64,000 nt of DNA from Polyangiaceae bacterium (lineage in GTDB: Bacteria > Myxococcota_A > Polyangia > Polyangiales > Polyangiaceae), in assembly GCA_033763455.1 (NCBI GenBank), contig JANRKO010000019.1, positions 128,001-192,000 of the forward strand, read 5' to 3'. Under the pieces are notes generated by a model. That model made no database searches. It worked only from the letters and a program-made list of their open reading frames with translations, and was not told the DNA's origin. The position numbers and the translations under genes are program-made. This document shows positions 1-64,000 of this stretch, piece after piece; position 1 is the first letter of the stretch, and each line of letters begins with the position of its first letter.

Positions 1-142
1 AAAGCGGCGGCGGGGGAGCCCGCTCTCGGTGCTTGAGGTTAAGACGGGGGAAGGCTATGCGGGGACCCCGATTTTCGCCCCATCCTGGCCGCTCCAATTT
101 CCCTTTTGAAGGCCTGGTTGCTAACCTCCACAGCTTCCTCCG

Positions 143-991
143 GTGACCCTACCCGCCAAAACCCCCACCCTGACCACGGCCGACGAAAAACGATCCGTTG
201 GTGAAGGGCTTTTCAACAAGTGTCAGGGCTGTGGCTCCATGCTTACAGCCGCGGATTTGCAGCTCAATTGGCACGTTTGCCCCAGTTGCGGTTTTCACCA
301 CACGATGGAGCACGGGCGTTGGCGCGAGCTCCTACTGGATGATGGCACGCTGCTCCCGTGGGAAGAGCACGTGCAGCCCGCCGATCCCCTGCAGTTTATC
401 GACCAGAAGCCCTACACAGATCGACTCCTCAAGGCCCAGGCCTCGGCTCAGGCGAGCGAGTCGGTGGAAGTTGGGCAGGGCAAGATTTTTGGGCGTCAAG
501 TGGCGTACGGATCGTATGTTTTTGGCTTTATGGCTGGGACCATGGGCTCCGTCGCTGGCGAGCGCATCGTGCGCCTCTTTGAGAGGGCAACAGCCAAACG
601 GCTTCCCGTGATCCTGCTGCATGCTTCGGGGGGTGCTCGTATGCAGGAAGGGATCTTAAGCCTGATGCAAATGGCGAAAACCGTGGCCGCTTTGGGCCGA
701 TTTCGTGCGTGCCGGCAGCCCTACATCAGCATCTTGATGCACCCTACAACCGGAGGAGTTGCTGCAAGCACCGCACTTTTGGGCGATGTCAATATCGCCG
801 AACCCAATGCACTCATTGGATTTGCGGGGCCGCGCGTGATTGAAAACACCCTGCGCACCACGCTCCCTGAGGGGTTCCAAAGGTCTGATTTTCTGCTTTC
901 GCACGGCATGGTGGATACCATCGTGCCACGCGTAGAAATGAAGGCCACGCTGAATACTCTCTTGAACCACCTTTGCCGCGAGCTGAAGTGA
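143..991 (+). CDS. accD: Acetyl-CoA carboxylase carboxyltransferase beta subunit
   Basis: N-terminal C4 zinc finger (KCQGC...VCPSC); SGGARMQEG, PTTGGV and IGFAGPRVIE motifs. Confidence 0.95.
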   Translation: MTLPAKTPTLTTADEKRSVGEGLFNKCQGCGSMLTAADLQLNWHVCPSCGFHHTMEHGRWRELLLDDGTLLPWEEHVQPADPLQFIDQKPYTDRLLKAQASAQASESVEVGQGKIFGRQVAYGSYVFGFMAGTMGSVAGERIVRLFERATAKRLPVILLHASGGARMQEGILSLMQMAKTVAALGRFRACRQPYISILMHPTTGGVAASTALLGDVNIAEPNALIGFAGPRVIENTLRTTLPEGFQRSDFLLSHGMVDTIVPRVEMKATLNTLLNHLCRELK

Positions 992-2217
992 GCGATTACC
1001 AGAAAACCCTTGAACGCCTCTACTCGCGTATCCCCGCGGGCCGCAAGCTTGGCTTGGAGCGCGTGCAGGCGGTCTGTGATCACTTCGGTAACCCTGAGCG
1101 AAGCTTTGAAGCGGTGCACGTGGCCGGCACCAACGGCAAAGGCACGGTGTGTGCCTTCGTCAATTCGATGGCTATTCATGCGGGTCGCAAGGTGGGGATG
1201 TACACCTCGCCACACCTCAATCGCTTTGCCGAACGCATAGCTATTAATGGAGAAGCCATCACCGACGAAGCTCTTGCGCCTTTGCTAGAGCAAGTGATGG
1301 ATCAAGGTCCAGATCTCACCTTCTTTGAGGTGGCTACGGTCGCGGCATTTCTCGCTTTCCGCGAGGCCAAGGTAGATTTCGCGGTTATCGAGGTAGGGCT
1401 GGGTGGGCGGCTGGACGCCACCAACGTGATCCCGGCTCCCCGGGTGGCCGCCATTACACGCATCTCGTTTGATCACACCGCGGAGCTCGGCGACACACTT
1501 GCTCAGATTGGCGCCGAAAAAGCGGGAATTATTAAGCCCGGTTCGGCTGTGGTGTTAGGCAAAATCCACCCGGAGGCGCGTGCGGTGATTGAGGCTCGCA
1601 TCGCCGAGGTGGGGGCAGAGCTTCTGGACCTTGGGAGCCCTGAACCGTTTGCGGGGGCCCGCCTCGCCTACCCGCGCATTGCGATGATTGGGACAAACCT
1701 TGCGGTTGCGTCCACTATCGGCCGTTACCTGAAGTTTGCACCCGAGGACATGGCCCGCGCTATCGAAGCGACGCTTTGGCCAGGTAGGAATGAGCTTTTG
1801 CATCGAAACGGGCAAGATCTCACACTCCTAGATTGCGGCCACAACCCGGATGGTATGGTGGCTCTGTCGCACTCGCTCGATCCCGGTGCATTGGGTGACA
1901 TTTCTTCTCGCAAAGAAATCGCCCTCGTGTTTGGTGCCATTCAAGGGAAAAATTACAGAGCGATGTTGCGCCGCTTGGAGAATGTCGCCGGCCATCGGAT
2001 ATTCGTGGCACCCCCCATCAAAAAAGCCGTAGATCCGCACGAATTCGCTAAGATTTTACCGGGGGAAGTCGCTCCGGATGTCGCGACTGCACTGGAGCTG
2101 GCGCGCACGCGTGTCGGAGCCAAGGGCCTCGTGGTGGTTACGGGATCTATCTTCTTAGTAGGCGCTGCACGCGCCTCGCTTTTGGGTTTACCCACAGACC
2201 CAGCAGTTGACCTTTAA
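988..2217 (+). CDS. folC: Folylpolyglutamate/dihydrofolate synthase
   Basis: HVAGTNGKG, YTSPHL, EVGLGGRLDATN; GTG start overlaps the accD stop (GTGA); conserved accD-folC order. Confidence 0.93.
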   Translation: MSDYQKTLERLYSRIPAGRKLGLERVQAVCDHFGNPERSFEAVHVAGTNGKGTVCAFVNSMAIHAGRKVGMYTSPHLNRFAERIAINGEAITDEALAPLLEQVMDQGPDLTFFEVATVAAFLAFREAKVDFAVIEVGLGGRLDATNVIPAPRVAAITRISFDHTAELGDTLAQIGAEKAGIIKPGSAVVLGKIHPEARAVIEARIAEVGAELLDLGSPEPFAGARLAYPRIAMIGTNLAVASTIGRYLKFAPEDMARAIEATLWPGRNELLHRNGQDLTLLDCGHNPDGMVALSHSLDPGALGDISSRKEIALVFGAIQGKNYRAMLRRLENVAGHRIFVAPPIKKAVDPHEFAKILPGEVAPDVATALELARTRVGAKGLVVVTGSIFLVGAARASLLGLPTDPAVDL

Positions 2218-2232
2218 CGGAGTGCGCGGCAA

Positions 2233-2730
2233 GTGCCTTCCTTTGACGTAGTCTCCAAGCTCGATTGGGCAGAAGTGATGAACGCCATGAATCAGGCTCA
2301 AAAGGAGCTTATTCAGCGTTTTGACTTCAAAAATACCGGAGCCAAGATCGAGAAGTTAGACGCCAGCTTGGTGATTACCGCAATGGGTGAAGACCGCGCC
2401 AAAGCAGCGTATGAAGTACTGCGCGAGAAGCTGATTCGACGCAAAGTAAGCCTCAAACACTTCGAGGCCAAAGATCCGGTGTTTACCTCTAAGGGCGGTT
2501 CCAAGATTGTGGTGGAGGCAACCGAGGGTATCGCTTCGGAGAAAGCCAAAGTGATTATTCGCCTGATCAAAGACAGCAAGCTCAAGGTGCAGGCCTCGAT
2601 TCAGGAGGATACTGTGCGTATTTCTGGGAAAAATCGCGATGACTTGCAGGCGGCGATAGCGCTCCTGCGCGCCCAGAAGGATGATGAAGCCCTCAACCTC
2701 GACCTCCAATTTTTGAACTTCCGTGACTGA
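2233..2730 (+). CDS. yajQ: YajQ family nucleotide/c-di-GMP-binding protein
   Basis: MPSFDVVS start, [29 protein letters not shown] end. Confidence 0.95.
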
Positions 2731-4084
2731 ACGAAAACTCTTTGGAACTGATGGTATTCGCGGCGAAGCTAACGTCTTCCCGATGACGCCAGAGCTTGCC
2801 CTCACTCTCGGCCGCGCGATCGCGCTGGTAGCAAGGCGAGGGCACGACCGAGCCACCCGCATTGTGATCGGTAAAGACACGCGTCTAAGCGGCTACATGC
2901 TGGAAACGGCGCTCGCCTCAGGGATCTGCGCCATGGGCGGCGTGGTAATGCTCTGTGGGCCAATCCCCACCCCGGCCGTTGCCAATCTCACCCAATCGAT
3001 GCGCGCGGACGCAGGCGTTGTGATCAGCGCCAGCCACAATCCTTTCCAAGATAACGGCATTAAGATCTTTGGCCCTGATGGCTTCAAGCTTCCCGATCAC
3101 GAGGAGCTCGAAATCGAGCATTTGCTGGAAGATCCCAAGCTGATAACTTCAGGTTTTTCCGGAGTTGGCATCGGGCGAGCCCAACGCATCGACGACGCCG
3201 CTGGCCGCTATGTGGTGTCGGCGAAGGCCACATTCCCTAAAGAGCTCACTTTGGATGGCTTGCGCATTGTGGTCGATGCAGCTCATGGCGCCGCCTATCG
3301 CGTCGCTCCCGCCGTTTTCTCCGAACTGGGCGCCAACGTGGTGAGCCTTGGAGTGCGCCCGAATGGTCGAAATATCAACGATAATTGCGGCGCTCTGCAC
3401 CCCGACATGTTGGCTAGCGAGGTCCTCAAAAATGACGCTCACATCGGCATTGCCTTAGACGGTGACGCTGACCGCGTGATCATCGTCGATGAAAAGGGCA
3501 ACGTGGTGGACGGTGACGCCGTGATGGCACTTTGCGCGACTCGGCTCTTGAGCGCAGGGCGTTTGGCCAAGAACACTTTGGTTGCCACAGTTATGAGCAA
3601 TATTGGCCTAGAGCGTGCGATGCGGAAGGCCGGAGGGCAGCTAGTCCGCACCGCTGTTGGAGACCGCTACGTAGTCGAAGAGATGCGGCGCTCCGGTTAC
3701 TCACTGGGCGGCGAACAATCCGGACACCTGGTGTTCCTTGATCATGCCACCACCGGTGACGGAATTGTGGCGGCACTTCAGGTTCTCTCGATCATGGTCG
3801 CTGAAGGCAGCCTTGTGAGCGATCTTGCCAAGATCATGGAGCGCGTCCCGCAGGTTCTGGAAAGCGTCAGAATGCCTTCGCGCAAGCCCGTGAGCGATAT
3901 GCCAAGGCTTTCAGCACTCATTGCCGAGGTTGAGCGTCATTTGGCCGGAGAAGGCCGAGTGCTCGTGCGTTGGAGCGGTACTGAAGCCAAGCTTCGCTTC
4001 ATGGTGGAAGGTCCGGATACTGACGCCCTCAACGGCTTCGTAGCTGACATGGCCGAGGCCGCAGCCGAAGATCTCAGCGCCTAA
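2723..4084 (+). CDS. glmM: Phosphoglucosamine mutase
   Basis: [29 protein letters not shown]. Confidence 0.96.
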
Positions 4085-4099
4085 CCTGGGGAGCTCACG

Positions 4100-5224
4100 T
4101 TGACCACCGCAGAGGCTTTGTGTGGTCGACTGCTCTTGGTGGGGTTTCCTGGGGTTTCGCTGGCGCCTGCTCTCCGGTCACGGATCCGTGATGGAAAAGT
4201 CGGTGGCGTGATCCTTTTTCGGCGAAACGTCGAAAATGTTCCCCAGGTGCATGCTTTATGTCAGGAGCTCGCGGAGGCTGCTTCGAATGATCTCTTCATC
4301 GGAGTAGATCAAGAAGGTGGGCGCGTAGCTCGGCTGCCCTCCCCTGTGCTCACGCTTCCGCCAGCGCGGACGCTTGGAAAAGGCTCAGTTGAGCTCACAC
4401 AAGATGCGGGTGCGCTCTTGGGGGCCGATCTTGCCGGGCTAGGCTTCAACTTGAATTTTGCGCCCGTTTTCGATGTGGATAGCAACCCCAACAACCCCGT
4501 GATTGGTGATCGAGCGTTCGCCGAAGAGCCAGCCCGAGTGGCAGCATTTGCCAGTGCATTTGCCCGCGGGCTCCAAAGCTCGGGGGTTGCGGCGTGTGCC
4601 AAACACTTCCCGGGCCACGGGGATACGCATCAAGATAGCCACCTTGAGTTACCGCTTGTTCAGCGTTCAGATTCGGAACTACGGGAGCTTGAAATATCGC
4701 CCTTTGTTGCGGCGATAGGCGCGGGGGTGGCTTCCATGATGACGGCTCACGTGGTTTATCCGGCGTTGGATCCTGAGCACCCGGCAACCCTGAGCTCGGC
4801 GATTTTGACCCAGATCTTGCGCCGAGAGCTTGGGTTTGGGGGGGTGATCTTTTCGGATGATCTCGAAATGAATGCCATCACGCGCGCCATGAACGTCGAA
4901 GATGCAGCCGTTTCGGCGATTGTTGCAGGGTGTGATGCGCTGTTGATTTGCCATTCAGAGGAGCGGCAAGCGGCGGCACTCACGGCGCTGGTGCGGGAAT
5001 ACGAAGGGTCGAAGGCGTTTCGCGAATTGGTGAATGCCGCGGAGGGCCGCGGTGCGGAGCTCCGGAGCAGGTATCCTGTGGCGGGATTTGTCGAGTATCA
5101 GCAGTGGCTGAATGCGCGGCTAGCCGAGCAGGCGCGTCGTGATGCGTTGACCGCGAAGCTTGCCCACCTAGCTTCGAATGGGCAAGCTTCCGCTGTTGCT
5201 TTGGACCCTACCGAGAAGGCTTAG
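4100..5224 (+). CDS. nagZ: Beta-N-acetylhexosaminidase (GH3)
   Basis: DQEGGRV, KHFPGHG-x4-DSH, SDDLEM. Confidence 0.92.
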   Translation: MTTAEALCGRLLLVGFPGVSLAPALRSRIRDGKVGGVILFRRNVENVPQVHALCQELAEAASNDLFIGVDQEGGRVARLPSPVLTLPPARTLGKGSVELTQDAGALLGADLAGLGFNLNFAPVFDVDSNPNNPVIGDRAFAEEPARVAAFASAFARGLQSSGVAACAKHFPGHGDTHQDSHLELPLVQRSDSELRELEISPFVAAIGAGVASMMTAHVVYPALDPEHPATLSSAILTQILRRELGFGGVIFSDDLEMNAITRAMNVEDAAVSAIVAGCDALLICHSEERQAAALTALVREYEGSKAFRELVNAAEGRGAELRSRYPVAGFVEYQQWLNARLAEQARRDALTAKLAHLASNGQASAVALDPTEKA

Positions 5225-5231
5225 CCAAAAA

Positions 5232-5810
5232 CTACTTGTTGAGTTCCAGCTTCACGTTGAGCGTGACTTCGTCGCCAACGACGACTCCGCCCTTGTCCAG
5301 GGACTTGTTCCAGTTGAGCCCGAAGTCTTGGCGCTTGATCTTTCCGCTTACCTTCACACCACGAACGCTCTTGCCCCAGGGGTTTTGCACAGCGTTGGAA
5401 AGTGTGGCGTCCAAAGTTACAGACTTGGTAATCCCCCGGATGGTGAGGTCCCCGGTGAGTTTGAAGGCCTTACCCGCCTTCTTGATCTTGGTGGATTTGA
5501 AGGTGATGTTGGGATGTTTTTCGGCATCAAAGAAGTCAGCGCTCTTGAGATGCTTGTCGCGATCCGCGTTATCGGTATTCACCGACGCCACGGGAATCGT
5601 GATCTCAACACTGCTCTTCGTGAGGTCCGCTTCGTCGAGCTTCACTGAGCCTTTGACGTCTCGGAAGTTTCCATCAACCTCAGAGATCACCATGTGAGAG
5701 ACGGTGAAGCCCACCCGGGAGTGCGAGCCGTCGATGGCCCAATCTACGGGGGCGGCGAGAGCGAGGGAACTGATCAGGGAGAGTGCACCAGCTAGAAAGA
5801 GAGTACGCAT
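5232..5810 (-). CDS. YceI family periplasmic protein
   Basis: Signal peptide; HSRVGF, RDKHLKSADFFDA, GDLTIRG, DFGLNWN. Confidence 0.92.
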   Translation of the reverse strand: MRTLFLAGALSLISSLALAAPVDWAIDGSHSRVGFTVSHMVISEVDGNFRDVKGSVKLDEADLTKSSVEITIPVASVNTDNADRDKHLKSADFFDAEKHPNITFKSTKIKKAGKAFKLTGDLTIRGITKSVTLDATLSNAVQNPWGKSVRGVKVSGKIKRQDFGLNWNKSLDKGGVVVGDEVTLNVKLELNK

Positions 5811-5904
5811 GTTGTTTTTCCTTTAGTCGAGAGTTGGGGCGTTCCTAAGTCCCGGCGCGCCAAGCCGGAAGCCCCGCGCGAGCGAGGAATCAAAAAAAAT
5901 GACG

Positions 5905-5976
5905 CCCCTCCAATTCATCCACCCCTCCAATTCGTCCACCCCTCCAATTCGTCCACCCCTTCCAATTCGTCCACCC
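5905..5976. repeat. Tandem repeat, 4 x 17 bp (cccctccaattcgtcca)
   Basis: Four adjacent copies with one substitution and one 1-bp insertion. Confidence 0.9.
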
Positions 5977-6087
5977 TGCAAAGAGTCACCCCGACGAGCT
6001 GCGGATGCCCCAACCCAGCGCGTCGGCGCTCAAGCCCATAAGGGCCGGAGCGCCGTTAGCGTGTGCGTTTAGATCAGAGCGAGCAGT

Positions 6088-7359
6088 TTAGCCGCCAGCC
6101 GTTGCACTTCCGCTCGCCGAGGCGCTTGCCTTCACCGAGACGTCGATCTGCACGGAGGCTTTCACCTGCGCATCGATGGAAGATGCGAAACAGCCTGCGA
6201 CCTTGAGCGCTGCCGCTCCGCCGCCGGTGACGGTAGCTTTCACGCCTTCGAGCGAAGCCTTAACGCCAGCTGCTGCGGACTCTACGTGACCCTTCATGCC
6301 GAGCGTGACCTTGAGCAAAGCGGGCAGATTCTTGGTGAGCGCTGCTTTGAGCTTAGCACCAGCTTCGACATCGCCCGATGCTTCCACCTTCACGTCCACC
6401 TTGGCTGGGGTACAGGAAAGCTTGCCACTTACTTCGGCATCGCAGCTGGCCTTGCACTCTGCACTCACCTTCGGGGGCTTCATTTCGCCGCTGCACTTCG
6501 GCTCTTTGAGTTCGACGCTGCAACCGCCGGAGCAGGATCCCTTGCAATCGGCTTTGCCGCTCATCTCGCAGCTCGCGCTGCAGGTGCCCTTGCAGCTGCC
6601 GTTACAAGAAGCCTCGGCTTTGCCGTCGCACTTGCCGTCACATGTGCCAGCGCAGGCGCCCTTGGAATCCTTGCCGTCGCACTTGCCGTTGCACTTGCCG
6701 TCACACTTGCCGCTGATCTCGCCGGTGCAGGTGCCGCTACAGCTGCCGCCACAGGTACCTTGGCATTCGACGCCAGCTTCAACCGTGCAGCTTCCCTTAC
6801 ACTGACCTTCGCAGGTGCCGCTGATTTCGCCGCCTTCGCACTCCACCTTCACGCTGCCCGGCTCAACGCTTGCGTCGCATTTACCGGAACATTCCGCCAT
6901 GGCGTTCATCGAAGCCGAGCACTTCGGCTCCACAACGTTGACCGTTACTTTGGCTTGGGCCTTGGCTTTGAGATCAGCCACTGCTTTGGCGGCGGCGTTA
7001 CAGGCTGCTTCCGCGCCCTTGCCAGGACCCTGCTCGGTGGGCTCGAAGTTGGTGACGCCGAGATCGGTAGCGAGATTGCCACACGCCGTCTTCACCTCGG
7101 TCTCGATGGTTGCTGCCAGGCCCTGTAGATTGGCACCGGCTGCGAGGGCGGCTTTGACTTTCCCTTCCAGGGAAGCGTCGAGACCAAAATTGGCACCCAT
7201 CACGGCTTCTGCGCTGGAAATATCCGCGGGACAGGTAGCACCGGGGAGATTGTTGGCGCCCGGAAGCTTCCCGCAATCCACCAACAGCATCGGAAGTGCC
7301 GTGAGTGTCAAAATCCCGAATGTGACTCGTGTAACTTTTCGCGTTTGCGAAGCAACCAT
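6088..7359 (-). CDS. Cys-rich lipoprotein with CxxxC repeats
   Basis: Lipobox-like LLVDC; more than 30 Cys in CxGxC arrays; AGGAG SD upstream of ATG. Confidence 0.8.
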   Translation of the reverse strand: MVASQTRKVTRVTFGILTLTALPMLLVDCGKLPGANNLPGATCPADISSAEAVMGANFGLDASLEGKVKAALAAGANLQGLAATIETEVKTACGNLATDLGVTNFEPTEQGPGKGAEAACNAAAKAVADLKAKAQAKVTVNVVEPKCSASMNAMAECSGKCDASVEPGSVKVECEGGEISGTCEGQCKGSCTVEAGVECQGTCGGSCSGTCTGEISGKCDGKCNGKCDGKDSKGACAGTCDGKCDGKAEASCNGSCKGTCSASCEMSGKADCKGSCSGGCSVELKEPKCSGEMKPPKVSAECKASCDAEVSGKLSCTPAKVDVKVEASGDVEAGAKLKAALTKNLPALLKVTLGMKGHVESAAAGVKASLEGVKATVTGGGAAALKVAGCFASSIDAQVKASVQIDVSVKASASASGSATAGG

Positions 7360-7751
7360 GTGTCTGACTCCTTAAGCCTTGGTTGCTGATCGCAACCGTT
7401 AATTGAAGGGAAAATACCCCGAATGGCGCGCTAGCATGCCGGATCCCCTGTGCCTGTAAAGAGGTGTCCCCGAAGTAGTGCGTTGGAGGATAACATTTGA
7501 TGTTGCAAAGGGCCGCCCAGGGACCGAGACACTTCGAAGATCAAGGAAGATTGGGCATCGCGAGTGAATGCTTGCGCAAGCTGTATCACTCCACACGAAG
7601 AGATACTTGCCATGCTAAGTATCTCCAGAACCGCCGAATAGCACCCGTGCGCGGGCAAAAGTAAATCAATGGGCTCGGTGGCCGGAGGCCCGCTCATTTG
7701 ACCCCGAGAGGGCTTTGCTCCAAGTCGAGCGAAACGCTTCGCGCGAGCTAT

Positions 7752-7863
7752 CGCTTCGGGGTCATTAGCGTTTCGTTCGAATCAAACGCTTCGGGGTCAT
7801 TAGCGTTTCGTTCGAACCAAACGCTTCGGGGTCATTAGCGTTTCGTTCGAACCAAACGCTTCG
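7752..7863. repeat. Tandem repeat, 3 x 35 bp, hairpin-forming (REP-like)
   Basis: Unit cgcttcggggtcattagcgtttcgttcgaa(t/c)caaa; AAACGCT/AGCGTTT inverted stem across units; no spacers. Confidence 0.9.
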
Positions 7864-7870
7864 CCGGCGG

Positions 7871-8218
7871 CTAGCGCTTCGAACGACTTAAAGTGAACGG
7901 CAAATCCATCTGGCTGTCCGCGTTTTTAGGCTTGCCTGGCTGCCGCTGATGCACGCGCTGCAAGATCTCTCGCTCAGCCTGGATATCGGCTTCTATGACC
8001 TGGGGGTTATCCAGCGCAAACGCTAACGCGTCGAAAACCTTCGCTGCATCCAGCTGCGGAAACCGCTTCAGCAATGTCTCAATCTTCACGCCGCTGTCGT
8101 AAAACGCCCAAAGCCTGCGCACCGGCACCCGCGAGCCTGCAACATACGGGCTACCACCGAGAACGGTTGGCTCCACGCGCACGTGCGGATGGGGAACAAG
8201 AATTACCGGTAAGGCCAG
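7871..8218 (-). CDS. DUF433 domain protein
   Basis: VLGGSPYVAGSRVPV...LLKRFPQL...VFDALAF pattern; GAGGAG SD 7 nt before a CTG at 8218 (start inferred). Confidence 0.8.
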   Translation of the reverse strand: MALPVILVPHPHVRVEPTVLGGSPYVAGSRVPVRRLWAFYDSGVKIETLLKRFPQLDAAKVFDALAFALDNPQVIEADIQAEREILQRVHQRQPGKPKNADSQMDLPFTLSRSKR

Positions 8219-8246
8219 GTGAATGCTCCTCGGGTTCAGCCGTAAA

Positions 8247-10223
8247 TTAGCCTGCGAAAGAGTGTTCAAGGATCTGAGCCGCCACTTTTTCAGCGGTAAA
8301 GCCAAAGGCTTCGGCCAGTTTCTCAAACGGTGCTGAGGCCCCAAAACGATCGATCCCAATTGAGAGCCCATGCTTGCCCACCACACCGCTCCAGCCCGCT
8401 GTTCTTCCGGCTTCCAGACTTATCAGCTTGGTGTTTTTTCCAAGCACAGCTTCTCGCTTACCTGCCGGCTGCCGTTCAAAGGCGTCCCAACAAGGCGCCG
8501 AAACAACTCGCACCTGTTTGCCGCGCGCAGCGAGCAACTTCTTGGCAGAAAGCGCCACATGCACCTCGCTACCACTCGCGATGATGGTAAATTCGGGGTC
8601 TTCCGCGTCCGAAATCACGTAGGCGCCGTCGAGAACAGCTTTGGGATCAAAACCCGCCGGGCGCTCCAAAACCGGCAAATTCTGGCGGCTCAGCGCGAAG
8701 GCCGTGGGGCCGTCCCCCCTGGATACAGCGTGGGCCCAAGCCGCCGCGCACTCCAACGTATCGGCGGGGCGCACCACATCAAGGTTCGGGATCAACCGCA
8801 TGGAGGCCAATTGCTCCACGGGCTGATGCGTCGGGCCGTCTTCACCCAAAAATATGGAATCGTGCGTGAACACATGGACCACGCGTTGATGCATCAGCGC
8901 CGCCAAACGCAAGGAAGGGCGCAGATAATCGCTGAAGATGAGAAACGTGGAGCCAAACGGAATGAAGAAGCCGGAGAGCGCCAGGCCATTCATCACCGAA
9001 GCCATGCCGTGTTCACGGATGCCGAAGTTCAGGTTTCTCCCGGAAAAATCGTTCCGCGAAACGTCCTTGGAACCCTTGATGGTGGTTTTGGTGGATTCTG
9101 CAAGATCAGCGGCACCGCCGACTAACGACGGAACCAACTTGGCAACAATTTGCTCCACTTCGCCACCGGTGCTGCGAGTGGCGTTGGTCTTGGCGGGTAC
9201 GCCAGCGATCAACTGCTCATAGAGATCTGCTGGGATTTTTTTATCCAGGAGGGTTTGCAGGAGTGCCTTTTGTTCGGCGGGCGCCGATTGCCGAACGGAC
9301 TGCCAAGCGGCGTAAGCTTTCTTGTTCTCTTCGGCGCGCACCTTGAAGAACGCACGCGCTTCGTCGGGCACGTAAAAAGTGGGCTCCAGTGGCCAACCTG
9401 CGGCTTTTTTGGTGGCAGCGACCTCCTCAGCTCCGAGCGGCGAGCCGTGGGCTTTGGAGCTGTCTTGCTTAGTCGGAGCGCCGATGCCGATGTGCGTGCG
9501 TGCCACGATGAGCGAAGGCTTGCCCTTCTGCGATACTGCGCGATCAAGCGCCGCGCGGACTTCTTCGGGATTGTGGCCGTCCACGTGTTGAGTGAAAAAG
9601 CCGTAGGCTTCGTAGCGCTTGGCGACGTCTTCGCTGAAGCTCAGCTCTGTCTTGCCGTCGATCGTGATCTTGTTGTCGTCGTAAACGATAATCAAGTTAT
9701 CCAGGCCAAGATGGCCCGCGATACTGCTCGCTTCGCTCGCGACACCCTCCATGATGTCGCCGTCTGAAGCCAGGACAAACACGCGGTAATTGATGAGCTC
9801 GGAGCCCGCCGAATTCACGCGCGCGCCCGCCATCTTGCCCGCTAGCGCGAGACCCACAGCGTTACCAATCCCCTGCCCGAGCGGGCCGGTCGTGGTTTCC
9901 ACGCCGGGGGTCATGAAATTCTCCGGATGCCCCGGAGTTTTCGAGCCCCACTGACGGAATTGTTTCAGATCTTCCAGACTGAGATCGTACCCGGCCAAAT
10001 GCAGCACCGAATAAAGCAGCATCGATGCGTGGCCGCAGGACAACACGAAGCGATCGCGATTGGGCCAGGCGGGATCTTCGGGATTGTAACGCAGGTGCTT
10101 GGTGAAGATGTCGGTGGTGATACCGGCCAAGGCCATCGGAGTACCGGGATGGCCACTTCCAGCCTTCTCAACGCCGTCAACTGACAGGAACTGAATCGTG
10201 CGTACCGCTTGCTCAAAACTCAT
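8247..10223 (-). CDS. tkt: Transketolase
   Basis: SGHPG, RDRFVLSCGH, TTGPLGQG, GIREHGM, THDSIFLGEDGPTHQP. Confidence 0.97.
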   Translation of the reverse strand: MSFEQAVRTIQFLSVDGVEKAGSGHPGTPMALAGITTDIFTKHLRYNPEDPAWPNRDRFVLSCGHASMLLYSVLHLAGYDLSLEDLKQFRQWGSKTPGHPENFMTPGVETTTGPLGQGIGNAVGLALAGKMAGARVNSAGSELINYRVFVLASDGDIMEGVASEASSIAGHLGLDNLIIVYDDNKITIDGKTELSFSEDVAKRYEAYGFFTQHVDGHNPEEVRAALDRAVSQKGKPSLIVARTHIGIGAPTKQDSSKAHGSPLGAEEVAATKKAAGWPLEPTFYVPDEARAFFKVRAEENKKAYAAWQSVRQSAPAEQKALLQTLLDKKIPADLYEQLIAGVPAKTNATRSTGGEVEQIVAKLVPSLVGGAADLAESTKTTIKGSKDVSRNDFSGRNLNFGIREHGMASVMNGLALSGFFIPFGSTFLIFSDYLRPSLRLAALMHQRVVHVFTHDSIFLGEDGPTHQPVEQLASMRLIPNLDVVRPADTLECAAAWAHAVSRGDGPTAFALSRQNLPVLERPAGFDPKAVLDGAYVISDAEDPEFTIIASGSEVHVALSAKKLLAARGKQVRVVSAPCWDAFERQPAGKREAVLGKNTKLISLEAGRTAGWSGVVGKHGLSIGIDRFGASAPFEKLAEAFGFTAEKVAAQILEHSFAG

Positions 10224-10305
10224 AGGGTGTCTGTGGTAGCGCTACTTTGCCACGCTGAAAAGCCTAGGTGCGCGTTTCAGCACGGGGCGCGGGGGGCGCG
10301 AGGGC

Positions 10306-11478
10306 TCAGTTCCCCGGCGGCTGTGGGGTTGTGGCCACTGGCACAGGAGCCGCTCCTGGTTTGGGAGCATACACGCGCTGGTGTTCGGCGTAGGTGCGGC
10401 TGAACGCATGTTTGCCCCCGCCAACTGCAACAAAATATAGATAGTCCGTTTCTGCTGGGCTGAGAACCGCCCGAACAGCGCCGAGCCCAGGGTTGCAAAT
10501 AGGGCCGGGAGGAAGCCCTGGGTGGGCATAAGTATTATACGGATTCAGGCTGTCCCTCAGCATGGCTGGCGTTATCTTGCCTCCAAATCCAACACAACTT
10601 GGGATCGTGGCGCCGAGCAGCCGGCAACCGTAAGCCGCCGTGGGATCGGACTGCAAGGCCTGCCTTGGTTGAAAATTGGGGTCACTCAAGCGGTTGAGAA
10701 AAACTCCTGCTATGAGTGCACGTTCGTCTGCGCGCGCTGCTTCCTTCTCCACAATCGAGGCCAGCGTGAGGATCTCAGATACCCCCATACCAAAGTCATT
10801 TTTCAGGCGGTTGAGGCCATCGGGCTCGCTCTTAAGAACCTCGATCAGACGGCGGCGCGCTTCTTTCACCAACTGGTACAAGACCAACCGAGGGTCACTG
10901 TCTTCCCTAAAATCATAAGTGGCGGGGAACAGAAAGCCCTCGGCGCTTTTCTCCAGTCGGACCTCTTTGAGGGCTTCTGGATCGAAAGCCACCTTTACGA
11001 ACGCCTCCGCGCTACACACATCGTTCGCTTCTAACCGCTCTGCCACTTGCCAGCTATCGAACCCCTCCACGATAGTAACTTTGCGGGATCCGCGCTGCTT
11101 CAGCCGCCCCAAGCGCCTGGTAAGATCGCGCGGCGAAAGTGCGTCGTTGAAAATGTGGGAGCCGGGTTGGATAGGAACGCCGCGGCGCACGATGTCGAGG
11201 TAGAAAGAAAACAACCACGGAGAAGTGATGAGCTGTCGCTCAGCGAACAACTGGGCAACTTGCGTGCTCGAAGGGTTTTCTGGGATCTCCAGAATGACGC
11301 GTTTTCCCGTACCGGGGCCGGATGCGAGGGCCCAGCCAACAAAGGCGGAAACCAAGGCGCCGCCCGCCCCCAAAAGAGCCCCGAACCATAGCCATCCGCT
11401 GCGAGAAGGTCGCCGCCGCGCCCGAGCGCGCACCGAGCGCTTGGCGCGAGGCGCGGGGGTGGGTTTAGGCGAGTTCAT
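10306..11478 (-). CDS. mltG: Endolytic transglycosylase MltG
   Basis: N-terminal TM; EGFLFPATY, LASIVEKE, LQSDPT, PYNTY...GLPPGPICNPG. Confidence 0.93.
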   Translation of the reverse strand: MNSPKPTPAPRAKRSVRARARRRPSRSGWLWFGALLGAGGALVSAFVGWALASGPGTGKRVILEIPENPSSTQVAQLFAERQLITSPWLFSFYLDIVRRGVPIQPGSHIFNDALSPRDLTRRLGRLKQRGSRKVTIVEGFDSWQVAERLEANDVCSAEAFVKVAFDPEALKEVRLEKSAEGFLFPATYDFREDSDPRLVLYQLVKEARRRLIEVLKSEPDGLNRLKNDFGMGVSEILTLASIVEKEAARADERALIAGVFLNRLSDPNFQPRQALQSDPTAAYGCRLLGATIPSCVGFGGKITPAMLRDSLNPYNTYAHPGLPPGPICNPGLGAVRAVLSPAETDYLYFVAVGGGKHAFSRTYAEHQRVYAPKPGAAPVPVATTPQPPGN

Positions 11479-11893
11479 CAGCGGGTCTTCGTGAATCTAG
11501 CCAACCTTGAAGCAGAACTGCGGCCGCCGCGCTATCGATGCGGACACGCGATTGCCGGGTGTCGAGGCCTTGCTCGTGCAGGTGCCGTTGGGCCTGGCGC
11601 GTCGTGAGGCGCTCGTCCAGCAGCTCCACGGCTATGCCTGTGAGAGCGTGGAGCTCCGCCGCAAAAACGCGTGCACGCCTCGCTGGGGGCCCTTCGCGTC
11701 CATTCAGGTTGCTGGGGAGCCCAACGACGAACAGGGTGATCTGCTCCTCCTTGGCGAAGCGGGCGAGCGCCCGAAGCAGGCCCGGCCGATTGGCACCTGA
11801 AAGTGCTGGGCGGGGATGCGCCATCAGGCCGAGCTCATCGGCTACCGCGAGGCCCACTCGCACTGTTCCAAGGTCGATCCCGGCCGCTCGCAT
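11465..11893 (-). CDS. ruvX: RuvX/YqgF family nuclease
   Basis: GIDLGTVRVGLA, VVGLP, DERLTT, IDSAAA; start set at ATG 11893; ruvX-mltG pairing. Confidence 0.92.
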   Translation of the reverse strand: MRAAGIDLGTVRVGLAVADELGLMAHPRPALSGANRPGLLRALARFAKEEQITLFVVGLPSNLNGREGPPARRARVFAAELHALTGIAVELLDERLTTRQAQRHLHEQGLDTRQSRVRIDSAAAAVLLQGWLDSRRPADELA

Positions 11894-12011
11894 TTGGCCC
11901 TGCGTCGTATCACGGACCATCGGGAGGTTTGGCACCCAATCTGTAAAGCTTTGCACCCCGGCTTGACCGCGACGAACGGTTACGAGCATAAGCCGGGCAG
12001 GCGCGTTCAGA

Positions 12012-13760
12012 GTGAGCACACACAACCTCAGAAATTTCCTGCGAACGGGTCTGCTTTTCACAGCGTTCTCGCTACTGGCGGGCTCTGTTTCGGCACAGGG
12101 AGGCGGGTTTGGCCCTGGCGGCTTTGGCCCCGGCCAGCCACCGGAGCCCGCGCGCCCCTCCAAGAAGGCGCCCGCAAAGGTCGATCCTAACGTCCCCGAG
12201 ACGCACGCCGCCTCGGGTGCCAGCGATGCACCGCTCGGCACGGGGGCCGAACCTTCATTGCCCGAGCAACCCCTGGAGGTCCCTAAAGCCCTAGCGGCGC
12301 GCATCGGTTCAGATCTCGATCTCGACGATCTCGAACAAGGGCGCGCCACAACGACGGACCGTAATTTTTATGGACTGTATTACGCCGAGCAGAGCGGAGC
12401 CTATTCGCTGAAGCTCGCCTTCCCCGTTTGGATGGAGCGCAAGCAGCCCTCGCGCACACTGGCTAAAGTGGAAGATCGAGCGTCGGTATTCGGCGGCGTG
12501 TATTACAATCGGCGCAGCCACGAGCACGCCGATGACGTGCTTTTTCCCCTCTTTTGGAATCTGCGAAATCCGGCCGAAGGCGAGCGCACCACCATTGTTG
12601 GGCCCTTCGTGAATCGCCGTACGCGGACCGAGAGCGATGATTGGTTGGCGCCCCTCTATTTCACCGGCCAGCGCAAAACCGGCCACTATACGTTAATTCC
12701 GCCGCTCCTCACGTACACTTCCACCAACGCCCAAGGCGGCTTTAACTTGGTGGGGCCGCTCTTCTGCTCGTGGAAAGGTGGCAAGCATTGCGACACGCGC
12801 ACGGCGCAAGATATCGACATGGGCGTGGCCCCATTCTACTTCTACGGCCAGAACGATCGCTCCCAATACGAGCTCATCCCGCCGCTCCTGCATTACTACG
12901 GCTACAACGATCGCACCGGCGATTGGACGAACGTGTGGGGCCCTTACTATCGCGCCCACACCGAAACACGCGAGCTTTTCCACCTATTGCCCATTTATTG
13001 GAGCATCACCGGCAAAGATGAACGGCACACCACCGTGCTCCCGTTCTTTCACTACGGAACCAAGGGAAAATCATCGCTCTTCGTGAACCCGCTGTTTCTC
13101 ACGAGCCACGGTGAAAACGGCGAGAACCTCTTCGCCACCTGGGGCTACGCTCGTTACCGCGGCCGCACGGAGCTCGATATGATAACGCCTCTTTATTGGG
13201 ATTATCGAGATCCAGATACCCACTTTAGCCAGAAGCTATTGTTCCCGTTTTTCCTGTCTCGACAGGGCCCACGTGAATCCACGACAGTGCTCTTTCCGTT
13301 CTTTGGCAAGAGCGAGCGCTTCGGCATCAGCAACCAAACCTGGATCACACCGTTCTTTCAGCACACTACGGATTTGCGCGGCTGGAGCACGAATCTTCAC
13401 CCGATCTTCTACGCGGGGCGAAACGGCAACGATTCACACCTTGTGATCGCGCCTTTCCTCTGGGATTTCGCTTCTCCTGAGTCGCGCTCTACCGTCGGCT
13501 TCCCCTTCTTCTGGCGCTTCACTGACCGCAAGGAGACCTCGCAGCTGGTCGGTAACGTCTATTATCACGAGAAGTACACAAGCGCAGGTTCGGACTGGCA
13601 GATCCATGTGTTCCCTGCTTTCTCGTACGGCGAGAGCCCCGACGGGCACTTCTGGAATATTTTGTACGGGCTGGCCGGCTACACGCGCGAAGGCCGTCGC
13701 ACCGAAATGCGGACGCTCTGGATCCCGATCCCTTTGAGTTCAGGCCTGAAGCAGCAATAA
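12012..13760 (+). CDS. Secreted aromatic-rich repeat protein (hypothetical)
   Basis: Signal peptide, Pro/Gly linker, many (V/L/I)xP(F/L)(F/Y)(W/Y) repeats. Confidence 0.75.
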   Translation: MSTHNLRNFLRTGLLFTAFSLLAGSVSAQGGGFGPGGFGPGQPPEPARPSKKAPAKVDPNVPETHAASGASDAPLGTGAEPSLPEQPLEVPKALAARIGSDLDLDDLEQGRATTTDRNFYGLYYAEQSGAYSLKLAFPVWMERKQPSRTLAKVEDRASVFGGVYYNRRSHEHADDVLFPLFWNLRNPAEGERTTIVGPFVNRRTRTESDDWLAPLYFTGQRKTGHYTLIPPLLTYTSTNAQGGFNLVGPLFCSWKGGKHCDTRTAQDIDMGVAPFYFYGQNDRSQYELIPPLLHYYGYNDRTGDWTNVWGPYYRAHTETRELFHLLPIYWSITGKDERHTTVLPFFHYGTKGKSSLFVNPLFLTSHGENGENLFATWGYARYRGRTELDMITPLYWDYRDPDTHFSQKLLFPFFLSRQGPRESTTVLFPFFGKSERFGISNQTWITPFFQHTTDLRGWSTNLHPIFYAGRNGNDSHLVIAPFLWDFASPESRSTVGFPFFWRFTDRKETSQLVGNVYYHEKYTSAGSDWQIHVFPAFSYGESPDGHFWNILYGLAGYTREGRRTEMRTLWIPIPLSSGLKQQ

Positions 13761-13806
13761 CGCGTCGCTTTGGCCCGGCGAAGCGAAGGATGTTACGCTT
13801 TTGGGC

Positions 13807-14856
13807 GTGACCAAACATCAAGTTGTTGTGATGGGGGCTTCAGGGTTTGCTGGGGCGGAGCTGCTGCGGCGCTTGCTCTCACATCCGCATTTCGAAATCC
13901 TAAGAGTTTGCGCGACGGATCACGTGGGAATGCCCGTCAGTTCGGCGCACCCACATCTGGAGGGATTGAGTGAGCTTCGGTTCGAAAATCCACCCATCGA
14001 AAGCGCGATTGCCGGCGCCGACGTAGTCTTAATGGGCCTGCCGCACGACGTGAGCGTGAAGCTGGTGCGGGCGGTGCAAGATCCTAAGGTTCGGATTTTA
14101 GATCTCTCGGGTGCCTTTCGTTTGCGCGACCTCGTGCATTATCAACGGTTCTATGGCGAGGCCCACCCTGCCCCCGAGCTTCTGCCAGATTTCGTTTACG
14201 GCTTGCCTGAGCTCAATCGCGACAAGATCCGCGGCGCTTCGCGACTGGCCTCACCAGGATGCTTCGCTACGACCATTCAGCTGAGCCTGCTTCCGTTAGC
14301 CAAGGCGGGCTGGCTTTCGGGCACTGTCTCGACGGTGGCGGCCACGGGCTCAAGCGGAAGTGGAGCGAATGCCTCACCCGGTACGCATCACCCGGTGCGC
14401 GCGCAAAACCTTAAAACCTATCGACCCCTTCTGCACCAACACGCTCCCGAAATTGTGCGAACGCTGACGGACGCCGGAGCGCGCGATCTTTCCCTGGATT
14501 TTGTGCCCATTTCGGCGCCCCTCACGCGTGGCATTTTTGCCACTTCACTCGTCGATATACCCGGCAAAATAACGGAAGAAGAGCTCACCCGCTGCTACGC
14601 AGAAGCCTTCAGCGGCGAGCCTTTTGTGCGGATCCCGAAGCAACGCTTGCCTGAAGTGGTGGCGGTGAGCCACTCCAATTATGCGGAGGTGGGGTTCACC
14701 TGGGGGGAGCTGCGCGGCAATCTTCGACGGATTGCAGTCTTTGGGGCGCTTGATAACCTCATCAAGGGCGGAGCGGGCCAGGCAATTCAGAATCTTAATT
14801 TGATGTTTGGGTTGGATGAAAGACTCACCTTGATGGATCCCGGCGGCTACCCGTAA
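13807..14856 (+). CDS. argC: N-acetyl-gamma-glutamyl-phosphate reductase
   Basis: GASGFAG, DLSGAFRL, SPGCF catalytic Cys, DNLIKGGAGQAIQN. Confidence 0.94.
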   Translation: MTKHQVVVMGASGFAGAELLRRLLSHPHFEILRVCATDHVGMPVSSAHPHLEGLSELRFENPPIESAIAGADVVLMGLPHDVSVKLVRAVQDPKVRILDLSGAFRLRDLVHYQRFYGEAHPAPELLPDFVYGLPELNRDKIRGASRLASPGCFATTIQLSLLPLAKAGWLSGTVSTVAATGSSGSGANASPGTHHPVRAQNLKTYRPLLHQHAPEIVRTLTDAGARDLSLDFVPISAPLTRGIFATSLVDIPGKITEEELTRCYAEAFSGEPFVRIPKQRLPEVVAVSHSNYAEVGFTWGELRGNLRRIAVFGALDNLIKGGAGQAIQNLNLMFGLDERLTLMDPGGYP

Positions 14857-15167
14857 GCTCCCGCGTTCGCACACACACACAGCCCCGACCGTCTGCTCAC
14901 TTATGTCGTTCGCCGCGAGCACCCCCGGCTGGCCGGCGGCGCAGCCACGGGTTGAACTCGCTGGGTGTTGGGTACACCGGAGAGCGAGTTCAAACATAGT
15001 AACTTGTTACGTGTTCTCACTTTGTGCTTGACGACTAACTAAAGGGGTGCTGGGGTAGGCCGCTGAAAGGAGAGGGCGGGATGCCCTCGGCGGCTAACGT
15101 CATTGTTGCTTGGGGAGGGCCTGAGCAGGGTGGGGCTAGACACGTAATTAAATCAGGAAGAAAATCA

Positions 15168-17090
15168 ATGAAGAAGTCACATTTGCACATATTGACGGCG
15201 GGCTCCGCCACATTCGGCCTATTTCTCTCCGCTTGCTCAGCCGATCCTGCGCCAAACGAGGTCGTTGCTACTCAGAGCGCCCAGCTCAATGTGAAGATAG
15301 GCCCCGTGGTCCCCGATGACGCCACTGAGTTCTCCGCTGAGGTAAGTGTCGGCGCCGACGGAAATATCGAGAGCCGAAAGGTAACGCTCGAGGGTGACGT
15401 AACGTTGGTTCCCTTCGACGCGAGGACTTTACCAGCGAAGGCGGCCGAGCCGGTAGTTAAGCCCCCAAAGATCCACCCAAGCCTTGCAGCCAAGTTGCGC
15501 CCCGCGGACCCCGCAGCCTACACGGACGTGATAATCTCTGTTTCCCACAACGCGCCGTTTCCGCGCCTCACGCGGGTGCTTCGCACCGAATCCCGCACGT
15601 CCGCTGAGAACTTGCGGCGTTTTGCGATGCGTGACGCCGAAACTGTCGCCGTGGAACGCCTGCGCAAGCCATTTCGCGACGCGGTGGCCCAGCGTGCCCG
15701 AGAGCTGGGGGCTACGGTCACCGAGGAGTACACGATGGGAAATGGCATGGCGATGCGCATCCCTGACTCTGCCGTGGCAACGCTGGCCACGGTTCCGAAC
15801 GTTCTAAATATCAGTTTGCAGCACGACGGCACGCCTCCGCCCGCTACGATTTCAGATGGCACGAGCTTGGCCACGGGGATGAACTCCGATTACTGGCGGA
15901 CATGGATGGCTGGGAATACTGCCTCCCTCTCCGCGGCGCTCCTTGATAGCGGTGTGCGGAGCTCCCACACGGTCTTTAATTCACCTGATGGAGGTCGCCT
16001 CGGAAGGGCGTACGACTGCTATATTGGGAACGGGGTGTGCGACAACGACCCCCCGAATCCTCTATACCATACGCAGGGGTACTACAATGGTCACGGAACC
16101 GCCGCCGCTAGCATCATATTGGGCGGGAAGTCGTCCCAACTATCCTTCGGTCTCCCGTTTAGAGGCGTTAGCAAGGTGGACCTTGAATACTACAACATCT
16201 ACAACTTCTTTGGCCTCCTGGAGGCCGGCGCCGTTCCAAAAGCATTCATGCGAGCTCAGATGAACGCCGTGGACATCGTGATTGCAGAGGTCCAGGCGCT
16301 CCAGCCCTTCGACGGCCTGATTTCGAGGGCGGCTGACGACGCGTTCGACCAGGGTATCATGGTGATTGCCGCCTGCGGCAACCGTGGCTCAGTTCAAGAA
16401 CCCGCGGCGCCTGGCAACGCTCACAAGGCCCTCTCCATCGGGGACTACAATGCCCTCACCGGCGTGACCGCATACCAGAAATCAGGACTAACGGCGGACT
16501 ATCGGATAAAGCCCGACCTCCAAGCACCCACGAAAGTGGATACCGCCTGGAACGGATCTGACACGGCCATGTATGCCGGCTTCGACGGCACCAGTGGGGC
16601 GACCGCTTTTGCAGGTGGAGCAGCCGCAATCATGTACCACTGGTACAACCATGCCTTCGGCCTGTCGAATCGTCCTGGCAATGTCTATAGTGCGCTCCTC
16701 GCGCAGGGCGATAGCGGTACACTCGGATGGGATAACGGAGTGGGGAGGCTGAAATTGGTGAGTGCTTCACAATGGTTTACAGGAACCAGAACGGTGAGCA
16801 GCTCCGCTGCGATGGATGTCCCCTTCAGCATACCGGCGAACCGCAAGGACTTGAAGCTAGCCTTGTGGTGGCCAGAAAATGTGGCCGATGGCCACAACGA
16901 CATCGACCTTTATGTTTACAACCCGAGTGGCACTCTTATCTTGCAGAGCACATTGGGAGGAAGCGTTTGGGAGCACGCGATATTGAATGGCAACCTGGCG
17001 GCAGGGACCTACAATATGCGCTTGCTCCCTTACTCTATGAAGCGCTCGACGCAGCTTGTTTACTATACTATTGTGGTAAGGCAGATCTGA
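15168..17090 (+). CDS. Secreted S8 (subtilisin-like) serine protease with prodomain and C-terminal PPC-like domain
   Basis: Lipobox LSAC; catalytic LLDSG, GHGT, oxyanion AACGN, GTSGA; C-terminal NDIDLYVYNPSG. Confidence 0.88.
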   Translation: MKKSHLHILTAGSATFGLFLSACSADPAPNEVVATQSAQLNVKIGPVVPDDATEFSAEVSVGADGNIESRKVTLEGDVTLVPFDARTLPAKAAEPVVKPPKIHPSLAAKLRPADPAAYTDVIISVSHNAPFPRLTRVLRTESRTSAENLRRFAMRDAETVAVERLRKPFRDAVAQRARELGATVTEEYTMGNGMAMRIPDSAVATLATVPNVLNISLQHDGTPPPATISDGTSLATGMNSDYWRTWMAGNTASLSAALLDSGVRSSHTVFNSPDGGRLGRAYDCYIGNGVCDNDPPNPLYHTQGYYNGHGTAAASIILGGKSSQLSFGLPFRGVSKVDLEYYNIYNFFGLLEAGAVPKAFMRAQMNAVDIVIAEVQALQPFDGLISRAADDAFDQGIMVIAACGNRGSVQEPAAPGNAHKALSIGDYNALTGVTAYQKSGLTADYRIKPDLQAPTKVDTAWNGSDTAMYAGFDGTSGATAFAGGAAAIMYHWYNHAFGLSNRPGNVYSALLAQGDSGTLGWDNGVGRLKLVSASQWFTGTRTVSSSAAMDVPFSIPANRKDLKLALWWPENVADGHNDIDLYVYNPSGTLILQSTLGGSVWEHAILNGNLAAGTYNMRLLPYSMKRSTQLVYYTIVVRQI

Positions 17091-17116
17091 GCGACGGCGG
17101 CCTGAGGGCACATGCC

Positions 17117-18646
17117 ATGAGAAAATCATCGGGACCTCACACAGCTTTTGCCACCCGCACCGCGCATGGCGGCCTCCGTAGTGTCCTCATACTCATCCTG
17201 ATACTCATCCTGCCGGCGGTGGTGCTCGTCAGCTGCGGTCGCGCTAACGATGTTCCTCAGATGAGTGGCAGCGGCAGCCCGGTTTCCAACGGACCCCCCG
17301 TTGCCGATCTCGTGATCGACCCTGACACCTGCCCGGCCGAGGCCCCCGAGCTCAGCGAAGCGAAGCTATCCATCTCATTCGAGGCGTACCTGCGCACGCA
17401 CCCTGATCTCACTCATTCGATCGCCGTGAAGCTTCGAGAGCCTCGCTTCACCCCCCCTCCCTGCGACGGCGATACCAGTGACACGGTGCGCTGCGCCGCG
17501 CGGGATGAAGCCTTGCTGCAGCGTCAGGTTCTCAACCAAAAAGCCTTGGAATGTGTTTTCGAATCTTTTGGCCCTCCGGGATCCTTAAAGCAGCCATTGG
17601 CGCTGTGGTACGAGGCACCTCGAAAGTTAGAGAGTGGTCTACCCGTGCCCATCGGAGTTGCATTTTCGGCTTTGGCGTCCTGGTCACAAGTTGAGGTGGT
17701 GGCGAGACACCCTTACGTAGAACGCATTGAGCCCGCCTTTCGGACAGCAGCGGAGTTTCAGGTTGAAGCTCCCAAGATCCCGCTAGAGTGCCCAGCTGCA
17801 GTTGAGGCCTCGGCCGCGAAGCTCACAGAGGCAAGGTCAATTCAAGGTCAGGGTCGTCGCCCTGTCGTAGTGGAGCTAAAGTTGGAGCTCCTGCCTGAGC
17901 TGCAGCTCTGCGGATCGGAGGCTCTTTGCGACGCTGCGCTCAGCTCCGGCTACGAGCTTACGATCCTTGGCCGGCGCATGCTTACCTGCGTTCAAACATT
18001 CATCGATTCGAAGCTTCAAGCGCCAGCCTCGCGCGTAGCCTATGATGGAGCTACGGGCAATCCGATGGTCAGCATGCCACCATTTGGGGACCCTGTGCAT
18101 GCCGTGACAGCCTTCGGTTTGGCACTGACCTGGGAAGAAGTGCAGGAAATCGCCAAACACCCCTTCATCCATAAGATTTGGACGAGCGATGGCATCCAAG
18201 TAGATGCACCCCCTGAGGGGTGCCCACCGAAGTATGACGAGCCAGTTGCCCTGCCCGTCTGCCCCGCTACGACTGAGTCCGTTAGCGGGAAATTTAGGCC
18301 GGAGGAAGAAGCGCTCTGGAAGGCCACACCGGGCCCGCACGAGGTGATGATTTCCGTTGCACGGAGCGCACCGGTATGCCCACGCCCCGACTGCCCAGGC
18401 TCTGGCATACTTTCCTGCCCTGAGTACATACAGTATAGTGATCGACTCGACGCAGAGACGGTTGCTTCGCAAACCTGCGTGCGCGCGCTACTCGAAATGA
18501 TTGGCGGGGAGGAGCGGGTTGGCGTGTTTCCGCGGAGTACCCCGGGCATTCTTGCCCTGCTGACCTGGGCTCAAATTCAGGCAGTCGCGGCTCATCCACA
18601 TGTCCTGGGTATCAGTTCCACGAAACTGGGAACGCCACCGCCCTGA
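17117..18646 (+). CDS. Lipoprotein with three internal propeptide/I9-like repeats
   Basis: Lipobox LVSC; three repeats ending WSQVEVVARHPYV / WEEVQEIAKHPFI / WAQIQAVAAHPHV. Confidence 0.75.
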   Translation: MRKSSGPHTAFATRTAHGGLRSVLILILILILPAVVLVSCGRANDVPQMSGSGSPVSNGPPVADLVIDPDTCPAEAPELSEAKLSISFEAYLRTHPDLTHSIAVKLREPRFTPPPCDGDTSDTVRCAARDEALLQRQVLNQKALECVFESFGPPGSLKQPLALWYEAPRKLESGLPVPIGVAFSALASWSQVEVVARHPYVERIEPAFRTAAEFQVEAPKIPLECPAAVEASAAKLTEARSIQGQGRRPVVVELKLELLPELQLCGSEALCDAALSSGYELTILGRRMLTCVQTFIDSKLQAPASRVAYDGATGNPMVSMPPFGDPVHAVTAFGLALTWEEVQEIAKHPFIHKIWTSDGIQVDAPPEGCPPKYDEPVALPVCPATTESVSGKFRPEEEALWKATPGPHEVMISVARSAPVCPRPDCPGSGILSCPEYIQYSDRLDAETVASQTCVRALLEMIGGEERVGVFPRSTPGILALLTWAQIQAVAAHPHVLGISSTKLGTPPP

Positions 18647-19230
18647 GGGCCGCGTTCGAGCGACCCGACGCAGGATCGTCCCGACACACTTCGCAGGTCG
18701 ACGAAAGGGGGGCCTTCGCTCGTATCACCACGCAGCTCTAGATTAACCCGTTCACGAAAGGCGTACCTTCCAACATTGCTCAGCGGAAGGCGGTGTGATA
18801 GCAGGTAGGACAGCTGATTAAGCACAAGCGCTCTGAAACGGGAGAATCCCCTCCGGTCGCGGTCTGTCTGGCATCGTCTTAGATTAACTACTGGCAAACT
18901 TCTGCTATTCCGGTAATCCCCAATGGGGCTCGTTTTTTGGATTGGACATCCGTAGTAGTCGCCGCCACTTCCAACTTGTTTTCCCGAATTCCAAAAACGA
19001 GCTGCTGCCCCGGCTTTTCAGGTCGCAACCCCTCCGTTGCAGCGCGGAGCTGCCGCTTCATGCGGCAGCCGGGGTGGGCATCCAACCAATTCGGTGACGC
19101 CCTCTTCCAACAACTAGGATGGAGCAATTTCGATCGCTTACACACCAGGGGCGTTATCACCGGATCAGAGTGTACGGATGCGTTCCGGTGCTTTGCGATC
19201 CCGGCGGTTACCGGTAAGCTCCCCGCTCGT

Positions 19231-19950
19231 ATGCCTCAAGCACAAGCTTCCGAAACATGGGTGGTGCACCCACACGATCCGATTGAAAAGCTCGAATCGA
19301 ACCTCTGGCGTGTGGAAGGCAGCCTGCCGAACATGCCCCTTCGCCGCGTAATGACAGTAGCGCGGTTGGCCTCGGGTGGCCTGGTGGTCTACAACGCGAT
19401 CGCCCTTGAAGAAGCAGCTATGCAAGAGGTCGACGCCTGGGGCAAGGTGGAATACATCATAGTGCCGAATGCTTGGCACAAGTTGGACGCGAAGCGCTTT
19501 GCCGAGCGTTATCCCAACGCCAAAGTGATCGCACCGGCGAGCGGCCGCGAGAAGGTGGTGGCCGTTGTTGCAAGAGCAGCCGGGCCTGAGCAGCTGCCAG
19601 AGAACGCGGATATCGTGATTCAGGAATTCGGTGGCACCCGCGAACGCGAGCTTTACATGACGGTTCGTTCTGGAAGCGGGATTTCGCTCATTGTGGCCGA
19701 TGCTTTGTTCAACATGCCGCACCTTACGGGGGTGCAGGGCTTCCTGCTGCGGCACATCACGCGTTCCAGCGGCGGCCCCGTGGTATCGCGCGTGAGCCGG
19801 GCCATCCTAGTGAAGGATAAGAAGGCTTATGCTGAACAACTTCGGAGCCTAGCCACCCCTGATCTGCGACGGGTGATTGTGGCGCACCATCAGGTGATCT
19901 CCGAGAGCCCAGCCGAAACGCTGCGCCAGGTGGCCAGTACGGTTGGTTGA
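19231..19950 (+). CDS. DUF4336 / metallo-beta-lactamase-like protein
   Basis: RVMTVARLASGGLVVY, IIVPNAWH, LIVADA; start set at ATG 19231. Confidence 0.75.
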   Translation: MPQAQASETWVVHPHDPIEKLESNLWRVEGSLPNMPLRRVMTVARLASGGLVVYNAIALEEAAMQEVDAWGKVEYIIVPNAWHKLDAKRFAERYPNAKVIAPASGREKVVAVVARAAGPEQLPENADIVIQEFGGTRERELYMTVRSGSGISLIVADALFNMPHLTGVQGFLLRHITRSSGGPVVSRVSRAILVKDKKAYAEQLRSLATPDLRRVIVAHHQVISESPAETLRQVASTVG

Positions 19951-19988
19951 GGGCCTGGAGCGCACAGGATCAGGTGGGGCGATTACCT

Positions 19989-20019
19989 TGCAAATTCATA
20001 GGTAACCTATGAATTTGCA
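19989..20019. promoter_or_regulatory. Perfect 15-1-15 palindrome, putative operator
   Basis: tgcaaattcataggt-a-acctatgaatttgca ~30 bp upstream of the AAA ATPase gene. Confidence 0.65.
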
Positions 20020-20051
20020 TAGCCCAGTGGGCCCAGATTTGCTAGCTTGTC

Positions 20052-21239
20052 GTGGCGATGATCATCCGCGAAGCGCATGGCCAGGCGGTTAGGCGTCTCC
20101 TGAAAGCCAACCGAGTTGTGGCATTGCTGGGTGCTCGGCAAGTGGGGAAAACCACGTTGGCGCGCCAAATTGGCGCGGCATTCGAGCACGATATTCACCA
20201 CTTCGACCTTCAGTCCGAGCGCGATCTTTCAAAGCTGCAAGATCCCTTGCTCGCCCTCGAGCCTTTGCGAGGATTGGTGATCCTGGATGAGGTTCAGCGC
20301 CGACCTGACATCTTCTCCACGCTTCGCGTGCTCGCTGACCGACCGCGAGGAGCGCGGTTCTTGGTCCTGGGGAGCGCATCGCCGGATCTATTGCGCCAAG
20401 GCTCGGAAACTCTCGCAGGTCGAATCGCATTTCACCAACTCGATGGGTTGAGCTTGGAAGAAGTGGGAGCAAGCCGAGCCAACGAGCTGTGGGTGCGAGG
20501 AGGATTCCCTCGGTCGTTCCTAGCTAGGACCAACGGGCAAAGCGTTCGCTGGCGACAAGACTTCATCAGCACCTTCCTCGAGCGAGACCTGCCTCAGCTG
20601 GGCGTGCGTGTGCCGGGAACGACTCTGCGACGATTCTGGTCCATGTTGGCGCACGTGCACGCGCAGGTCTTGAATTGGTCTGAGCTGGGACGTTCCATGG
20701 CTGTGACCGACATGACCGTTCGACACTATGTGGACCTGCTCGCAGCAACCTTCATGGTCCGCATATTACCTCCGTGGCATGAGAATCTATCCAAGCGTCA
20801 GGTAAAAGCTCCCAAGGTCTTCATCCGCGACTCGGGCATTTTGCACGTGCTTCTAGACATCGTTGGTGCGGAAACCCTCGAAGGTCATCCAAAAGTTGGA
20901 GCATCCTGGGAAGGATTTTGCATCGAGACGTTGATTAGCCACCTAGGAGCACGCGTCGAGCAATGTTATTTTTGGGCAACGCAAGCGGGCGCCGAGCTCG
21001 ATCTCTTGGTCGTCGCCGGAGGCCGCAGGATGGGCTTCGAGGTCAAACGAACGGTCTCCCCGAGAACGACAGCGTCCATGCACACCGCTTTGCGGGACCT
21101 CGGGCTTGATTCCTTGGATGTCATTCACGCAGGCCAGGAAACCTTCGCAATGGCCAAGGACATTCGGGCCGTCGCACTGCGGCGCATCGCGAACGACATC
21201 AAGCCCTTGCACCCAACACGTGCGGCGAAGGTTTCCTAG
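20052..21239 (+). CDS. AAA+ ATPase with DUF4143 domain
   Basis: Walker A GARQVGKTT, Walker B ILDEVQR, GGFP, KAPKVFIRDSG, C-terminal ELDLL...FEVK nuclease-like motif. Confidence 0.9.
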   Translation: MAMIIREAHGQAVRRLLKANRVVALLGARQVGKTTLARQIGAAFEHDIHHFDLQSERDLSKLQDPLLALEPLRGLVILDEVQRRPDIFSTLRVLADRPRGARFLVLGSASPDLLRQGSETLAGRIAFHQLDGLSLEEVGASRANELWVRGGFPRSFLARTNGQSVRWRQDFISTFLERDLPQLGVRVPGTTLRRFWSMLAHVHAQVLNWSELGRSMAVTDMTVRHYVDLLAATFMVRILPPWHENLSKRQVKAPKVFIRDSGILHVLLDIVGAETLEGHPKVGASWEGFCIETLISHLGARVEQCYFWATQAGAELDLLVVAGGRRMGFEVKRTVSPRTTASMHTALRDLGLDSLDVIHAGQETFAMAKDIRAVALRRIANDIKPLHPTRAAKVS

Positions 21240-21316
21240 GCCCGTGGGACATCGCGCGGATTCGTGCCGCCCGCGGGCTGAACGTGGGCCAGGTGCGTGA
21301 CTCAACCCACGCAAGG

Positions 21317-22054
21317 CTAATAGGTAGCCCGCCCGCCTGACATATCAAACGTGAACCCGGTGGTGAAGCTCGCTTCGGGGGACACGATGAAGGCTGTAAG
21401 CGCCGCGATTTCCGCGAGCGTGCCGCAGCGCTTCATGGGGATCTTGTCGGTCATGTATTTTACATGGCCCGGATCCATACCTTCTACCATCGCTGTCCGG
21501 ATTACGGCGGGTGCGAGCGCGTTCACGGTGATGCCCGTCTCCGCGTATTCTTTTCCAATCGACTTTGCCAAACCGATAACGCCTGCTTTTGTCGAAGAAT
21601 ATGCGCTCATGCCCGCGTTGCCTTCTTTACCTGCGATCGAAGCAATCAAGAGAACTCGGCCGTAATTTCGCTTTTCCATGTACGGAATGGCATATTTGGC
21701 AACCAAGAAGGAGCCGCGAAGGTTCACGCGATACACGGCGTCAAATTCCTCCACGGATACATCCGTCAGCTTGCGCCCAGAGGGACCAACAATGCCGGCG
21801 CTGTTCACCACAACATCCAGGCGGCCCCACTTGGCGAAAACCTGCTCGTACGCACCTGCTACGGATTTCTCATCGGAAACGTCTCCGGCAATGGCTAAGC
21901 CCGAAAGCTCGCCGGCCGCTTTTTCCGCAAGAACAGGGTCACGATCAAAGACAGCAACTTTGGCGCCTTCATCTGCCAAAAGCTTGGCAATGGCTCGGCC
22001 CAGGCCGTCAGCCCCACCAGTAATAAAGGCTACCTGATCTTGAAATCGTTTCAC
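21317..22054 (-). CDS. SDR family oxidoreductase
   Basis: TGGADGLG, NSAG, YSSTK. Confidence 0.92.
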   Translation of the reverse strand: MKRFQDQVAFITGGADGLGRAIAKLLADEGAKVAVFDRDPVLAEKAAGELSGLAIAGDVSDEKSVAGAYEQVFAKWGRLDVVVNSAGIVGPSGRKLTDVSVEEFDAVYRVNLRGSFLVAKYAIPYMEKRNYGRVLLIASIAGKEGNAGMSAYSSTKAGVIGLAKSIGKEYAETGITVNALAPAVIRTAMVEGMDPGHVKYMTDKIPMKRCGTLAEIAALTAFIVSPEASFTTGFTFDMSGGRATY

Positions 22055-23361
22055 GCGTGGGCTCCTAGAGGCAAAAGGTTGTCGCTGGAATCAAAGGCAA
22101 ATGGCTTTGGTGCGGAGGAAAGAGCGATATTCTTCTTACCCGAAAGCTCCCGGGCGATGGCTTCGGAGACCTGCATGTTCCCGAGTGAAAGCGAATCACG
22201 GATACGAATGACTCGAGCGGTGCGCGTATCCGGCAAAGCTAGCGTTGCCAGGGCATGGGCCAACACATCTTTATCCGTTTCAAAATGAATCGGGATTTTG
22301 GCGGCGAGAATGGCCTGCGAAGTGAGCGTGTTCATGTACATGGTGGGGTAATCGATGGCACGGACCAAGCGGCTGGTGGCAAAATCAGCCACGCCAATTC
22401 CGACCGCATTGCCGTGGGTTTCGGGCGTGAGGTCGCGCACGAAGATGCGCCGAATGAAGGGCTTTCGTGTGGGTTCCTGAATAAGCGAGGAAAAATACCC
22501 AAAACAATCCCGGCCGATCACGTTCGGATCGATGCCGGCGCCGCTGATGTTCTTACCCATGTAATCGACGATCAAAAGATCTACATCGTCGGTCGGAAGT
22601 TGGGGCATCAGAGCCCGCGCCTCATTAAGCAATTCTGGCTCACGCTGCTCGATGGCTTCAGCACGAACCACTTCGATGCGCTGCAGCTCGTGACGTTGAT
22701 TTTCGATCAACGCCACACTCCCAATGAACGGCGCTTTTTCAAGCTTTACGCGGGCCACGGTTTGGAGAACTTTGGGAAAAGGCACTCTTTGGCAGGCCAC
22801 GTGAAAAGCAGTTGCTCCTAGCTCTTTGCCCAAACCTACCGCAATCATCTTCATGATCCCGCTTTCGATAGGACCCCGGAATTCGGTGTGCGGCTTCACG
22901 CGGCAAACAACCAAAATTCCATCCGCCCGGAGAGCTTCGGCAGCCAAATGTACGGGGACCCCATCCGCAGTCTGCCCCACGAGCGTGGCTTCCATGCTTG
23001 CGCGTACCGGTACACCTAATGCTTGTTCGCTGATCCCGTAGCCGGCGAGTAACTCTGCCTGGCCTTCAGCTGTAGCGCCGCCGTGGCTCCCCATCGCGGG
23101 TACAATGAACGGCTCTGCCCCTGCGTCGCGTAGAAGTTGAATCACCTCGCGCACCACTTCGTCGAGCCGAGAAATCCCCCGGCTGCCCACGGCGATGGCG
23201 ATCTTGGCTCCGGGCCGAACATCTAGGTTCCAGGATCCTCTGAGCACAGCGCGGGCGTCGAGCGCAGGCGTTGGAGGAAAGCTTTGAGTCAGATCGAGCA
23301 GCTTAGGAAAATGGGTGTCAGGGATGCGTAACATGGATGGATCAGGGCTCCGACCCCGCAC
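22051..23361 (-). CDS. Lactate racemase (LarA) superfamily / DUF2088 protein
   Basis: AVGSRGI, PAMGSHGGAT, RVKPHT, GKNISGAG.DPNV; exact start uncertain (possibly 23334). Confidence 0.8.
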   Translation of the reverse strand: MRGRSPDPSMLRIPDTHFPKLLDLTQSFPPTPALDARAVLRGSWNLDVRPGAKIAIAVGSRGISRLDEVVREVIQLLRDAGAEPFIVPAMGSHGGATAEGQAELLAGYGISEQALGVPVRASMEATLVGQTADGVPVHLAAEALRADGILVVCRVKPHTEFRGPIESGIMKMIAVGLGKELGATAFHVACQRVPFPKVLQTVARVKLEKAPFIGSVALIENQRHELQRIEVVRAEAIEQREPELLNEARALMPQLPTDDVDLLIVDYMGKNISGAGIDPNVIGRDCFGYFSSLIQEPTRKPFIRRIFVRDLTPETHGNAVGIGVADFATSRLVRAIDYPTMYMNTLTSQAILAAKIPIHFETDKDVLAHALATLALPDTRTARVIRIRDSLSLGNMQVSEAIARELSGKKNIALSSAPKPFAFDSSDNLLPLGAHA

Positions 23362-23555
23362 TTTAGGCGTCCGGCCTTTGCCGACAACCCGGCAGCACGA
23401 AATTACAGAAGTTGACCGAAAGCCAGCCTAGTCGCGCTTTCAGCGCTGCTCGCCAACAGGTGGGCGGTCGGGGAGCGTTATAGGCCTCGGAGGGGCCCTG
23501 AATGGTGCCCAAGGGTGTGAGGTGACTTTCCCCGGGCCAAGGCTTAGGTTGACGT

Positions 23556-24050
23556 ATGCGCCCCGCGGACGATCCCGAGTTCTTTGAGCGCCCCGCCCCC
23601 GATGGGCGCAGCCGTGAGAGCTCGATCCGGCTGGATGCTCATGGAAATTTCTGGCACGCCGGCGATCGCGTCGAGAATCAACGTATGAGGAGCGCGTTTG
23701 GGCGCTGGGTTTCGCTTCACCCGAACGGGCGCTTCATCCTGAATAACGGCTACGATTGGAGCTATCTCTCGGTTGAGGATACGGGCTGGTTCGTGGTGCG
23801 AGTGCGGGACACAGAAGGCGGTCCGCGTTTAGTCTTTTCGGACGGCACCGAGCAGTTCCTCACTGAAAGTGAGCTCTTTAGGCTGCCCAACGAGGCACTC
23901 TACGCGCGGTTGCACGAACGAGGAATGAATGCCAGGTTCACGCGCGAAGCGGCTTTGATGCTCGGGCCGTGGCTCACCGAGTCTGAATCAGGCGCGTTGA
24001 GTATCCAAGTGGGTGGGCAAACCAACCCAATCAAGCTCTTCACGACCTGA
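23556..24050 (+). CDS. DUF1285-like hypothetical protein
   Basis: IRLDAHGNFWH.G, VEDTGWFV, ARFTR pattern. Confidence 0.6.
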   Translation: MRPADDPEFFERPAPDGRSRESSIRLDAHGNFWHAGDRVENQRMRSAFGRWVSLHPNGRFILNNGYDWSYLSVEDTGWFVVRVRDTEGGPRLVFSDGTEQFLTESELFRLPNEALYARLHERGMNARFTREAALMLGPWLTESESGALSIQVGGQTNPIKLFTT

Positions 24051-24052
24051 CT

Positions 24053-24865
24053 TTACGTCTGCTTGGCTCGGAACGCCTCAAGTTCGGCGGCAAGGCTGCG
24101 GGCGCGTTCGGCCTCGGCATTCGCGCGCTCGGCCTCTGCATTGGCGCGCTCGGCCTCGGCATTAGCGCGTTCGGCTTCGGCATTGGCGCGAAGCTGCTGT
24201 GCCTGTTGCTGCTCCAAAGCCTGAGAAAGCTGGGCCTTCACAGCGTGCGCGGCTTCTTGCGGCATCGGCAAGGGTTGCCCGTCTGCATCTAGCCAACGAA
24301 GCCAATCGACATCGACCGCCCAAAGGCTGCTTCGCATCTTGCCCAACCAAAGCCCGAGCTGTGAGCATTTGAGATTGCCGTGTGCATCGGGGATCTTCGG
24401 GCGGTAGCCCGCCCCGGCAGCTTCCAGCTCATATCCCTCGAAAACACCCGAAAGTGGATCAAACAAGAAGTACTCCCCCACCTTGAGCAAGCGCCCATAC
24501 ACGCGCATCTTCTCGCCCCGGTCGACCGCTTCTGTCGTTTCCGACAAGAGCTCAATGATCACGTCCGGGGACTTTCCCTCTTCCTCCCAGACAACCCAAG
24601 CTTTTCGCTCTCTCCGCGTGGTGTTGAGCACCACGAATACATCGGGCCCCCGAAAATCGTTCCTGCGAGTCTGTGTTTCGCTGAAATAAAGGAACATATT
24701 TCCCCCCACGTAGTAGTCCGTTCGCTCCTGCCACGCGAACTCCAGCGATTCTATCAAGATCGCCATTTGTTGGCGATGGCGAGCCGATTCCATGGGCTCA
24801 CCGTCGTCCGTGACGAGCTGATCGGCGCCGGGGGGCATTACAAACGGGTGCGGGGGTTCGCTCAT
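24053..24865 (-). CDS. Uma2 family endonuclease with heptad-repeat tail
   Basis: GPDVFVV, PDVIIELLS, EYFLFDP; C-terminal (ANAEAER)n. Confidence 0.9.
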   Translation of the reverse strand: MSEPPHPFVMPPGADQLVTDDGEPMESARHRQQMAILIESLEFAWQERTDYYVGGNMFLYFSETQTRRNDFRGPDVFVVLNTTRRERKAWVVWEEEGKSPDVIIELLSETTEAVDRGEKMRVYGRLLKVGEYFLFDPLSGVFEGYELEAAGAGYRPKIPDAHGNLKCSQLGLWLGKMRSSLWAVDVDWLRWLDADGQPLPMPQEAAHAVKAQLSQALEQQQAQQLRANAEAERANAEAERANAEAERANAEAERARSLAAELEAFRAKQT

Positions 24866-24934
24866 AGCGGGCCTTCATTGTAGCCGAAACTCATCGGCTG
24901 CGCGCTGGCTCAGTTGCGCGCATAGCGGGGCGCC

Positions 24935-26272
24935 CTAGCCGTCACTGGGCGCGAGCGCCTCAAGCTCCGGTTCCGTCTTTACTTGGCTCCACTCTAAGCG
25001 CTCTTCCTGCACGGCTTGGCCCAGAAGCACGGCTGCCAGCTCCGCGCGGCCGCCCCTAACCCAACCCCGAGCGGCGGAAAGAGCATCTTCAGGCAAGCGA
25101 CTCTGTCGGAAAAGGCTCTCGAAGAGCTGGGCCGCGGATTCGAATACTCCGGCTTCTAGGGTCTCGCTGCCCACTCTTCGCACATCCTCTTCGGCGAGCT
25201 GCTCCACACAGCCGGCCGCGAGAGCACATGCTTTTGGATATTCTTGGAGCTTGAGCCAGATGCGGATCAAGGCACCCACCACCTCCGCTCGTTGATCCCC
25301 CGCGCGGCGCGCTACAACCAACACCTGAGCGGCGCCTGTAAGATCTCCATCGAGCTCCCGAATAGATGCCTCAAGGAGCGCGTCAAGCTGTTGCCCAACA
25401 GGAGTCCGCGCCAGCACTGCACGGGCCTCTGCAGCGCGCCCAGCCATCACCGCGGACCAACCCGCGATGTCGAGGGCCTTGGTGCGCCAGGCGTCCGTGG
25501 GGGAGTTTTCAAAGACTGCCATAGCCATGGCCATGGCCTCGCCATAACGCTCGGATTCGCGCAGCGCGTGGGCGCGCGCCAAGATCTCCCGCAAGGCTTC
25601 TTCGGGCAGGGCGGGCCGTACGGGCGTGCGACGTGCGTGCACGTAGCTAAAGATCCCAGAAACCCCAAAAAGCAGGCCAGGCAGTGGCTGATTGAACAAA
25701 AAGAATGCCGCACTCAGCGCCAAACTCGCCACTAACGACACCGTCGCAGCGGTACCACGGCGTTCTGGCCCCAAGAACACGGCCATCGCTTGACCGCCAT
25801 CCATTGGCAAGATCGGCAGTAGATTCACGGCGCTGTAGAGGAACGCATACGTGAGCACCGTTGCGAGAAATGTGGGCAGGTTAGGAGTGGACTCCTGCAT
25901 GGATTGTACTGGCAGCTCATGCACACCCAGCGCAATCAGCCCGCCCCAAGCTAGGCCCCCCAGCAAAAAACCCGCAGCCGGCCCCGCTAACGCAACCCAG
26001 ATTTGGCGCCAACGTGGCAGCGGCGAAGTTTGCCGCCAAGCCGTGAGCCCACCAAATAGGTGCAGAAACACCACTGGCTCCTGACCAAACGCGCGCGCAA
26101 CCACCGCATGCCCGAACTCATGGCTCAGGATGCATAAGCCAAATGCACCTAAGAACATCAGCGCCCCCTGCACTGAATTGGATATTAGATACCCGAACAT
26201 CAGCGCAAGCATCCAAAAGCCAGGATGCACGTGAACGGGAAAGCCGAACAATCTAAAGCGAAAAACACCCAT
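24935..26272 (-). CDS. Site-2 protease (M50) with C-terminal TPR-like region
   Basis: HEFGH, AGP and NLLPILPMDGG within TM segments. Confidence 0.88.
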   Translation of the reverse strand: MGVFRFRLFGFPVHVHPGFWMLALMFGYLISNSVQGALMFLGAFGLCILSHEFGHAVVARAFGQEPVVFLHLFGGLTAWRQTSPLPRWRQIWVALAGPAAGFLLGGLAWGGLIALGVHELPVQSMQESTPNLPTFLATVLTYAFLYSAVNLLPILPMDGGQAMAVFLGPERRGTAATVSLVASLALSAAFFLFNQPLPGLLFGVSGIFSYVHARRTPVRPALPEEALREILARAHALRESERYGEAMAMAMAVFENSPTDAWRTKALDIAGWSAVMAGRAAEARAVLARTPVGQQLDALLEASIRELDGDLTGAAQVLVVARRAGDQRAEVVGALIRIWLKLQEYPKACALAAGCVEQLAEEDVRRVGSETLEAGVFESAAQLFESLFRQSRLPEDALSAARGWVRGGRAELAAVLLGQAVQEERLEWSQVKTEPELEALAPSDG

Positions 26273-26295
26273 GCAGAGGAGCTCGGGTTAGCACA

Positions 26296-28140
26296 TCAGC
26301 GGTGGATGTACACGCCCGTTCCCTGCCCCATATCTGCCCCAATATTGACGCCATGCCAGCCATCCGGTACCGGTGGGTCACTCCACATGAACACATAACG
26401 TGCGTCAATCGGCGCCAAATTGACGCACCCGTGGCTCCGCGGGATCCCGAAAACATCGTGCCAATAGGCCCCATGGAGGGCATACCCCGAAGCAAAATAC
26501 TGGATCCATGGCACATCGCGCAGCTCGAAGCCTGCAGAGCCGCGCCGCACGGTAACACCATATTCTGGGTCGCGCCCTTTTTTAATGTTGGCCAGCCTTC
26601 TTCGATCTTCTTCGTCCAGGGGTTCTCCCCTTTTCTCAGCGGCCAGTAGGCGTTCCTTAACCCCGGAGTTATCCACCTTACTAACGTTCGTGTTGGAGCG
26701 GGTGCCACCCGCCACGCTCGAGTTTTCCTCTGAGTCCATCGCCGCGGCGATGTGTTTGCTGGTGAGCCGAAACGTACCTTGTGGCGTTGAAAGCGTTTCT
26801 TTTGGATCTCCAAAGCGATCCCGCCCCGTCGACACCAATGTGGCGTAGGTAGCGCGCTTGCCTTCGTAAAGAACCAGCGTCTGCTGCCCGAGCGAGACAT
26901 CGATCCATTTTTCGCCCTTCTCAGCAAATTCTGGCCATTCTGGGGGTGGAGCAACAATGCCAAGATCGCTCGCTTTGAGCCACATCAGCTTATCTTTGAG
27001 CGACTGATAGTAACGTTCACCGGCCTGGATCCGCGCATTCCCGGACAATGGGATCAGGGCTCGCCGGGGCACCTCTCCGGCCGGGCGAACCTCATCTCTG
27101 CCGCGCACCAACTGATAAGATTTCGTCTCTCGCTTGATAGCCCAGGCGAACGGCATATCGAGCCCTTTTGGAATTTCAATTCCGTGAAACGGGGAACCTG
27201 TATCGGGCTTCACCTTGGTTGTTGGGATCAAGCGCATGTCCACAGTCACGGCGAAGCTTCGCTTCAAGCCATCACTCTCCGTGTCAAACGCATCCACGAA
27301 GGAAAGCCCGGTTTTACGGCTCACGCGATCAGCGAAGTACGCGTATTCGGGCACTTGGTAGCCAGAAACGTTCGGCACTTGGCGGCCACCTTGGAGCCAA
27401 AATGGGATCTTTCCCTCCTTATCGCCGCCGAACAATTCGTTGCGCGTAAGCTCGGTAGAATTTCGAAAGCCGGGCGCTGGTTTTAACCCCGGCCGAGCAA
27501 TGCCCCGGGCATCGAGTGGTACGTCGTTGGCGCCGAGCTCCACTTGTTGTACCTCGTGTTCGTGTTCAGCATACCAAGCGAGGTGTTCTTCGAGCTTGAA
27601 CTCACTCTTGAGCTGCTCGGCTTTCGTAGGAATTCTGAGGTATTGCGGAGAAGCGGCGCGCACAAACCCATAGCTATACGGTAGCGGTCGATCGAGGTGC
27701 GGACGGCGCTGATTGGCCCGCACCAGCGGCGACTCAAGATCCGTAGTGGCGTCTTTGGTGCACACGTAACCCATGGGGTAAATGCGATACCACTGCCCTT
27801 TTTCGCACCCTCGGCCAGTAATCGCGTCCGGATCACGGCGCACGATTCCGCCGAGGCGAATGTAGCCTAGCCGCCGCGAGTTCTCGTCCGCCAGCTTGTA
27901 GACAGTGGTGGCGATCGTCGTGGCAGCCAATTTGGGCGCACTCTCTGGTGCTTGAGTGTCGAGCTCGCCGTGATCTACCTGAACACTCGAAAGCTTGGCG
28001 GGCGTACCATTGCTACTGGGTGTGTTCCCAAGAGCTTCCGTAGGAGCTTTCGGATCTTTGCCCAAGTTGGGTTTTTGGGGTTTGTTGCAGCCGAACCCGA
28101 AGACTAGAATTACCGCCGCGGCACGACCCATTACACGCAT
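26296..28140 (-). CDS. L,D-transpeptidase family lipoprotein
   Basis: Lipobox FGFGC; C-terminal ALHGAYWH...SHGCVNL (YkuD motif). Confidence 0.88.
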
Positions 28141-28394
28141 ACGATACCGGCGGTCATACCCCCCTCGTGAAAGCGGTCAAGGGCGGCGAACACCGCCGAC
28201 TCATGAAAACGCAGCGCCACTTTCGGTGGTACGGTTTGGGGGATTCCTCACATAAACGCGTATCGCCAATAGACACGAAGGGCCGCTCGATACCGGCATC
28301 CAACGACACGGCTTCTGGCGCCTCGGGGTCCAAGGCCGGACGACTTGCTGCTTGCTGTCTCAGTGCATTTGACCTAACCAGGCCCTCCAAGGAT

Positions 28395-28595
28395 ATGCAC
28401 CTAATCGTCAACGGAGAGCCGTACGAAGCGCCCCCAGGCCTCACCGTGCGGGGGTTGGTGGAACATCTGGGGCTCACAGAGGGTCCCGTGGCGGTTGAAC
28501 GCAATCGCGAGGTGGTGCCTCGTGCTGAGCACGCTGCAACACTGCTCGCTGAGGGCGACGTATTGGAAATTGTACATTTCGTCGGTGGCGGGTAG
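28395..28595 (+). CDS. thiS: Sulfur carrier protein ThiS
   Basis: IVNGE...[12 protein letters not shown]...[16 protein letters not shown]. Confidence 0.92.
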
Positions 28596-28646
28596 ATCGG
28601 TGGCGGCTAGATGGTGGCGGGTAGAAAGAGTAGCGTAGGTAAAGGC

Positions 28647-29348
28647 CTAGCCGTCAATGCGATCCCGCAAGCGATAGCCGACTCCAGGCTCGGTCACCAA
28701 ATACCTAGGCCGGCTTGGCTCACGTTCGAGTTTATGGCGCAATTGACCCATATAAACTCGTAAGTATTGTGTCTGATCGCCGAAGTTGGGCCCCCACACT
28801 TCGCGTAAGAGCTGACGATGGGTGATAACTTTCCCGCTGTGCTTCACCAACATCGCCAAGATCCTGTATTCGATGGGCGTGAGGTGCACCTCTTTCTCGT
28901 CGCAGAAAACCTGCCGCCGATTAAGGTCCACCTTAAGCTCGCCCACAGTGAACAGCGAGCTGCCGTCCGCTCCAGCTACCGCATGTCGCAGAGCAACGCG
29001 AATGCGCGCCAAGAGTTCACCGACGCCAAAAGGCTTCGTGAGATAATCGTCGGCGCCGAGGTCCAGCGCATGGATCTTATCTTCCTCCCGGCCGCGTGCC
29101 GAAATCACGATGATTGGAGTTTTTGACCACTCCCGGAGACGCTCGGTAACCACCAGGCCATCGAGATCGGGCAGTCCCAAATCCAAGAGAATGAGATCGG
29201 GGCTGTGAGCCGCTACGAGATTCAAGCCATCTTGGCCCGTTTCAGCCTCGATCACGCGATAGCCGTTGCTTGATAGCGAGGCCCTTAAGAAACGACGCAT
29301 TTGCGCTTCGTCCTCGATCACCACAATCGTCGACGGGTTCTCGCTCAT
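28647..29348 (-). CDS. kdpE: Response regulator KdpE
   Basis: Receiver plus OmpR wHTH; YLRVYMGQLRHKLE; overlaps the kdpD stop. Confidence 0.94.
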   Translation of the reverse strand: MSENPSTIVVIEDEAQMRRFLRASLSSNGYRVIEAETGQDGLNLVAAHSPDLILLDLGLPDLDGLVVTERLREWSKTPIIVISARGREEDKIHALDLGADDYLTKPFGVGELLARIRVALRHAVAGADGSSLFTVGELKVDLNRRQVFCDEKEVHLTPIEYRILAMLVKHSGKVITHRQLLREVWGPNFGDQTQYLRVYMGQLRHKLEREPSRPRYLVTEPGVGYRLRDRIDG

Positions 29349-32062
29349 GCTGACTCCTCGGCGTGTGGCTCCAAAGGCTCCGGCGGCGGCAGCATGGGGG
29401 CCTGGCCCAGAAGTGGCAACGCGAAGCGAAAGGAAGCCCCTCCCCCCGCGCGGTTTTCTGCCCAAATGCGACCACCATGCGCTGTCACGATGGCGCGACA
29501 AATCGCCAGGCCCAAGCCTACCCCGCTTGGGCTGCCTTCGCGCACGGCGCGGTGAAACTTCTCGAAGATACGCGCCTCCTGCCCTTCCGGGATCCCTGGG
29601 CCTCTGTCAGCCACTTCCACCACGACTTCGCCGGGCACCAGGGTCGCCACGATGTCGATCCCTCCTTCACTGTACTTGGCGGCATTCTCCAGCAGGTTGA
29701 TCAGTGCTTGCTCGATCAGGATAGGATCGCAGGGCATGAGCGGTAACCCTGGCGGAAGCTCTACCTTGAGCTCGCGGGCTTTCAAGCGAGCTTCCAAACG
29801 TTGTAGCGCGGAGCCCAACACTTCTTCGAGGGGCACCCACTCCTTTTTTACACGAATGGCGCCCGATTCGAGCCGGGTCATATCCAATAGATTGCGAATC
29901 AGCCGGTTGAGGCGTTCGGCTTCTTCCAAGATCGTCTCGGTGAGCTCACGCCGCACAGGTGCTTCGAGTGAGGGCACATCTTGAAGCAACGTACTGGCAG
30001 CTCCCGTGATCACGGCCAGGGGGGTTCTTAGATCATGAGACACGGAGCTCAGAAGCGAGCTTCGCAGCTGCTCAGTTTCGATTTCTTGACGCGCTTGGCT
30101 GGTCTCGGCCGCCAACAGGCTACGCTCCATCGCCAATGCCATTTGGGCGGCAAATGCGTCGAGATGGCGCCTTTGATCGATGGCAAGAAAGCGGTCCTTT
30201 TGCTCGGCTGTTACTCCCAAAACGCCCACGATCCCCCTCGAGGCAAGAAGTGGCACATAGAGGGTGGAGCCGCTCGGCAGCGTGTTGGTGCCTACCCCTG
30301 CTTCCTTCTTATTAGCCCAAACCCACTCGCCCACACTCACATCCCGATCTTGCGGCGGATTGTTGGTCGAGGCGCGTGCACACAAGAGGGAGCCTCCCCT
30401 ATCCTTGACGAACACGTTCACCGTGCTCCCAAAAGCCCTCTCGATCTGCTCTGCCGCCACCTGAATCACGGTGCCGCCATCCTCGGCAGCTGCAAGCTCC
30501 CGACTCAAATCATAGAGTGCTGTCGTTCGATGTTCACGCTGTCTGGCCGATAAAGCCTGATTGCGAACGCGTTCGGTAAGGCCACTAATTACCACGGCAA
30601 CCACAAACATGACCGCAAAAGTCACAATATGCCGCAAGTCCCCAACGGCAAAGGTAAAATAGGGTGGGACAAAGAAGAAGTCCAACGCGGCCACGCTGAG
30701 GAGCGCAGCCGATACGGATGGCCCGAGCCCAAAGCGACTGGCAACGAGCACAATGCCGAGTAAATACGTCATCACCACGTCCGCCAGCTGAGCGGGGCCA
30801 AAGATGACCCACGCCAGCGCCGTGGAGAGTGCCGTGACGCCGAGAGCAGACAAAAAACTGGGAATATTGAGGGGAACTGGCTGCGGTTTGTCGATTACGG
30901 CCTCTGCGGGATCGGGGTCGCCGGCGGTAACGAATACGTCGATATCACCACTCTTTTTGACAATTTGATCGACGAGCGAAGGCCGAAAGCGATCGCGCAA
31001 TCTGAGTGCCACCGGCTTACCAACGATGATTTTGGTGATGTTACGGCTTCTGGCAAACTCAATCAAAGCATTGGCCGTGTTCTCCCCGGTTAAGGTAGCA
31101 ACCTGTGCGCCGAGTTGCTGGGCCAGCCTCAAGTTCTGCGAGAGGCGGGCAGCGGCAGATGCCGGCAGCGGCCGGATCGCGTTGGGCTCTACATACACCG
31201 CAAACCACGAGGCATGAAGCGTGGAAGCCATGCGCCGAGCGGCTCGGAGGAGGTGCGCCGAATAGGGGCTTGCACTCACGGCCACCAGGATACTCTCGGT
31301 GGTGGCCCAGGTCTGCTCGATGTGCTGCGCCTTTCGATATTCACGCATCTGAGCGTCGACCCGCTCGGCGGTCGTGCGCAATGCCAGTTCGCGCAAAGCG
31401 ATGAGATTCCCTTTCCTAAAGAAATTCTCGATCGCACGCTGCGCCTGCGCCGGCACGTAGACCTTGCCGTCGCGCAAGCGTTCCAGAAGGTCATCCGCCG
31501 GAAGATCCACGAGCTTGATCTCGTGAGCAGCACCCAAGATGGCGTCAGGGACCGTCTCGCGCACGACGACACCGGTGATCTTAGCAATCACGTCATTCAG
31601 GCTCTCCACATGTTGCACGTTTAGGGTGGAAAAAACATCGATCCCGGCGTCGAGCAGCTCTTCCACGTCTTGCCAACGTTTGGGATGGCGAGAGCCCTCG
31701 GCATTCGTGTGTGCCAGCTCGTCGATCAGGATCAGATCTGGGCGACGAGCTAACGCCCCATCTAAATCGAACTCCTGAACCTCCACCCCTCGGTACACCA
31801 CTTTTCGCAACGGCAAAAGCGGCAGCCCTAAAACAAGTGCGGCGGTCTCGTAGCGCCCGTGGGTTTCCACGATCCCCACCACCACATCGCGCCTCTCGCG
31901 TTCGAGCTCCGCGCGCGCCGCCTCCAGCATCGCGTACGTTTTGCCGACCCCTGGAGCTGCTCCAAAAAAGAGCGTCAGCTTTCCGTGCTTCGCGCGCGCC
32001 TCCTCGGCCACCACGCGGCGCAAGAGCTCATCAGGATCTGGACGGTGGGGCTGGTTAGTCAT
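29345..32062 (-). CDS. kdpD: Sensor histidine kinase KdpD
   Basis: GAAPGVGKTYAML, Usp domain, 4 TM, SHDLRTPL. Confidence 0.96.
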   Translation of the reverse strand: MTNQPHRPDPDELLRRVVAEEARAKHGKLTLFFGAAPGVGKTYAMLEAARAELERERRDVVVGIVETHGRYETAALVLGLPLLPLRKVVYRGVEVQEFDLDGALARRPDLILIDELAHTNAEGSRHPKRWQDVEELLDAGIDVFSTLNVQHVESLNDVIAKITGVVVRETVPDAILGAAHEIKLVDLPADDLLERLRDGKVYVPAQAQRAIENFFRKGNLIALRELALRTTAERVDAQMREYRKAQHIEQTWATTESILVAVSASPYSAHLLRAARRMASTLHASWFAVYVEPNAIRPLPASAAARLSQNLRLAQQLGAQVATLTGENTANALIEFARSRNITKIIVGKPVALRLRDRFRPSLVDQIVKKSGDIDVFVTAGDPDPAEAVIDKPQPVPLNIPSFLSALGVTALSTALAWVIFGPAQLADVVMTYLLGIVLVASRFGLGPSVSAALLSVAALDFFFVPPYFTFAVGDLRHIVTFAVMFVVAVVISGLTERVRNQALSARQREHRTTALYDLSRELAAAEDGGTVIQVAAEQIERAFGSTVNVFVKDRGGSLLCARASTNNPPQDRDVSVGEWVWANKKEAGVGTNTLPSGSTLYVPLLASRGIVGVLGVTAEQKDRFLAIDQRRHLDAFAAQMALAMERSLLAAETSQARQEIETEQLRSSLLSSVSHDLRTPLAVITGAASTLLQDVPSLEAPVRRELTETILEEAERLNRLIRNLLDMTRLESGAIRVKKEWVPLEEVLGSALQRLEARLKARELKVELPPGLPLMPCDPILIEQALINLLENAAKYSEGGIDIVATLVPGEVVVEVADRGPGIPEGQEARIFEKFHRAVREGSPSGVGLGLAICRAIVTAHGGRIWAENRAGGGASFRFALPLLGQAPMLPPPEPLEPHAEESA

Positions 32063-32095
32063 CGCTAAGGCTAGGCCCCCTGGCTTGGGCGGCCG

Positions 32096-32716
32096 TTATT
32101 TGACCGCGTCCAGAGCGAGATTCAACTCTAAGACGTTGACCCGTGGTTCGCCGATGAATCCTAGCGTCTTTCCAAGCGTGTGATCTAGGACGAGTTGGTT
32201 CACCCGGTCAACGGCGAGCCCCCGCGCCTTTGCCACACGGGCTGCCTGCAAGTGGGCGTTAGCTGGGCTGATGTGCGGATCCAGGCCACTCGCAGAGCGT
32301 GTGGCGGCATCGGCGGGAACAATGCTACCGGGTGCGAGCCCATTCTCCTCGCGGTAGGCCTTGGCCAGATCTCCGAAGCCAAGGTAGGTCTCGTCGGCCT
32401 CTTTGGTGGCCGGATCATCTTTGATGCCGTTCACGAGCTTGTCACTGGTCGGACCGAGGTTCGTGCCGCTCGAGTTCGCAGCGTCGTAGCCTGCGCCCGC
32501 GGCTGAAGGCCGTGGATGAAAGTACTCGGGCTTGGTGAAGGCTTGACCCAGAAGGGATGATCCGACGACCTTGCCGTTTGCGTCCTTGACGAAACTGCCG
32601 CTGGCTTGGTTGGGAAACGCAACACGGCCAATCGCCCAGACCACGACGGGAAACGCTAGCCCAGTCACGACGACGAAGAAGAGGGTGAGTAAAATGGCAG
32701 GACGTAGTTGCTGCAT
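32096..32716 (-). CDS. kdpC: K+-transporting ATPase subunit C
   Basis: YFHPRPSA, SASGLDPHIS, VNVLELNLALD. Confidence 0.95.
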   Translation of the reverse strand: MQQLRPAILLTLFFVVVTGLAFPVVVWAIGRVAFPNQASGSFVKDANGKVVGSSLLGQAFTKPEYFHPRPSAAGAGYDAANSSGTNLGPTSDKLVNGIKDDPATKEADETYLGFGDLAKAYREENGLAPGSIVPADAATRSASGLDPHISPANAHLQAARVAKARGLAVDRVNQLVLDHTLGKTLGFIGEPRVNVLELNLALDAVK

Positions 32717-32718
32717 GA

Positions 32719-34842
32719 TCAAGCGAGCCTCAATAGTACGATGATGCGATCGATGAGCCATATGGCCGGAAAGGGCGCAAGCACCCCACCTACGCCGTAG
32801 ATGAGCAGATTGCGGCGCAAGGTGGAGACGGCATTGGTCGGGCGATAGGCAACGCCTCGGAGCGAAAGTGGGATGAGTGCGATGATGATGAGGGCGTTGA
32901 AGATAACCGCAGCAAGCACGGCGGACTGTGGGTTCGTGAGTTGCATGAAGTTGAGCTGGCCGAGCGCCGGATAAGTCAGCAAGAACATCGCCGGAATGAT
33001 GGCGAAGTATTTGGCGACGTCATTGGCGATGCTGAACGTCGTCAGTGCCCCGCGCGTCATCAGCATCTGTTTTCCGATCTCCACGACCTCGATCAGCTTG
33101 GTCGGGTTGGAGTCCAAATCGACCATATTTCCTGCTTCTTTAGCGGCCTGGGTTCCGGTATTCATGGCCACGCCCACGTCTGCTTGAGCAAGAGCGGGTG
33201 CGTCGTTCGTTCCATCTCCCGTCATCGCCACCAAACGCCCGCCGGACTGTTCTTCGCGGATGAACGCGAGCTTCATTTCAGGTGTTGCTTCGGCAATAAA
33301 GTCGTCAACACCTGCCTCCGCTGCGATGGCGGCAGCCGTCAGTGGGTTATCACCAGTGACCATGACCGTTTTGATGCCCATCTCGCGAAGTTGCAGAAAG
33401 CGCTCTTTCATACCACCCTTCACAATGTCTTTAAGCTGAATCACGCCAAGTGCCCGCCCACCTTCTGCCACCACAAGCGGCGTCCCACCGTCTTTGGCGA
33501 TGCGTTGAACAAGGTTCTGAATATCGGAGGGAAAAGTACCACCGTGGGACTCGACAAACTTCTTTACACTGTCCGACGCACCCTTCCGGATCTGCGAATC
33601 CCCCACATCCACCCCGCTCATACGGGTGTTGGCGGTAAACTCAACGAAGTGAGCATCACCGAGCTCGCTCACTTCACGGGCCGCGACTCCATATTTGTCC
33701 CTGGCGAGTACGACGATGCTTCTGCCTTCGGGCGTTTCGTCGGCAAGCGATGCCAGTTGGGCGACCCGCGCAAATTCCTCTATCCGTACGTTGCTGCTCG
33801 GGAAAAACTCAGTCGCCTGACGGTTGCCAAGCGTGATCGTACCGGTCTTGTCTAACAGCAAGGTGTTGACGTCGCCAGCCGCCTCCACGGCTTTGCCACT
33901 CATCGCCAATACATTGTGTTGCATCACGCGATCCATGCCGGCGATGCCGATGGCGCTCAAGAGGCCACCGATCGTCGTGGGGATGAGGCAAACGAGCAAC
34001 GCCACGAGGACCGTGATGCTGGGCACCGCTCCCGTTTCGCCCGCCGCGAACTTGGCGAAGGGCAACAAGGTCACCGTGGCGAACACGAAGATGAGTGTAA
34101 GCCCCGCAAGGAGTATTGAAAGCGCGATCTCGTTGGGCGTTTTCTGCCGCTTGGCGCCTTCAACTAGCGCAATCATACGATCAAGAAAGCTATGGCCTGG
34201 GTCTTGGGTTACGCGCACCACGATTCTATCGGAGAGCACTTTGGTACCACCAGTAACAGCGCTTCGGTCACCTCCACTTTCGCGAATAACGGGCGCTGAT
34301 TCACCGGTGATGGCCGACTCGTCTACACTTGCGACACCTTCGATAATCTCGCCGTCCGCTGCGATGACATCACCCACCTCGCACACGAAAAGGTCACCCT
34401 TTGCGAGGCGCGGGGCCGGAACGCGCTCCTCCTTTCCGTTCTGCAGTCGACGCGCTGTCGTGTCGGTTTTCGTCTTGCGCAAGGCGTCGGCCTGCGCTTT
34501 GCCGCGCCCTTCCGCCATCGCTTCTGCGAAGTTTGCAAAGAGCACCGTAAACCAAAGCCAGAGGCAGATTTGGCCCACAAAGAGTGTGTCCGCCGCGTTC
34601 GTTATGAGTCCCCGGATGAAGAAATAGGTGGTAATGGCGCTGCCGACCTCTACCACGAACATCACCGGATTTTTCGCCACTACGCGCGGATCGAGCTTCA
34701 CGAACGCGTCTTTTATGGCGCGGCGCACAATGCTGGCTTCGAAAAGCGCGCGTGGCGCATTTTTGGGTCGCACGCCGCGACTCGTCGAATCGGCTGGGGC
34801 AACTGCTGAAGGGGCAGGATCGAGAGTCTTTTGGGTTGCCAT
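32719..34842 (-). CDS. kdpB: K+-transporting ATPase subunit B
   Basis: [19 protein letters not shown]. Confidence 0.97.
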
Positions 34843-34855
34843 AGTGTCTATTCCG

Positions 34856-36667
34856 TCAGTGAGTTCCCAAGGTGTGCATCTGGAAGTGCTCAACGATGGG
34901 TCCGAGCGCGAGCCCCGGGAAATAGGTGAGCGCTCCTACGGTCAGCACGACGCCGATCAAGAGAGCCGTAAACGTGGGTGTATCAGTAGGGAATGTGCCG
35001 GATGAGGCAGGAACGAGTGTCTTTTTCGCCAAAGCGCCCGCCATGGCCAAGAGGGGCACGATCATGAAAAAGCGTCCAAACAACATCGAAAGGGCGATGG
35101 TCGTGTTGTACCAGGGCGTGTTTGCGGTGATGCCTGCGAAGGCAGAACCGTTGTTTCCCGTGCCTGAGGCATAAGCGTAGAAGATTTCGCTGAAGCCGTG
35201 AGGGCCACCGTTGTTGAGATTGTTCGTCGTCGCTCCGTAGACAGTGTCGGAGCCGCCGTAGGCGCTGCCTGGCCAGGTATTGAGTGCCGCAAGCGCACCT
35301 TCCTTGGGTATATCCACGGTGCTTGAGAGTGCCGTGAATCCGAGCACGCAAGCAGCCAAGATAAGAGTCGCCAACATCGCCATTTGCACCTCGAATTTCT
35401 CAATCTTCTTGCCGAGGTATTCCGGCGTTCGACCCACCATGAGGCCAGCGATGAACACGGCCAAGATGGCAAACATCAACATACCGTAAAGACCAGCACC
35501 GACGCCACCGAAGATCACTTCACCAGTCAGCATGTTAAATAGCGGCACAAGCCCACCCAGAGGCGTGAAGCTGTCGTGCATCGAGTTGACGGCTCCACAC
35601 GAAGCCCCGGTCGTCACCGTTGCAAACAACGCTGAGCTGGCGATACCGAAGCGGACTTCTTTGCCCTCCATGTTGCCACCGGGCTGGAGCGGTGTGGCGG
35701 CCGTCTCGATATTGGCGTTGGCAAGGTGCGGGGTTCCCGCTTGCTCCCCGACAGTGCAAACAACGACGCCCACGATGGCCAAAAAGGCCATGGCGCCAAA
35801 AATGGCCCAACCCTGCTTGGCATTGCCGACCATTTTGCCAAACGTGTGCGTGATGGCGGCCGGGATCATCCAAATGAGGAGAACCGTAAAGAAGCTGCTG
35901 AGCGCAGTTGGGTTTTCGAAGGGGTGCGCGGAATTCGCATTGAAAAAACCGCCGCCGTTGGTTCCGAGCTGCTTGATGATCTCCTGGGAAGCCACCGGGC
36001 CGAGCGCGATTGTCTGCTTACCACCTTCGAGCGTAGTCACCACGGTGTAGGGATCAAAATTCTGTGGGACCCCTAGCGCGAGGTAGATCACGGCGCCCAC
36101 CAAGGCTATCGGCAGGAGCACGTACAGGGTGGCGCGCACCACATCAACCCAGAAGTTCCCGATGCCATTGGCGTTCTTCCGCGCAAAGCCTCGAACCAGA
36201 GCGATGGCGATCCCGATACCCACGGCCGCAGACGCCCAGTTGTGGATGGCCAGTGCCACCATATTCGAGAAATACGAAAGAGTGACCTCCGGCGAATAGC
36301 TCTGCCAGTTGGTGTTCGTCGTGAACGACACGGCGGTATTGAACGCCAGATCGGGGCTCATTTGCTTGGCTCCGAAACCTTGCGGATTCAGCGGTAGAAA
36401 GCCTTGAAACCGCAACGCTGCATAGGTGAAAAGCAGCGAAACAATTGAGAATAGGAGCATGGCCACGGCATAGGTGGTCCACTTCATGTCGTTATTTGGG
36501 TCTACGCGGAGCACGCGATAGGTTCCTCGCTCCAGCCAGCCGAGCGGCGTGTGCAGGAACGTTTTCTCCCCTGAAAACACCCGAGCCATGTACGAACCCA
36601 AGGGCTTCGTAACCAAAAACAGCAGGCCAAAGAAAACGATACTTAGCAGAATAGCGGAAGTCGTCAT
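34856..36667 (-). CDS. kdpA: K+-transporting ATPase subunit A
   Basis: [25 protein letters not shown] filter motifs. Confidence 0.97.
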
Positions 36668-36670
36668 GGT

Positions 36671-36757
36671 TCAGAACTTCTCCGGCACGAGCAGAGCGTA
36701 AACGAGGTACACCAACAACATGAGCGTCACCGCCCCAATCCAAAGCGTGTCAGTCAT
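36671..36757 (-). CDS. kdpF: KdpF small subunit (28 aa)
   Basis: MTDTLWIGAVTLMLLVYLVYALLVPEKF; YL.YAL..PEKF signature; GGAGG SD. Confidence 0.92.
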   Translation of the reverse strand: MTDTLWIGAVTLMLLVYLVYALLVPEKF

Positions 36758-36860
36758 GGGGGCTGCCTCCGCGCAGGTGCTCGCAACCGCGGGTGTAGGC
36801 GATGCACAGGGCAAAAAAGCCCACAGAAACAGCCACGAAAATTAGGTCACTCATACTCAT
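36750..36860 (-). CDS. Small hydrophobic peptide upstream of kdpF
   Basis: MSMSDLIFVAVSVGFFALCIAYTRGCEHLRGGSPHD; stop overlaps the kdpF start. Confidence 0.7.
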   Translation of the reverse strand: MSMSDLIFVAVSVGFFALCIAYTRGCEHLRGGSPHD

Positions 36861-36956
36861 TTCTCAGGGATTTTTGCACGGCGCTTATATTTGGCGTTAA
36901 TCCGATTCTTGATTCCACGAACGTTGATTGAAGCCAGCCAATCGTAATCGCTAGTC

Positions 36957-37007
36957 CATCAACGAGGCGTAAAGAGATCACGGCTCAAGGTAAGGGAAAG
37001 ATAAAGA
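36957..37007 (-). promoter_or_regulatory. Candidate KdpE-binding T-rich direct repeats
   Basis: TCTTTATCTTTCCCTTACC and CTTTACG upstream of the kdp operon resemble the E. coli TTTATA..TTTACA box. Confidence 0.35.
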
Positions 37008-37093
37008 TTGCGTCACTCAGCCAACGCGCGCGTTACCACAAGCGCCAGCCGAGCTAGAGTTGTGCCCCCCAATTGTCCCTATCCAGTTAGCCC

Positions 37094-37624
37094 CTAAGGC
37101 AAACGTTCTTTCGGCACCAACCCCTGTGCTAAACGCACGTAGCGCGGCGAAAATACCTTATTCTGCTCCAGCTCTTCAGGCGTAAGTTGGCGAACCACTT
37201 TCGCCGGCCGACCAAGCACGAGCGTTCGTGGCGGCACCACGAGCCTGCCGACCAATAGAGAGCCCGCTCCCACCATCGCGCCTTCTCCAACAACCACTTG
37301 ATCCATCAAGATCGAGCCGAGCCCTATGATCGCTCCGTCACGGATCTCGGCACCGTGGATCATCACACCGTGACCCACCGTAACGTCGTTGCCGATAACG
37401 GTGTTGGAAAGGCCCGTCGTCATGTGCAACATACTGAGATCTTGAATGCTCGTGCGCGCACCGATCCGAATCGCGCCAACATCGCCCCGAAGCACGGCGC
37501 CATACCAGATACTAGAATCATCCCCAATCTCCACGTCGCCTATTATGGTGGCATTTTCGGCCAAAAATACCCCGCTGCCAAAGCGCGGATGAAACTCTGC
37601 GAAGCTCTTGACGAGGGCCATCAC
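37094..37624 (-). CDS. Gamma carbonic anhydrase family protein
   Basis: Hexapeptide repeats, LRGDV, IQD..MLH, VGH..MIHG. Confidence 0.92.
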   Translation of the reverse strand: MMALVKSFAEFHPRFGSGVFLAENATIIGDVEIGDDSSIWYGAVLRGDVGAIRIGARTSIQDLSMLHMTTGLSNTVIGNDVTVGHGVMIHGAEIRDGAIIGLGSILMDQVVVGEGAMVGAGSLLVGRLVVPPRTLVLGRPAKVVRQLTPEELEQNKVFSPRYVRLAQGLVPKERLP

Positions 37625-39069
37625 ATCACCGGAAGTGCTCTAAGCTGGGCTTTCGTTTTCTGATCTTGCCAGGGCAGGTGCCGCGTGGGTTCCACGAGCT
37701 CAGCGGCCAAGGAATTTTTGAAAGCGCGCAGAATGCGAACCTCGCAGACTTCCCCCACTGGGCTCGTGGTTGCCCAAAAGTGCACAATTTCGTTGCGTTC
37801 GGTGCGGCCTGTGTAGCCACCGCGCTGATTCAACCCCTCCACCAACACCTGCTGAGTGGTACCGATAAGGCTCGTCAGGTGCGCAATCCGTGCCCGCTCA
37901 ACCACATCAAACAACTCAGCCAAACGCCGAGCTTTTTCGGGCTCCGGCACGTCATCTTCCAGCTTGAGCGAAGGCGTGTGTGGCCGCGGTGAATACTTGA
38001 AACCAAAAAGCCCAACAAACCCAACTTTTTCAACGAGCTCTAACGTCGCCTGAAAATCCTCGAGCGTCTCTCCCGGAAAACCGACGATCACGTCGGTTGA
38101 AAGAGTCATCCCAGGCACCGAGTCCCTGAGGGCTGTGATGCGCTCAAGGTACTCTTCGGCACTGTAGCGCCGAATCATCTTCTTAAGCAGGCGGTCGCTG
38201 CCTGATTGCACAGGCATATGCACGTGTTTGGCGAGGATCGGTATCTCGGTGTGTGCCGAAATCAAGCGCGCTGTAAGGTGGCGCGGGTGCGGGCTCGTGT
38301 AGCGTAAGCGCAAAAGGCCCGGCACTTGGCGAGCAATCGCGTGCAAGAGTGCAGGGAATTCGCTTTCTGCCTCGTTGGCTCGAAGGTGCGGAGCTTGACG
38401 GAATTCGAGTGCCGAGGGCGGTGCAGCCGGCAGGCTTCCGGAAGGGTCGCGGTAGCTGTTCACCGTTTGCCCGAGTAGCGTCACTTCCTTCACCCCCGCC
38501 AAAACCAGCCGTTCGATCTCGTCTAAGATCTCTCTGGATGGGCGGTAGCGTTCTGGCCCGCGAGTGTATGGCACCACACAATACGAGCAGCGCTCATCGC
38601 ACCCCTTCATCACGGTTACGAAAGCGCTCGGCATGACTTTGCCCGCCTCGGGGCGTGCTTGCAGGAATTCAGGTGCGTCGAGATCGAACTCGGTGCGAAC
38701 CTGCGGAGGCGACCCGGCCTCCGCGCGGGCTAAAAGGGTGGGAAGCTCCGCAATGTTGTCCGGCCCGATCACGATGTCGATCTGCGGGAGCGTCTTGATG
38801 AGGCGTTCGCCTTCTTGTTGGGCCACGCAACCGGCAACGCCAATCAGGAGGCCGGGCCGCTCACGCTTGAGCAGGCCCAAACGCCCCACTTCACTGCGTA
38901 GCTTCTGTTCGGCTTTCTCTCGCACGCTGCACGTGTTCAGGAGCACCACGTCCGCCTCTTCGAGCTTCTCGGTCGCCCAATATCCGGCGCCCGTGAGCAC
39001 TTCGGAGAGGCGCTCTGAATCGTGGCTGTTCATCTGGCAGCCGAAGGTAATGACACTGAAAGCGGGCAT
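37621..39069 (-). CDS. miaB: tRNA methylthiotransferase MiaB
   Basis: TFGCQMN, NTCSVREKAE, GCDERCSYCVVPYTRG, C-terminal TRAM. Confidence 0.95.
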   Translation of the reverse strand: MPAFSVITFGCQMNSHDSERLSEVLTGAGYWATEKLEEADVVLLNTCSVREKAEQKLRSEVGRLGLLKRERPGLLIGVAGCVAQQEGERLIKTLPQIDIVIGPDNIAELPTLLARAEAGSPPQVRTEFDLDAPEFLQARPEAGKVMPSAFVTVMKGCDERCSYCVVPYTRGPERYRPSREILDEIERLVLAGVKEVTLLGQTVNSYRDPSGSLPAAPPSALEFRQAPHLRANEAESEFPALLHAIARQVPGLLRLRYTSPHPRHLTARLISAHTEIPILAKHVHMPVQSGSDRLLKKMIRRYSAEEYLERITALRDSVPGMTLSTDVIVGFPGETLEDFQATLELVEKVGFVGLFGFKYSPRPHTPSLKLEDDVPEPEKARRLAELFDVVERARIAHLTSLIGTTQQVLVEGLNQRGGYTGRTERNEIVHFWATTSPVGEVCEVRILRAFKNSLAAELVEPTRHLPWQDQKTKAQLRALPVM

Positions 39070-39210
39070 GGCCGGGCCCCTATAGCACGCAATCCGGGAC
39101 GGCCAGCCCCGGGCCCAAAGGGCTGGACCGCGGGAGCGGATTGACCGGCTCGGGCACGCTTCCTATCTTCCCGGAGTCCCGAAAATCCCGTCAATTTCTG
39201 GAGGAGCACT

Positions 39211-40974
39211 ATGGATCCCGAATACGCGAATCTCGTCGAACTGTTCGAGCAAGCCTGCGCCAAGTTCGATGCTCGCGAGTTGTTCGGAACCAAGCGGGGT
39301 GGCCGCTGGGAGTGGATGACGTTCGGGCAGTTCAAGGCCGACGTGGATAAGTGCCGGGGCGGCCTCGCGCAGCTGGGAGTGAGAGCCGGGGATAAGGTGG
39401 CGATAATCTCCAATAATCGCGTGGAATGGGCGGTGTTGGCGTACGCCACCTATTCGCTCGGGGCGGTTTACGTACCGATGTATGAAGTACAGCCCAAGGA
39501 TGAATGGGCTTTCATCTTGCATGATTCCGACGCCAAAGTGGTGGTCGCAGCGACTCGGGTGATTGCGGAAACGTTGGAAGGCTTGCGAACCGGCTGTCCC
39601 AAGTTGGAAAAGATCATCAGCTTGGAGGGCCCCGGTGGCTCCCTCTCTTACGAAGCCCTGCTCAGCCAGGGCGCCAGAACACCCAAAGATCCCGTGTATC
39701 CAGCGTCGAGTGAGGTTGCCGGCTTCATCTACACGTCGGGCACCACCGGGATGCCCAAGGGCGTAGTCCTCTCGCACTCGAACATCTGCTTCGACATTTG
39801 GGCCTCATTTTCCTGTTTTGACTTTGGCCCGCTAGACCGCTCGTTAGCGTTTTTGCCCTGGGCACACTCTTACGGCCAAGTAGCAGAGCTGCACGGGCTC
39901 CTTAGCCGCGGCACCTCGATCGCGATCAACGACGAGGTACCAAACCTCGTCGCCAACTTGGCCGAGGTGCGGCCAACCGTGCTGGTTGCCGTACCAAGGA
40001 TCTTTAACCGCATCTACGACGGCATCCAGAAACAGATGGCGGCCAAGCCGGGCGCCATTCGCGCGTTGTTCAAAAAAGGCGTCGACGTAGCCGGAAAAAA
40101 GAGCCGGGGTGAGAGAATTGGCACGCTCGATAGCATGGCCCACGCCTTGGCGGATAAGCTCATTTTCTCCAAGGTTCGAGCCAAATTCGGCGGCCGGTTG
40201 CGGTTTGTGGTGAGCGGAAGCTCGGCACTCAACAAAGACGTCGCCATGTTCATCGATGCGCTCGGAATCGAGGTTTATGAAGGATACGGCCTCAGCGAAA
40301 CGAGCCCCGTGGCAGCGAGCAATTACCCCGGGCACCGCAAGATCGGCAGCGTTGGCCTACCGCTACCAGGCGTCGAAATTCGTATTGATAAGAGCGTTTC
40401 CGATGATAACCACCAGGGGGAGATCTTGATCAAAGGTCGCAATGTAATGCAAGGTTATCACAATCGCCCGGAAGAAACGGCCCTAGTACTCCCAGGTGAC
40501 GGTTACCTCCGCACAGGAGATCTCGGCTACCTTGATGAAGACGGTTACCTCTTCATCACTGGGCGCCTGAAAGAGCAATACAAGCTGGAAAACGGTAAAT
40601 ACGTGGCGCCGGCACCGCTCGAAGAGGACCTCAAGCTTTCGCCGTTCATTCTAAATGCCATGCTGTACGGCGCCAACCACGCCTACAATGTGGCCCTCAT
40701 CGTGGTCGACAAAGTAGCAGTTGCCGAGTGGGCCAAAGAAAATGGCGTTGAACTAGGGGACCTCTCGAAGAACCAGAAGCTGAACGAACTTCTGTTTCGT
40801 GAGATTGAGACCTATGGGTCTAAATTCAAGAGCTTCGAGCGGCCCAAGAAGCTCTTCATCACCGACGAAGATTTTAGTACAGAAAATGAGCTTCTAACCC
40901 CATCCCTCAAGATCAAACGGCGCAATGTGTTGGCCAAATATGGCAAACAATTAGAGGCACTCTATTCGGAGTAA
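39211..40974 (+). CDS. Long-chain fatty acid--CoA ligase
   Basis: YTSGTTGMPKG, EGYGLSET, TGDLG, LTPSLKIKR. Confidence 0.92.
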   Translation: MDPEYANLVELFEQACAKFDARELFGTKRGGRWEWMTFGQFKADVDKCRGGLAQLGVRAGDKVAIISNNRVEWAVLAYATYSLGAVYVPMYEVQPKDEWAFILHDSDAKVVVAATRVIAETLEGLRTGCPKLEKIISLEGPGGSLSYEALLSQGARTPKDPVYPASSEVAGFIYTSGTTGMPKGVVLSHSNICFDIWASFSCFDFGPLDRSLAFLPWAHSYGQVAELHGLLSRGTSIAINDEVPNLVANLAEVRPTVLVAVPRIFNRIYDGIQKQMAAKPGAIRALFKKGVDVAGKKSRGERIGTLDSMAHALADKLIFSKVRAKFGGRLRFVVSGSSALNKDVAMFIDALGIEVYEGYGLSETSPVAASNYPGHRKIGSVGLPLPGVEIRIDKSVSDDNHQGEILIKGRNVMQGYHNRPEETALVLPGDGYLRTGDLGYLDEDGYLFITGRLKEQYKLENGKYVAPAPLEEDLKLSPFILNAMLYGANHAYNVALIVVDKVAVAEWAKENGVELGDLSKNQKLNELLFREIETYGSKFKSFERPKKLFITDEDFSTENELLTPSLKIKRRNVLAKYGKQLEALYSE

Positions 40975-41061
40975 GCCCAATACCCCCGAAACCTAAACTA
41001 GCGACGGAAGCCAGCTTTGATTTCGGGGGTTGTGCTTGTGGCACGTGGTCAGCTTTCGCCA

Positions 41062-42174
41062 TCATGCGCCACTCTTGCCGTTGGTGAGAAGCTGCGCCGG
41101 GAGCAGTGATTGGAGCCCGTCGGCCCCAACCACCACCTTCACTTCTTGGATGTGCTGAGCGATCTCTTTCATCGCTTCCAGCTCCTTCAAGCGCAAAAGT
41201 ACCGGGTTTGCCTCCATAACCTTGGCCGTGTTCGCCAACGACCGCGTAGCGGCCGTTTCTTCACGACGTAAGATCACGTTGGCCGCAGCTTCCTTTTCGG
41301 CCTCGATCACGCGATTCAACAGGGCTTTCATTTCACCCGGCAAAACCACGTCTTTGACACCCACATGTTCGATCTTGACTCCCAGCGCCGTGGTGCATGC
41401 CGTAACCCGTCGCTCCATGAAGCGTGTCATTTCGTCACGCCCTTCGAGCAATTGATCGAGGGTTACCCCGGCCACGTATTCACGCGCGGCAAGCTGGGCT
41501 GCCGTGTAGACAGAATCCCGTAGGTTCTGCACCTTGGTTGCAACCACCACCGGATCAGAAACAGCGTATTCGGCCGTTAACGTCAAACGCAACGTCACCT
41601 TATCTCGCGTCATCAATTCCTGACCAGCAATGGTTACTTCCTGGCGCCGCATATCCACGACGCCAATCTCGGCCTTGGCTCCAGGGTGCGTCCACAACTT
41701 GTATCGGCCCGGCGGCAACACAGAAACGAAGCGCCCCTGCTCGTAACGCAAGCCCATTTGGTAGGCCAATACCGTTACGTCAATGTACTCATTGGACGGA
41801 ATCAACCGCTCCAACTCTGCCGACATTTCCGGCAAAGGCTGAGTAACATCGAACACCGAAAGCTGCACAGAAGCATCTACGGTCCAATAACGGTGCACCC
41901 CCGGGCGCAAAAATGCCACCGGCACACCATCTTTGAACAGGACACCTCGTTCACCAGAACCAATCACAACCTCACGAAACCAAGCAGAAGGCAGTTTTGC
42001 CCGGACTTCCGGCAGGGCTGAAAACAGCAAAACACTGGTATCGAACCGTTGCTCAGTGAGCCGCAACGACCAAACCCGATAACGGCCCGGGCCAAGTGCA
42101 GCTACAGGTAAGCCGTCCTTGAAAAGAACCACTCGTTCGTTTAACTTCACACGAATCAATTTTGACCACAACAT
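41062..42174 (-). CDS. SPFH/band-7 (slipin family) protein
   Basis: Three ER..LF.DG...L.PG.Y repeats; GQELMTRDKVTLRL; REETAATRSLANTAK..E.NPVLLRLKELE; GAGG SD. Confidence 0.9.
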   Translation of the reverse strand: MLWSKLIRVKLNERVVLFKDGLPVAALGPGRYRVWSLRLTEQRFDTSVLLFSALPEVRAKLPSAWFREVVIGSGERGVLFKDGVPVAFLRPGVHRYWTVDASVQLSVFDVTQPLPEMSAELERLIPSNEYIDVTVLAYQMGLRYEQGRFVSVLPPGRYKLWTHPGAKAEIGVVDMRRQEVTIAGQELMTRDKVTLRLTLTAEYAVSDPVVVATKVQNLRDSVYTAAQLAAREYVAGVTLDQLLEGRDEMTRFMERRVTACTTALGVKIEHVGVKDVVLPGEMKALLNRVIEAEKEAAANVILRREETAATRSLANTAKVMEANPVLLRLKELEAMKEIAQHIQEVKVVVGADGLQSLLPAQLLTNGKSGA

Positions 42175-42189
42175 GGGTCACCTCTTGGG

Positions 42190-42652
42190 TTGATGGACTC
42201 CCACCTTCGGCGTGAGCACCATGCCCGCGCCTTTGGAGATCGTCGATTGCTGGTATTTGCCGATACCGTCGGCTTTCGGCGAGCCCGCCTTTGGCCCTAG
42301 TAGTAGGGAGAACGGGACTCGGAAGATGTGCGGGGGCTCTGCAGACTGCTTGAGCCCGAAATTAGTGGCTCCAGAGGTTCAAAGCCCGGCGCCTAGGTTG
42401 AAGCGCAGTGTGAAGCCGCCGTAGCGGCCTCCGAAACGCTTCTCGCTTGAGCGTCTTGGGTCCGATGATTTGCGCGAAATCACTGCGATCTCACCCGGTT
42501 GCAGTCAGCGGGCGCCGAGGCGATGGCCGAAGCTTGCGAGCGAAATGTACGTGAGTTTGGGCAAAACTCGGGTCCGTTCGCCTTCCCCCAATGGCTGCGG
42601 AAGGGCTTTGAAAACCTCTGGAAACCTGGTGTGAATGCCTTTTTAAGGCCAG
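42190..42652 (-). ncRNA. Putative large structured ncRNA / 5' leader of the slipin gene
   Basis: 18-bp long-range helix (42603-42622 with 42370-42387) plus many hairpins, including GCCGC-UACG-GCGGC; no credible ORF. Confidence 0.55.
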
Positions 42653-42653
42653 G

Positions 42654-42722
42654 CCCTTTGCTCTACCCGATGAGCTACAACTCCGTGAGGAGAAGATCGG
42701 ATTCGAACCGACTACCGAAGGG
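42654..42722 (-). ncRNA. Circularly permuted tRNA-like module (YrlA/Y-RNA-like architecture)
   Basis: CCCTT-CGGTA-GTCGG TTCGAAT CCGAT-CTTCTCC TCAC GGAGTTG-TA-GCTC ATCGGGTA GAGC-A-AAGGG: T arm, closed acceptor stem, D arm, anticodon-like stem. Confidence 0.75.
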
Positions 42723-42724
42723 TT

Positions 42725-42864
42725 CTGCCGTGACAGGGCAGTGTCATCCATGACAAGCATGCTTCCGGGACACAACTACCGGACATCCATCGGTGACTCA
42801 CGAGGAGACCAATGCACGCAGTGTTGCGCCGTTTTGAAGCAAGCTTCGCGGGATTCGAACCCGC
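42725..42864 (-). ncRNA. Rearranged tRNA-Asp(GUC)-like element
   Basis: T arm GCGGG TTCGAAT CCCGC (42864-42848) lies upstream of a D-like hairpin and the anticodon arm CTGCC CTGTCAC GGCAG (42741-42725). Confidence 0.5.
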
Positions 42865-42866
42865 GG

Positions 42867-42940
42867 CACACAAGGCAAGATTCGAACTTGCACTCTACTG
42901 ATATAGAATCAGCGGCCTCTACCTTTTGGGCTACATGTGT
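42867..42940 (-). tRNA. tRNA or tRNA-like gene with CUA anticodon (amber suppressor-like)
   Basis: ACACATG TA GCC CAAAAGGTAGA GGC C GCTGA TTCTATA TCAGT AGAGT GCAAG TTCGAAT CTTGC CTTGTGT G; 6/7 acceptor pairs; no encoded CCA; U37 atypical. Confidence 0.75.
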
Positions 42941-42993
42941 TAATTGGTTGCATACGGTTGGTCCTCTTGCTTTGAATATCGAGCCGGGAAATG

Positions 42994-43025
42994 AAAAAAG
43001 CCGCCGAGGTAACCCTGGGCGGCTT
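42994..43025 (-). terminator. Rho-independent terminator (attenuator)
   Basis: AAGCCGCC CAGG GTTA CCTC GGCGGCTT TTTT. Confidence 0.85.
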
Positions 43026-43050
43026 CACACAGAAACACTGCGTAAACGCC

Positions 43051-43179
43051 CTAGGGGGAGCCCCGAAAATCGCGAAAATTGCCGACTAAGCTGCGCTCGC
43101 GGCGTGCACCACAGACGAAAGCCATGCCAAGATTTGGCAGCTGTTGTGCTGTGATGGTGAAACGGTGGAAGTGCTTCAT
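43051..43179 (-). CDS. Putative leader/attenuator peptide (42 aa)
   Basis: MKHFHRFTITAQQLPNLGMAFVCGARRERSLVGNFRDFRGSP-TAG between promoter and terminator; stop codon lies within the antiterminator strand. Confidence 0.6.
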   Translation of the reverse strand: MKHFHRFTITAQQLPNLGMAFVCGARRERSLVGNFRDFRGSP

Positions 43180-43190
43180 GAGGAGGCCGC

Positions 43191-43218
43191 AGAGTACGGA
43201 TCTAGAAAAACAAGTCAA
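43191..43218 (-). promoter_or_regulatory. Sigma70-type promoter
   Basis: TTGACT-16 nt-TACTCT, ending 11 nt before the leader ATG. Confidence 0.6.
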
Positions 43219-43304
43219 CACAATATCGCTCAGGCGTGTTTTTTTTACGAGGTGACGTTGCTCGCGATCCTCATTTCAAAGCTCCACCATGCAACACAGA
43301 GTCC

Positions 43305-43997
43305 CTAGAGGCGAGCCGTCCAGACGCGTTCAGCGCTGCCGGGGCGAGTCACGAACAAGCGCAGTGTTACCGGAGCCCGTTCACCCATGAGATAAAGCAC
43401 GCGGATTTTGTGCTCCCCGGGAGCCAGCGGGATGCTGCCCATCGCATTATGAGCCTTCCTGCTGTCGTCGTTGTTCACGACTTGGCGGCCATTAATCCAC
43501 AGGATGGCGGCGCCCTGGGTCTTTAACCGAAACTTATAGTTGCCAGCCGCCGAAACGGAGAATCTGCCAGTGTAGTTAATGGCAAACCAGTCGTAGCGCT
43601 CGGCGATTCCTGGGAAACCCGAAAAGTAGCGCTGAGCTACGTCCAAGCTATCCACGAACAAGCGACCTTGCGGGATGCACCGTTCAAGGCGCAGCAAAGA
43701 CACTGTGTTAGGCTTAACAAAGCACACTGTACCCGCGAGCGCTGCTTTGCGGCTGTGGCCAAACAAGGTGCTCCCCGACACCACAGGTACGCGACCACCT
43801 TTGTGACTCGCCCAACGCTCGCCCATGCCAGCGGGCGTGCCGCCTTGCTCGACACCGTACCCGTCCATTCTGTTGCGGCTAGCAGTTCGGATCCGTTCCC
43901 CCAACGACTGACCATGGGCCGCGCCAGCTAAGCTCAGCACTCCAAGTGCCACGCGACTCCCCCACTTCCACAACGTCCCGATCACCATGCGTTTCAC
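43305..43997 (-). CDS. Secreted PA14 domain protein
   Basis: Signal peptide; FAINYTG.F....GNYKFRL...GAAILWING..VV.ND. Confidence 0.75.
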   Translation of the reverse strand: MKRMVIGTLWKWGSRVALGVLSLAGAAHGQSLGERIRTASRNRMDGYGVEQGGTPAGMGERWASHKGGRVPVVSGSTLFGHSRKAALAGTVCFVKPNTVSLLRLERCIPQGRLFVDSLDVAQRYFSGFPGIAERYDWFAINYTGRFSVSAAGNYKFRLKTQGAAILWINGRQVVNNDDSRKAHNAMGSIPLAPGEHKIRVLYLMGERAPVTLRLFVTRPGSAERVWTARL

Positions 43998-44151
43998 TTC
44001 ACTAGCACAAGTGCCCAGTGGACCGCGCCATCAGCTAAGACATGCTGTGGAAACAATTAAGCAAACTGCCCGAAAACCCTAGAGAAATCCTGACATTTCG
44101 AGTGCTGGTTTCCCTTGCTATGCCGGGAGCGGGCGTCTATCTCCGTGACTC

Positions 44152-45603
44152 ATGGATCTCAAACACTACGAAGTGGATCCGAAGAGTTACGACGAAATGT
44201 TCGACGCGAGCGGCGAGGTTCGGCCGGCCTATCGGGAACTTGCGCGGCGGCTCGGCGAAATGTCCGGTGAAGATTTCACCCGGCGGCAACGCACGGCAGA
44301 TATCTTGCTGCGAAACCAGGGCGTCACGTTCACCGTGTACTCGGACGACGCGGGCATTGAGAAGGTTTTTCCGTTCGACCCCATCCCGCGCCTGATGCCT
44401 GCCGAAGAATGGAGCCTGATTGAACGCGGCTTGATTCAGCGCATTGAGGCCTTGAACCTTTTCATTGCTGACATCTATGGGGATCAACACATCCTCAAAG
44501 ACAAAGTGGTTGATCCTGAGCTCATCTTAGGCGCCTCATTTTTCCGCCGTGAGATGATGGGGTTTAGGCCGCCTCGTGGGATCTATACCCACATCACCGG
44601 CACAGATTTAATTCGCGATGCCAACGGAAAATTCGTCGTCCTAGAAGACAATGCTCGGAACCCAAGCGGCGTGAGCTACGTGCTTGAATGCCGCGCAGTT
44701 CTGAAACGTGTCTTCCCGCTCTTGTTCGAAACGTACGGAGTGCGCCCGGTTGAAGATTACGCCAATTGGCTCCGCGACATGATGCAATTTGTAGCGCCAC
44801 GAGGCTCATCCAATCCAAGCATGGTGGTGCTGACGCCGGGCATCTACAATTCGGCGTACTTCGAACACAGCTTTTTAGCCCGCCAAATGGGTGTACCGCT
44901 CGTCGAAGGTCGAGATTTGGTCGTAAAAGATGGAATGGTGTGCATGCGCACGATTACCGGGCTGCAGCGGGTGGATGTTATCTACCGGCGCCTGGATGAT
45001 GACTTTCTGGACCCACTTATCGGTCGCCCTGATTCGGTATTGGGCTGCGCGGGGCTTTTCTCGGCGTATCGCAGTGGGGCGGTGACGCTCGTGAACGCAC
45101 CAGGCACAGGCGCCGTGGACGATAAAGCTGTCTACCCGTTCGTGCCGGACATGATTCGTTATTATCTTAAGAGTGAACCTATCATTGACAACGTTCCAAC
45201 CTATTTGGCAACCCGCCCGGATGAGCAGAAGTACATGCTCGAGAATATCCACGAACTGGTGATCAAACAGACCGACGCTTCCGGCGGCTACGGCATGTTG
45301 ATTGGCACGCACTCTACGGCAGAGGAACGCGAAGACTTCAAACGGCGCATCAAGGCTAAGCCCCGCTCCTACATTGGCCAACCCACTATCAGTCTCGGCA
45401 AACATCCCACAGTAATCGACGGTAAGCTGGAAGGGCGGTGCGTCGATTTGAGGCCTTATGTCCTTTATGGCGAGCGAATTTCGGTCATTCCAGGAGCCCT
45501 CACCCGGGTGGCACTCAGGAAGGGCTCTCTCGTTGTTAATTCAAGCCAAGGTGGTGGCTACAAAGATACCTGGGTGCTCACTGATAAGGGAGGCGCAGCC
45601 TAA
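44152..45603 (+). CDS. Circularly permuted type 2 ATP-grasp protein
   Basis: [52 protein letters not shown]. Confidence 0.93.
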
Positions 45604-46520
45604 TGTTAAGCCGAGTTGCAGACGCCCTTTATTGGATGAGCCGTTACGTCGAACGTGCTGAGCACGCAGCACGTGTCCTCGAGGTCACACGCCGCATGTT
45701 GATCGACGTTGAGCCCCTCGCCCCTCAAATGGCCAAACGCATTCGGGACGACGCATTTCGCAGCTTGGGCCTTCCGGGCGTCGACTTGCACGGAGCCATC
45801 TTCGACGAATCAGAGCCTGGGTCTATCGCCTCCTCTGTCTTCAGAGCCCGAGAGAATGCTCGTCAGGTGCAGGAGGTTATTAGCTCGGAGATGTGGGGCT
45901 ATATCAACGAGACGCACTGGATGCTCTCGGAGGCCCGTCGGGCGGGGCCTTCGCGTGAGCTGCCAGACCTCTTGGGTGAAGTAGTAAAGGCTGGGTTTCT
46001 TTGGGCTGGGGTTACGGATGCCACTATGGGTCGCGGGCCTGGTTGGTTGTTTATTCGCCTGGGCCAGTTCGTTGAACGAGCGGACCGAACGAGTCGAATT
46101 TTTGCGGCACAATGGGAGGCCATCGAGGAGTTGAGTACTGAGGCCATCCACACCTCGGGCGATCACTTTGCCTGGCTCACATTGCTTCGGAGTTGCGGAT
46201 CGCTTGAGGAGTATAGGAAGCGGTACCCAACACGCATGACAGCACGGCAAGTGGCGGATTTTATGCTGCTAGACGACACCTTTCCGCGCACCGTGCGCTA
46301 CTCAGTCTCAGTTGCGGCCGAATTTTCAAAACGCTTAACCCAGTTCGCAAGCCCCGAACGCGCCCGCGCTGAACGCGCGTTTGGGAGAGTCGCTTCTCGC
46401 ATCGAATACACCACCATCGACGAAGTTATGGAGACCGGCCCAGCTGTGTTCGTGAGAGGCGTTGCAGAAGAGATCTTGCTGGCGACAGCCGAGCTCCAGA
46501 GCGCGTATTTCTTGCACTAA
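45603..46520 (+). CDS. Alpha-E domain protein
   Basis: [35 protein letters not shown]. Confidence 0.92.
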   Translation: MLSRVADALYWMSRYVERAEHAARVLEVTRRMLIDVEPLAPQMAKRIRDDAFRSLGLPGVDLHGAIFDESEPGSIASSVFRARENARQVQEVISSEMWGYINETHWMLSEARRAGPSRELPDLLGEVVKAGFLWAGVTDATMGRGPGWLFIRLGQFVERADRTSRIFAAQWEAIEELSTEAIHTSGDHFAWLTLLRSCGSLEEYRKRYPTRMTARQVADFMLLDDTFPRTVRYSVSVAAEFSKRLTQFASPERARAERAFGRVASRIEYTTIDEVMETGPAVFVRGVAEEILLATAELQSAYFLH

Positions 46521-46529
46521 CGAGGACCC

Positions 46530-47549
46530 ATGCTGCTGTTCATCAAACACCTCACCGAACTCACGTATTCGGAGCCCATCACCGAAACGGTGATGGAAGT
46601 TCGCATGACTCCGCGAAACGATGCCCACCAAGTGCGGCGCGCGTTTCGCCTGGAGGTGGGGCCCAGCGCCACACCTTTCGAACACACAGATTGGCTCGGT
46701 AACCGCGTGCAGCAGTTCTCCATTTTGCCCCCGCACGATAAAGTCGTGATCTTGGCTCGGAGCGTGGTGGATACGCAGCCAAGGCACTCAGTGCTCGCAG
46801 ATGTGAATCGCGGGTCAGTGCCTCCGCTCGACCATCGAATCGGCGACTATTTGCGCTTCACCGGGCCGGTTGTGGACGTTCACAACCTCGACCGTTTGAT
46901 TCAAAATTTGGGGCTCGGGGCACCGGCGTCGCCTGAAGTTATTCTGCAACGAGTCGCGTCAAACCTGCGCGATCACGTGGAGTACCGTAAAGGCGTTACC
47001 ACGAGCGCCACGGCGATCGACAAGGTGCTCGAGCAGCGCGCTGGTGTGTGCCAGGATCTGGCTCACGTGGCCATTGGGATCTTGCGCAAGCTCGGCGTAC
47101 CAGCTCGCTACGTGTCGGGGTATTTCTATCGCGCGGATGGAAACAGCGAGATGGAGAGCCATGCTTGGTGCGAGGCGCACTTCCAGGGCACAGGTTGGCT
47201 CCCGATAGATCCCACCCACAAAACACTGGCGGGCGAAGGGCACGTTGCTATCGCGAGCGGTCGCGATTTCTCTGACGTTTCACCCAATCGCGGCGTCTAT
47301 CGCGGCAAGGGTGAAGAGAGCCTGCGCGTAAGAGTCACCGTGCAAGAGGTGCAAGAGGTACCCGAAGGCTTATTTGCCGTAGGCTCACCCGAAGTCGAGG
47401 TGCAGCCAATTGGAGGAGGCATGCTTCCCACCCACCGCGAAGCTCTCGAATACCAGCAAGAACAGCAGCAACAGCAGCAACAGCAGCAACAAGTACAGCA
47501 GCAACAGCAGCAACAAGTACAGCAACACCAATATTCGGCTGTGCACTGA
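46530..47549 (+). CDS. Transglutaminase family protein with poly-Gln tail
   Basis: GVCQDLAH, HAWCE, IDPT triad; C-terminal Q-tract. Confidence 0.92.
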   Translation: MLLFIKHLTELTYSEPITETVMEVRMTPRNDAHQVRRAFRLEVGPSATPFEHTDWLGNRVQQFSILPPHDKVVILARSVVDTQPRHSVLADVNRGSVPPLDHRIGDYLRFTGPVVDVHNLDRLIQNLGLGAPASPEVILQRVASNLRDHVEYRKGVTTSATAIDKVLEQRAGVCQDLAHVAIGILRKLGVPARYVSGYFYRADGNSEMESHAWCEAHFQGTGWLPIDPTHKTLAGEGHVAIASGRDFSDVSPNRGVYRGKGEESLRVRVTVQEVQEVPEGLFAVGSPEVEVQPIGGGMLPTHREALEYQQEQQQQQQQQQQVQQQQQQQVQQHQYSAVH

Positions 47550-47559
47550 GCCTTATCCC

Positions 47560-50500
47560 ATGGCCATTCGAGTTCGTCTCAGTCATCAAACGCGTTACCG
47601 TTACGACAAGCCCATTAACCTGGGCCCACAAACGGTTCGCCTCCGACCAGCACCCCACAACCGCACGCCCCTACACACGTATGGGCTTCACATCGAACCC
47701 AAGGGCCACTTTCTCAATTGGCAGCAGGATCCTTACGGCAATTATCTGGCAAGGCTGGTTTTCCCAGAAAAGGTAGACCATTTTGAAGTCACCGTCGATT
47801 TGGTCGCCGATCTTGAGGCGTACAATCCGTTTGATTTTTTCGTCGAGCCAGAAGCCGAGAATTTCCCTTTCAGCTACGAGCCCACACTTAAAAAAGAGCT
47901 AGAGCCCTATCTAGAGCAAGACCCCCTAACGCCCGCCCTCGCAGCTTTCATCGACAGTTTGAACAAGACACCGCGGAGAGTTAACGATTTCCTTGTAGAA
48001 ACGAACCGCGCTGTAAATGAGGCCGTTAGCTACATTATTCGCCTGGAGCCGGGCGTCCAAAGTCCCGAAGAAACGCTCACTCTGGCCAAGGGCTCGTGTC
48101 GAGATTCTGCATGGCTATTGGCGGTGGTGTTGCGAAAGCTAGGCCTGGCGGCCCGGTTTGTTTCCGGATACCTCATCCAGCTCACGCCAGATCAGCGCCC
48201 GATTGAAGGCGCCCAGGGCCCGCTCGCAGACTTTTGCGACTTGCATGCCTGGTGTGAAGTCTACGTTCCCGGCGCCGGTTGGATTGGGTTAGATGCAACG
48301 AGCGGGCTTCTGACAGCCGAAGGGCACATTCCGCTCGCGTGTTCCCCAAGCCCAGGTTCTGCGGCACCCATTTCGGGGCTGTTGGATGAAGCCGAAACCG
48401 ATTTCAGCCATCACATGTTTGTGGAACGCGTGGTGGACGTTCCCCGCGTCACCAAACCCTATACCGATGAAGAGTGGGCCGCCGTTGAGAAGTTCGGCAC
48501 CAAGGTGGATGAGCATCTAACGCGCTCAGACGTTCGCCTCACCGTAGGGGGTGAGCCCACCTTTGTGAGCACCGAATACCCGGATGACGCCGAATGGAAC
48601 ACGGACGCCCTTGGTAAAAATAAGGAAGGCCTTGCCGATAAGCTGATTCGCCGTTTGCGGAGCGACTGGTATCCCAAAAGCGCCCTCTACCATGCGCAGG
48701 GCAAGTGGTACCCGGGTGAGCCTTTGCCGCGGTGGGCTATTTCCTGCTTCTTTCGCACCGACGGCGTGCCCGTTTGGAATGATCCTGCGCTTATAGCCGA
48801 TACCAACAAGAGCTACGACCACGGGCCCAAAGAGGCCGAAGCCTTCGCAAAGCGTTTGATCGAGAATCTCGGGCTCGAGCGCCACGGCCTGATGCCAGCG
48901 TTTGAGGATGCTTGGTACTACATGTGGCGCGCGCGGCGTTTACCTGTAAACGTGATGCCGCTCGATAATCGCGTGGATGATGAGGTGGAGCGCGAGCGAA
49001 TAGCGGCCGTATTCAACCAAAAGCTATCCAGCGTGGTGGGCTATGTGCTCCCCCTGACGTATTGGGGTGGTTGGCGCAGTGGGTCTTTTTTCCTCAAAGA
49101 TGAACGCTGCTACCTGCTTCCTGGTGATTCGCCGATGGGTTACCGCTTGCCTTTGGATTCCCTACCGTGGATCGCCCAGGAAGATTGGGACGGCAACATT
49201 CCGGTAGATCCTTTCGCGCGCCAGCCTTCGTTGCCAAAGGCCTTTCACTTCCCGTTGATGCCGGCGCCCGCGATGCCGGCGCCTATCCGCCGTGTGGTGC
49301 CTTCTCTGCCGAAAGCCGAAGTTGCGCCCAACGGGCAGCCAAAAGGCGCCGTTCCTTCACCTCGCGGCGCCGCCCCAGGCAGCACTCATGCCGCGCCGTT
49401 CACGTCACCCGCACAGTTCGAGTCTGCCACGGGCGTGGTGCGCACCGCTTTGTGTGTCGAGCCCCGAGCCGGTCGTTTGCGGATCTTCTTGCCTCCACTG
49501 GAAACGCTCGAAGCGGCCCTTGAGCTCATCGCCGCCATCGAAACAACCGCGGCGCAGCTGAAGCTACCCGTGCAACTGGAAGGCTACGAACCCCCGAGGG
49601 ATCCGCGGCTCGGCGTGTTTCGTGTCACTCCGGATCCGGGTGTGATCGAGGTCAACGTGCCCCCGGTCTCCAGTTTTGCGGCGCAGAAGCTCCAAACCCT
49701 CTCGCTCTATGAACACGCTCGCCAAGTAAAGTTGAGCGCCGAAAAGTTTGATCTCGACGGCACCCACATCGGCAGCGGCGGTGGCTACCACCTCGTGCTT
49801 GGCGGAATGACGCCTGAAAATAGCCCATTTTTGCGGCGACCAGATTTGCTCGGCAGTTTGATTCGTTATTTTCACAACCACCCCAGCCTCTCTTATCTTT
49901 TCTCAGGGCGCTTCATCGGCCCCACCTCGCAATCGCCACGCGTGGATGAAGGCCGCAACGACAGCATCTACGAACTCGAAATAGCTCTCCAACAGTTGCC
50001 GCAAAAGGGGCAGAACGTTCCACCGTGGATTGTGGACCGTGTGCTCCGGCACTTGCTCGCAGACGTTACTGGCAACACCCATCGGACGCAGTTCTGCATC
50101 GATAAGCTCTATTCCCCCGATAGCGCTACAGGGCGGCTCGGCCTCTTGGAGCTGCGCTCTTTCGAAATGCCACCGCATGCCCAAATGGCGGTCGTGCAAC
50201 AGCTCTTAGTGGGCGCTATGGTCGCGAGTTTTTGGGAGCAACCTTATCGTGAAGATCTGGTGTCGTGGAACACGATGCTGCACGATAAATTCATGCTCCC
50301 CTACTTCGTAAAGCGTGACTTTTACGAGGTGCTGGCCGATCTTGAGCGACGCGGATTCAAGCTCGATCGCCACTGGTTCGAGCCACATTACCAGTTTCGG
50401 TTCCCGTATATCGGGCACGTGGTTAAGGATGCTGTAACCCTAGAGATACGTGGCGCTCTCGAACCCTGGAATGTGCTCGGAGAAGAGAGCACTGGAGCCG

Positions 50501-50949
50501 GGACTGCCCGCTACGTGGATTCATCAGTTGAACGCTTGCAGGTACGCGTATTCGGTGCCACACCCGGCCGGCATATTGTGTGTTGCAACAACGTGGAGCT
50601 ACCGCTTGTTGCCACTGGCGTGGAAGGCGAAATGGTAGGGGGCGTGCGTTATCGAGCCTGGCAACCCCCATCATGCCTTCACCCAACCATCGGCGTTCAG
50701 TCACCGCTTGCGTTCGATTTGTACGATCGTTGGAACGGCGTGGCGATTGCGGGGGCCACCTATCACGTAGTGCACCCGGGAGGCCGGGCGGATGAGGTCC
50801 GCCCCGTAAATGCAGCAGCCGCGGAAAGCCGCAGGCTCGCTCGCTTCGAGGCTCGCAGCGTAGGCACCCGTTTGGTTCAACCGCGGCGCCTGGAGCCCCA
50901 TCCGAAGTTCCCATTTACGCTCGATTTACGCCGGGCTTGGCTAGCCTAA
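47560..50949 (+). CDS. Transglutaminase + DUF2126 (putative amidoligase) fusion
   Basis: GSCRDSAWL, DLHAWCEVY, GLDAT; GGEPTFVS, GKWYPGEPLPRW, TPDPGVIEVN, GNTHR, FEMPPH. Confidence 0.92.
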   Translation: MAIRVRLSHQTRYRYDKPINLGPQTVRLRPAPHNRTPLHTYGLHIEPKGHFLNWQQDPYGNYLARLVFPEKVDHFEVTVDLVADLEAYNPFDFFVEPEAENFPFSYEPTLKKELEPYLEQDPLTPALAAFIDSLNKTPRRVNDFLVETNRAVNEAVSYIIRLEPGVQSPEETLTLAKGSCRDSAWLLAVVLRKLGLAARFVSGYLIQLTPDQRPIEGAQGPLADFCDLHAWCEVYVPGAGWIGLDATSGLLTAEGHIPLACSPSPGSAAPISGLLDEAETDFSHHMFVERVVDVPRVTKPYTDEEWAAVEKFGTKVDEHLTRSDVRLTVGGEPTFVSTEYPDDAEWNTDALGKNKEGLADKLIRRLRSDWYPKSALYHAQGKWYPGEPLPRWAISCFFRTDGVPVWNDPALIADTNKSYDHGPKEAEAFAKRLIENLGLERHGLMPAFEDAWYYMWRARRLPVNVMPLDNRVDDEVERERIAAVFNQKLSSVVGYVLPLTYWGGWRSGSFFLKDERCYLLPGDSPMGYRLPLDSLPWIAQEDWDGNIPVDPFARQPSLPKAFHFPLMPAPAMPAPIRRVVPSLPKAEVAPNGQPKGAVPSPRGAAPGSTHAAPFTSPAQFESATGVVRTALCVEPRAGRLRIFLPPLETLEAALELIAAIETTAAQLKLPVQLEGYEPPRDPRLGVFRVTPDPGVIEVNVPPVSSFAAQKLQTLSLYEHARQVKLSAEKFDLDGTHIGSGGGYHLVLGGMTPENSPFLRRPDLLGSLIRYFHNHPSLSYLFSGRFIGPTSQSPRVDEGRNDSIYELEIALQQLPQKGQNVPPWIVDRVLRHLLADVTGNTHRTQFCIDKLYSPDSATGRLGLLELRSFEMPPHAQMAVVQQLLVGAMVASFWEQPYREDLVSWNTMLHDKFMLPYFVKRDFYEVLADLERRGFKLDRHWFEPHYQFRFPYIGHVVKDAVTLEIRGALEPWNVLGEESTGAGTARYVDSSVERLQVRVFGATPGRHIVCCNNVELPLVATGVEGEMVGGVRYRAWQPPSCLHPTIGVQSPLAFDLYDRWNGVAIAGATYHVVHPGGRADEVRPVNAAAAESRRLARFEARSVGTRLVQPRRLEPHPKFPFTLDLRRAWLA

Positions 50950-51050
50950 AGTTGGGTGCTTGAACGGCCTGGCACCTACGGGCACAACGCTAACCTCTGC
51001 CTCTCCCAGGCACCGCGAGCGCTAGGACCCACTCACGGCAAAGGACCCGT

Positions 51051-53609
51051 TTGCTCCCAACCCAGTTTCAGTCCCAATCCCAGTCAGAACCGCCTCCGTC
51101 CACGGGCGGTGGCGAGTCCTACGACGAGATCTGGAGCGGCCCTGGCCACGCGAGGGCCCACCAGGCGCTCTTGCAGGAGCACCTACTAGTTCAGCCCCTG
51201 GACGATCTGCTGAAGGTTCGCCAGGCGGTTGAGCGTCAGATGGCCGAGCAAGCTGTTACGTTCAACATCTTGGGCGTTCCCGGAGGCGAAAACCGCTCTT
51301 GGGAGCTCGACCCAATCCCATGGGTGATTGAAAGTCGCGAATGGGCAGAGCTGTCGCGGAAGCTCGTACAACGAGCCCAGCTCCTGGAAGCGTTCTTGGC
51401 GGACTGTTACGGCCCGCAACGCATGCTGCGCGAAGGTGTCATTCCGGCCCGCGTGGTCCTCGCCAATCCAGACTTTCTGCGAGCGTGTCACGGCTGGCGC
51501 CCACTCGGAGAGAAGCGTCTATGGCTCTACGCTGCAGATCTCGCACGCGACAAAGCTGGTGATTTTCACGTATTTTCCGATCGCGCCGCAGCACCTACAG
51601 GGGCGGGCTACGCGCTCGAAAATCGCCTGGTTTTGGGGCGGGTTTTAGGGGATTTGTTCCGTGAATACCGGGTCACGAAAGTTCGGGGTTTCTTCGAAAA
51701 GCTGAAGGCGTGCGTAGCCGAGTTGGCTCCACCGGGCCGCCCCGATCCCCGTGCGATCGTGCTCACAACGGGCATGCAAGATGAGAGTTCGTTCGAGCAT
51801 GCCTACTTAGCTCGCTACCTCGGCTTTGATCTTATGGAGGGCCGAGATCTGAGCGTGAGAGACGGCAAAGTCTTCCTAAAGACAGTCGCCGGGCTCACCC
51901 AGATCGACGTGATTTTGCGCCGTGTTCCAGATGCCTTCTGTGATCCTGTCGAGCTTCGCGAAGATTCCATGATCGGCGTTCCCGGCCTCGTGGAAGCCGC
52001 CCACGGAAAACACATTGGGTTGGCCAATCCGCTTGGGGCAAGCCTCATCGAATCACCTGCAATGAAAGCATTTCTCGGGCCCCTGTGCCAAGCCCTTCTG
52101 GGAGAGGATTTGCTGTTACCTTCGGTGGAGACTCACTATCTCGGGACGCCCGGATCGCTAGAATACGTACAATCCAAGCCTGAAGAATTCCTGATAAAAC
52201 CAGCCTTTGCAGAGCGTCGCGGGGCGATTCGGCCTTTGGGCGAGTTGAGTATCTCCGAGCGAACAACGCTTTTAGATTCTGTGAAGGCGCGCCCTCACGA
52301 CTTCGTAGCGGAACGCTGGCCCGCCTGCTCTCGCAGCCCCCTTCTCACTCGACACGGCCTCGGAGCAGGAAGGCTTACCCTGCGCTCATTTCTGTGCCGC
52401 GACAAAGAATCTTTCGCCGTGATGCCGGGGGGCTTCGCACGGCTTGATTCAACACCAGACGGCATCTTCCTCACCAACCGCCTTACGCGAACCTGCAAAG
52501 ACGTTTGGATCCCTGAGGTGGGTACGACCTACGACATGAAGTTGCCGCAGATGCCCGATCAACGCATGTCGCTCCGACGTGGTGCCCAAGATCTACCAAG
52601 CCGCTTGGTGGACGATATTTTTTGGTTGGGGCGTTACATCGAACGCACCGATGCTTCAGCTCGTTTGATCCGCGCCGGTTTTGACCGCCTAGGAATGGAA
52701 GCCGCTGGTGACGCGCAGCAAGTATTAGAAGCAATTCTTGAAGCGTTGAAGCTCAAGGGGCAGCTACCAGCGACGTTCGATGTGCGCGGTATGTTTTCGA
52801 AGCCCGATAATCGAGCCCTGGCGCAGGTGCTAAACGGCGCATTATTCGATCAAACCTCCGGCAGCAGCGTGTACGCCACGCTCGATCGTATCCACAAACT
52901 CATGATCGGCGTAAGAAGCCGCCTTTCCCGTGACGCGTGGCATACGTTGAGGCGTCTTACGAGTGCCCTGGATGCAACCCCACTGCACCATTCGTCGCTC
53001 GGCACGGCCGAGATCTTGGAACTTCTGGACGAGCTTCTGGTACTGCTTTCTGCTGCCACCGGAGCCACGCTCGATAACATGGTGCGAGGCCACGCCTGGC
53101 TGTTTCTCGATCTCGGGCGCCGCCTTGAACGAGCGTCGGCTACCCTGGAACTGTTGGAAGCGATGCTGCCATCAGGGGCCACGCGCGCGCACATGGAATG
53201 CTTATTGGAAGTTACAGATAGCTTGCTCACGTATCGCGCCCGCTACGTTTCTAGCCTGCAAGTGGCCCCCATCGTTGACCTCCTACTTACAGACAATACC
53301 AATCCGCGCTCTGTGCTCTTTCAAGTCGAAACCATCGATCAGCACGTAGAAGCACTACCTAACCAAAGCGGCGCTCTGGTAACACGAGCCGAAAAGCGCG
53401 TGCTCACCCTCCGAACCCGCCTCGTCGCAGCAGATATCGAGGAAGCCACCGGGGGTCAAGGCGAAGGCCTGCGCCAACTTGTGAAAGACGCCGCCGAGCT
53501 TGTTTGGCAGCTCTCTGATGATATCGCCGCGACGTGGTTTTCACACGCAGCCCCCTCACGCTCGCTCACCATTCCCGCTTGGGTTAACGAACAACTCGAA
53601 CGCCAGTGA
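51051..53609 (+). CDS. Circularly permuted ATP-grasp + alpha-E fusion protein
   Basis: WELDPIP, GYALENR, KDVW; LPSRLVDDIFWLGRYIER, LGRRLER, NPRSV. Confidence 0.9.
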   Translation: MLPTQFQSQSQSEPPPSTGGGESYDEIWSGPGHARAHQALLQEHLLVQPLDDLLKVRQAVERQMAEQAVTFNILGVPGGENRSWELDPIPWVIESREWAELSRKLVQRAQLLEAFLADCYGPQRMLREGVIPARVVLANPDFLRACHGWRPLGEKRLWLYAADLARDKAGDFHVFSDRAAAPTGAGYALENRLVLGRVLGDLFREYRVTKVRGFFEKLKACVAELAPPGRPDPRAIVLTTGMQDESSFEHAYLARYLGFDLMEGRDLSVRDGKVFLKTVAGLTQIDVILRRVPDAFCDPVELREDSMIGVPGLVEAAHGKHIGLANPLGASLIESPAMKAFLGPLCQALLGEDLLLPSVETHYLGTPGSLEYVQSKPEEFLIKPAFAERRGAIRPLGELSISERTTLLDSVKARPHDFVAERWPACSRSPLLTRHGLGAGRLTLRSFLCRDKESFAVMPGGFARLDSTPDGIFLTNRLTRTCKDVWIPEVGTTYDMKLPQMPDQRMSLRRGAQDLPSRLVDDIFWLGRYIERTDASARLIRAGFDRLGMEAAGDAQQVLEAILEALKLKGQLPATFDVRGMFSKPDNRALAQVLNGALFDQTSGSSVYATLDRIHKLMIGVRSRLSRDAWHTLRRLTSALDATPLHHSSLGTAEILELLDELLVLLSAATGATLDNMVRGHAWLFLDLGRRLERASATLELLEAMLPSGATRAHMECLLEVTDSLLTYRARYVSSLQVAPIVDLLLTDNTNPRSVLFQVETIDQHVEALPNQSGALVTRAEKRVLTLRTRLVAADIEEATGGQGEGLRQLVKDAAELVWQLSDDIAATWFSHAAPSRSLTIPAWVNEQLERQ

Positions 53610-54475
53610 CGCTCTACCGCCTCCGCCACCTCACGCGCTACCAATACGAATCGCCGGTTGTGCACGCACACCACGTGGCGAGGATGCGCCCCATGCCGTC
53701 GCCATTTCAGCGGGTTTTGTCCAGCGAAATCACGACCAGCCCGGAAGCAACCTTTACGGCGAGCGTGCGAGATTATTACGGCAATCTACAAGATTTTTTC
53801 GAAATTCTGAAAGATCACGATGTGCTCGAGGTAACGGCCGTGAGTGAAGTAGAGCCGCTCCTCCGTCGGCCCGGGGGCGCCCTGGAAGGCTATGCGTTAA
53901 CCTGGGAAGATGCTCGCCTCGTAGCCAGTGCGCCCTACACGGAGGTCGAGGATTTCGGGTACGATTCCCCTCTAGTGCGGGTCCACCCAGATCTTCGGGC
54001 GTATGCGGCTCCGAGCTTTCCACCTGGGCGCCGCATCGTCGAAGCCGTGAGCGACCTTAATCAGCGCATTTTTGATGAATTTGCATACGACCCTGCGGCC
54101 ACAGATGTGACCACTCCGCTCGGAGAGGTTCTCCGTGAAAAGCGCGGCGTTTGCCAGGATTTTGCGCACCTTGCCATCGGCTGTTTGCGAAGCCTGGGCC
54201 TGCCTGCGCGCTACGTGTCCGGTTACCTTGAGACGGCGCCGCCTCCCGGCGAAGAACGCTTGGTGGGCGCTGATGCTTCACACGCCTGGGCTGAAGTGCA
54301 CCTGCCAGGGCTAGGGTGGCTTGAGTTTGACCCCACGAACGCTGTTCTGCCTTCAACGAAGCATATTCGCGTGGCTCACGGTCGCGACTTCAGTGACGTG
54401 AGTCCGCTTAAGGGTGTTGTCTTGGGCGGCGGGCGCCACACGCTCACTGTCGAAGTGGATATGGCGCCGATCTGA
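53606..54475 (+). CDS. Transglutaminase family protein
   Basis: GVCQDFAH, GADASHAW, FDPTN, GRDFSDVSP. Confidence 0.93.
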   Translation: MTLYRLRHLTRYQYESPVVHAHHVARMRPMPSPFQRVLSSEITTSPEATFTASVRDYYGNLQDFFEILKDHDVLEVTAVSEVEPLLRRPGGALEGYALTWEDARLVASAPYTEVEDFGYDSPLVRVHPDLRAYAAPSFPPGRRIVEAVSDLNQRIFDEFAYDPAATDVTTPLGEVLREKRGVCQDFAHLAIGCLRSLGLPARYVSGYLETAPPPGEERLVGADASHAWAEVHLPGLGWLEFDPTNAVLPSTKHIRVAHGRDFSDVSPLKGVVLGGGRHTLTVEVDMAPI

Positions 54476-54592
54476 GTTGCTCTAAAGTGGTGCAACCCAC
54501 ACACACTCACCCACAGGTGCAACGAGCCGTGCTCCTTGCTGAAATGGCCAACTCAAGGTATACAGGCTGCTTCTACCCTCCGGTGTTTTCGC

Positions 54593-55669
54593 ATGCTTCT
54601 TAACAGAAATAGTGTGTTCTTGGTTGCTATTGGCGTAGCTTCGGCTTGTTCGCCGAATACCGGGAGCGCCCCTCCACGGGGGGGCGGTTTGCCAGAAGCA
54701 GGCGCTGGCCCCGCTTCTGGAGGCGCTCGTGCGACGGGTGGGAGCATCTCGACATTAGGGGGCTCTCCCAGCGTGGGCTCGGGTGGTGCTTCGCCGCTGG
54801 GAACTGGCGGCACATCGTCCGCCGGTGGCAGTGGTGGGTTAACGGCATCTGGCGGCACTGGCGGAACGAATTCGGGAGGTACTGCGACCGGCGGAACAAC
54901 GAGCGGAACCGGCGGAGGAGCGACTGGGGGAACCAATACCGCTTCGGGCGGCTCCCCTAGTGTCTCGTGTCCGGCGCAAGGTACGGGCGGGCTCGCGAGT
55001 CTTTCTACGGGGCTTATCGGCTATTGGAAGTTCGATGAGGCAGACACCAGCGGGGCAACTACCGCGGATGCCAGTGGCATGAATTTTTCGGGTACCTACA
55101 GTGCTACCAAGCCTGCGCTCACTACGGCTGTGCCCCCTCTGTTGACCGGGAAAAGCATGAAGGCCATAGTATTTAATGGCACAAATGAGGTGAAGTTACC
55201 GGCAGGTTCGTTCGGTAACTGGAGCGCGGCCACAAGCTACTCGATTTCTGCCTGGGTCCAAGTGACGGCGTTGGATGGTGACTGGATGGGGATCATTGCA
55301 AACGAAGCAGCCGGCGCCACGACGTATTGTGGACTCTATATTGGCGGCGCCCAGAACAGCACTCAAAACGCCTTCCGATACCAAGGAAATGAAACAGGGT
55401 TCGGGGATCTGGTCCCAACGCCGGGCGTTTGGTACCACCTTGCGCTGGTTCAAGATGTGTCCGGGAACGCGCAAAGGCTGTACGTGAATGGTCAGCCCGC
55501 GGGCACTGGCGAACTGAAAGACTGCGCCACCACGGGCGTGTTTCACTTTGGTTCGGTCGATGGTGCCGATACGCCCACTTTCTTCAACGGAAGCCTAGAT
55601 GACGTACGTTTCTATAACCGCGCACTCATGCCAACCGAAGTTACCGCTCTAGCCTGCGGAGCTCAGTAG
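54593..55669 (+). CDS. LamG/concanavalin-like domain lipoprotein with Gly/Thr/Ser linker
   Basis: Lipobox ASAC; GYWKFDE, WYHLALV, LYVNG, GSLDDVRFYNRAL. Confidence 0.85.
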   Translation: MLLNRNSVFLVAIGVASACSPNTGSAPPRGGGLPEAGAGPASGGARATGGSISTLGGSPSVGSGGASPLGTGGTSSAGGSGGLTASGGTGGTNSGGTATGGTTSGTGGGATGGTNTASGGSPSVSCPAQGTGGLASLSTGLIGYWKFDEADTSGATTADASGMNFSGTYSATKPALTTAVPPLLTGKSMKAIVFNGTNEVKLPAGSFGNWSAATSYSISAWVQVTALDGDWMGIIANEAAGATTYCGLYIGGAQNSTQNAFRYQGNETGFGDLVPTPGVWYHLALVQDVSGNAQRLYVNGQPAGTGELKDCATTGVFHFGSVDGADTPTFFNGSLDDVRFYNRALMPTEVTALACGAQ

Positions 55670-55774
55670 CCGGCCCTGGGGAACGCGGGGGATGTCGCTG
55701 GCGGCGAACTTGTTGGTGCGAAAGCGTGTTAATGTTATGTTGGTGTGTGGGGAAACGCACACCTTCCGCGCACA

Positions 55775-55903
55775 CAACAGATGCTTGTCATGCTAAGGAC
55801 ATTTTAGCGAGCGAAAAGGGCACTCCGCCGTGTTGTGCACTCGCCTTTCGTGCGAGCAACAGATGCTTGTCATGCTAAGGACATTTTTGGCGAGCAAAAG
55901 GGC
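55775..55903. repeat. Two ~47-bp direct repeats separated by 35 bp
   Basis: caacagatgcttgtcatgctaaggacatttt (31 bp identical) at 55775 and 55857. Confidence 0.85.
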
Positions 55904-55952
55904 TCCTGCCACGCTGTTTTGAGGGCCACACTTCCCTCACCCGCATTTGCCC

Positions 55953-56312
55953 TCACCCGCATTTGCCCTCGCCACACTTCCCCTCACCGCACTTGCCTTC
56001 TTTGCTTGGTTCGCCCTTTTTCTGGTCTTTGGCATCTGCAGTGCTTTTAGCTGCGGGTACTTCTTTTGCTGACGCACTCGCAGCCGGCATTGCGCCAGCA
56101 CTAGGTTGAGGTGCCGGTGCTGACGCTTGAGTGTTAGCTTGTTTCGGCTCCGCGGGCTTTTGAGCTTCGGCGAGGGGTGCTGTGGCACTAGTACTTGGCT
56201 CAGGTTCCGGCTTTGGACGGGACTCTGCATCGCACGCTGTGGCGCCTACCAAGGCTAACGCGGCAAAAATGCTGTCTGCCGAAAGGGGACCTTTGCGTGG
56301 GGGAGAATACAT
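55953..56312 (-). CDS. Low-complexity lipoprotein with C-terminal EGKCG repeats (HvfA-like precursor)
   Basis: AAAGGAG SD, signal peptide ending ATAC, Ala/Pro linker, (EGKCG)x3 then stop. Confidence 0.75.
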   Translation of the reverse strand: MYSPPRKGPLSADSIFAALALVGATACDAESRPKPEPEPSTSATAPLAEAQKPAEPKQANTQASAPAPQPSAGAMPAASASAKEVPAAKSTADAKDQKKGEPSKEGKCGEGKCGEGKCG

Positions 56313-56343
56313 GGCGGCTCCTTTGTGTAATGGCCGAATGTGA

Positions 56344-56385
56344 GCCCCGTTGGGCCCGAAGTGGGCCCCGTTGGGCCCGAAGTGG
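56344..56385. repeat. Tandem duplication, 2 x 21 bp
   Basis: gccccgttgggcccgaagtgg twice. Confidence 0.85.
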
Positions 56386-56516
56386 AGCTTGAGCGAAACT
56401 GTGGCGGGAACGCGTCCGGATTTGCTGTCTTCTCGACCAGCCGTCAAGCGCAGTGGCCATTTTCACCCCCGTCGGCTGTTCTTGACAAACCCGATGTGGG
56501 AATGCATATCGGAAGG

Positions 56517-56987
56517 GTGAAACTCTCGAATAAGGGCCGCTATGCTGTGCGGGCGCTGTTCGATATCGCGTTTTTCAACGGTGGGCAGCCCACTCAGGTG
56601 AAGGACATCGCGGAGCGGCAGCAAATTCCGCCGCGTTTCCTGGAGCAGATCTTTCAAGATCTCAAGCGCGCGGGCCTCGTAGGTTCGAAGCGGGGGCCTC
56701 AAGGGGGCTACAACTTGGCGCTAGGCGCCGGAGAGGTGCGCCTCGGGGACGTGGTGCGTGCGCTTGAGGGCCCTATCTCGCTCGGAGACCGTGAGTCCGA
56801 AGGAGGGGCCAACGCTGCCAAGGAGCCCGCGGGCAATTCCCGGCGGATCACCGAACAGATATTTGTGGATCTTTCGGCGCGCGTCGAAGCCTGTTTTGAC
56901 GCAATCACTATTCAACACATCTGTGATCTTGCGGAAGCTGAAGGGCTTAGGCGCCCAGGAGCGCAACGTTATGTCTACGTCATCTGA
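56517..56987 (+). CDS. Rrf2 family transcriptional regulator (CymR/IscR-like)
   Basis: MKLSNKGRYAVRAL, FLEQIFQDLKRAGLV.SKRGPQGGY; lacks the IscR three-Cys motif; TTGACA at 56482. Confidence 0.9.
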   Translation: MKLSNKGRYAVRALFDIAFFNGGQPTQVKDIAERQQIPPRFLEQIFQDLKRAGLVGSKRGPQGGYNLALGAGEVRLGDVVRALEGPISLGDRESEGGANAAKEPAGNSRRITEQIFVDLSARVEACFDAITIQHICDLAEAEGLRRPGAQRYVYVI

Positions 56988-57954
56988 GCGGAACGAGCCC
57001 GGCCGTCCTTCGCTTCCGTCGCACCGGTTGGTGTACCCGAGCGTTTTAGATTTGATCACAGATACGCCGCTTGTGGAGGTGCGCAAGTTGGCAACGGATG
57101 CACCGCGTGCACGCGTCTACGCCAAAATCGAGTCAGCAAATCCCGGTGGGTCGGTGAAGGATCGCATCTGCTTGGCCATGATTGAGCAGGCAGAGCGTGA
57201 AGGCTTGTTGGGCCCAGGTGGCGTCGTTATCGAGCCAACGAGCGGCAACACGGGAATTGGGCTGGCGCTAGTGTGTGCAAGCCGAGGTTATCGCTGCGTT
57301 TTGACCATGCCGGAGAGCATGAGTCTTGAGCGCCGGCAGCTGCTGCAATCCTTTGGTGCGGAGGTTGTTCTGACGCCCGAATCGGAGCAGATGGAGGGAG
57401 CTATCGCGAAGGCGCGAGAGCTGGCCCTGGAAATCAAAGGTGCTTTCATGCCGCACCAGTTCGACAACCCGGCGAACCCAGCCGTGCATGAGCGCACCAC
57501 CGGCCCCGAGATCTTAGCCGCAATGCAGGGAGATCCGATCCATGCTTTTGTCGCTGCGGTGGGTACGGGCGGTACAGTGAGTGGTGTGGGTCGCGTGTTG
57601 CGCAAGGCGTACCCCAGTTGTCGGGTGATCGCCGTCGAGCCGGAATCTTGCGCCACCATTTCCAAGGGCGAACGTGGGCCGTCTAAGATCCAGGGGATCG
57701 GCGCCGGTTTTGTCCCCGGCAACTACGATGCAAGCATCGTGACTGAGGTGCGCACGGTGGGTGATCGCGTGGCGTACGATACAAAAGTGTCGCTAGCAAA
57801 ACGCGAAGGTTTACTCGTGGGGATCAGCGCCGGAGCGAATGTGGCTGTTGCTTTGCAAGTTGCCCGTGAGCTTGGCCCAAGCAAAAATGTGCTTACCGTG
57901 CTGTGTGACACGGGCGAAAGATATTTCAGTTTAGACGAGTACTTCCGTGACTGA
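56971..57954 (+). CDS. cysK: Cysteine synthase A
   Basis: NPGGSVKDR, TSGNTG, GTGGT, KIQGIGAGFVP, DTGERY. Confidence 0.9.
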   Translation: MSTSSERNEPGRPSLPSHRLVYPSVLDLITDTPLVEVRKLATDAPRARVYAKIESANPGGSVKDRICLAMIEQAEREGLLGPGGVVIEPTSGNTGIGLALVCASRGYRCVLTMPESMSLERRQLLQSFGAEVVLTPESEQMEGAIAKARELALEIKGAFMPHQFDNPANPAVHERTTGPEILAAMQGDPIHAFVAAVGTGGTVSGVGRVLRKAYPSCRVIAVEPESCATISKGERGPSKIQGIGAGFVPGNYDASIVTEVRTVGDRVAYDTKVSLAKREGLLVGISAGANVAVALQVARELGPSKNVLTVLCDTGERYFSLDEYFRD

Positions 57955-58699
57955 TCCCGAGCGCCCTTTTGCCACGCATTCCGTGCTCGTGGTGGGTGTC
58001 GGTGGCCTTGGGTGTCCTGCCGCGTTGGCGCTTGTGCGGGCTGGCGTGGGGCGCGTGGTTCTGGCGGATGACGACGAGGTCGACATTACGAATCTGCACC
58101 GGCAGATTTTGTTCGAAGAGTCAGACGTCGGGACCCCGAAGCTGGACGCGGCACACAGGGCTCTTCAGAGGCACCTGGAAGGCTTTCAGAGGGTCGAGCT
58201 CGTGCGCTCACGGCTCTTGCCAGAAAATGCGCTCGCGTTGCTCAGCGGGGTCGACGTGGTTGTCGAGGGCGCCGACAACTTCGCCACGAAATTTCTCGCG
58301 GCAGATGCCGCGCACTTGGCAAGCGTACCGGTGGTGCACGGCGCGGCAATTCGCTTCCAAGGCACCGTACTGGCCGTGCCTCCGGGGGGGCAGCCTTGCT
58401 ATCGCTGCTTGTTTGAAGACGTTCCAGGAGCGGAAGCCGGCCTTAATTGCGCGCAGGCGGGGGTGATGGGGCCTGTGGTGGGGGTGATAGGAGCCCTGAT
58501 GGCGGACAACGCTCTTCGGATATTGGCCCAGGATATGAGCGTTTTTGGCAAAATCGCTACCTTCGACGGAAAACGCGATCGTCTTCGATTTGTCCCGCTG
58601 ACGCCCAATCCCAAGTGCCCGCTGTGTGGGCCCACGCAAAGCATTGGCGATGTCCGCGAGTCGCGGTACATCGACGGCCTCTCTTTTGTAACTGCCTGA
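57947..58699 (+). CDS. ThiF/MoeB family adenylyltransferase (E1-like)
   Basis: GVGGLG, NLHRQ, CYRC...CAQAGV, CPLC. Confidence 0.92.
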
Positions 58700-58710
58700 A
58701 AGGAATAGTC

Positions 58711-58980
58711 ATGGATGTGATCGTTCGAATCCCAACCCCTCTTCGTACCCTCACCGGTGGTGAAGAACAGGTCAAAGTTGCCGGCGGTACAGTGCAGCAG
58801 GTTATCGATGCCATGGAAGCACTCCACCCAGGCATCAAAGATCGTTTGCTGGATGAAAAGGGCGTTCGCCGCTTCATCAATATCTACGTGGGCGAAGAAG
58901 ATATTCGGTTTCTGGATGGCCTAGCCACCCCCACAGCTGGCCAAGAGATCAGCATTGTTCCCGCCATCGCTGGCGGCTGA
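58711..58980 (+). CDS. MoaD/CysO-like ubiquitin-fold sulfur carrier
   Basis: VRIPTPLR...RRFINIYV...IVPAIAGG with C-terminal GG; AAGGA SD. Confidence 0.92.
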
Positions 58981-59000
58981 TCCCTTGCTGCTCCGGCACT

Positions 59001-59345
59001 TTGAATGCGCTCAACCCTCTGTTTTATCCTCGGTGGTTTGTGAGTTCCGACGCACGCTTTCGTCCGCAGGTGCGCCTGGCCGAAGTGGGCCACTTGGGTA
59101 TGCAGAAGATCCTGGCAGCTCGCTTTAGGGTGCGGGAGCAGCCGGGCGCCTGGGTGGAGCAGGCGTACCTGGAGCGAGCAGGAGGCGCCGTGGAATCAGT
59201 AAGAGGCCAAGGCACCACCACCCCGCCCCAGGAGCCTGAATTTGCGCACCGCACGGCGTTTCACTATGCGGCTGCCGAAGAGATTGCCGGCGGAAGCTGG
59301 CGCGCCCTCCGCCAGTTAAGACAAACCTTGGGGATCTTGCCATGA
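59001..59345 (+). CDS. Small degenerate ThiF-like protein
   Basis: RFRPQVRLAEVGHLGMQKILAAR and AYLERAG resemble the ThiF N-terminus; no GxGxxG; stop overlaps the next ATG. Confidence 0.55.
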   Translation: MNALNPLFYPRWFVSSDARFRPQVRLAEVGHLGMQKILAARFRVREQPGAWVEQAYLERAGGAVESVRGQGTTTPPQEPEFAHRTAFHYAAAEEIAGGSWRALRQLRQTLGILP

Positions 59346-60292
59346 GCTACGCTCTCCGCAGAAGCCGCCGGCTATCATCCATTGTTGAAGCCGTGGGCAA
59401 TACGCCACTCGTGCGGCTCGATCGCCTCACACGCCATATCCCGAGCGTAGAAGTTTATCTTAAGCTCGAATTCGCCAATCCCGGCGGCTCAGTGAAGGAT
59501 CGCCCAGCGCTACGCATCATGCTCGACGCGATCGAAAGTGGGCGCCTCACCGAAGATAAGATCCTCATCGACGCCACGAGCGGCAATACAGGCGTCGCGT
59601 ATTCGATTATCGGGGCAGCCCTTGGTTATAGGGTTAGCCTGGTGATGCCAAAAAATGTCACTAAAGCCCGCAAGGATATCACCCAAGCTTTCGGCACCGA
59701 GCTCATTTATTCGGATCCCATGGAGGGCTCCGATGGTGCCATTCGGCTAGTGCACAAGATCGTGGCGGAGAACCCTGACCGCTATTTCTACGCAGATCAG
59801 TACTCCAATCCCTCGAATCCGCGAGCTCATTACCTGGGCACGGCGCAAGAAATCCTGGATGCCTTGGGAGATCGGGTTACACACTTTGTGGCTGGGCTTG
59901 GCACCAGCGGCACGTGCATGGGCACCACACGGCGCCTGAAGGAGCACACTCGCCCCATCTACTGCGTGGCGGTGGAGCCAGCCGAAGCGCTGCACGGCCT
60001 CGAAGGCCTAAAACACATGGCATCGAGCATCGTACCCGCCATTTACGATCCCCATCTGCCAGACGAAATCTTGCCAGTGGGCACCGAAGATGGCTGGGAT
60101 ATGGCCGACCGTCTAGCCGCAGAAGAAGGGATCCACGTGGGGCACTCTACAGGGGCCAACGTATTTGGGGCCGTGAAGTTTGCCGAGAAGCTGCACCGAG
60201 AACAAGGCGGCGGCTGCGTGGTTACCATCGCTTGTGACCGGGGTGATCGCTACTTTGCGCCGATGAAATGGGAAAGGAAGTACCTATGGTGA
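59342..60292 (+). CDS. Cysteine synthase, CysM-like
   Basis: NPGGSVKDR, ATSGNTG, QYSN, GLGTSGT, GLEGLKHM, DRGDRY. Confidence 0.88.
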   Translation: MSYALRRSRRLSSIVEAVGNTPLVRLDRLTRHIPSVEVYLKLEFANPGGSVKDRPALRIMLDAIESGRLTEDKILIDATSGNTGVAYSIIGAALGYRVSLVMPKNVTKARKDITQAFGTELIYSDPMEGSDGAIRLVHKIVAENPDRYFYADQYSNPSNPRAHYLGTAQEILDALGDRVTHFVAGLGTSGTCMGTTRRLKEHTRPIYCVAVEPAEALHGLEGLKHMASSIVPAIYDPHLPDEILPVGTEDGWDMADRLAAEEGIHVGHSTGANVFGAVKFAEKLHREQGGGCVVTIACDRGDRYFAPMKWERKYLW

Positions 60293-60795
60293 GGCCTCGC
60301 TGGACCAAAGGTGGTCTTCGAATCACACGTGCAACGCTGAGCACCGTGGAAGCTACGGGCAAAGAGGCCTACCTGCGCAACGAGGAAGGTTGCGGCTACC
60401 TGGAGGGGCCAGCCGGCGATGAACTGCTGGCCGACGCCGCGGTTCCCCTGGAAAATCTTGCCAATAAGTACCACCAAGCCGATCCCGTGGCGCATCCACG
60501 AACCGGGCATGATTACTTCAAGATCAATGCGCTCAAGTTCGAGAAGGCCATAGCGCAGGGCAAACAAGCCGGCAGGCCCGTGAAGGTCTTCTTCCACTCT
60601 CACCTCGACTGCGGCGCCTATTTTAGCGAAGAAGACGCGGCAAGCATGACAATGGGCGGGCAGAACGCACCTGCGCATGATTTGGCCTACTTAGTTACCG
60701 CCGTGGACGCCGGCGAAGTTACTGCCCATCGCCTATTTATCTATAACTTCGAGACGCGAAAGTTCGACGAAGCGCCGTTCAGCGTTGTTGAGTAG
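60286..60795 (+). CDS. JAB/M67 metallopeptidase (Mec+-like)
   Basis: EEGCG...FHSHLDCGAYFSEED (E...HxH-x7-S-xx-D). Confidence 0.9.
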   Translation: MVRPRWTKGGLRITRATLSTVEATGKEAYLRNEEGCGYLEGPAGDELLADAAVPLENLANKYHQADPVAHPRTGHDYFKINALKFEKAIAQGKQAGRPVKVFFHSHLDCGAYFSEEDAASMTMGGQNAPAHDLAYLVTAVDAGEVTAHRLFIYNFETRKFDEAPFSVVE

Positions 60796-60838
60796 CCTTA
60801 TTGTGGGCTCATGGCTGACCTGCAGCTAAGCTAACGGG

Positions 60839-62131
60839 GTGCGCTTCCCCTATCGCTTCGGCTCACTCCTGCTCGCAATCCTTGCCACGTCACGGGCTTC
60901 CCTCGCGGACGTAGTTACGGACGTCGACACGTTGTCTCAAGCGTATTCCAGGTTGGGTAGCACGGTGGAGGTTCAGAAGCCCCGCCTGCTAGAACGAACC
61001 CAGCTCTTGCCGCTCCAGTTCCTTTCGGCGCTAACCGAGACGCCCGAGGAGAGACGCTCCAACAGTTGCGCACGTGTGGTGGTATTGGCCGCAAAAACCA
61101 CCAGCTTCCTACTGCGACAGCGCGCAGGTGATCCCAGCGAAGCCCCCACCCGGCCGCTCGCAAGCGTCGCCGGGGCAGCCGAGATCGAACTGTGTGGGGC
61201 CAAAACGGAGGCCTTGGGAGCACTCGTCCTTGAGATGCGGTCGCCCCGCGGCATCGTTCAGGCGCTGCGCATCCGCTCCCCAAAGGAAAGTCCGAGCCTA
61301 AGCCACTTTTTGACACATCGGGTGCAGGGCCCTGCTGCGGCTCCGCCAACGAGCCTCGCGCGGCCCAGGTTACCCGCATTTCAAGTACGAGAAAGTCGTT
61401 TGCGGGCGAATGCGCACTCCGAACCTAAAGCGGAGGTTCAATCCCTCACGATTGAGGCTTCGCATCCAGACGGGGGAACGGTGAACGTGTTGCCCGGCTG
61501 CCACCAAATAACAGCGCTGCAGCTGGACAGCGAACCCGAAGCGGGCGTTGTGGATCTCGATCTCGAGATCTTCGAACAGGGCGACACTCAGTTGATAACC
61601 CGTGATTTCTCGGAGGATCTGGACGCCACCGCCAACTTCTGCACACCGGAACCCCAGCGACTACGACTGCGACTGCAGGGCGCCCTGCCGACCACGAAGG
61701 TGCAATGGTTCGATATAAGAACCCCGTTTCCGAGCGGGATCCCAGAAGTTTTTGGTCCCATGGGTCGTGGCAACTTGGCCTCCGCACTTCGGAGCTCCCA
61801 TGCCAGCCTCCCAGAAGGTGAGCCCGTAGCGCGTGTTCTCGGCGTACAAGGACGCACCCTCCTTCCTCTGCTAATCGAGCCAGGTGCGTGTTATCTGGCG
61901 ATTGTGGGCGCGGCTGCGGGCAATCTGCGGGCTCTCGGCTTGAGCGCTCGCACGGGGGCGATCCAAAAAGATGCACAGGGTGATCAAGACTCCCCGACAG
62001 CCACACTAGCTTTCTGTAACCAACAGTCGCGCTCTGTCCAGTTCGAGGTGATGGCACGCGGGCAGAACCTCGTGTGGGCGGGGGCCGTTTGGCTAACGGC
62101 CCGGCTTCCGATCGGGCAGGTGGCAGAATGA
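60839..62131 (+). CDS. Secreted hypothetical protein with repeated Cys-containing beta modules
   Basis: Signal peptide; modules PGCH...DLDL...NFC and GACY...AFC. Confidence 0.7.
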   Translation: MRFPYRFGSLLLAILATSRASLADVVTDVDTLSQAYSRLGSTVEVQKPRLLERTQLLPLQFLSALTETPEERRSNSCARVVVLAAKTTSFLLRQRAGDPSEAPTRPLASVAGAAEIELCGAKTEALGALVLEMRSPRGIVQALRIRSPKESPSLSHFLTHRVQGPAAAPPTSLARPRLPAFQVRESRLRANAHSEPKAEVQSLTIEASHPDGGTVNVLPGCHQITALQLDSEPEAGVVDLDLEIFEQGDTQLITRDFSEDLDATANFCTPEPQRLRLRLQGALPTTKVQWFDIRTPFPSGIPEVFGPMGRGNLASALRSSHASLPEGEPVARVLGVQGRTLLPLLIEPGACYLAIVGAAAGNLRALGLSARTGAIQKDAQGDQDSPTATLAFCNQQSRSVQFEVMARGQNLVWAGAVWLTARLPIGQVAE

Positions 62132-63804
62132 GGGCCACTCCTTTCCTTTTTTTGGGGATTGCGTTCGCGTGCGCTCGACCTGCCCCTCAAGCGCCGGAAG
62201 TGGGCGCACCTCGTGCGCCGGTACGAGCTCCCTCTGAAAGTCCCGACAGTCGCCTCTGGTTGGGCCCGGAGCTCACTCGGGCACTTGGAGCTGGGGCGAA
62301 GCCTAGCGACGTTTTAGTGATTGAGCCCGGCGTTGCCGGAGACCGGATACAGGCAACGCACCAGGTGCCTGAGCATGAATGCGCTCTGTTCGTTGCACGC
62401 ACCTCCCCGAATGTGGGCGACGTCGATCTCTTCCTTTTCGGCGAAGACGGCACACTGCTCGGTAGTGATGAATCTCCAGAGAGATCACCAGCCCTCCTTA
62501 TTTGCCCACCGCACCCGCGACACGTGTACGCAGTAGCGCGTATCGCGGCTGGCGATGGCTTCGTTGCCATCATCGCGCAGGCCGTTGACCCGACTTTGAA
62601 CGCTCCGGTCAAAGAAGTACTCACACAGCAGCTCTTGGCTTCGCAAGAACAACTCGCCACCGGGAAGTGGGCCGCACTCGATGGACAAATAGAAGCCCAT
62701 CGTCGACGGATCGGCGGAAGCTGGCGGGAGCTGCGCCGCATGGCCTTGCCCCTGGAACCGGGTACGCCCACGAAAGTGACTGCCGAAGTCCCGCGCGATG
62801 GTTGTTTGGATGTATTGGCCGTTCCCTCCGAAGATGTGGCCTATCTGGAGCTCACCATCCAAGATGCCGACGGGCGTTACGTGGCGCGCGGCGAAACGCG
62901 TGACTCTGACCGCAGTGCCGTTCTTTGCTCCAGAGAACAAGCCAGCGTCACAATAGCCGTACAACCTCACGTGGGGCGTGGCCTGGGGGCGCTCATCATC
63001 GCCGATTCGGGGCCGGGCACCGTAACAGCCCTGGCGCCTGGAGTGGTCCCCACGCAGCTCTTTCCCCGCGGGATGTTGAGCCAAACACAAGTTGCTCTGG
63101 AACAGTCGCTGAACGCGCTCGATTACCCGAAGCCGGTGTGGCAGCAAGGCGGTGCGCTACGTGTCGGCGAAAGAAAAAGCTTCCCCATCACGCTCGGAAC
63201 GGGGTGCTACCGGATCGATCTATTGAGTCAAGCTCCGGTGCAACAGCTGGCCGCGTGGGTTTGGGACTCTCAAGGGGGACTAATCATTGAGGACACCCGA
63301 ATAGGCCAACTCAATCTATTTGCCTGCACGAAAACGCCAAACGCACGGTTGGACGTAGAGAGCCTGACGCGAGCGGGGAGCTTTGTTGCCCAGGTCCGGC
63401 CGGTGAAAGTGCCTGCGCTTCTGCTCCAACATCCACTCGCGGGTTCTCGCCTCCTTGGGGATCTTGTGGAGCGAGGGCGACTTCAGGCACCAGCCGCGTT
63501 GCCCAAGCCGGAGGTCGTGCCGGTGAGTGCCACTCGACTAGCCCAACTCGAAATCACGATCCCTGCCGGCAATTGCGCTGACGTCAGTGCGGCTCTCGGG
63601 CCTGGAGCACTCGGCCTGGATCTTCGACTTTTAGATTCAGCGACCGGTGCCCAGCTTCAACTCGTGCGAGTGCCCTGGGTCGGAGGCGGTATTGCTTGCG
63701 CTCCAAAAGGCTCGATTCCACTCGCGGTGAAAGTAGAAATGCGTGTAACGGCTGGGGCTAGCGAAGCTCTCCTCGTCTCCACGTTCTTTTCTCCCCACCT
63801 CTGA
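62128..63804 (+). CDS. Hypothetical lipoprotein with four PPC-like modules
   Basis: Lipobox AFAC; ATGA overlap; repeats ECA..DVDL..IC, GCL..LEL..LC, GCY..FAC, GNC..LDL..IAC. Confidence 0.72.
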   Translation: MRATPFLFLGIAFACARPAPQAPEVGAPRAPVRAPSESPDSRLWLGPELTRALGAGAKPSDVLVIEPGVAGDRIQATHQVPEHECALFVARTSPNVGDVDLFLFGEDGTLLGSDESPERSPALLICPPHPRHVYAVARIAAGDGFVAIIAQAVDPTLNAPVKEVLTQQLLASQEQLATGKWAALDGQIEAHRRRIGGSWRELRRMALPLEPGTPTKVTAEVPRDGCLDVLAVPSEDVAYLELTIQDADGRYVARGETRDSDRSAVLCSREQASVTIAVQPHVGRGLGALIIADSGPGTVTALAPGVVPTQLFPRGMLSQTQVALEQSLNALDYPKPVWQQGGALRVGERKSFPITLGTGCYRIDLLSQAPVQQLAAWVWDSQGGLIIEDTRIGQLNLFACTKTPNARLDVESLTRAGSFVAQVRPVKVPALLLQHPLAGSRLLGDLVERGRLQAPAALPKPEVVPVSATRLAQLEITIPAGNCADVSAALGPGALGLDLRLLDSATGAQLQLVRVPWVGGGIACAPKGSIPLAVKVEMRVTAGASEALLVSTFFSPHL

Positions 63805-64000
63805 GATTTCTACCCGCGTAGAACACCCACGCAGCAGCCTTCTCGAAGATCTCACCCCCACAAAACACCTCAGCAGGTGCCTCTGCAGCAGCCCGTTGTG
63901 GGCGACCGAGCGACACCTGCTGAGGATCCCAACGGCAATAATTACATTGCTGCGGGAGCTGCAGGCGCTGCAGCGCGACGACCGCGCTTCTTCGCCTTCT

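Follow-up and report, generated by a model that had tools for sequence, protein, structure and literature searches.

The window, a stretch of 64,000 nucleotides of DNA, carries on its minus strand a short open reading frame that ends next to a terminator-like hairpin. The question raised by this locus is whether the two form a switch sensing translation and, if so, which genes such a switch would control. A preliminary description of the DNA had recognised here a leader-peptide attenuator with its stop codon inside the antiterminator, without seeing the regulated unit, which is predicted to be a decayed operon of tRNA genes. We regard it as likely, judging from the sequence comparisons presented below, that the element is a ribosome-dependent leader-peptide transcription attenuator heading a horizontally spread long tRNA array operon, decayed here to one tRNA, tRNA-like RNAs and an SPFH gene. 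The parts are listed in Table 1; their order on the common strand is a PA14-domain gene (ending at 43305), the leader, the tRNA, the tRNA-like RNAs and the SPFH gene.

Table 1. Positions of the leader, of its predicted RNA structures and of the genes behind it in the window
Feature	Position	Strand	Basis
Promoter-like site: -35 TTGACT (43218-43213), 16-nt spacer, -10 TACTCT (43196-43191)	43191..43218	-	sequence
Leader ORF: ATG 43179, 42 codons, UAG 43053-43051	43051..43179	-	sequence, ORF list
GGGG run, 7 nt 5' of the UAG	43061..43064	-	sequence
Predicted antiterminator 5' strand (stop box CCCCUAGGGCG, contains the UAG)	43047..43057	-	partial-transcript fold
Small spacer hairpin, stop box to terminator	43025..43045	-	folding
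Intrinsic terminator: 8 bp + 3 bp hairpin, U6	42994..43024	-	sequence, folding
tRNA, anticodon CUA	42865..42940	-	ARAGORN; Rfam tRNA 50.3 bits
tRNA-like remnants	42656..42864	-	Rfam, below threshold
SPFH/Band-7 gene, last of the unit	41062..42174	-	Pfam PF01145, E 3e-29

The leader ORF encodes a peptide of the form MKHF...FRGSP, and since its ATG is located only 11 nt past the -10 hexamer, the leader mRNA would be leaderless or nearly so, as had been proposed. This frame is nested in a longer 56-aa GTG frame (43051..43221) of the ORF list and many frames of 30-50 aa are listed in the same DNA, so that the 42-codon frame of the window, taken alone, is not beyond chance. A scan for consensus promoters called none at the leader, the -10 hexamer matching TATAAT at 3 of 6 positions, and the terminator escaped the same simple scan, whose loop limit excluded it. 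The base composition around the locus showed no anomaly. The case for the element being more than a chance arrangement rests on its conservation among relatives.

Folding of the RNA from 42990 to 43195 gave -75.6 kcal/mol (z -2.65 versus 200 shuffles) and displayed the terminator together with a hairpin just 5' of it. The terminator reads AAGCCGCC-C-AGG-GUUA-CCU-C-GGCGGCUU (43024-42999), followed by U's to 42994, and its 5' arm (43024-43012) is common to the terminator and to the predicted antiterminator. In the latter, the UAG-containing strand CCCUAGGGCG (43056-43047) pairs, with one bulged base, with the strand CGCCCAGGG (43021-43013) of the terminator arm, at the very positions given in the preliminary description, and the energy computed for the duplex of stop box and arm is -20.7 kcal/mol. 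Both of the alternative structures anticipated there were recovered by folding: when the transcript is truncated halfway through the terminator, its stop box is found paired with the 5' arm of the terminator (-26.8 kcal/mol), and the uncut piece adopts the terminator hairpin (-34.1 kcal/mol). An intrinsic terminator thus stands between the leader and the genes presumed to be regulated, the place it occupies in leader-peptide attenuators.

Direct comparison retrieved little. A DNA search with 42600-43310 in 40 relatives returned the window itself only, a sensitive blastn search against five loci gave a match limited to the tRNA-like part, and tblastn with the leader peptide produced only noise; BLAST fails on the leader because its sequence is too diverged. 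Three genomes of the same genus are without the SPFH gene, which, together with the lack of a DNA match in the 40 relatives, marks the locus as accessory. Homologues of the SPFH protein (61-70% identity) were found in five other genera. A YrlA-like element is situated some hundreds of bases upstream of the SPFH gene in all five of these loci (30-46 bits), and tRNA genes lie near three of the five, the wider stretches holding 23, 11 and 8 tRNA genes. Scanning species genomes with an SPFH alignment yielded 80 loci, all from Myxococcota by their titles with Polyangiaceae as the nearest; one of them (L051) comes from a cultured strain, Labilithrix luteola DSM 27648.

Two sets of leader elements were assembled. 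The first was collected with the terminator motif A(A/G)GCCGCC-N4-24-GGCGGC(T/C)T in 81 sources (the 80 SPFH loci and the window) and comprises 21 elements in 19 of these sources, all of them 5' of the SPFH gene and co-directional with it. The second set has its origin in 401 genomes of the order (Polyangiaceae-type Myxococcota), which were searched with a sequence pattern. This search matched in 120 genomes, a tally that was not used because the reversed-pattern control matched often too and because about 0.5 matches per genome are expected by chance according to our own arithmetic. From it we took 40 regions whose match starts with TAGGCGG or TAGGGCG, of about 45 such matches, leaving out two unpublished genomes and duplicates. 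The selection relied on TAGG(C/G)(C/G)G plus a terminator and was blind to tRNA and SPFH genes; it gave 42 elements in 40 loci. The leader architecture is consequently represented by 63 elements (21 + 42, window included), 53 of which form the alignment called here A3; L043, L052, L061 and the TAA copy of L092 were dropped, and L125, L126, L127, L130, L135 and L156 were also left out. A covariance model built from A3 has a single match in the genome that carries the window, at this locus (54.1 bits, E 1.7e-8), and the 6.56 Mb of that genome contain just two occurrences of the terminator motif. In a sample of 151 genomes of the phylum (G000 included), the matches of the model outside the order were only weak (31-40 bits); none of the eight that were fetched heads a tRNA array, and two of these eight are terminators located just after a Val-Asp tRNA pair.

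Conservation of the reading frame was examined in both sets. A promoter layout TTGAC[AGT]-16 to 18 nt-(T/C)AnnnW precedes 14 of the 21 first-set elements and is missing by pattern in 7. In every one of the 14 promoter-bearing elements, an uninterrupted frame runs from the first ATG past the -10 to the boxed stop, and in 10 of them this ATG is 9-14 nt from the -10, a leaderless-like distance. The corresponding ORFs are 13-58 codons long and belong to 9 lineage groups, as grouped by ourselves. The same promoter-based test is uninformative in the second set because the promoter pattern is loose there: the first ATG was in frame in 7/16 cases versus a chance of 1 in 3, which is not significant, and it lay just 2-4 nt from the putative -10 in 7/16. 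When the three frames upstream of the stop are compared, the stop frame is the longest open one in 17/21 elements of the first set (p 1e-5) and in 31/42 of the second (p 1e-7), that is in 48 of 63 elements where 21 were expected; all p values given here ignore relatedness, and related sequences inflate them. It should also be noted that the first-set stops were picked as the end of the longest ATG frame, a selection that favours finding a frame. A short leader frame appears to be conserved in the family and is putatively translated, in line with the earlier proposal of a leader ORF.

These counts bear on another explanation, according to which the element is an RNA switch whose signal is not the ribosome but, for example, a protein, a ligand or an uncharged tRNA bound at the box or the hairpin, with the open frame as a mere by-product of GC-rich DNA. 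Such DNA does have long open frames in every phase, and the letters conserved in the family are nucleotides rather than residues, as seen for UAGGCGG and for a GGAGG that precedes the stop in differing phases. We nevertheless consider this explanation quite improbable, as the stop frame is open in more elements than either of the others, all 14 first ATGs are in register with the stop, and the body of the leader is too variable for a ligand pocket. An Rfam search of 42994-43218 found neither a T-box nor any other family at E up to 1, and a T-box riboswitch was rejected as a candidate on this result.

While the leader frame is apparently kept, the peptide is not. Between close pairs, the substitutions favour no codon position (10/13/9 and 32/28/27 in two examples) and are predominantly non-synonymous. 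The last residue is Pro in 16/63, Thr in 12/63 and Ser in 9/63 peptides; these endings are explained by NCC codons, which pair with the GG of the arm. The likeness of the FRGSP ending to RAPP/RGPP-type arrest motifs, put forward from the window alone, did not survive the comparison, and an arrest motif was rejected because the last five residues vary among the 63 elements and the peptide sequences drift. No codon run was seen by eye in the 42-aa peptide or in those of the relatives, which agrees with the earlier remark that an amino-acid run is lacking. By eye, and without a background comparison, the peptide of the window uses 18 of the 20 amino acids, W and Y being absent.

In the first set, which was collected without requiring TAG, the boxed stop is TAG in 20/21 elements and TAA in 1/21, and it is located 23-42 nt 5' of the terminator. 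Upon folding, nearly all of the 21 partial transcripts of the first set show the stop box paired with the 5' arm of the terminator, and this pairing encloses a small hairpin of variable sequence. The sequence of the spacer hairpin is not conserved in the family, and the spacers fold better than their shuffles (mean z -1.82; z below -1 in 49/63). When each box was paired with its own arm, the duplexes of the first set averaged -17.1 kcal/mol versus -15.0 for cross pairs (p 0.0002); for the pooled 63 elements the values were -19.3 versus -17.5 kcal/mol, and the observed mean was not attained in any of 20000 permutations. The box:arm duplex spans the stop in 60/63 elements. These results bear out the central point of the preliminary description, namely that the UAG is part of an antiterminator competing for the terminator 5' arm.

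Column-wise covariation lends modest support to the same pairing. In A3, 71.4% of the antiterminator cells pair, versus 29-53% when the strands are slid, four antiterminator pairs are changed on both sides, and as high a score is attained by 9 of 500 shuffles; at columns 12:83, for instance, the pairs are CG 14, AU 5, UA 5 and UG 3. The terminator has 88% of its cells paired across 53 relatives, its core being fixed by the search motif. Full-length folds favour the terminator thermodynamically, and antitermination would therefore depend on kinetics. The antiterminator and the terminator are predicted to be mutually exclusive, and we infer the dependence on the ribosome solely from their geometry.

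A further element of this geometry lies just before the stop. GGAG or GAGG ends 4-13 nt before the stop codon in 38/63 elements, with a sharp peak at 8-9 nt, and GGAGG occurs in differing codon phases from one element to another. The GGGG run of the window would be a weak counterpart of the GGAGG that relatives carry 8 nt before the stop.

On the attenuator reading, the first ribosome would follow RNA polymerase along the leader. In normally translating cells it would reach the UAG and cover the stop box, leaving the terminator arm free, so that the terminator would form and transcription would end. With the ribosome lagging, stalled within the frame or missing, the arm would be captured by the stop box, no terminator would form and the tRNA genes would be transcribed. 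GGAGG may hold the ribosome at the UAG by anti-Shine-Dalgarno pairing: with the UAG in the A site, GGAGG would be placed 5 nt before the P-site (last sense) codon, and a 5-nt gap is the spacing of a start-site Shine-Dalgarno sequence. Because the leaders have no codon run and their peptide is not conserved, such a sensor would report the general speed of translation, as had been suggested earlier. The leader would thereby probably turn on spare tRNA clusters in a group of soil myxobacteria upon faltering protein synthesis. The direction of the switch as set out here is held with somewhat less confidence than the attenuator itself. Against an attenuator speak the weak -10 of the window and the seven first-set elements without a TTGAC promoter; also, GGAGG could pair instead with the C-rich codons before the stop.

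What lies behind the leader was determined in both sets. In the second set, tRNA genes on the same strand are found within 2.5 kb downstream of 32 of the 42 elements, at least two of them in 29/42 and up to 18, and in 0/42 is an opposite-strand tRNA present within that distance. In the first set, the leader is positioned just before the first tRNA wherever the locus reaches the array start; the leader is followed by 13 tRNAs in L020, 28 in L024, 23 plus 6 beyond the SPFH gene in L042, and 19 plus 7 in L045. No tRNA is left between leader and SPFH gene in 10 of the 19 first-set sources. Terminator and first tRNA are separated by 55 to about 550 nt. Arrays in relatives that share the leader or the SPFH gene comprise 8-28 tRNAs, and the SPFH homologues lie within or next to the tRNA arrays, on the same strand.

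Some arrays present further peculiarities. Two leader-terminator pairs stand in tandem before one array in L087, L092, L139, L144 and L174, about 290-780 nt apart, and the second leader is without a TTGAC promoter of its own. Array tRNAs with the Leu anticodons CAA, CAG, GAG and AAG (L016, L019-L024, L026, L048 and other array loci) are of class-I size, 74-77 nt, and do not have the long variable arm that is expected of a bacterial tRNA-Leu. An ORF showing an HNH-like Cys/His pattern, recognised by eye, is located within or beside the tRNA-like region in L016 (about 1950-2440) and L021 (about 4855-5375).

The association with arrays also weighs against the explanation that the element is a small transcription unit of its own, a small RNA or small-protein gene ended by its own terminator, with the tRNAs driven from elsewhere and no switching. 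The terminator being the stable final fold would suit this explanation, and a promoter could hide in the gap that separates the terminator from the first tRNA. A functional leader protein is however unlikely, in view of the unconserved peptide and of substitutions spread alike over all codon positions, and a plain sRNA would not maintain a frame aligned with a boxed stop. With the stop box and the terminator arm co-varying, the element tied to array heads in 32/42 cases and tandem double copies in the five loci named above, we judge a small independent unit unlikely, though it is the first alternative to be kept in mind.

Returning to the attenuator and to the window itself, a single intact tRNA gene, tRNA(CUA), remains behind the leader, where a long tRNA array would have many. 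The locus is nevertheless best seen as a decayed long tRNA array, owing to its tRNA-like fragments and to its positional match to L016: tRNA(CUA) occupies the position of the tRNA 'Leu(CAA)' of that locus, and a T-arm hairpin (CGCGGGUUCGAWUCCCGCG) directly 3' of tRNA(CUA) is likewise found 3' of the 'Leu(CAA)'. Its nearest sequences are the short Leu-anticodon tRNAs of related arrays (55/76). It is the only CUA anticodon among 315 tRNAs found in 81 sources, and in the Rfam alignment it shows, by eye, U37, G73 and a U:U acceptor mismatch. The tRNA complement of the host genome is ordinary, with 46 tRNAs and a tmRNA, and includes a single CUA tRNA, the one at this locus. TAG terminates 967 of 3398 long open frames in this genome, which points to the standard code, and a genetic-code change was rejected for that reason. 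The gene may be either decayed or an amber suppressor, and in the latter case it would read the leader's own UAG. Little remains to regulate in this genome, a point against the attenuator.

The nature of the stop codon leads to a further explanation, in which stop decoding rather than elongation is sensed: the UAG, together with the GGAGG tether, would serve as a gauge of termination efficiency or of amber suppression, and ribosomes reading through would melt the terminator. UAG is read by release factor 1 only. The stop is UAG in 20/21 elements, the position of GGAGG suits a ribosome that has UAG in the A site, no further stop closes the post-UAG frame before the end of the terminator in 51/63 elements, and tRNA(CUA) is just downstream in the window. 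However, the other two frames are open past the terminator nearly as often (46/63 and 39/63), no second CUA exists among the 315 tRNAs, tRNA(CUA) itself has U37, G73 and an acceptor mismatch, and UAG may persist simply because U-A-G-G pairs with the arm. We therefore give a sensor of stop decoding very little credence.

A bolder version of the attenuator is a 'stop-codon occupancy timer', in which the dwell of the terminating ribosome would decide on the synthesis of reserve tRNAs, re-used in this genome as a self-amplifying inducible amber suppressor. Here a leaderless test frame would end at a UAG tethered by an internal Shine-Dalgarno-like GGAGG, and tRNA(CUA) would carry ribosomes through the leader UAG and across the terminator, raising its own synthesis. 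The frame past the leader UAG of the window stays open for 36 more codons, to the UAA at 42942-42940, so that read-through ribosomes would cross the terminator. We mention this version as a long shot.

As compared with known systems, the element first recalls the trp, his, leu and pheA-type attenuators, in which a ribosome at the leader stop masks the competing strand and the terminator forms. With these it shares a short leader frame, an intrinsic terminator and, close to the end of the frame, an upstream strand that competes for pairing. By contrast, the myxobacterial leaders have no regulatory codon run and no clear first segment (1:2 pairing), start leaderless in most members, end nearly always with a UAG that lies within the competing strand, with GGAGG 8 nt before it, and would regulate tRNAs rather than enzymes. 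The logic is that of a trp-type attenuator; the tRNA-array target, the leaderless start, the UAG in the antiterminator and the GGAGG tether are not. The leaders of vmlR, lmo0919 and mef/mel are a second comparison: in these, a stalled ribosome frees an antiterminator, by means of drug-specific stalling peptides, and resistance genes follow. A ribosome stalled in a short leader and freeing an antiterminator, with general inhibition as the read-out, would be common to both, whereas the myxobacterial leader peptide is not conserved and is followed by tRNA genes.

To our knowledge, long tRNA arrays are widespread, move horizontally and are mostly unexplained, that of Anabaena being the only one studied. 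The long tRNA array of Anabaena sp. PCC 7120 (the trn operon) is induced by translation inhibitors and is controlled by the ribbon-helix-helix repressor TrcR, whose protein level falls under stress (PMC8421152; PMC10272220). The loci of the relatives are long arrays in the sense of PMC8421152, and they resemble the trn array in being supernumerary, horizontally spread and co-directional, with at least 20 tRNA genes; the Anabaena array is silent until translation is impaired. They differ from it in their predicted control by a cis-acting leader and terminator instead of TrcR, and in carrying an SPFH gene and a permuted tRNA-like RNA. A sensor of general translation would fit the physiology of the Anabaena array. 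Literature searches, supplements excepted, returned no description of such leaders before tRNA arrays, and the text of PMC8421152 contains neither 'attenuat' nor 'terminator' nor 'Myxococc'.

If the proposed attenuator is real, a cis-acting, ribosome-sensing leader in front of the arrays of an entire order of Myxococcota would mean that the logic seen in Anabaena is reached by a second, independent route, and the view of long arrays as emergency tRNA reserves, for instance against antibiotics or tRNA-cutting toxins, would be strengthened. Besides enzyme operons, tRNA genes would moreover become a target of leader-peptide attenuation. Three design features are unusual and can be tested, namely the leaderless start, the UAG within the antiterminator and the Shine-Dalgarno-like tether before the stop, and since a cultured carrier, L. 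luteola DSM 27648, exists, the question is open to direct experiment.

The region between tRNA(CUA) and the SPFH gene contains further tRNA-like RNA. A piece at 42754-42696 (minus strand) scored 20.3 bits in Rfam, below threshold, and a permuted tRNA-like, YrlA-like RNA at 42720-42656 (minus strand) scored 27.4 bits with the Rfam YrlA model, the gathering score of which is 69. No match to a TROVE/Rsr gene was found in the host genome (93.67% complete), and an identity as a Y RNA acting with Rsr was rejected on these two grounds. The permuted RNA is laid out as a T-arm, a closed acceptor-like hairpin and a D-arm (42656-42754, minus strand; L014-L029, L058, L069) and sits 330-480 nt 5' of the SPFH gene; a regular-expression search detected it in 34/81 sources. 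In relatives it then adds a 5-bp stem, ACGAC/GUCGU, with a 7-nt anticodon-like loop, the middle triplets of which, read by eye, vary by locus (GAU, UGC, CAA, UUU, ACG, GAA, AAA).

Part of the stretch is represented in twelve runs, two of them metatranscriptomes. The contigs of these two metatranscriptome runs, from two studies, cover 42689-42851 and 42653-42851, that is the tRNA-like RNA, and neither run has a contig on the leader. Both contigs end at 42851, inside the conserved T-loop, which may be an assembly break.

Additional hairpins were noticed before the SPFH gene. A conserved small hairpin, GCCGRCGGNAYCGGC, lies 5' of its start at 42259-42273 (minus strand) and is found also just before the SPFH start in L010, L011, L016, L020, L025 and L028; several relatives have a hairpin followed by a T-run 40-90 nt 5' of the SPFH start. 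These hairpins may be a second control point for SPFH. On the opposite strand, a divergent operon (44152-50949, plus strand) encodes circularly permuted ATP-grasp, Alpha-E, transglutaminase-like and DUF2126 amidoligase-like proteins; this operon has an ordinary appearance and seems to have no bearing on the leader.
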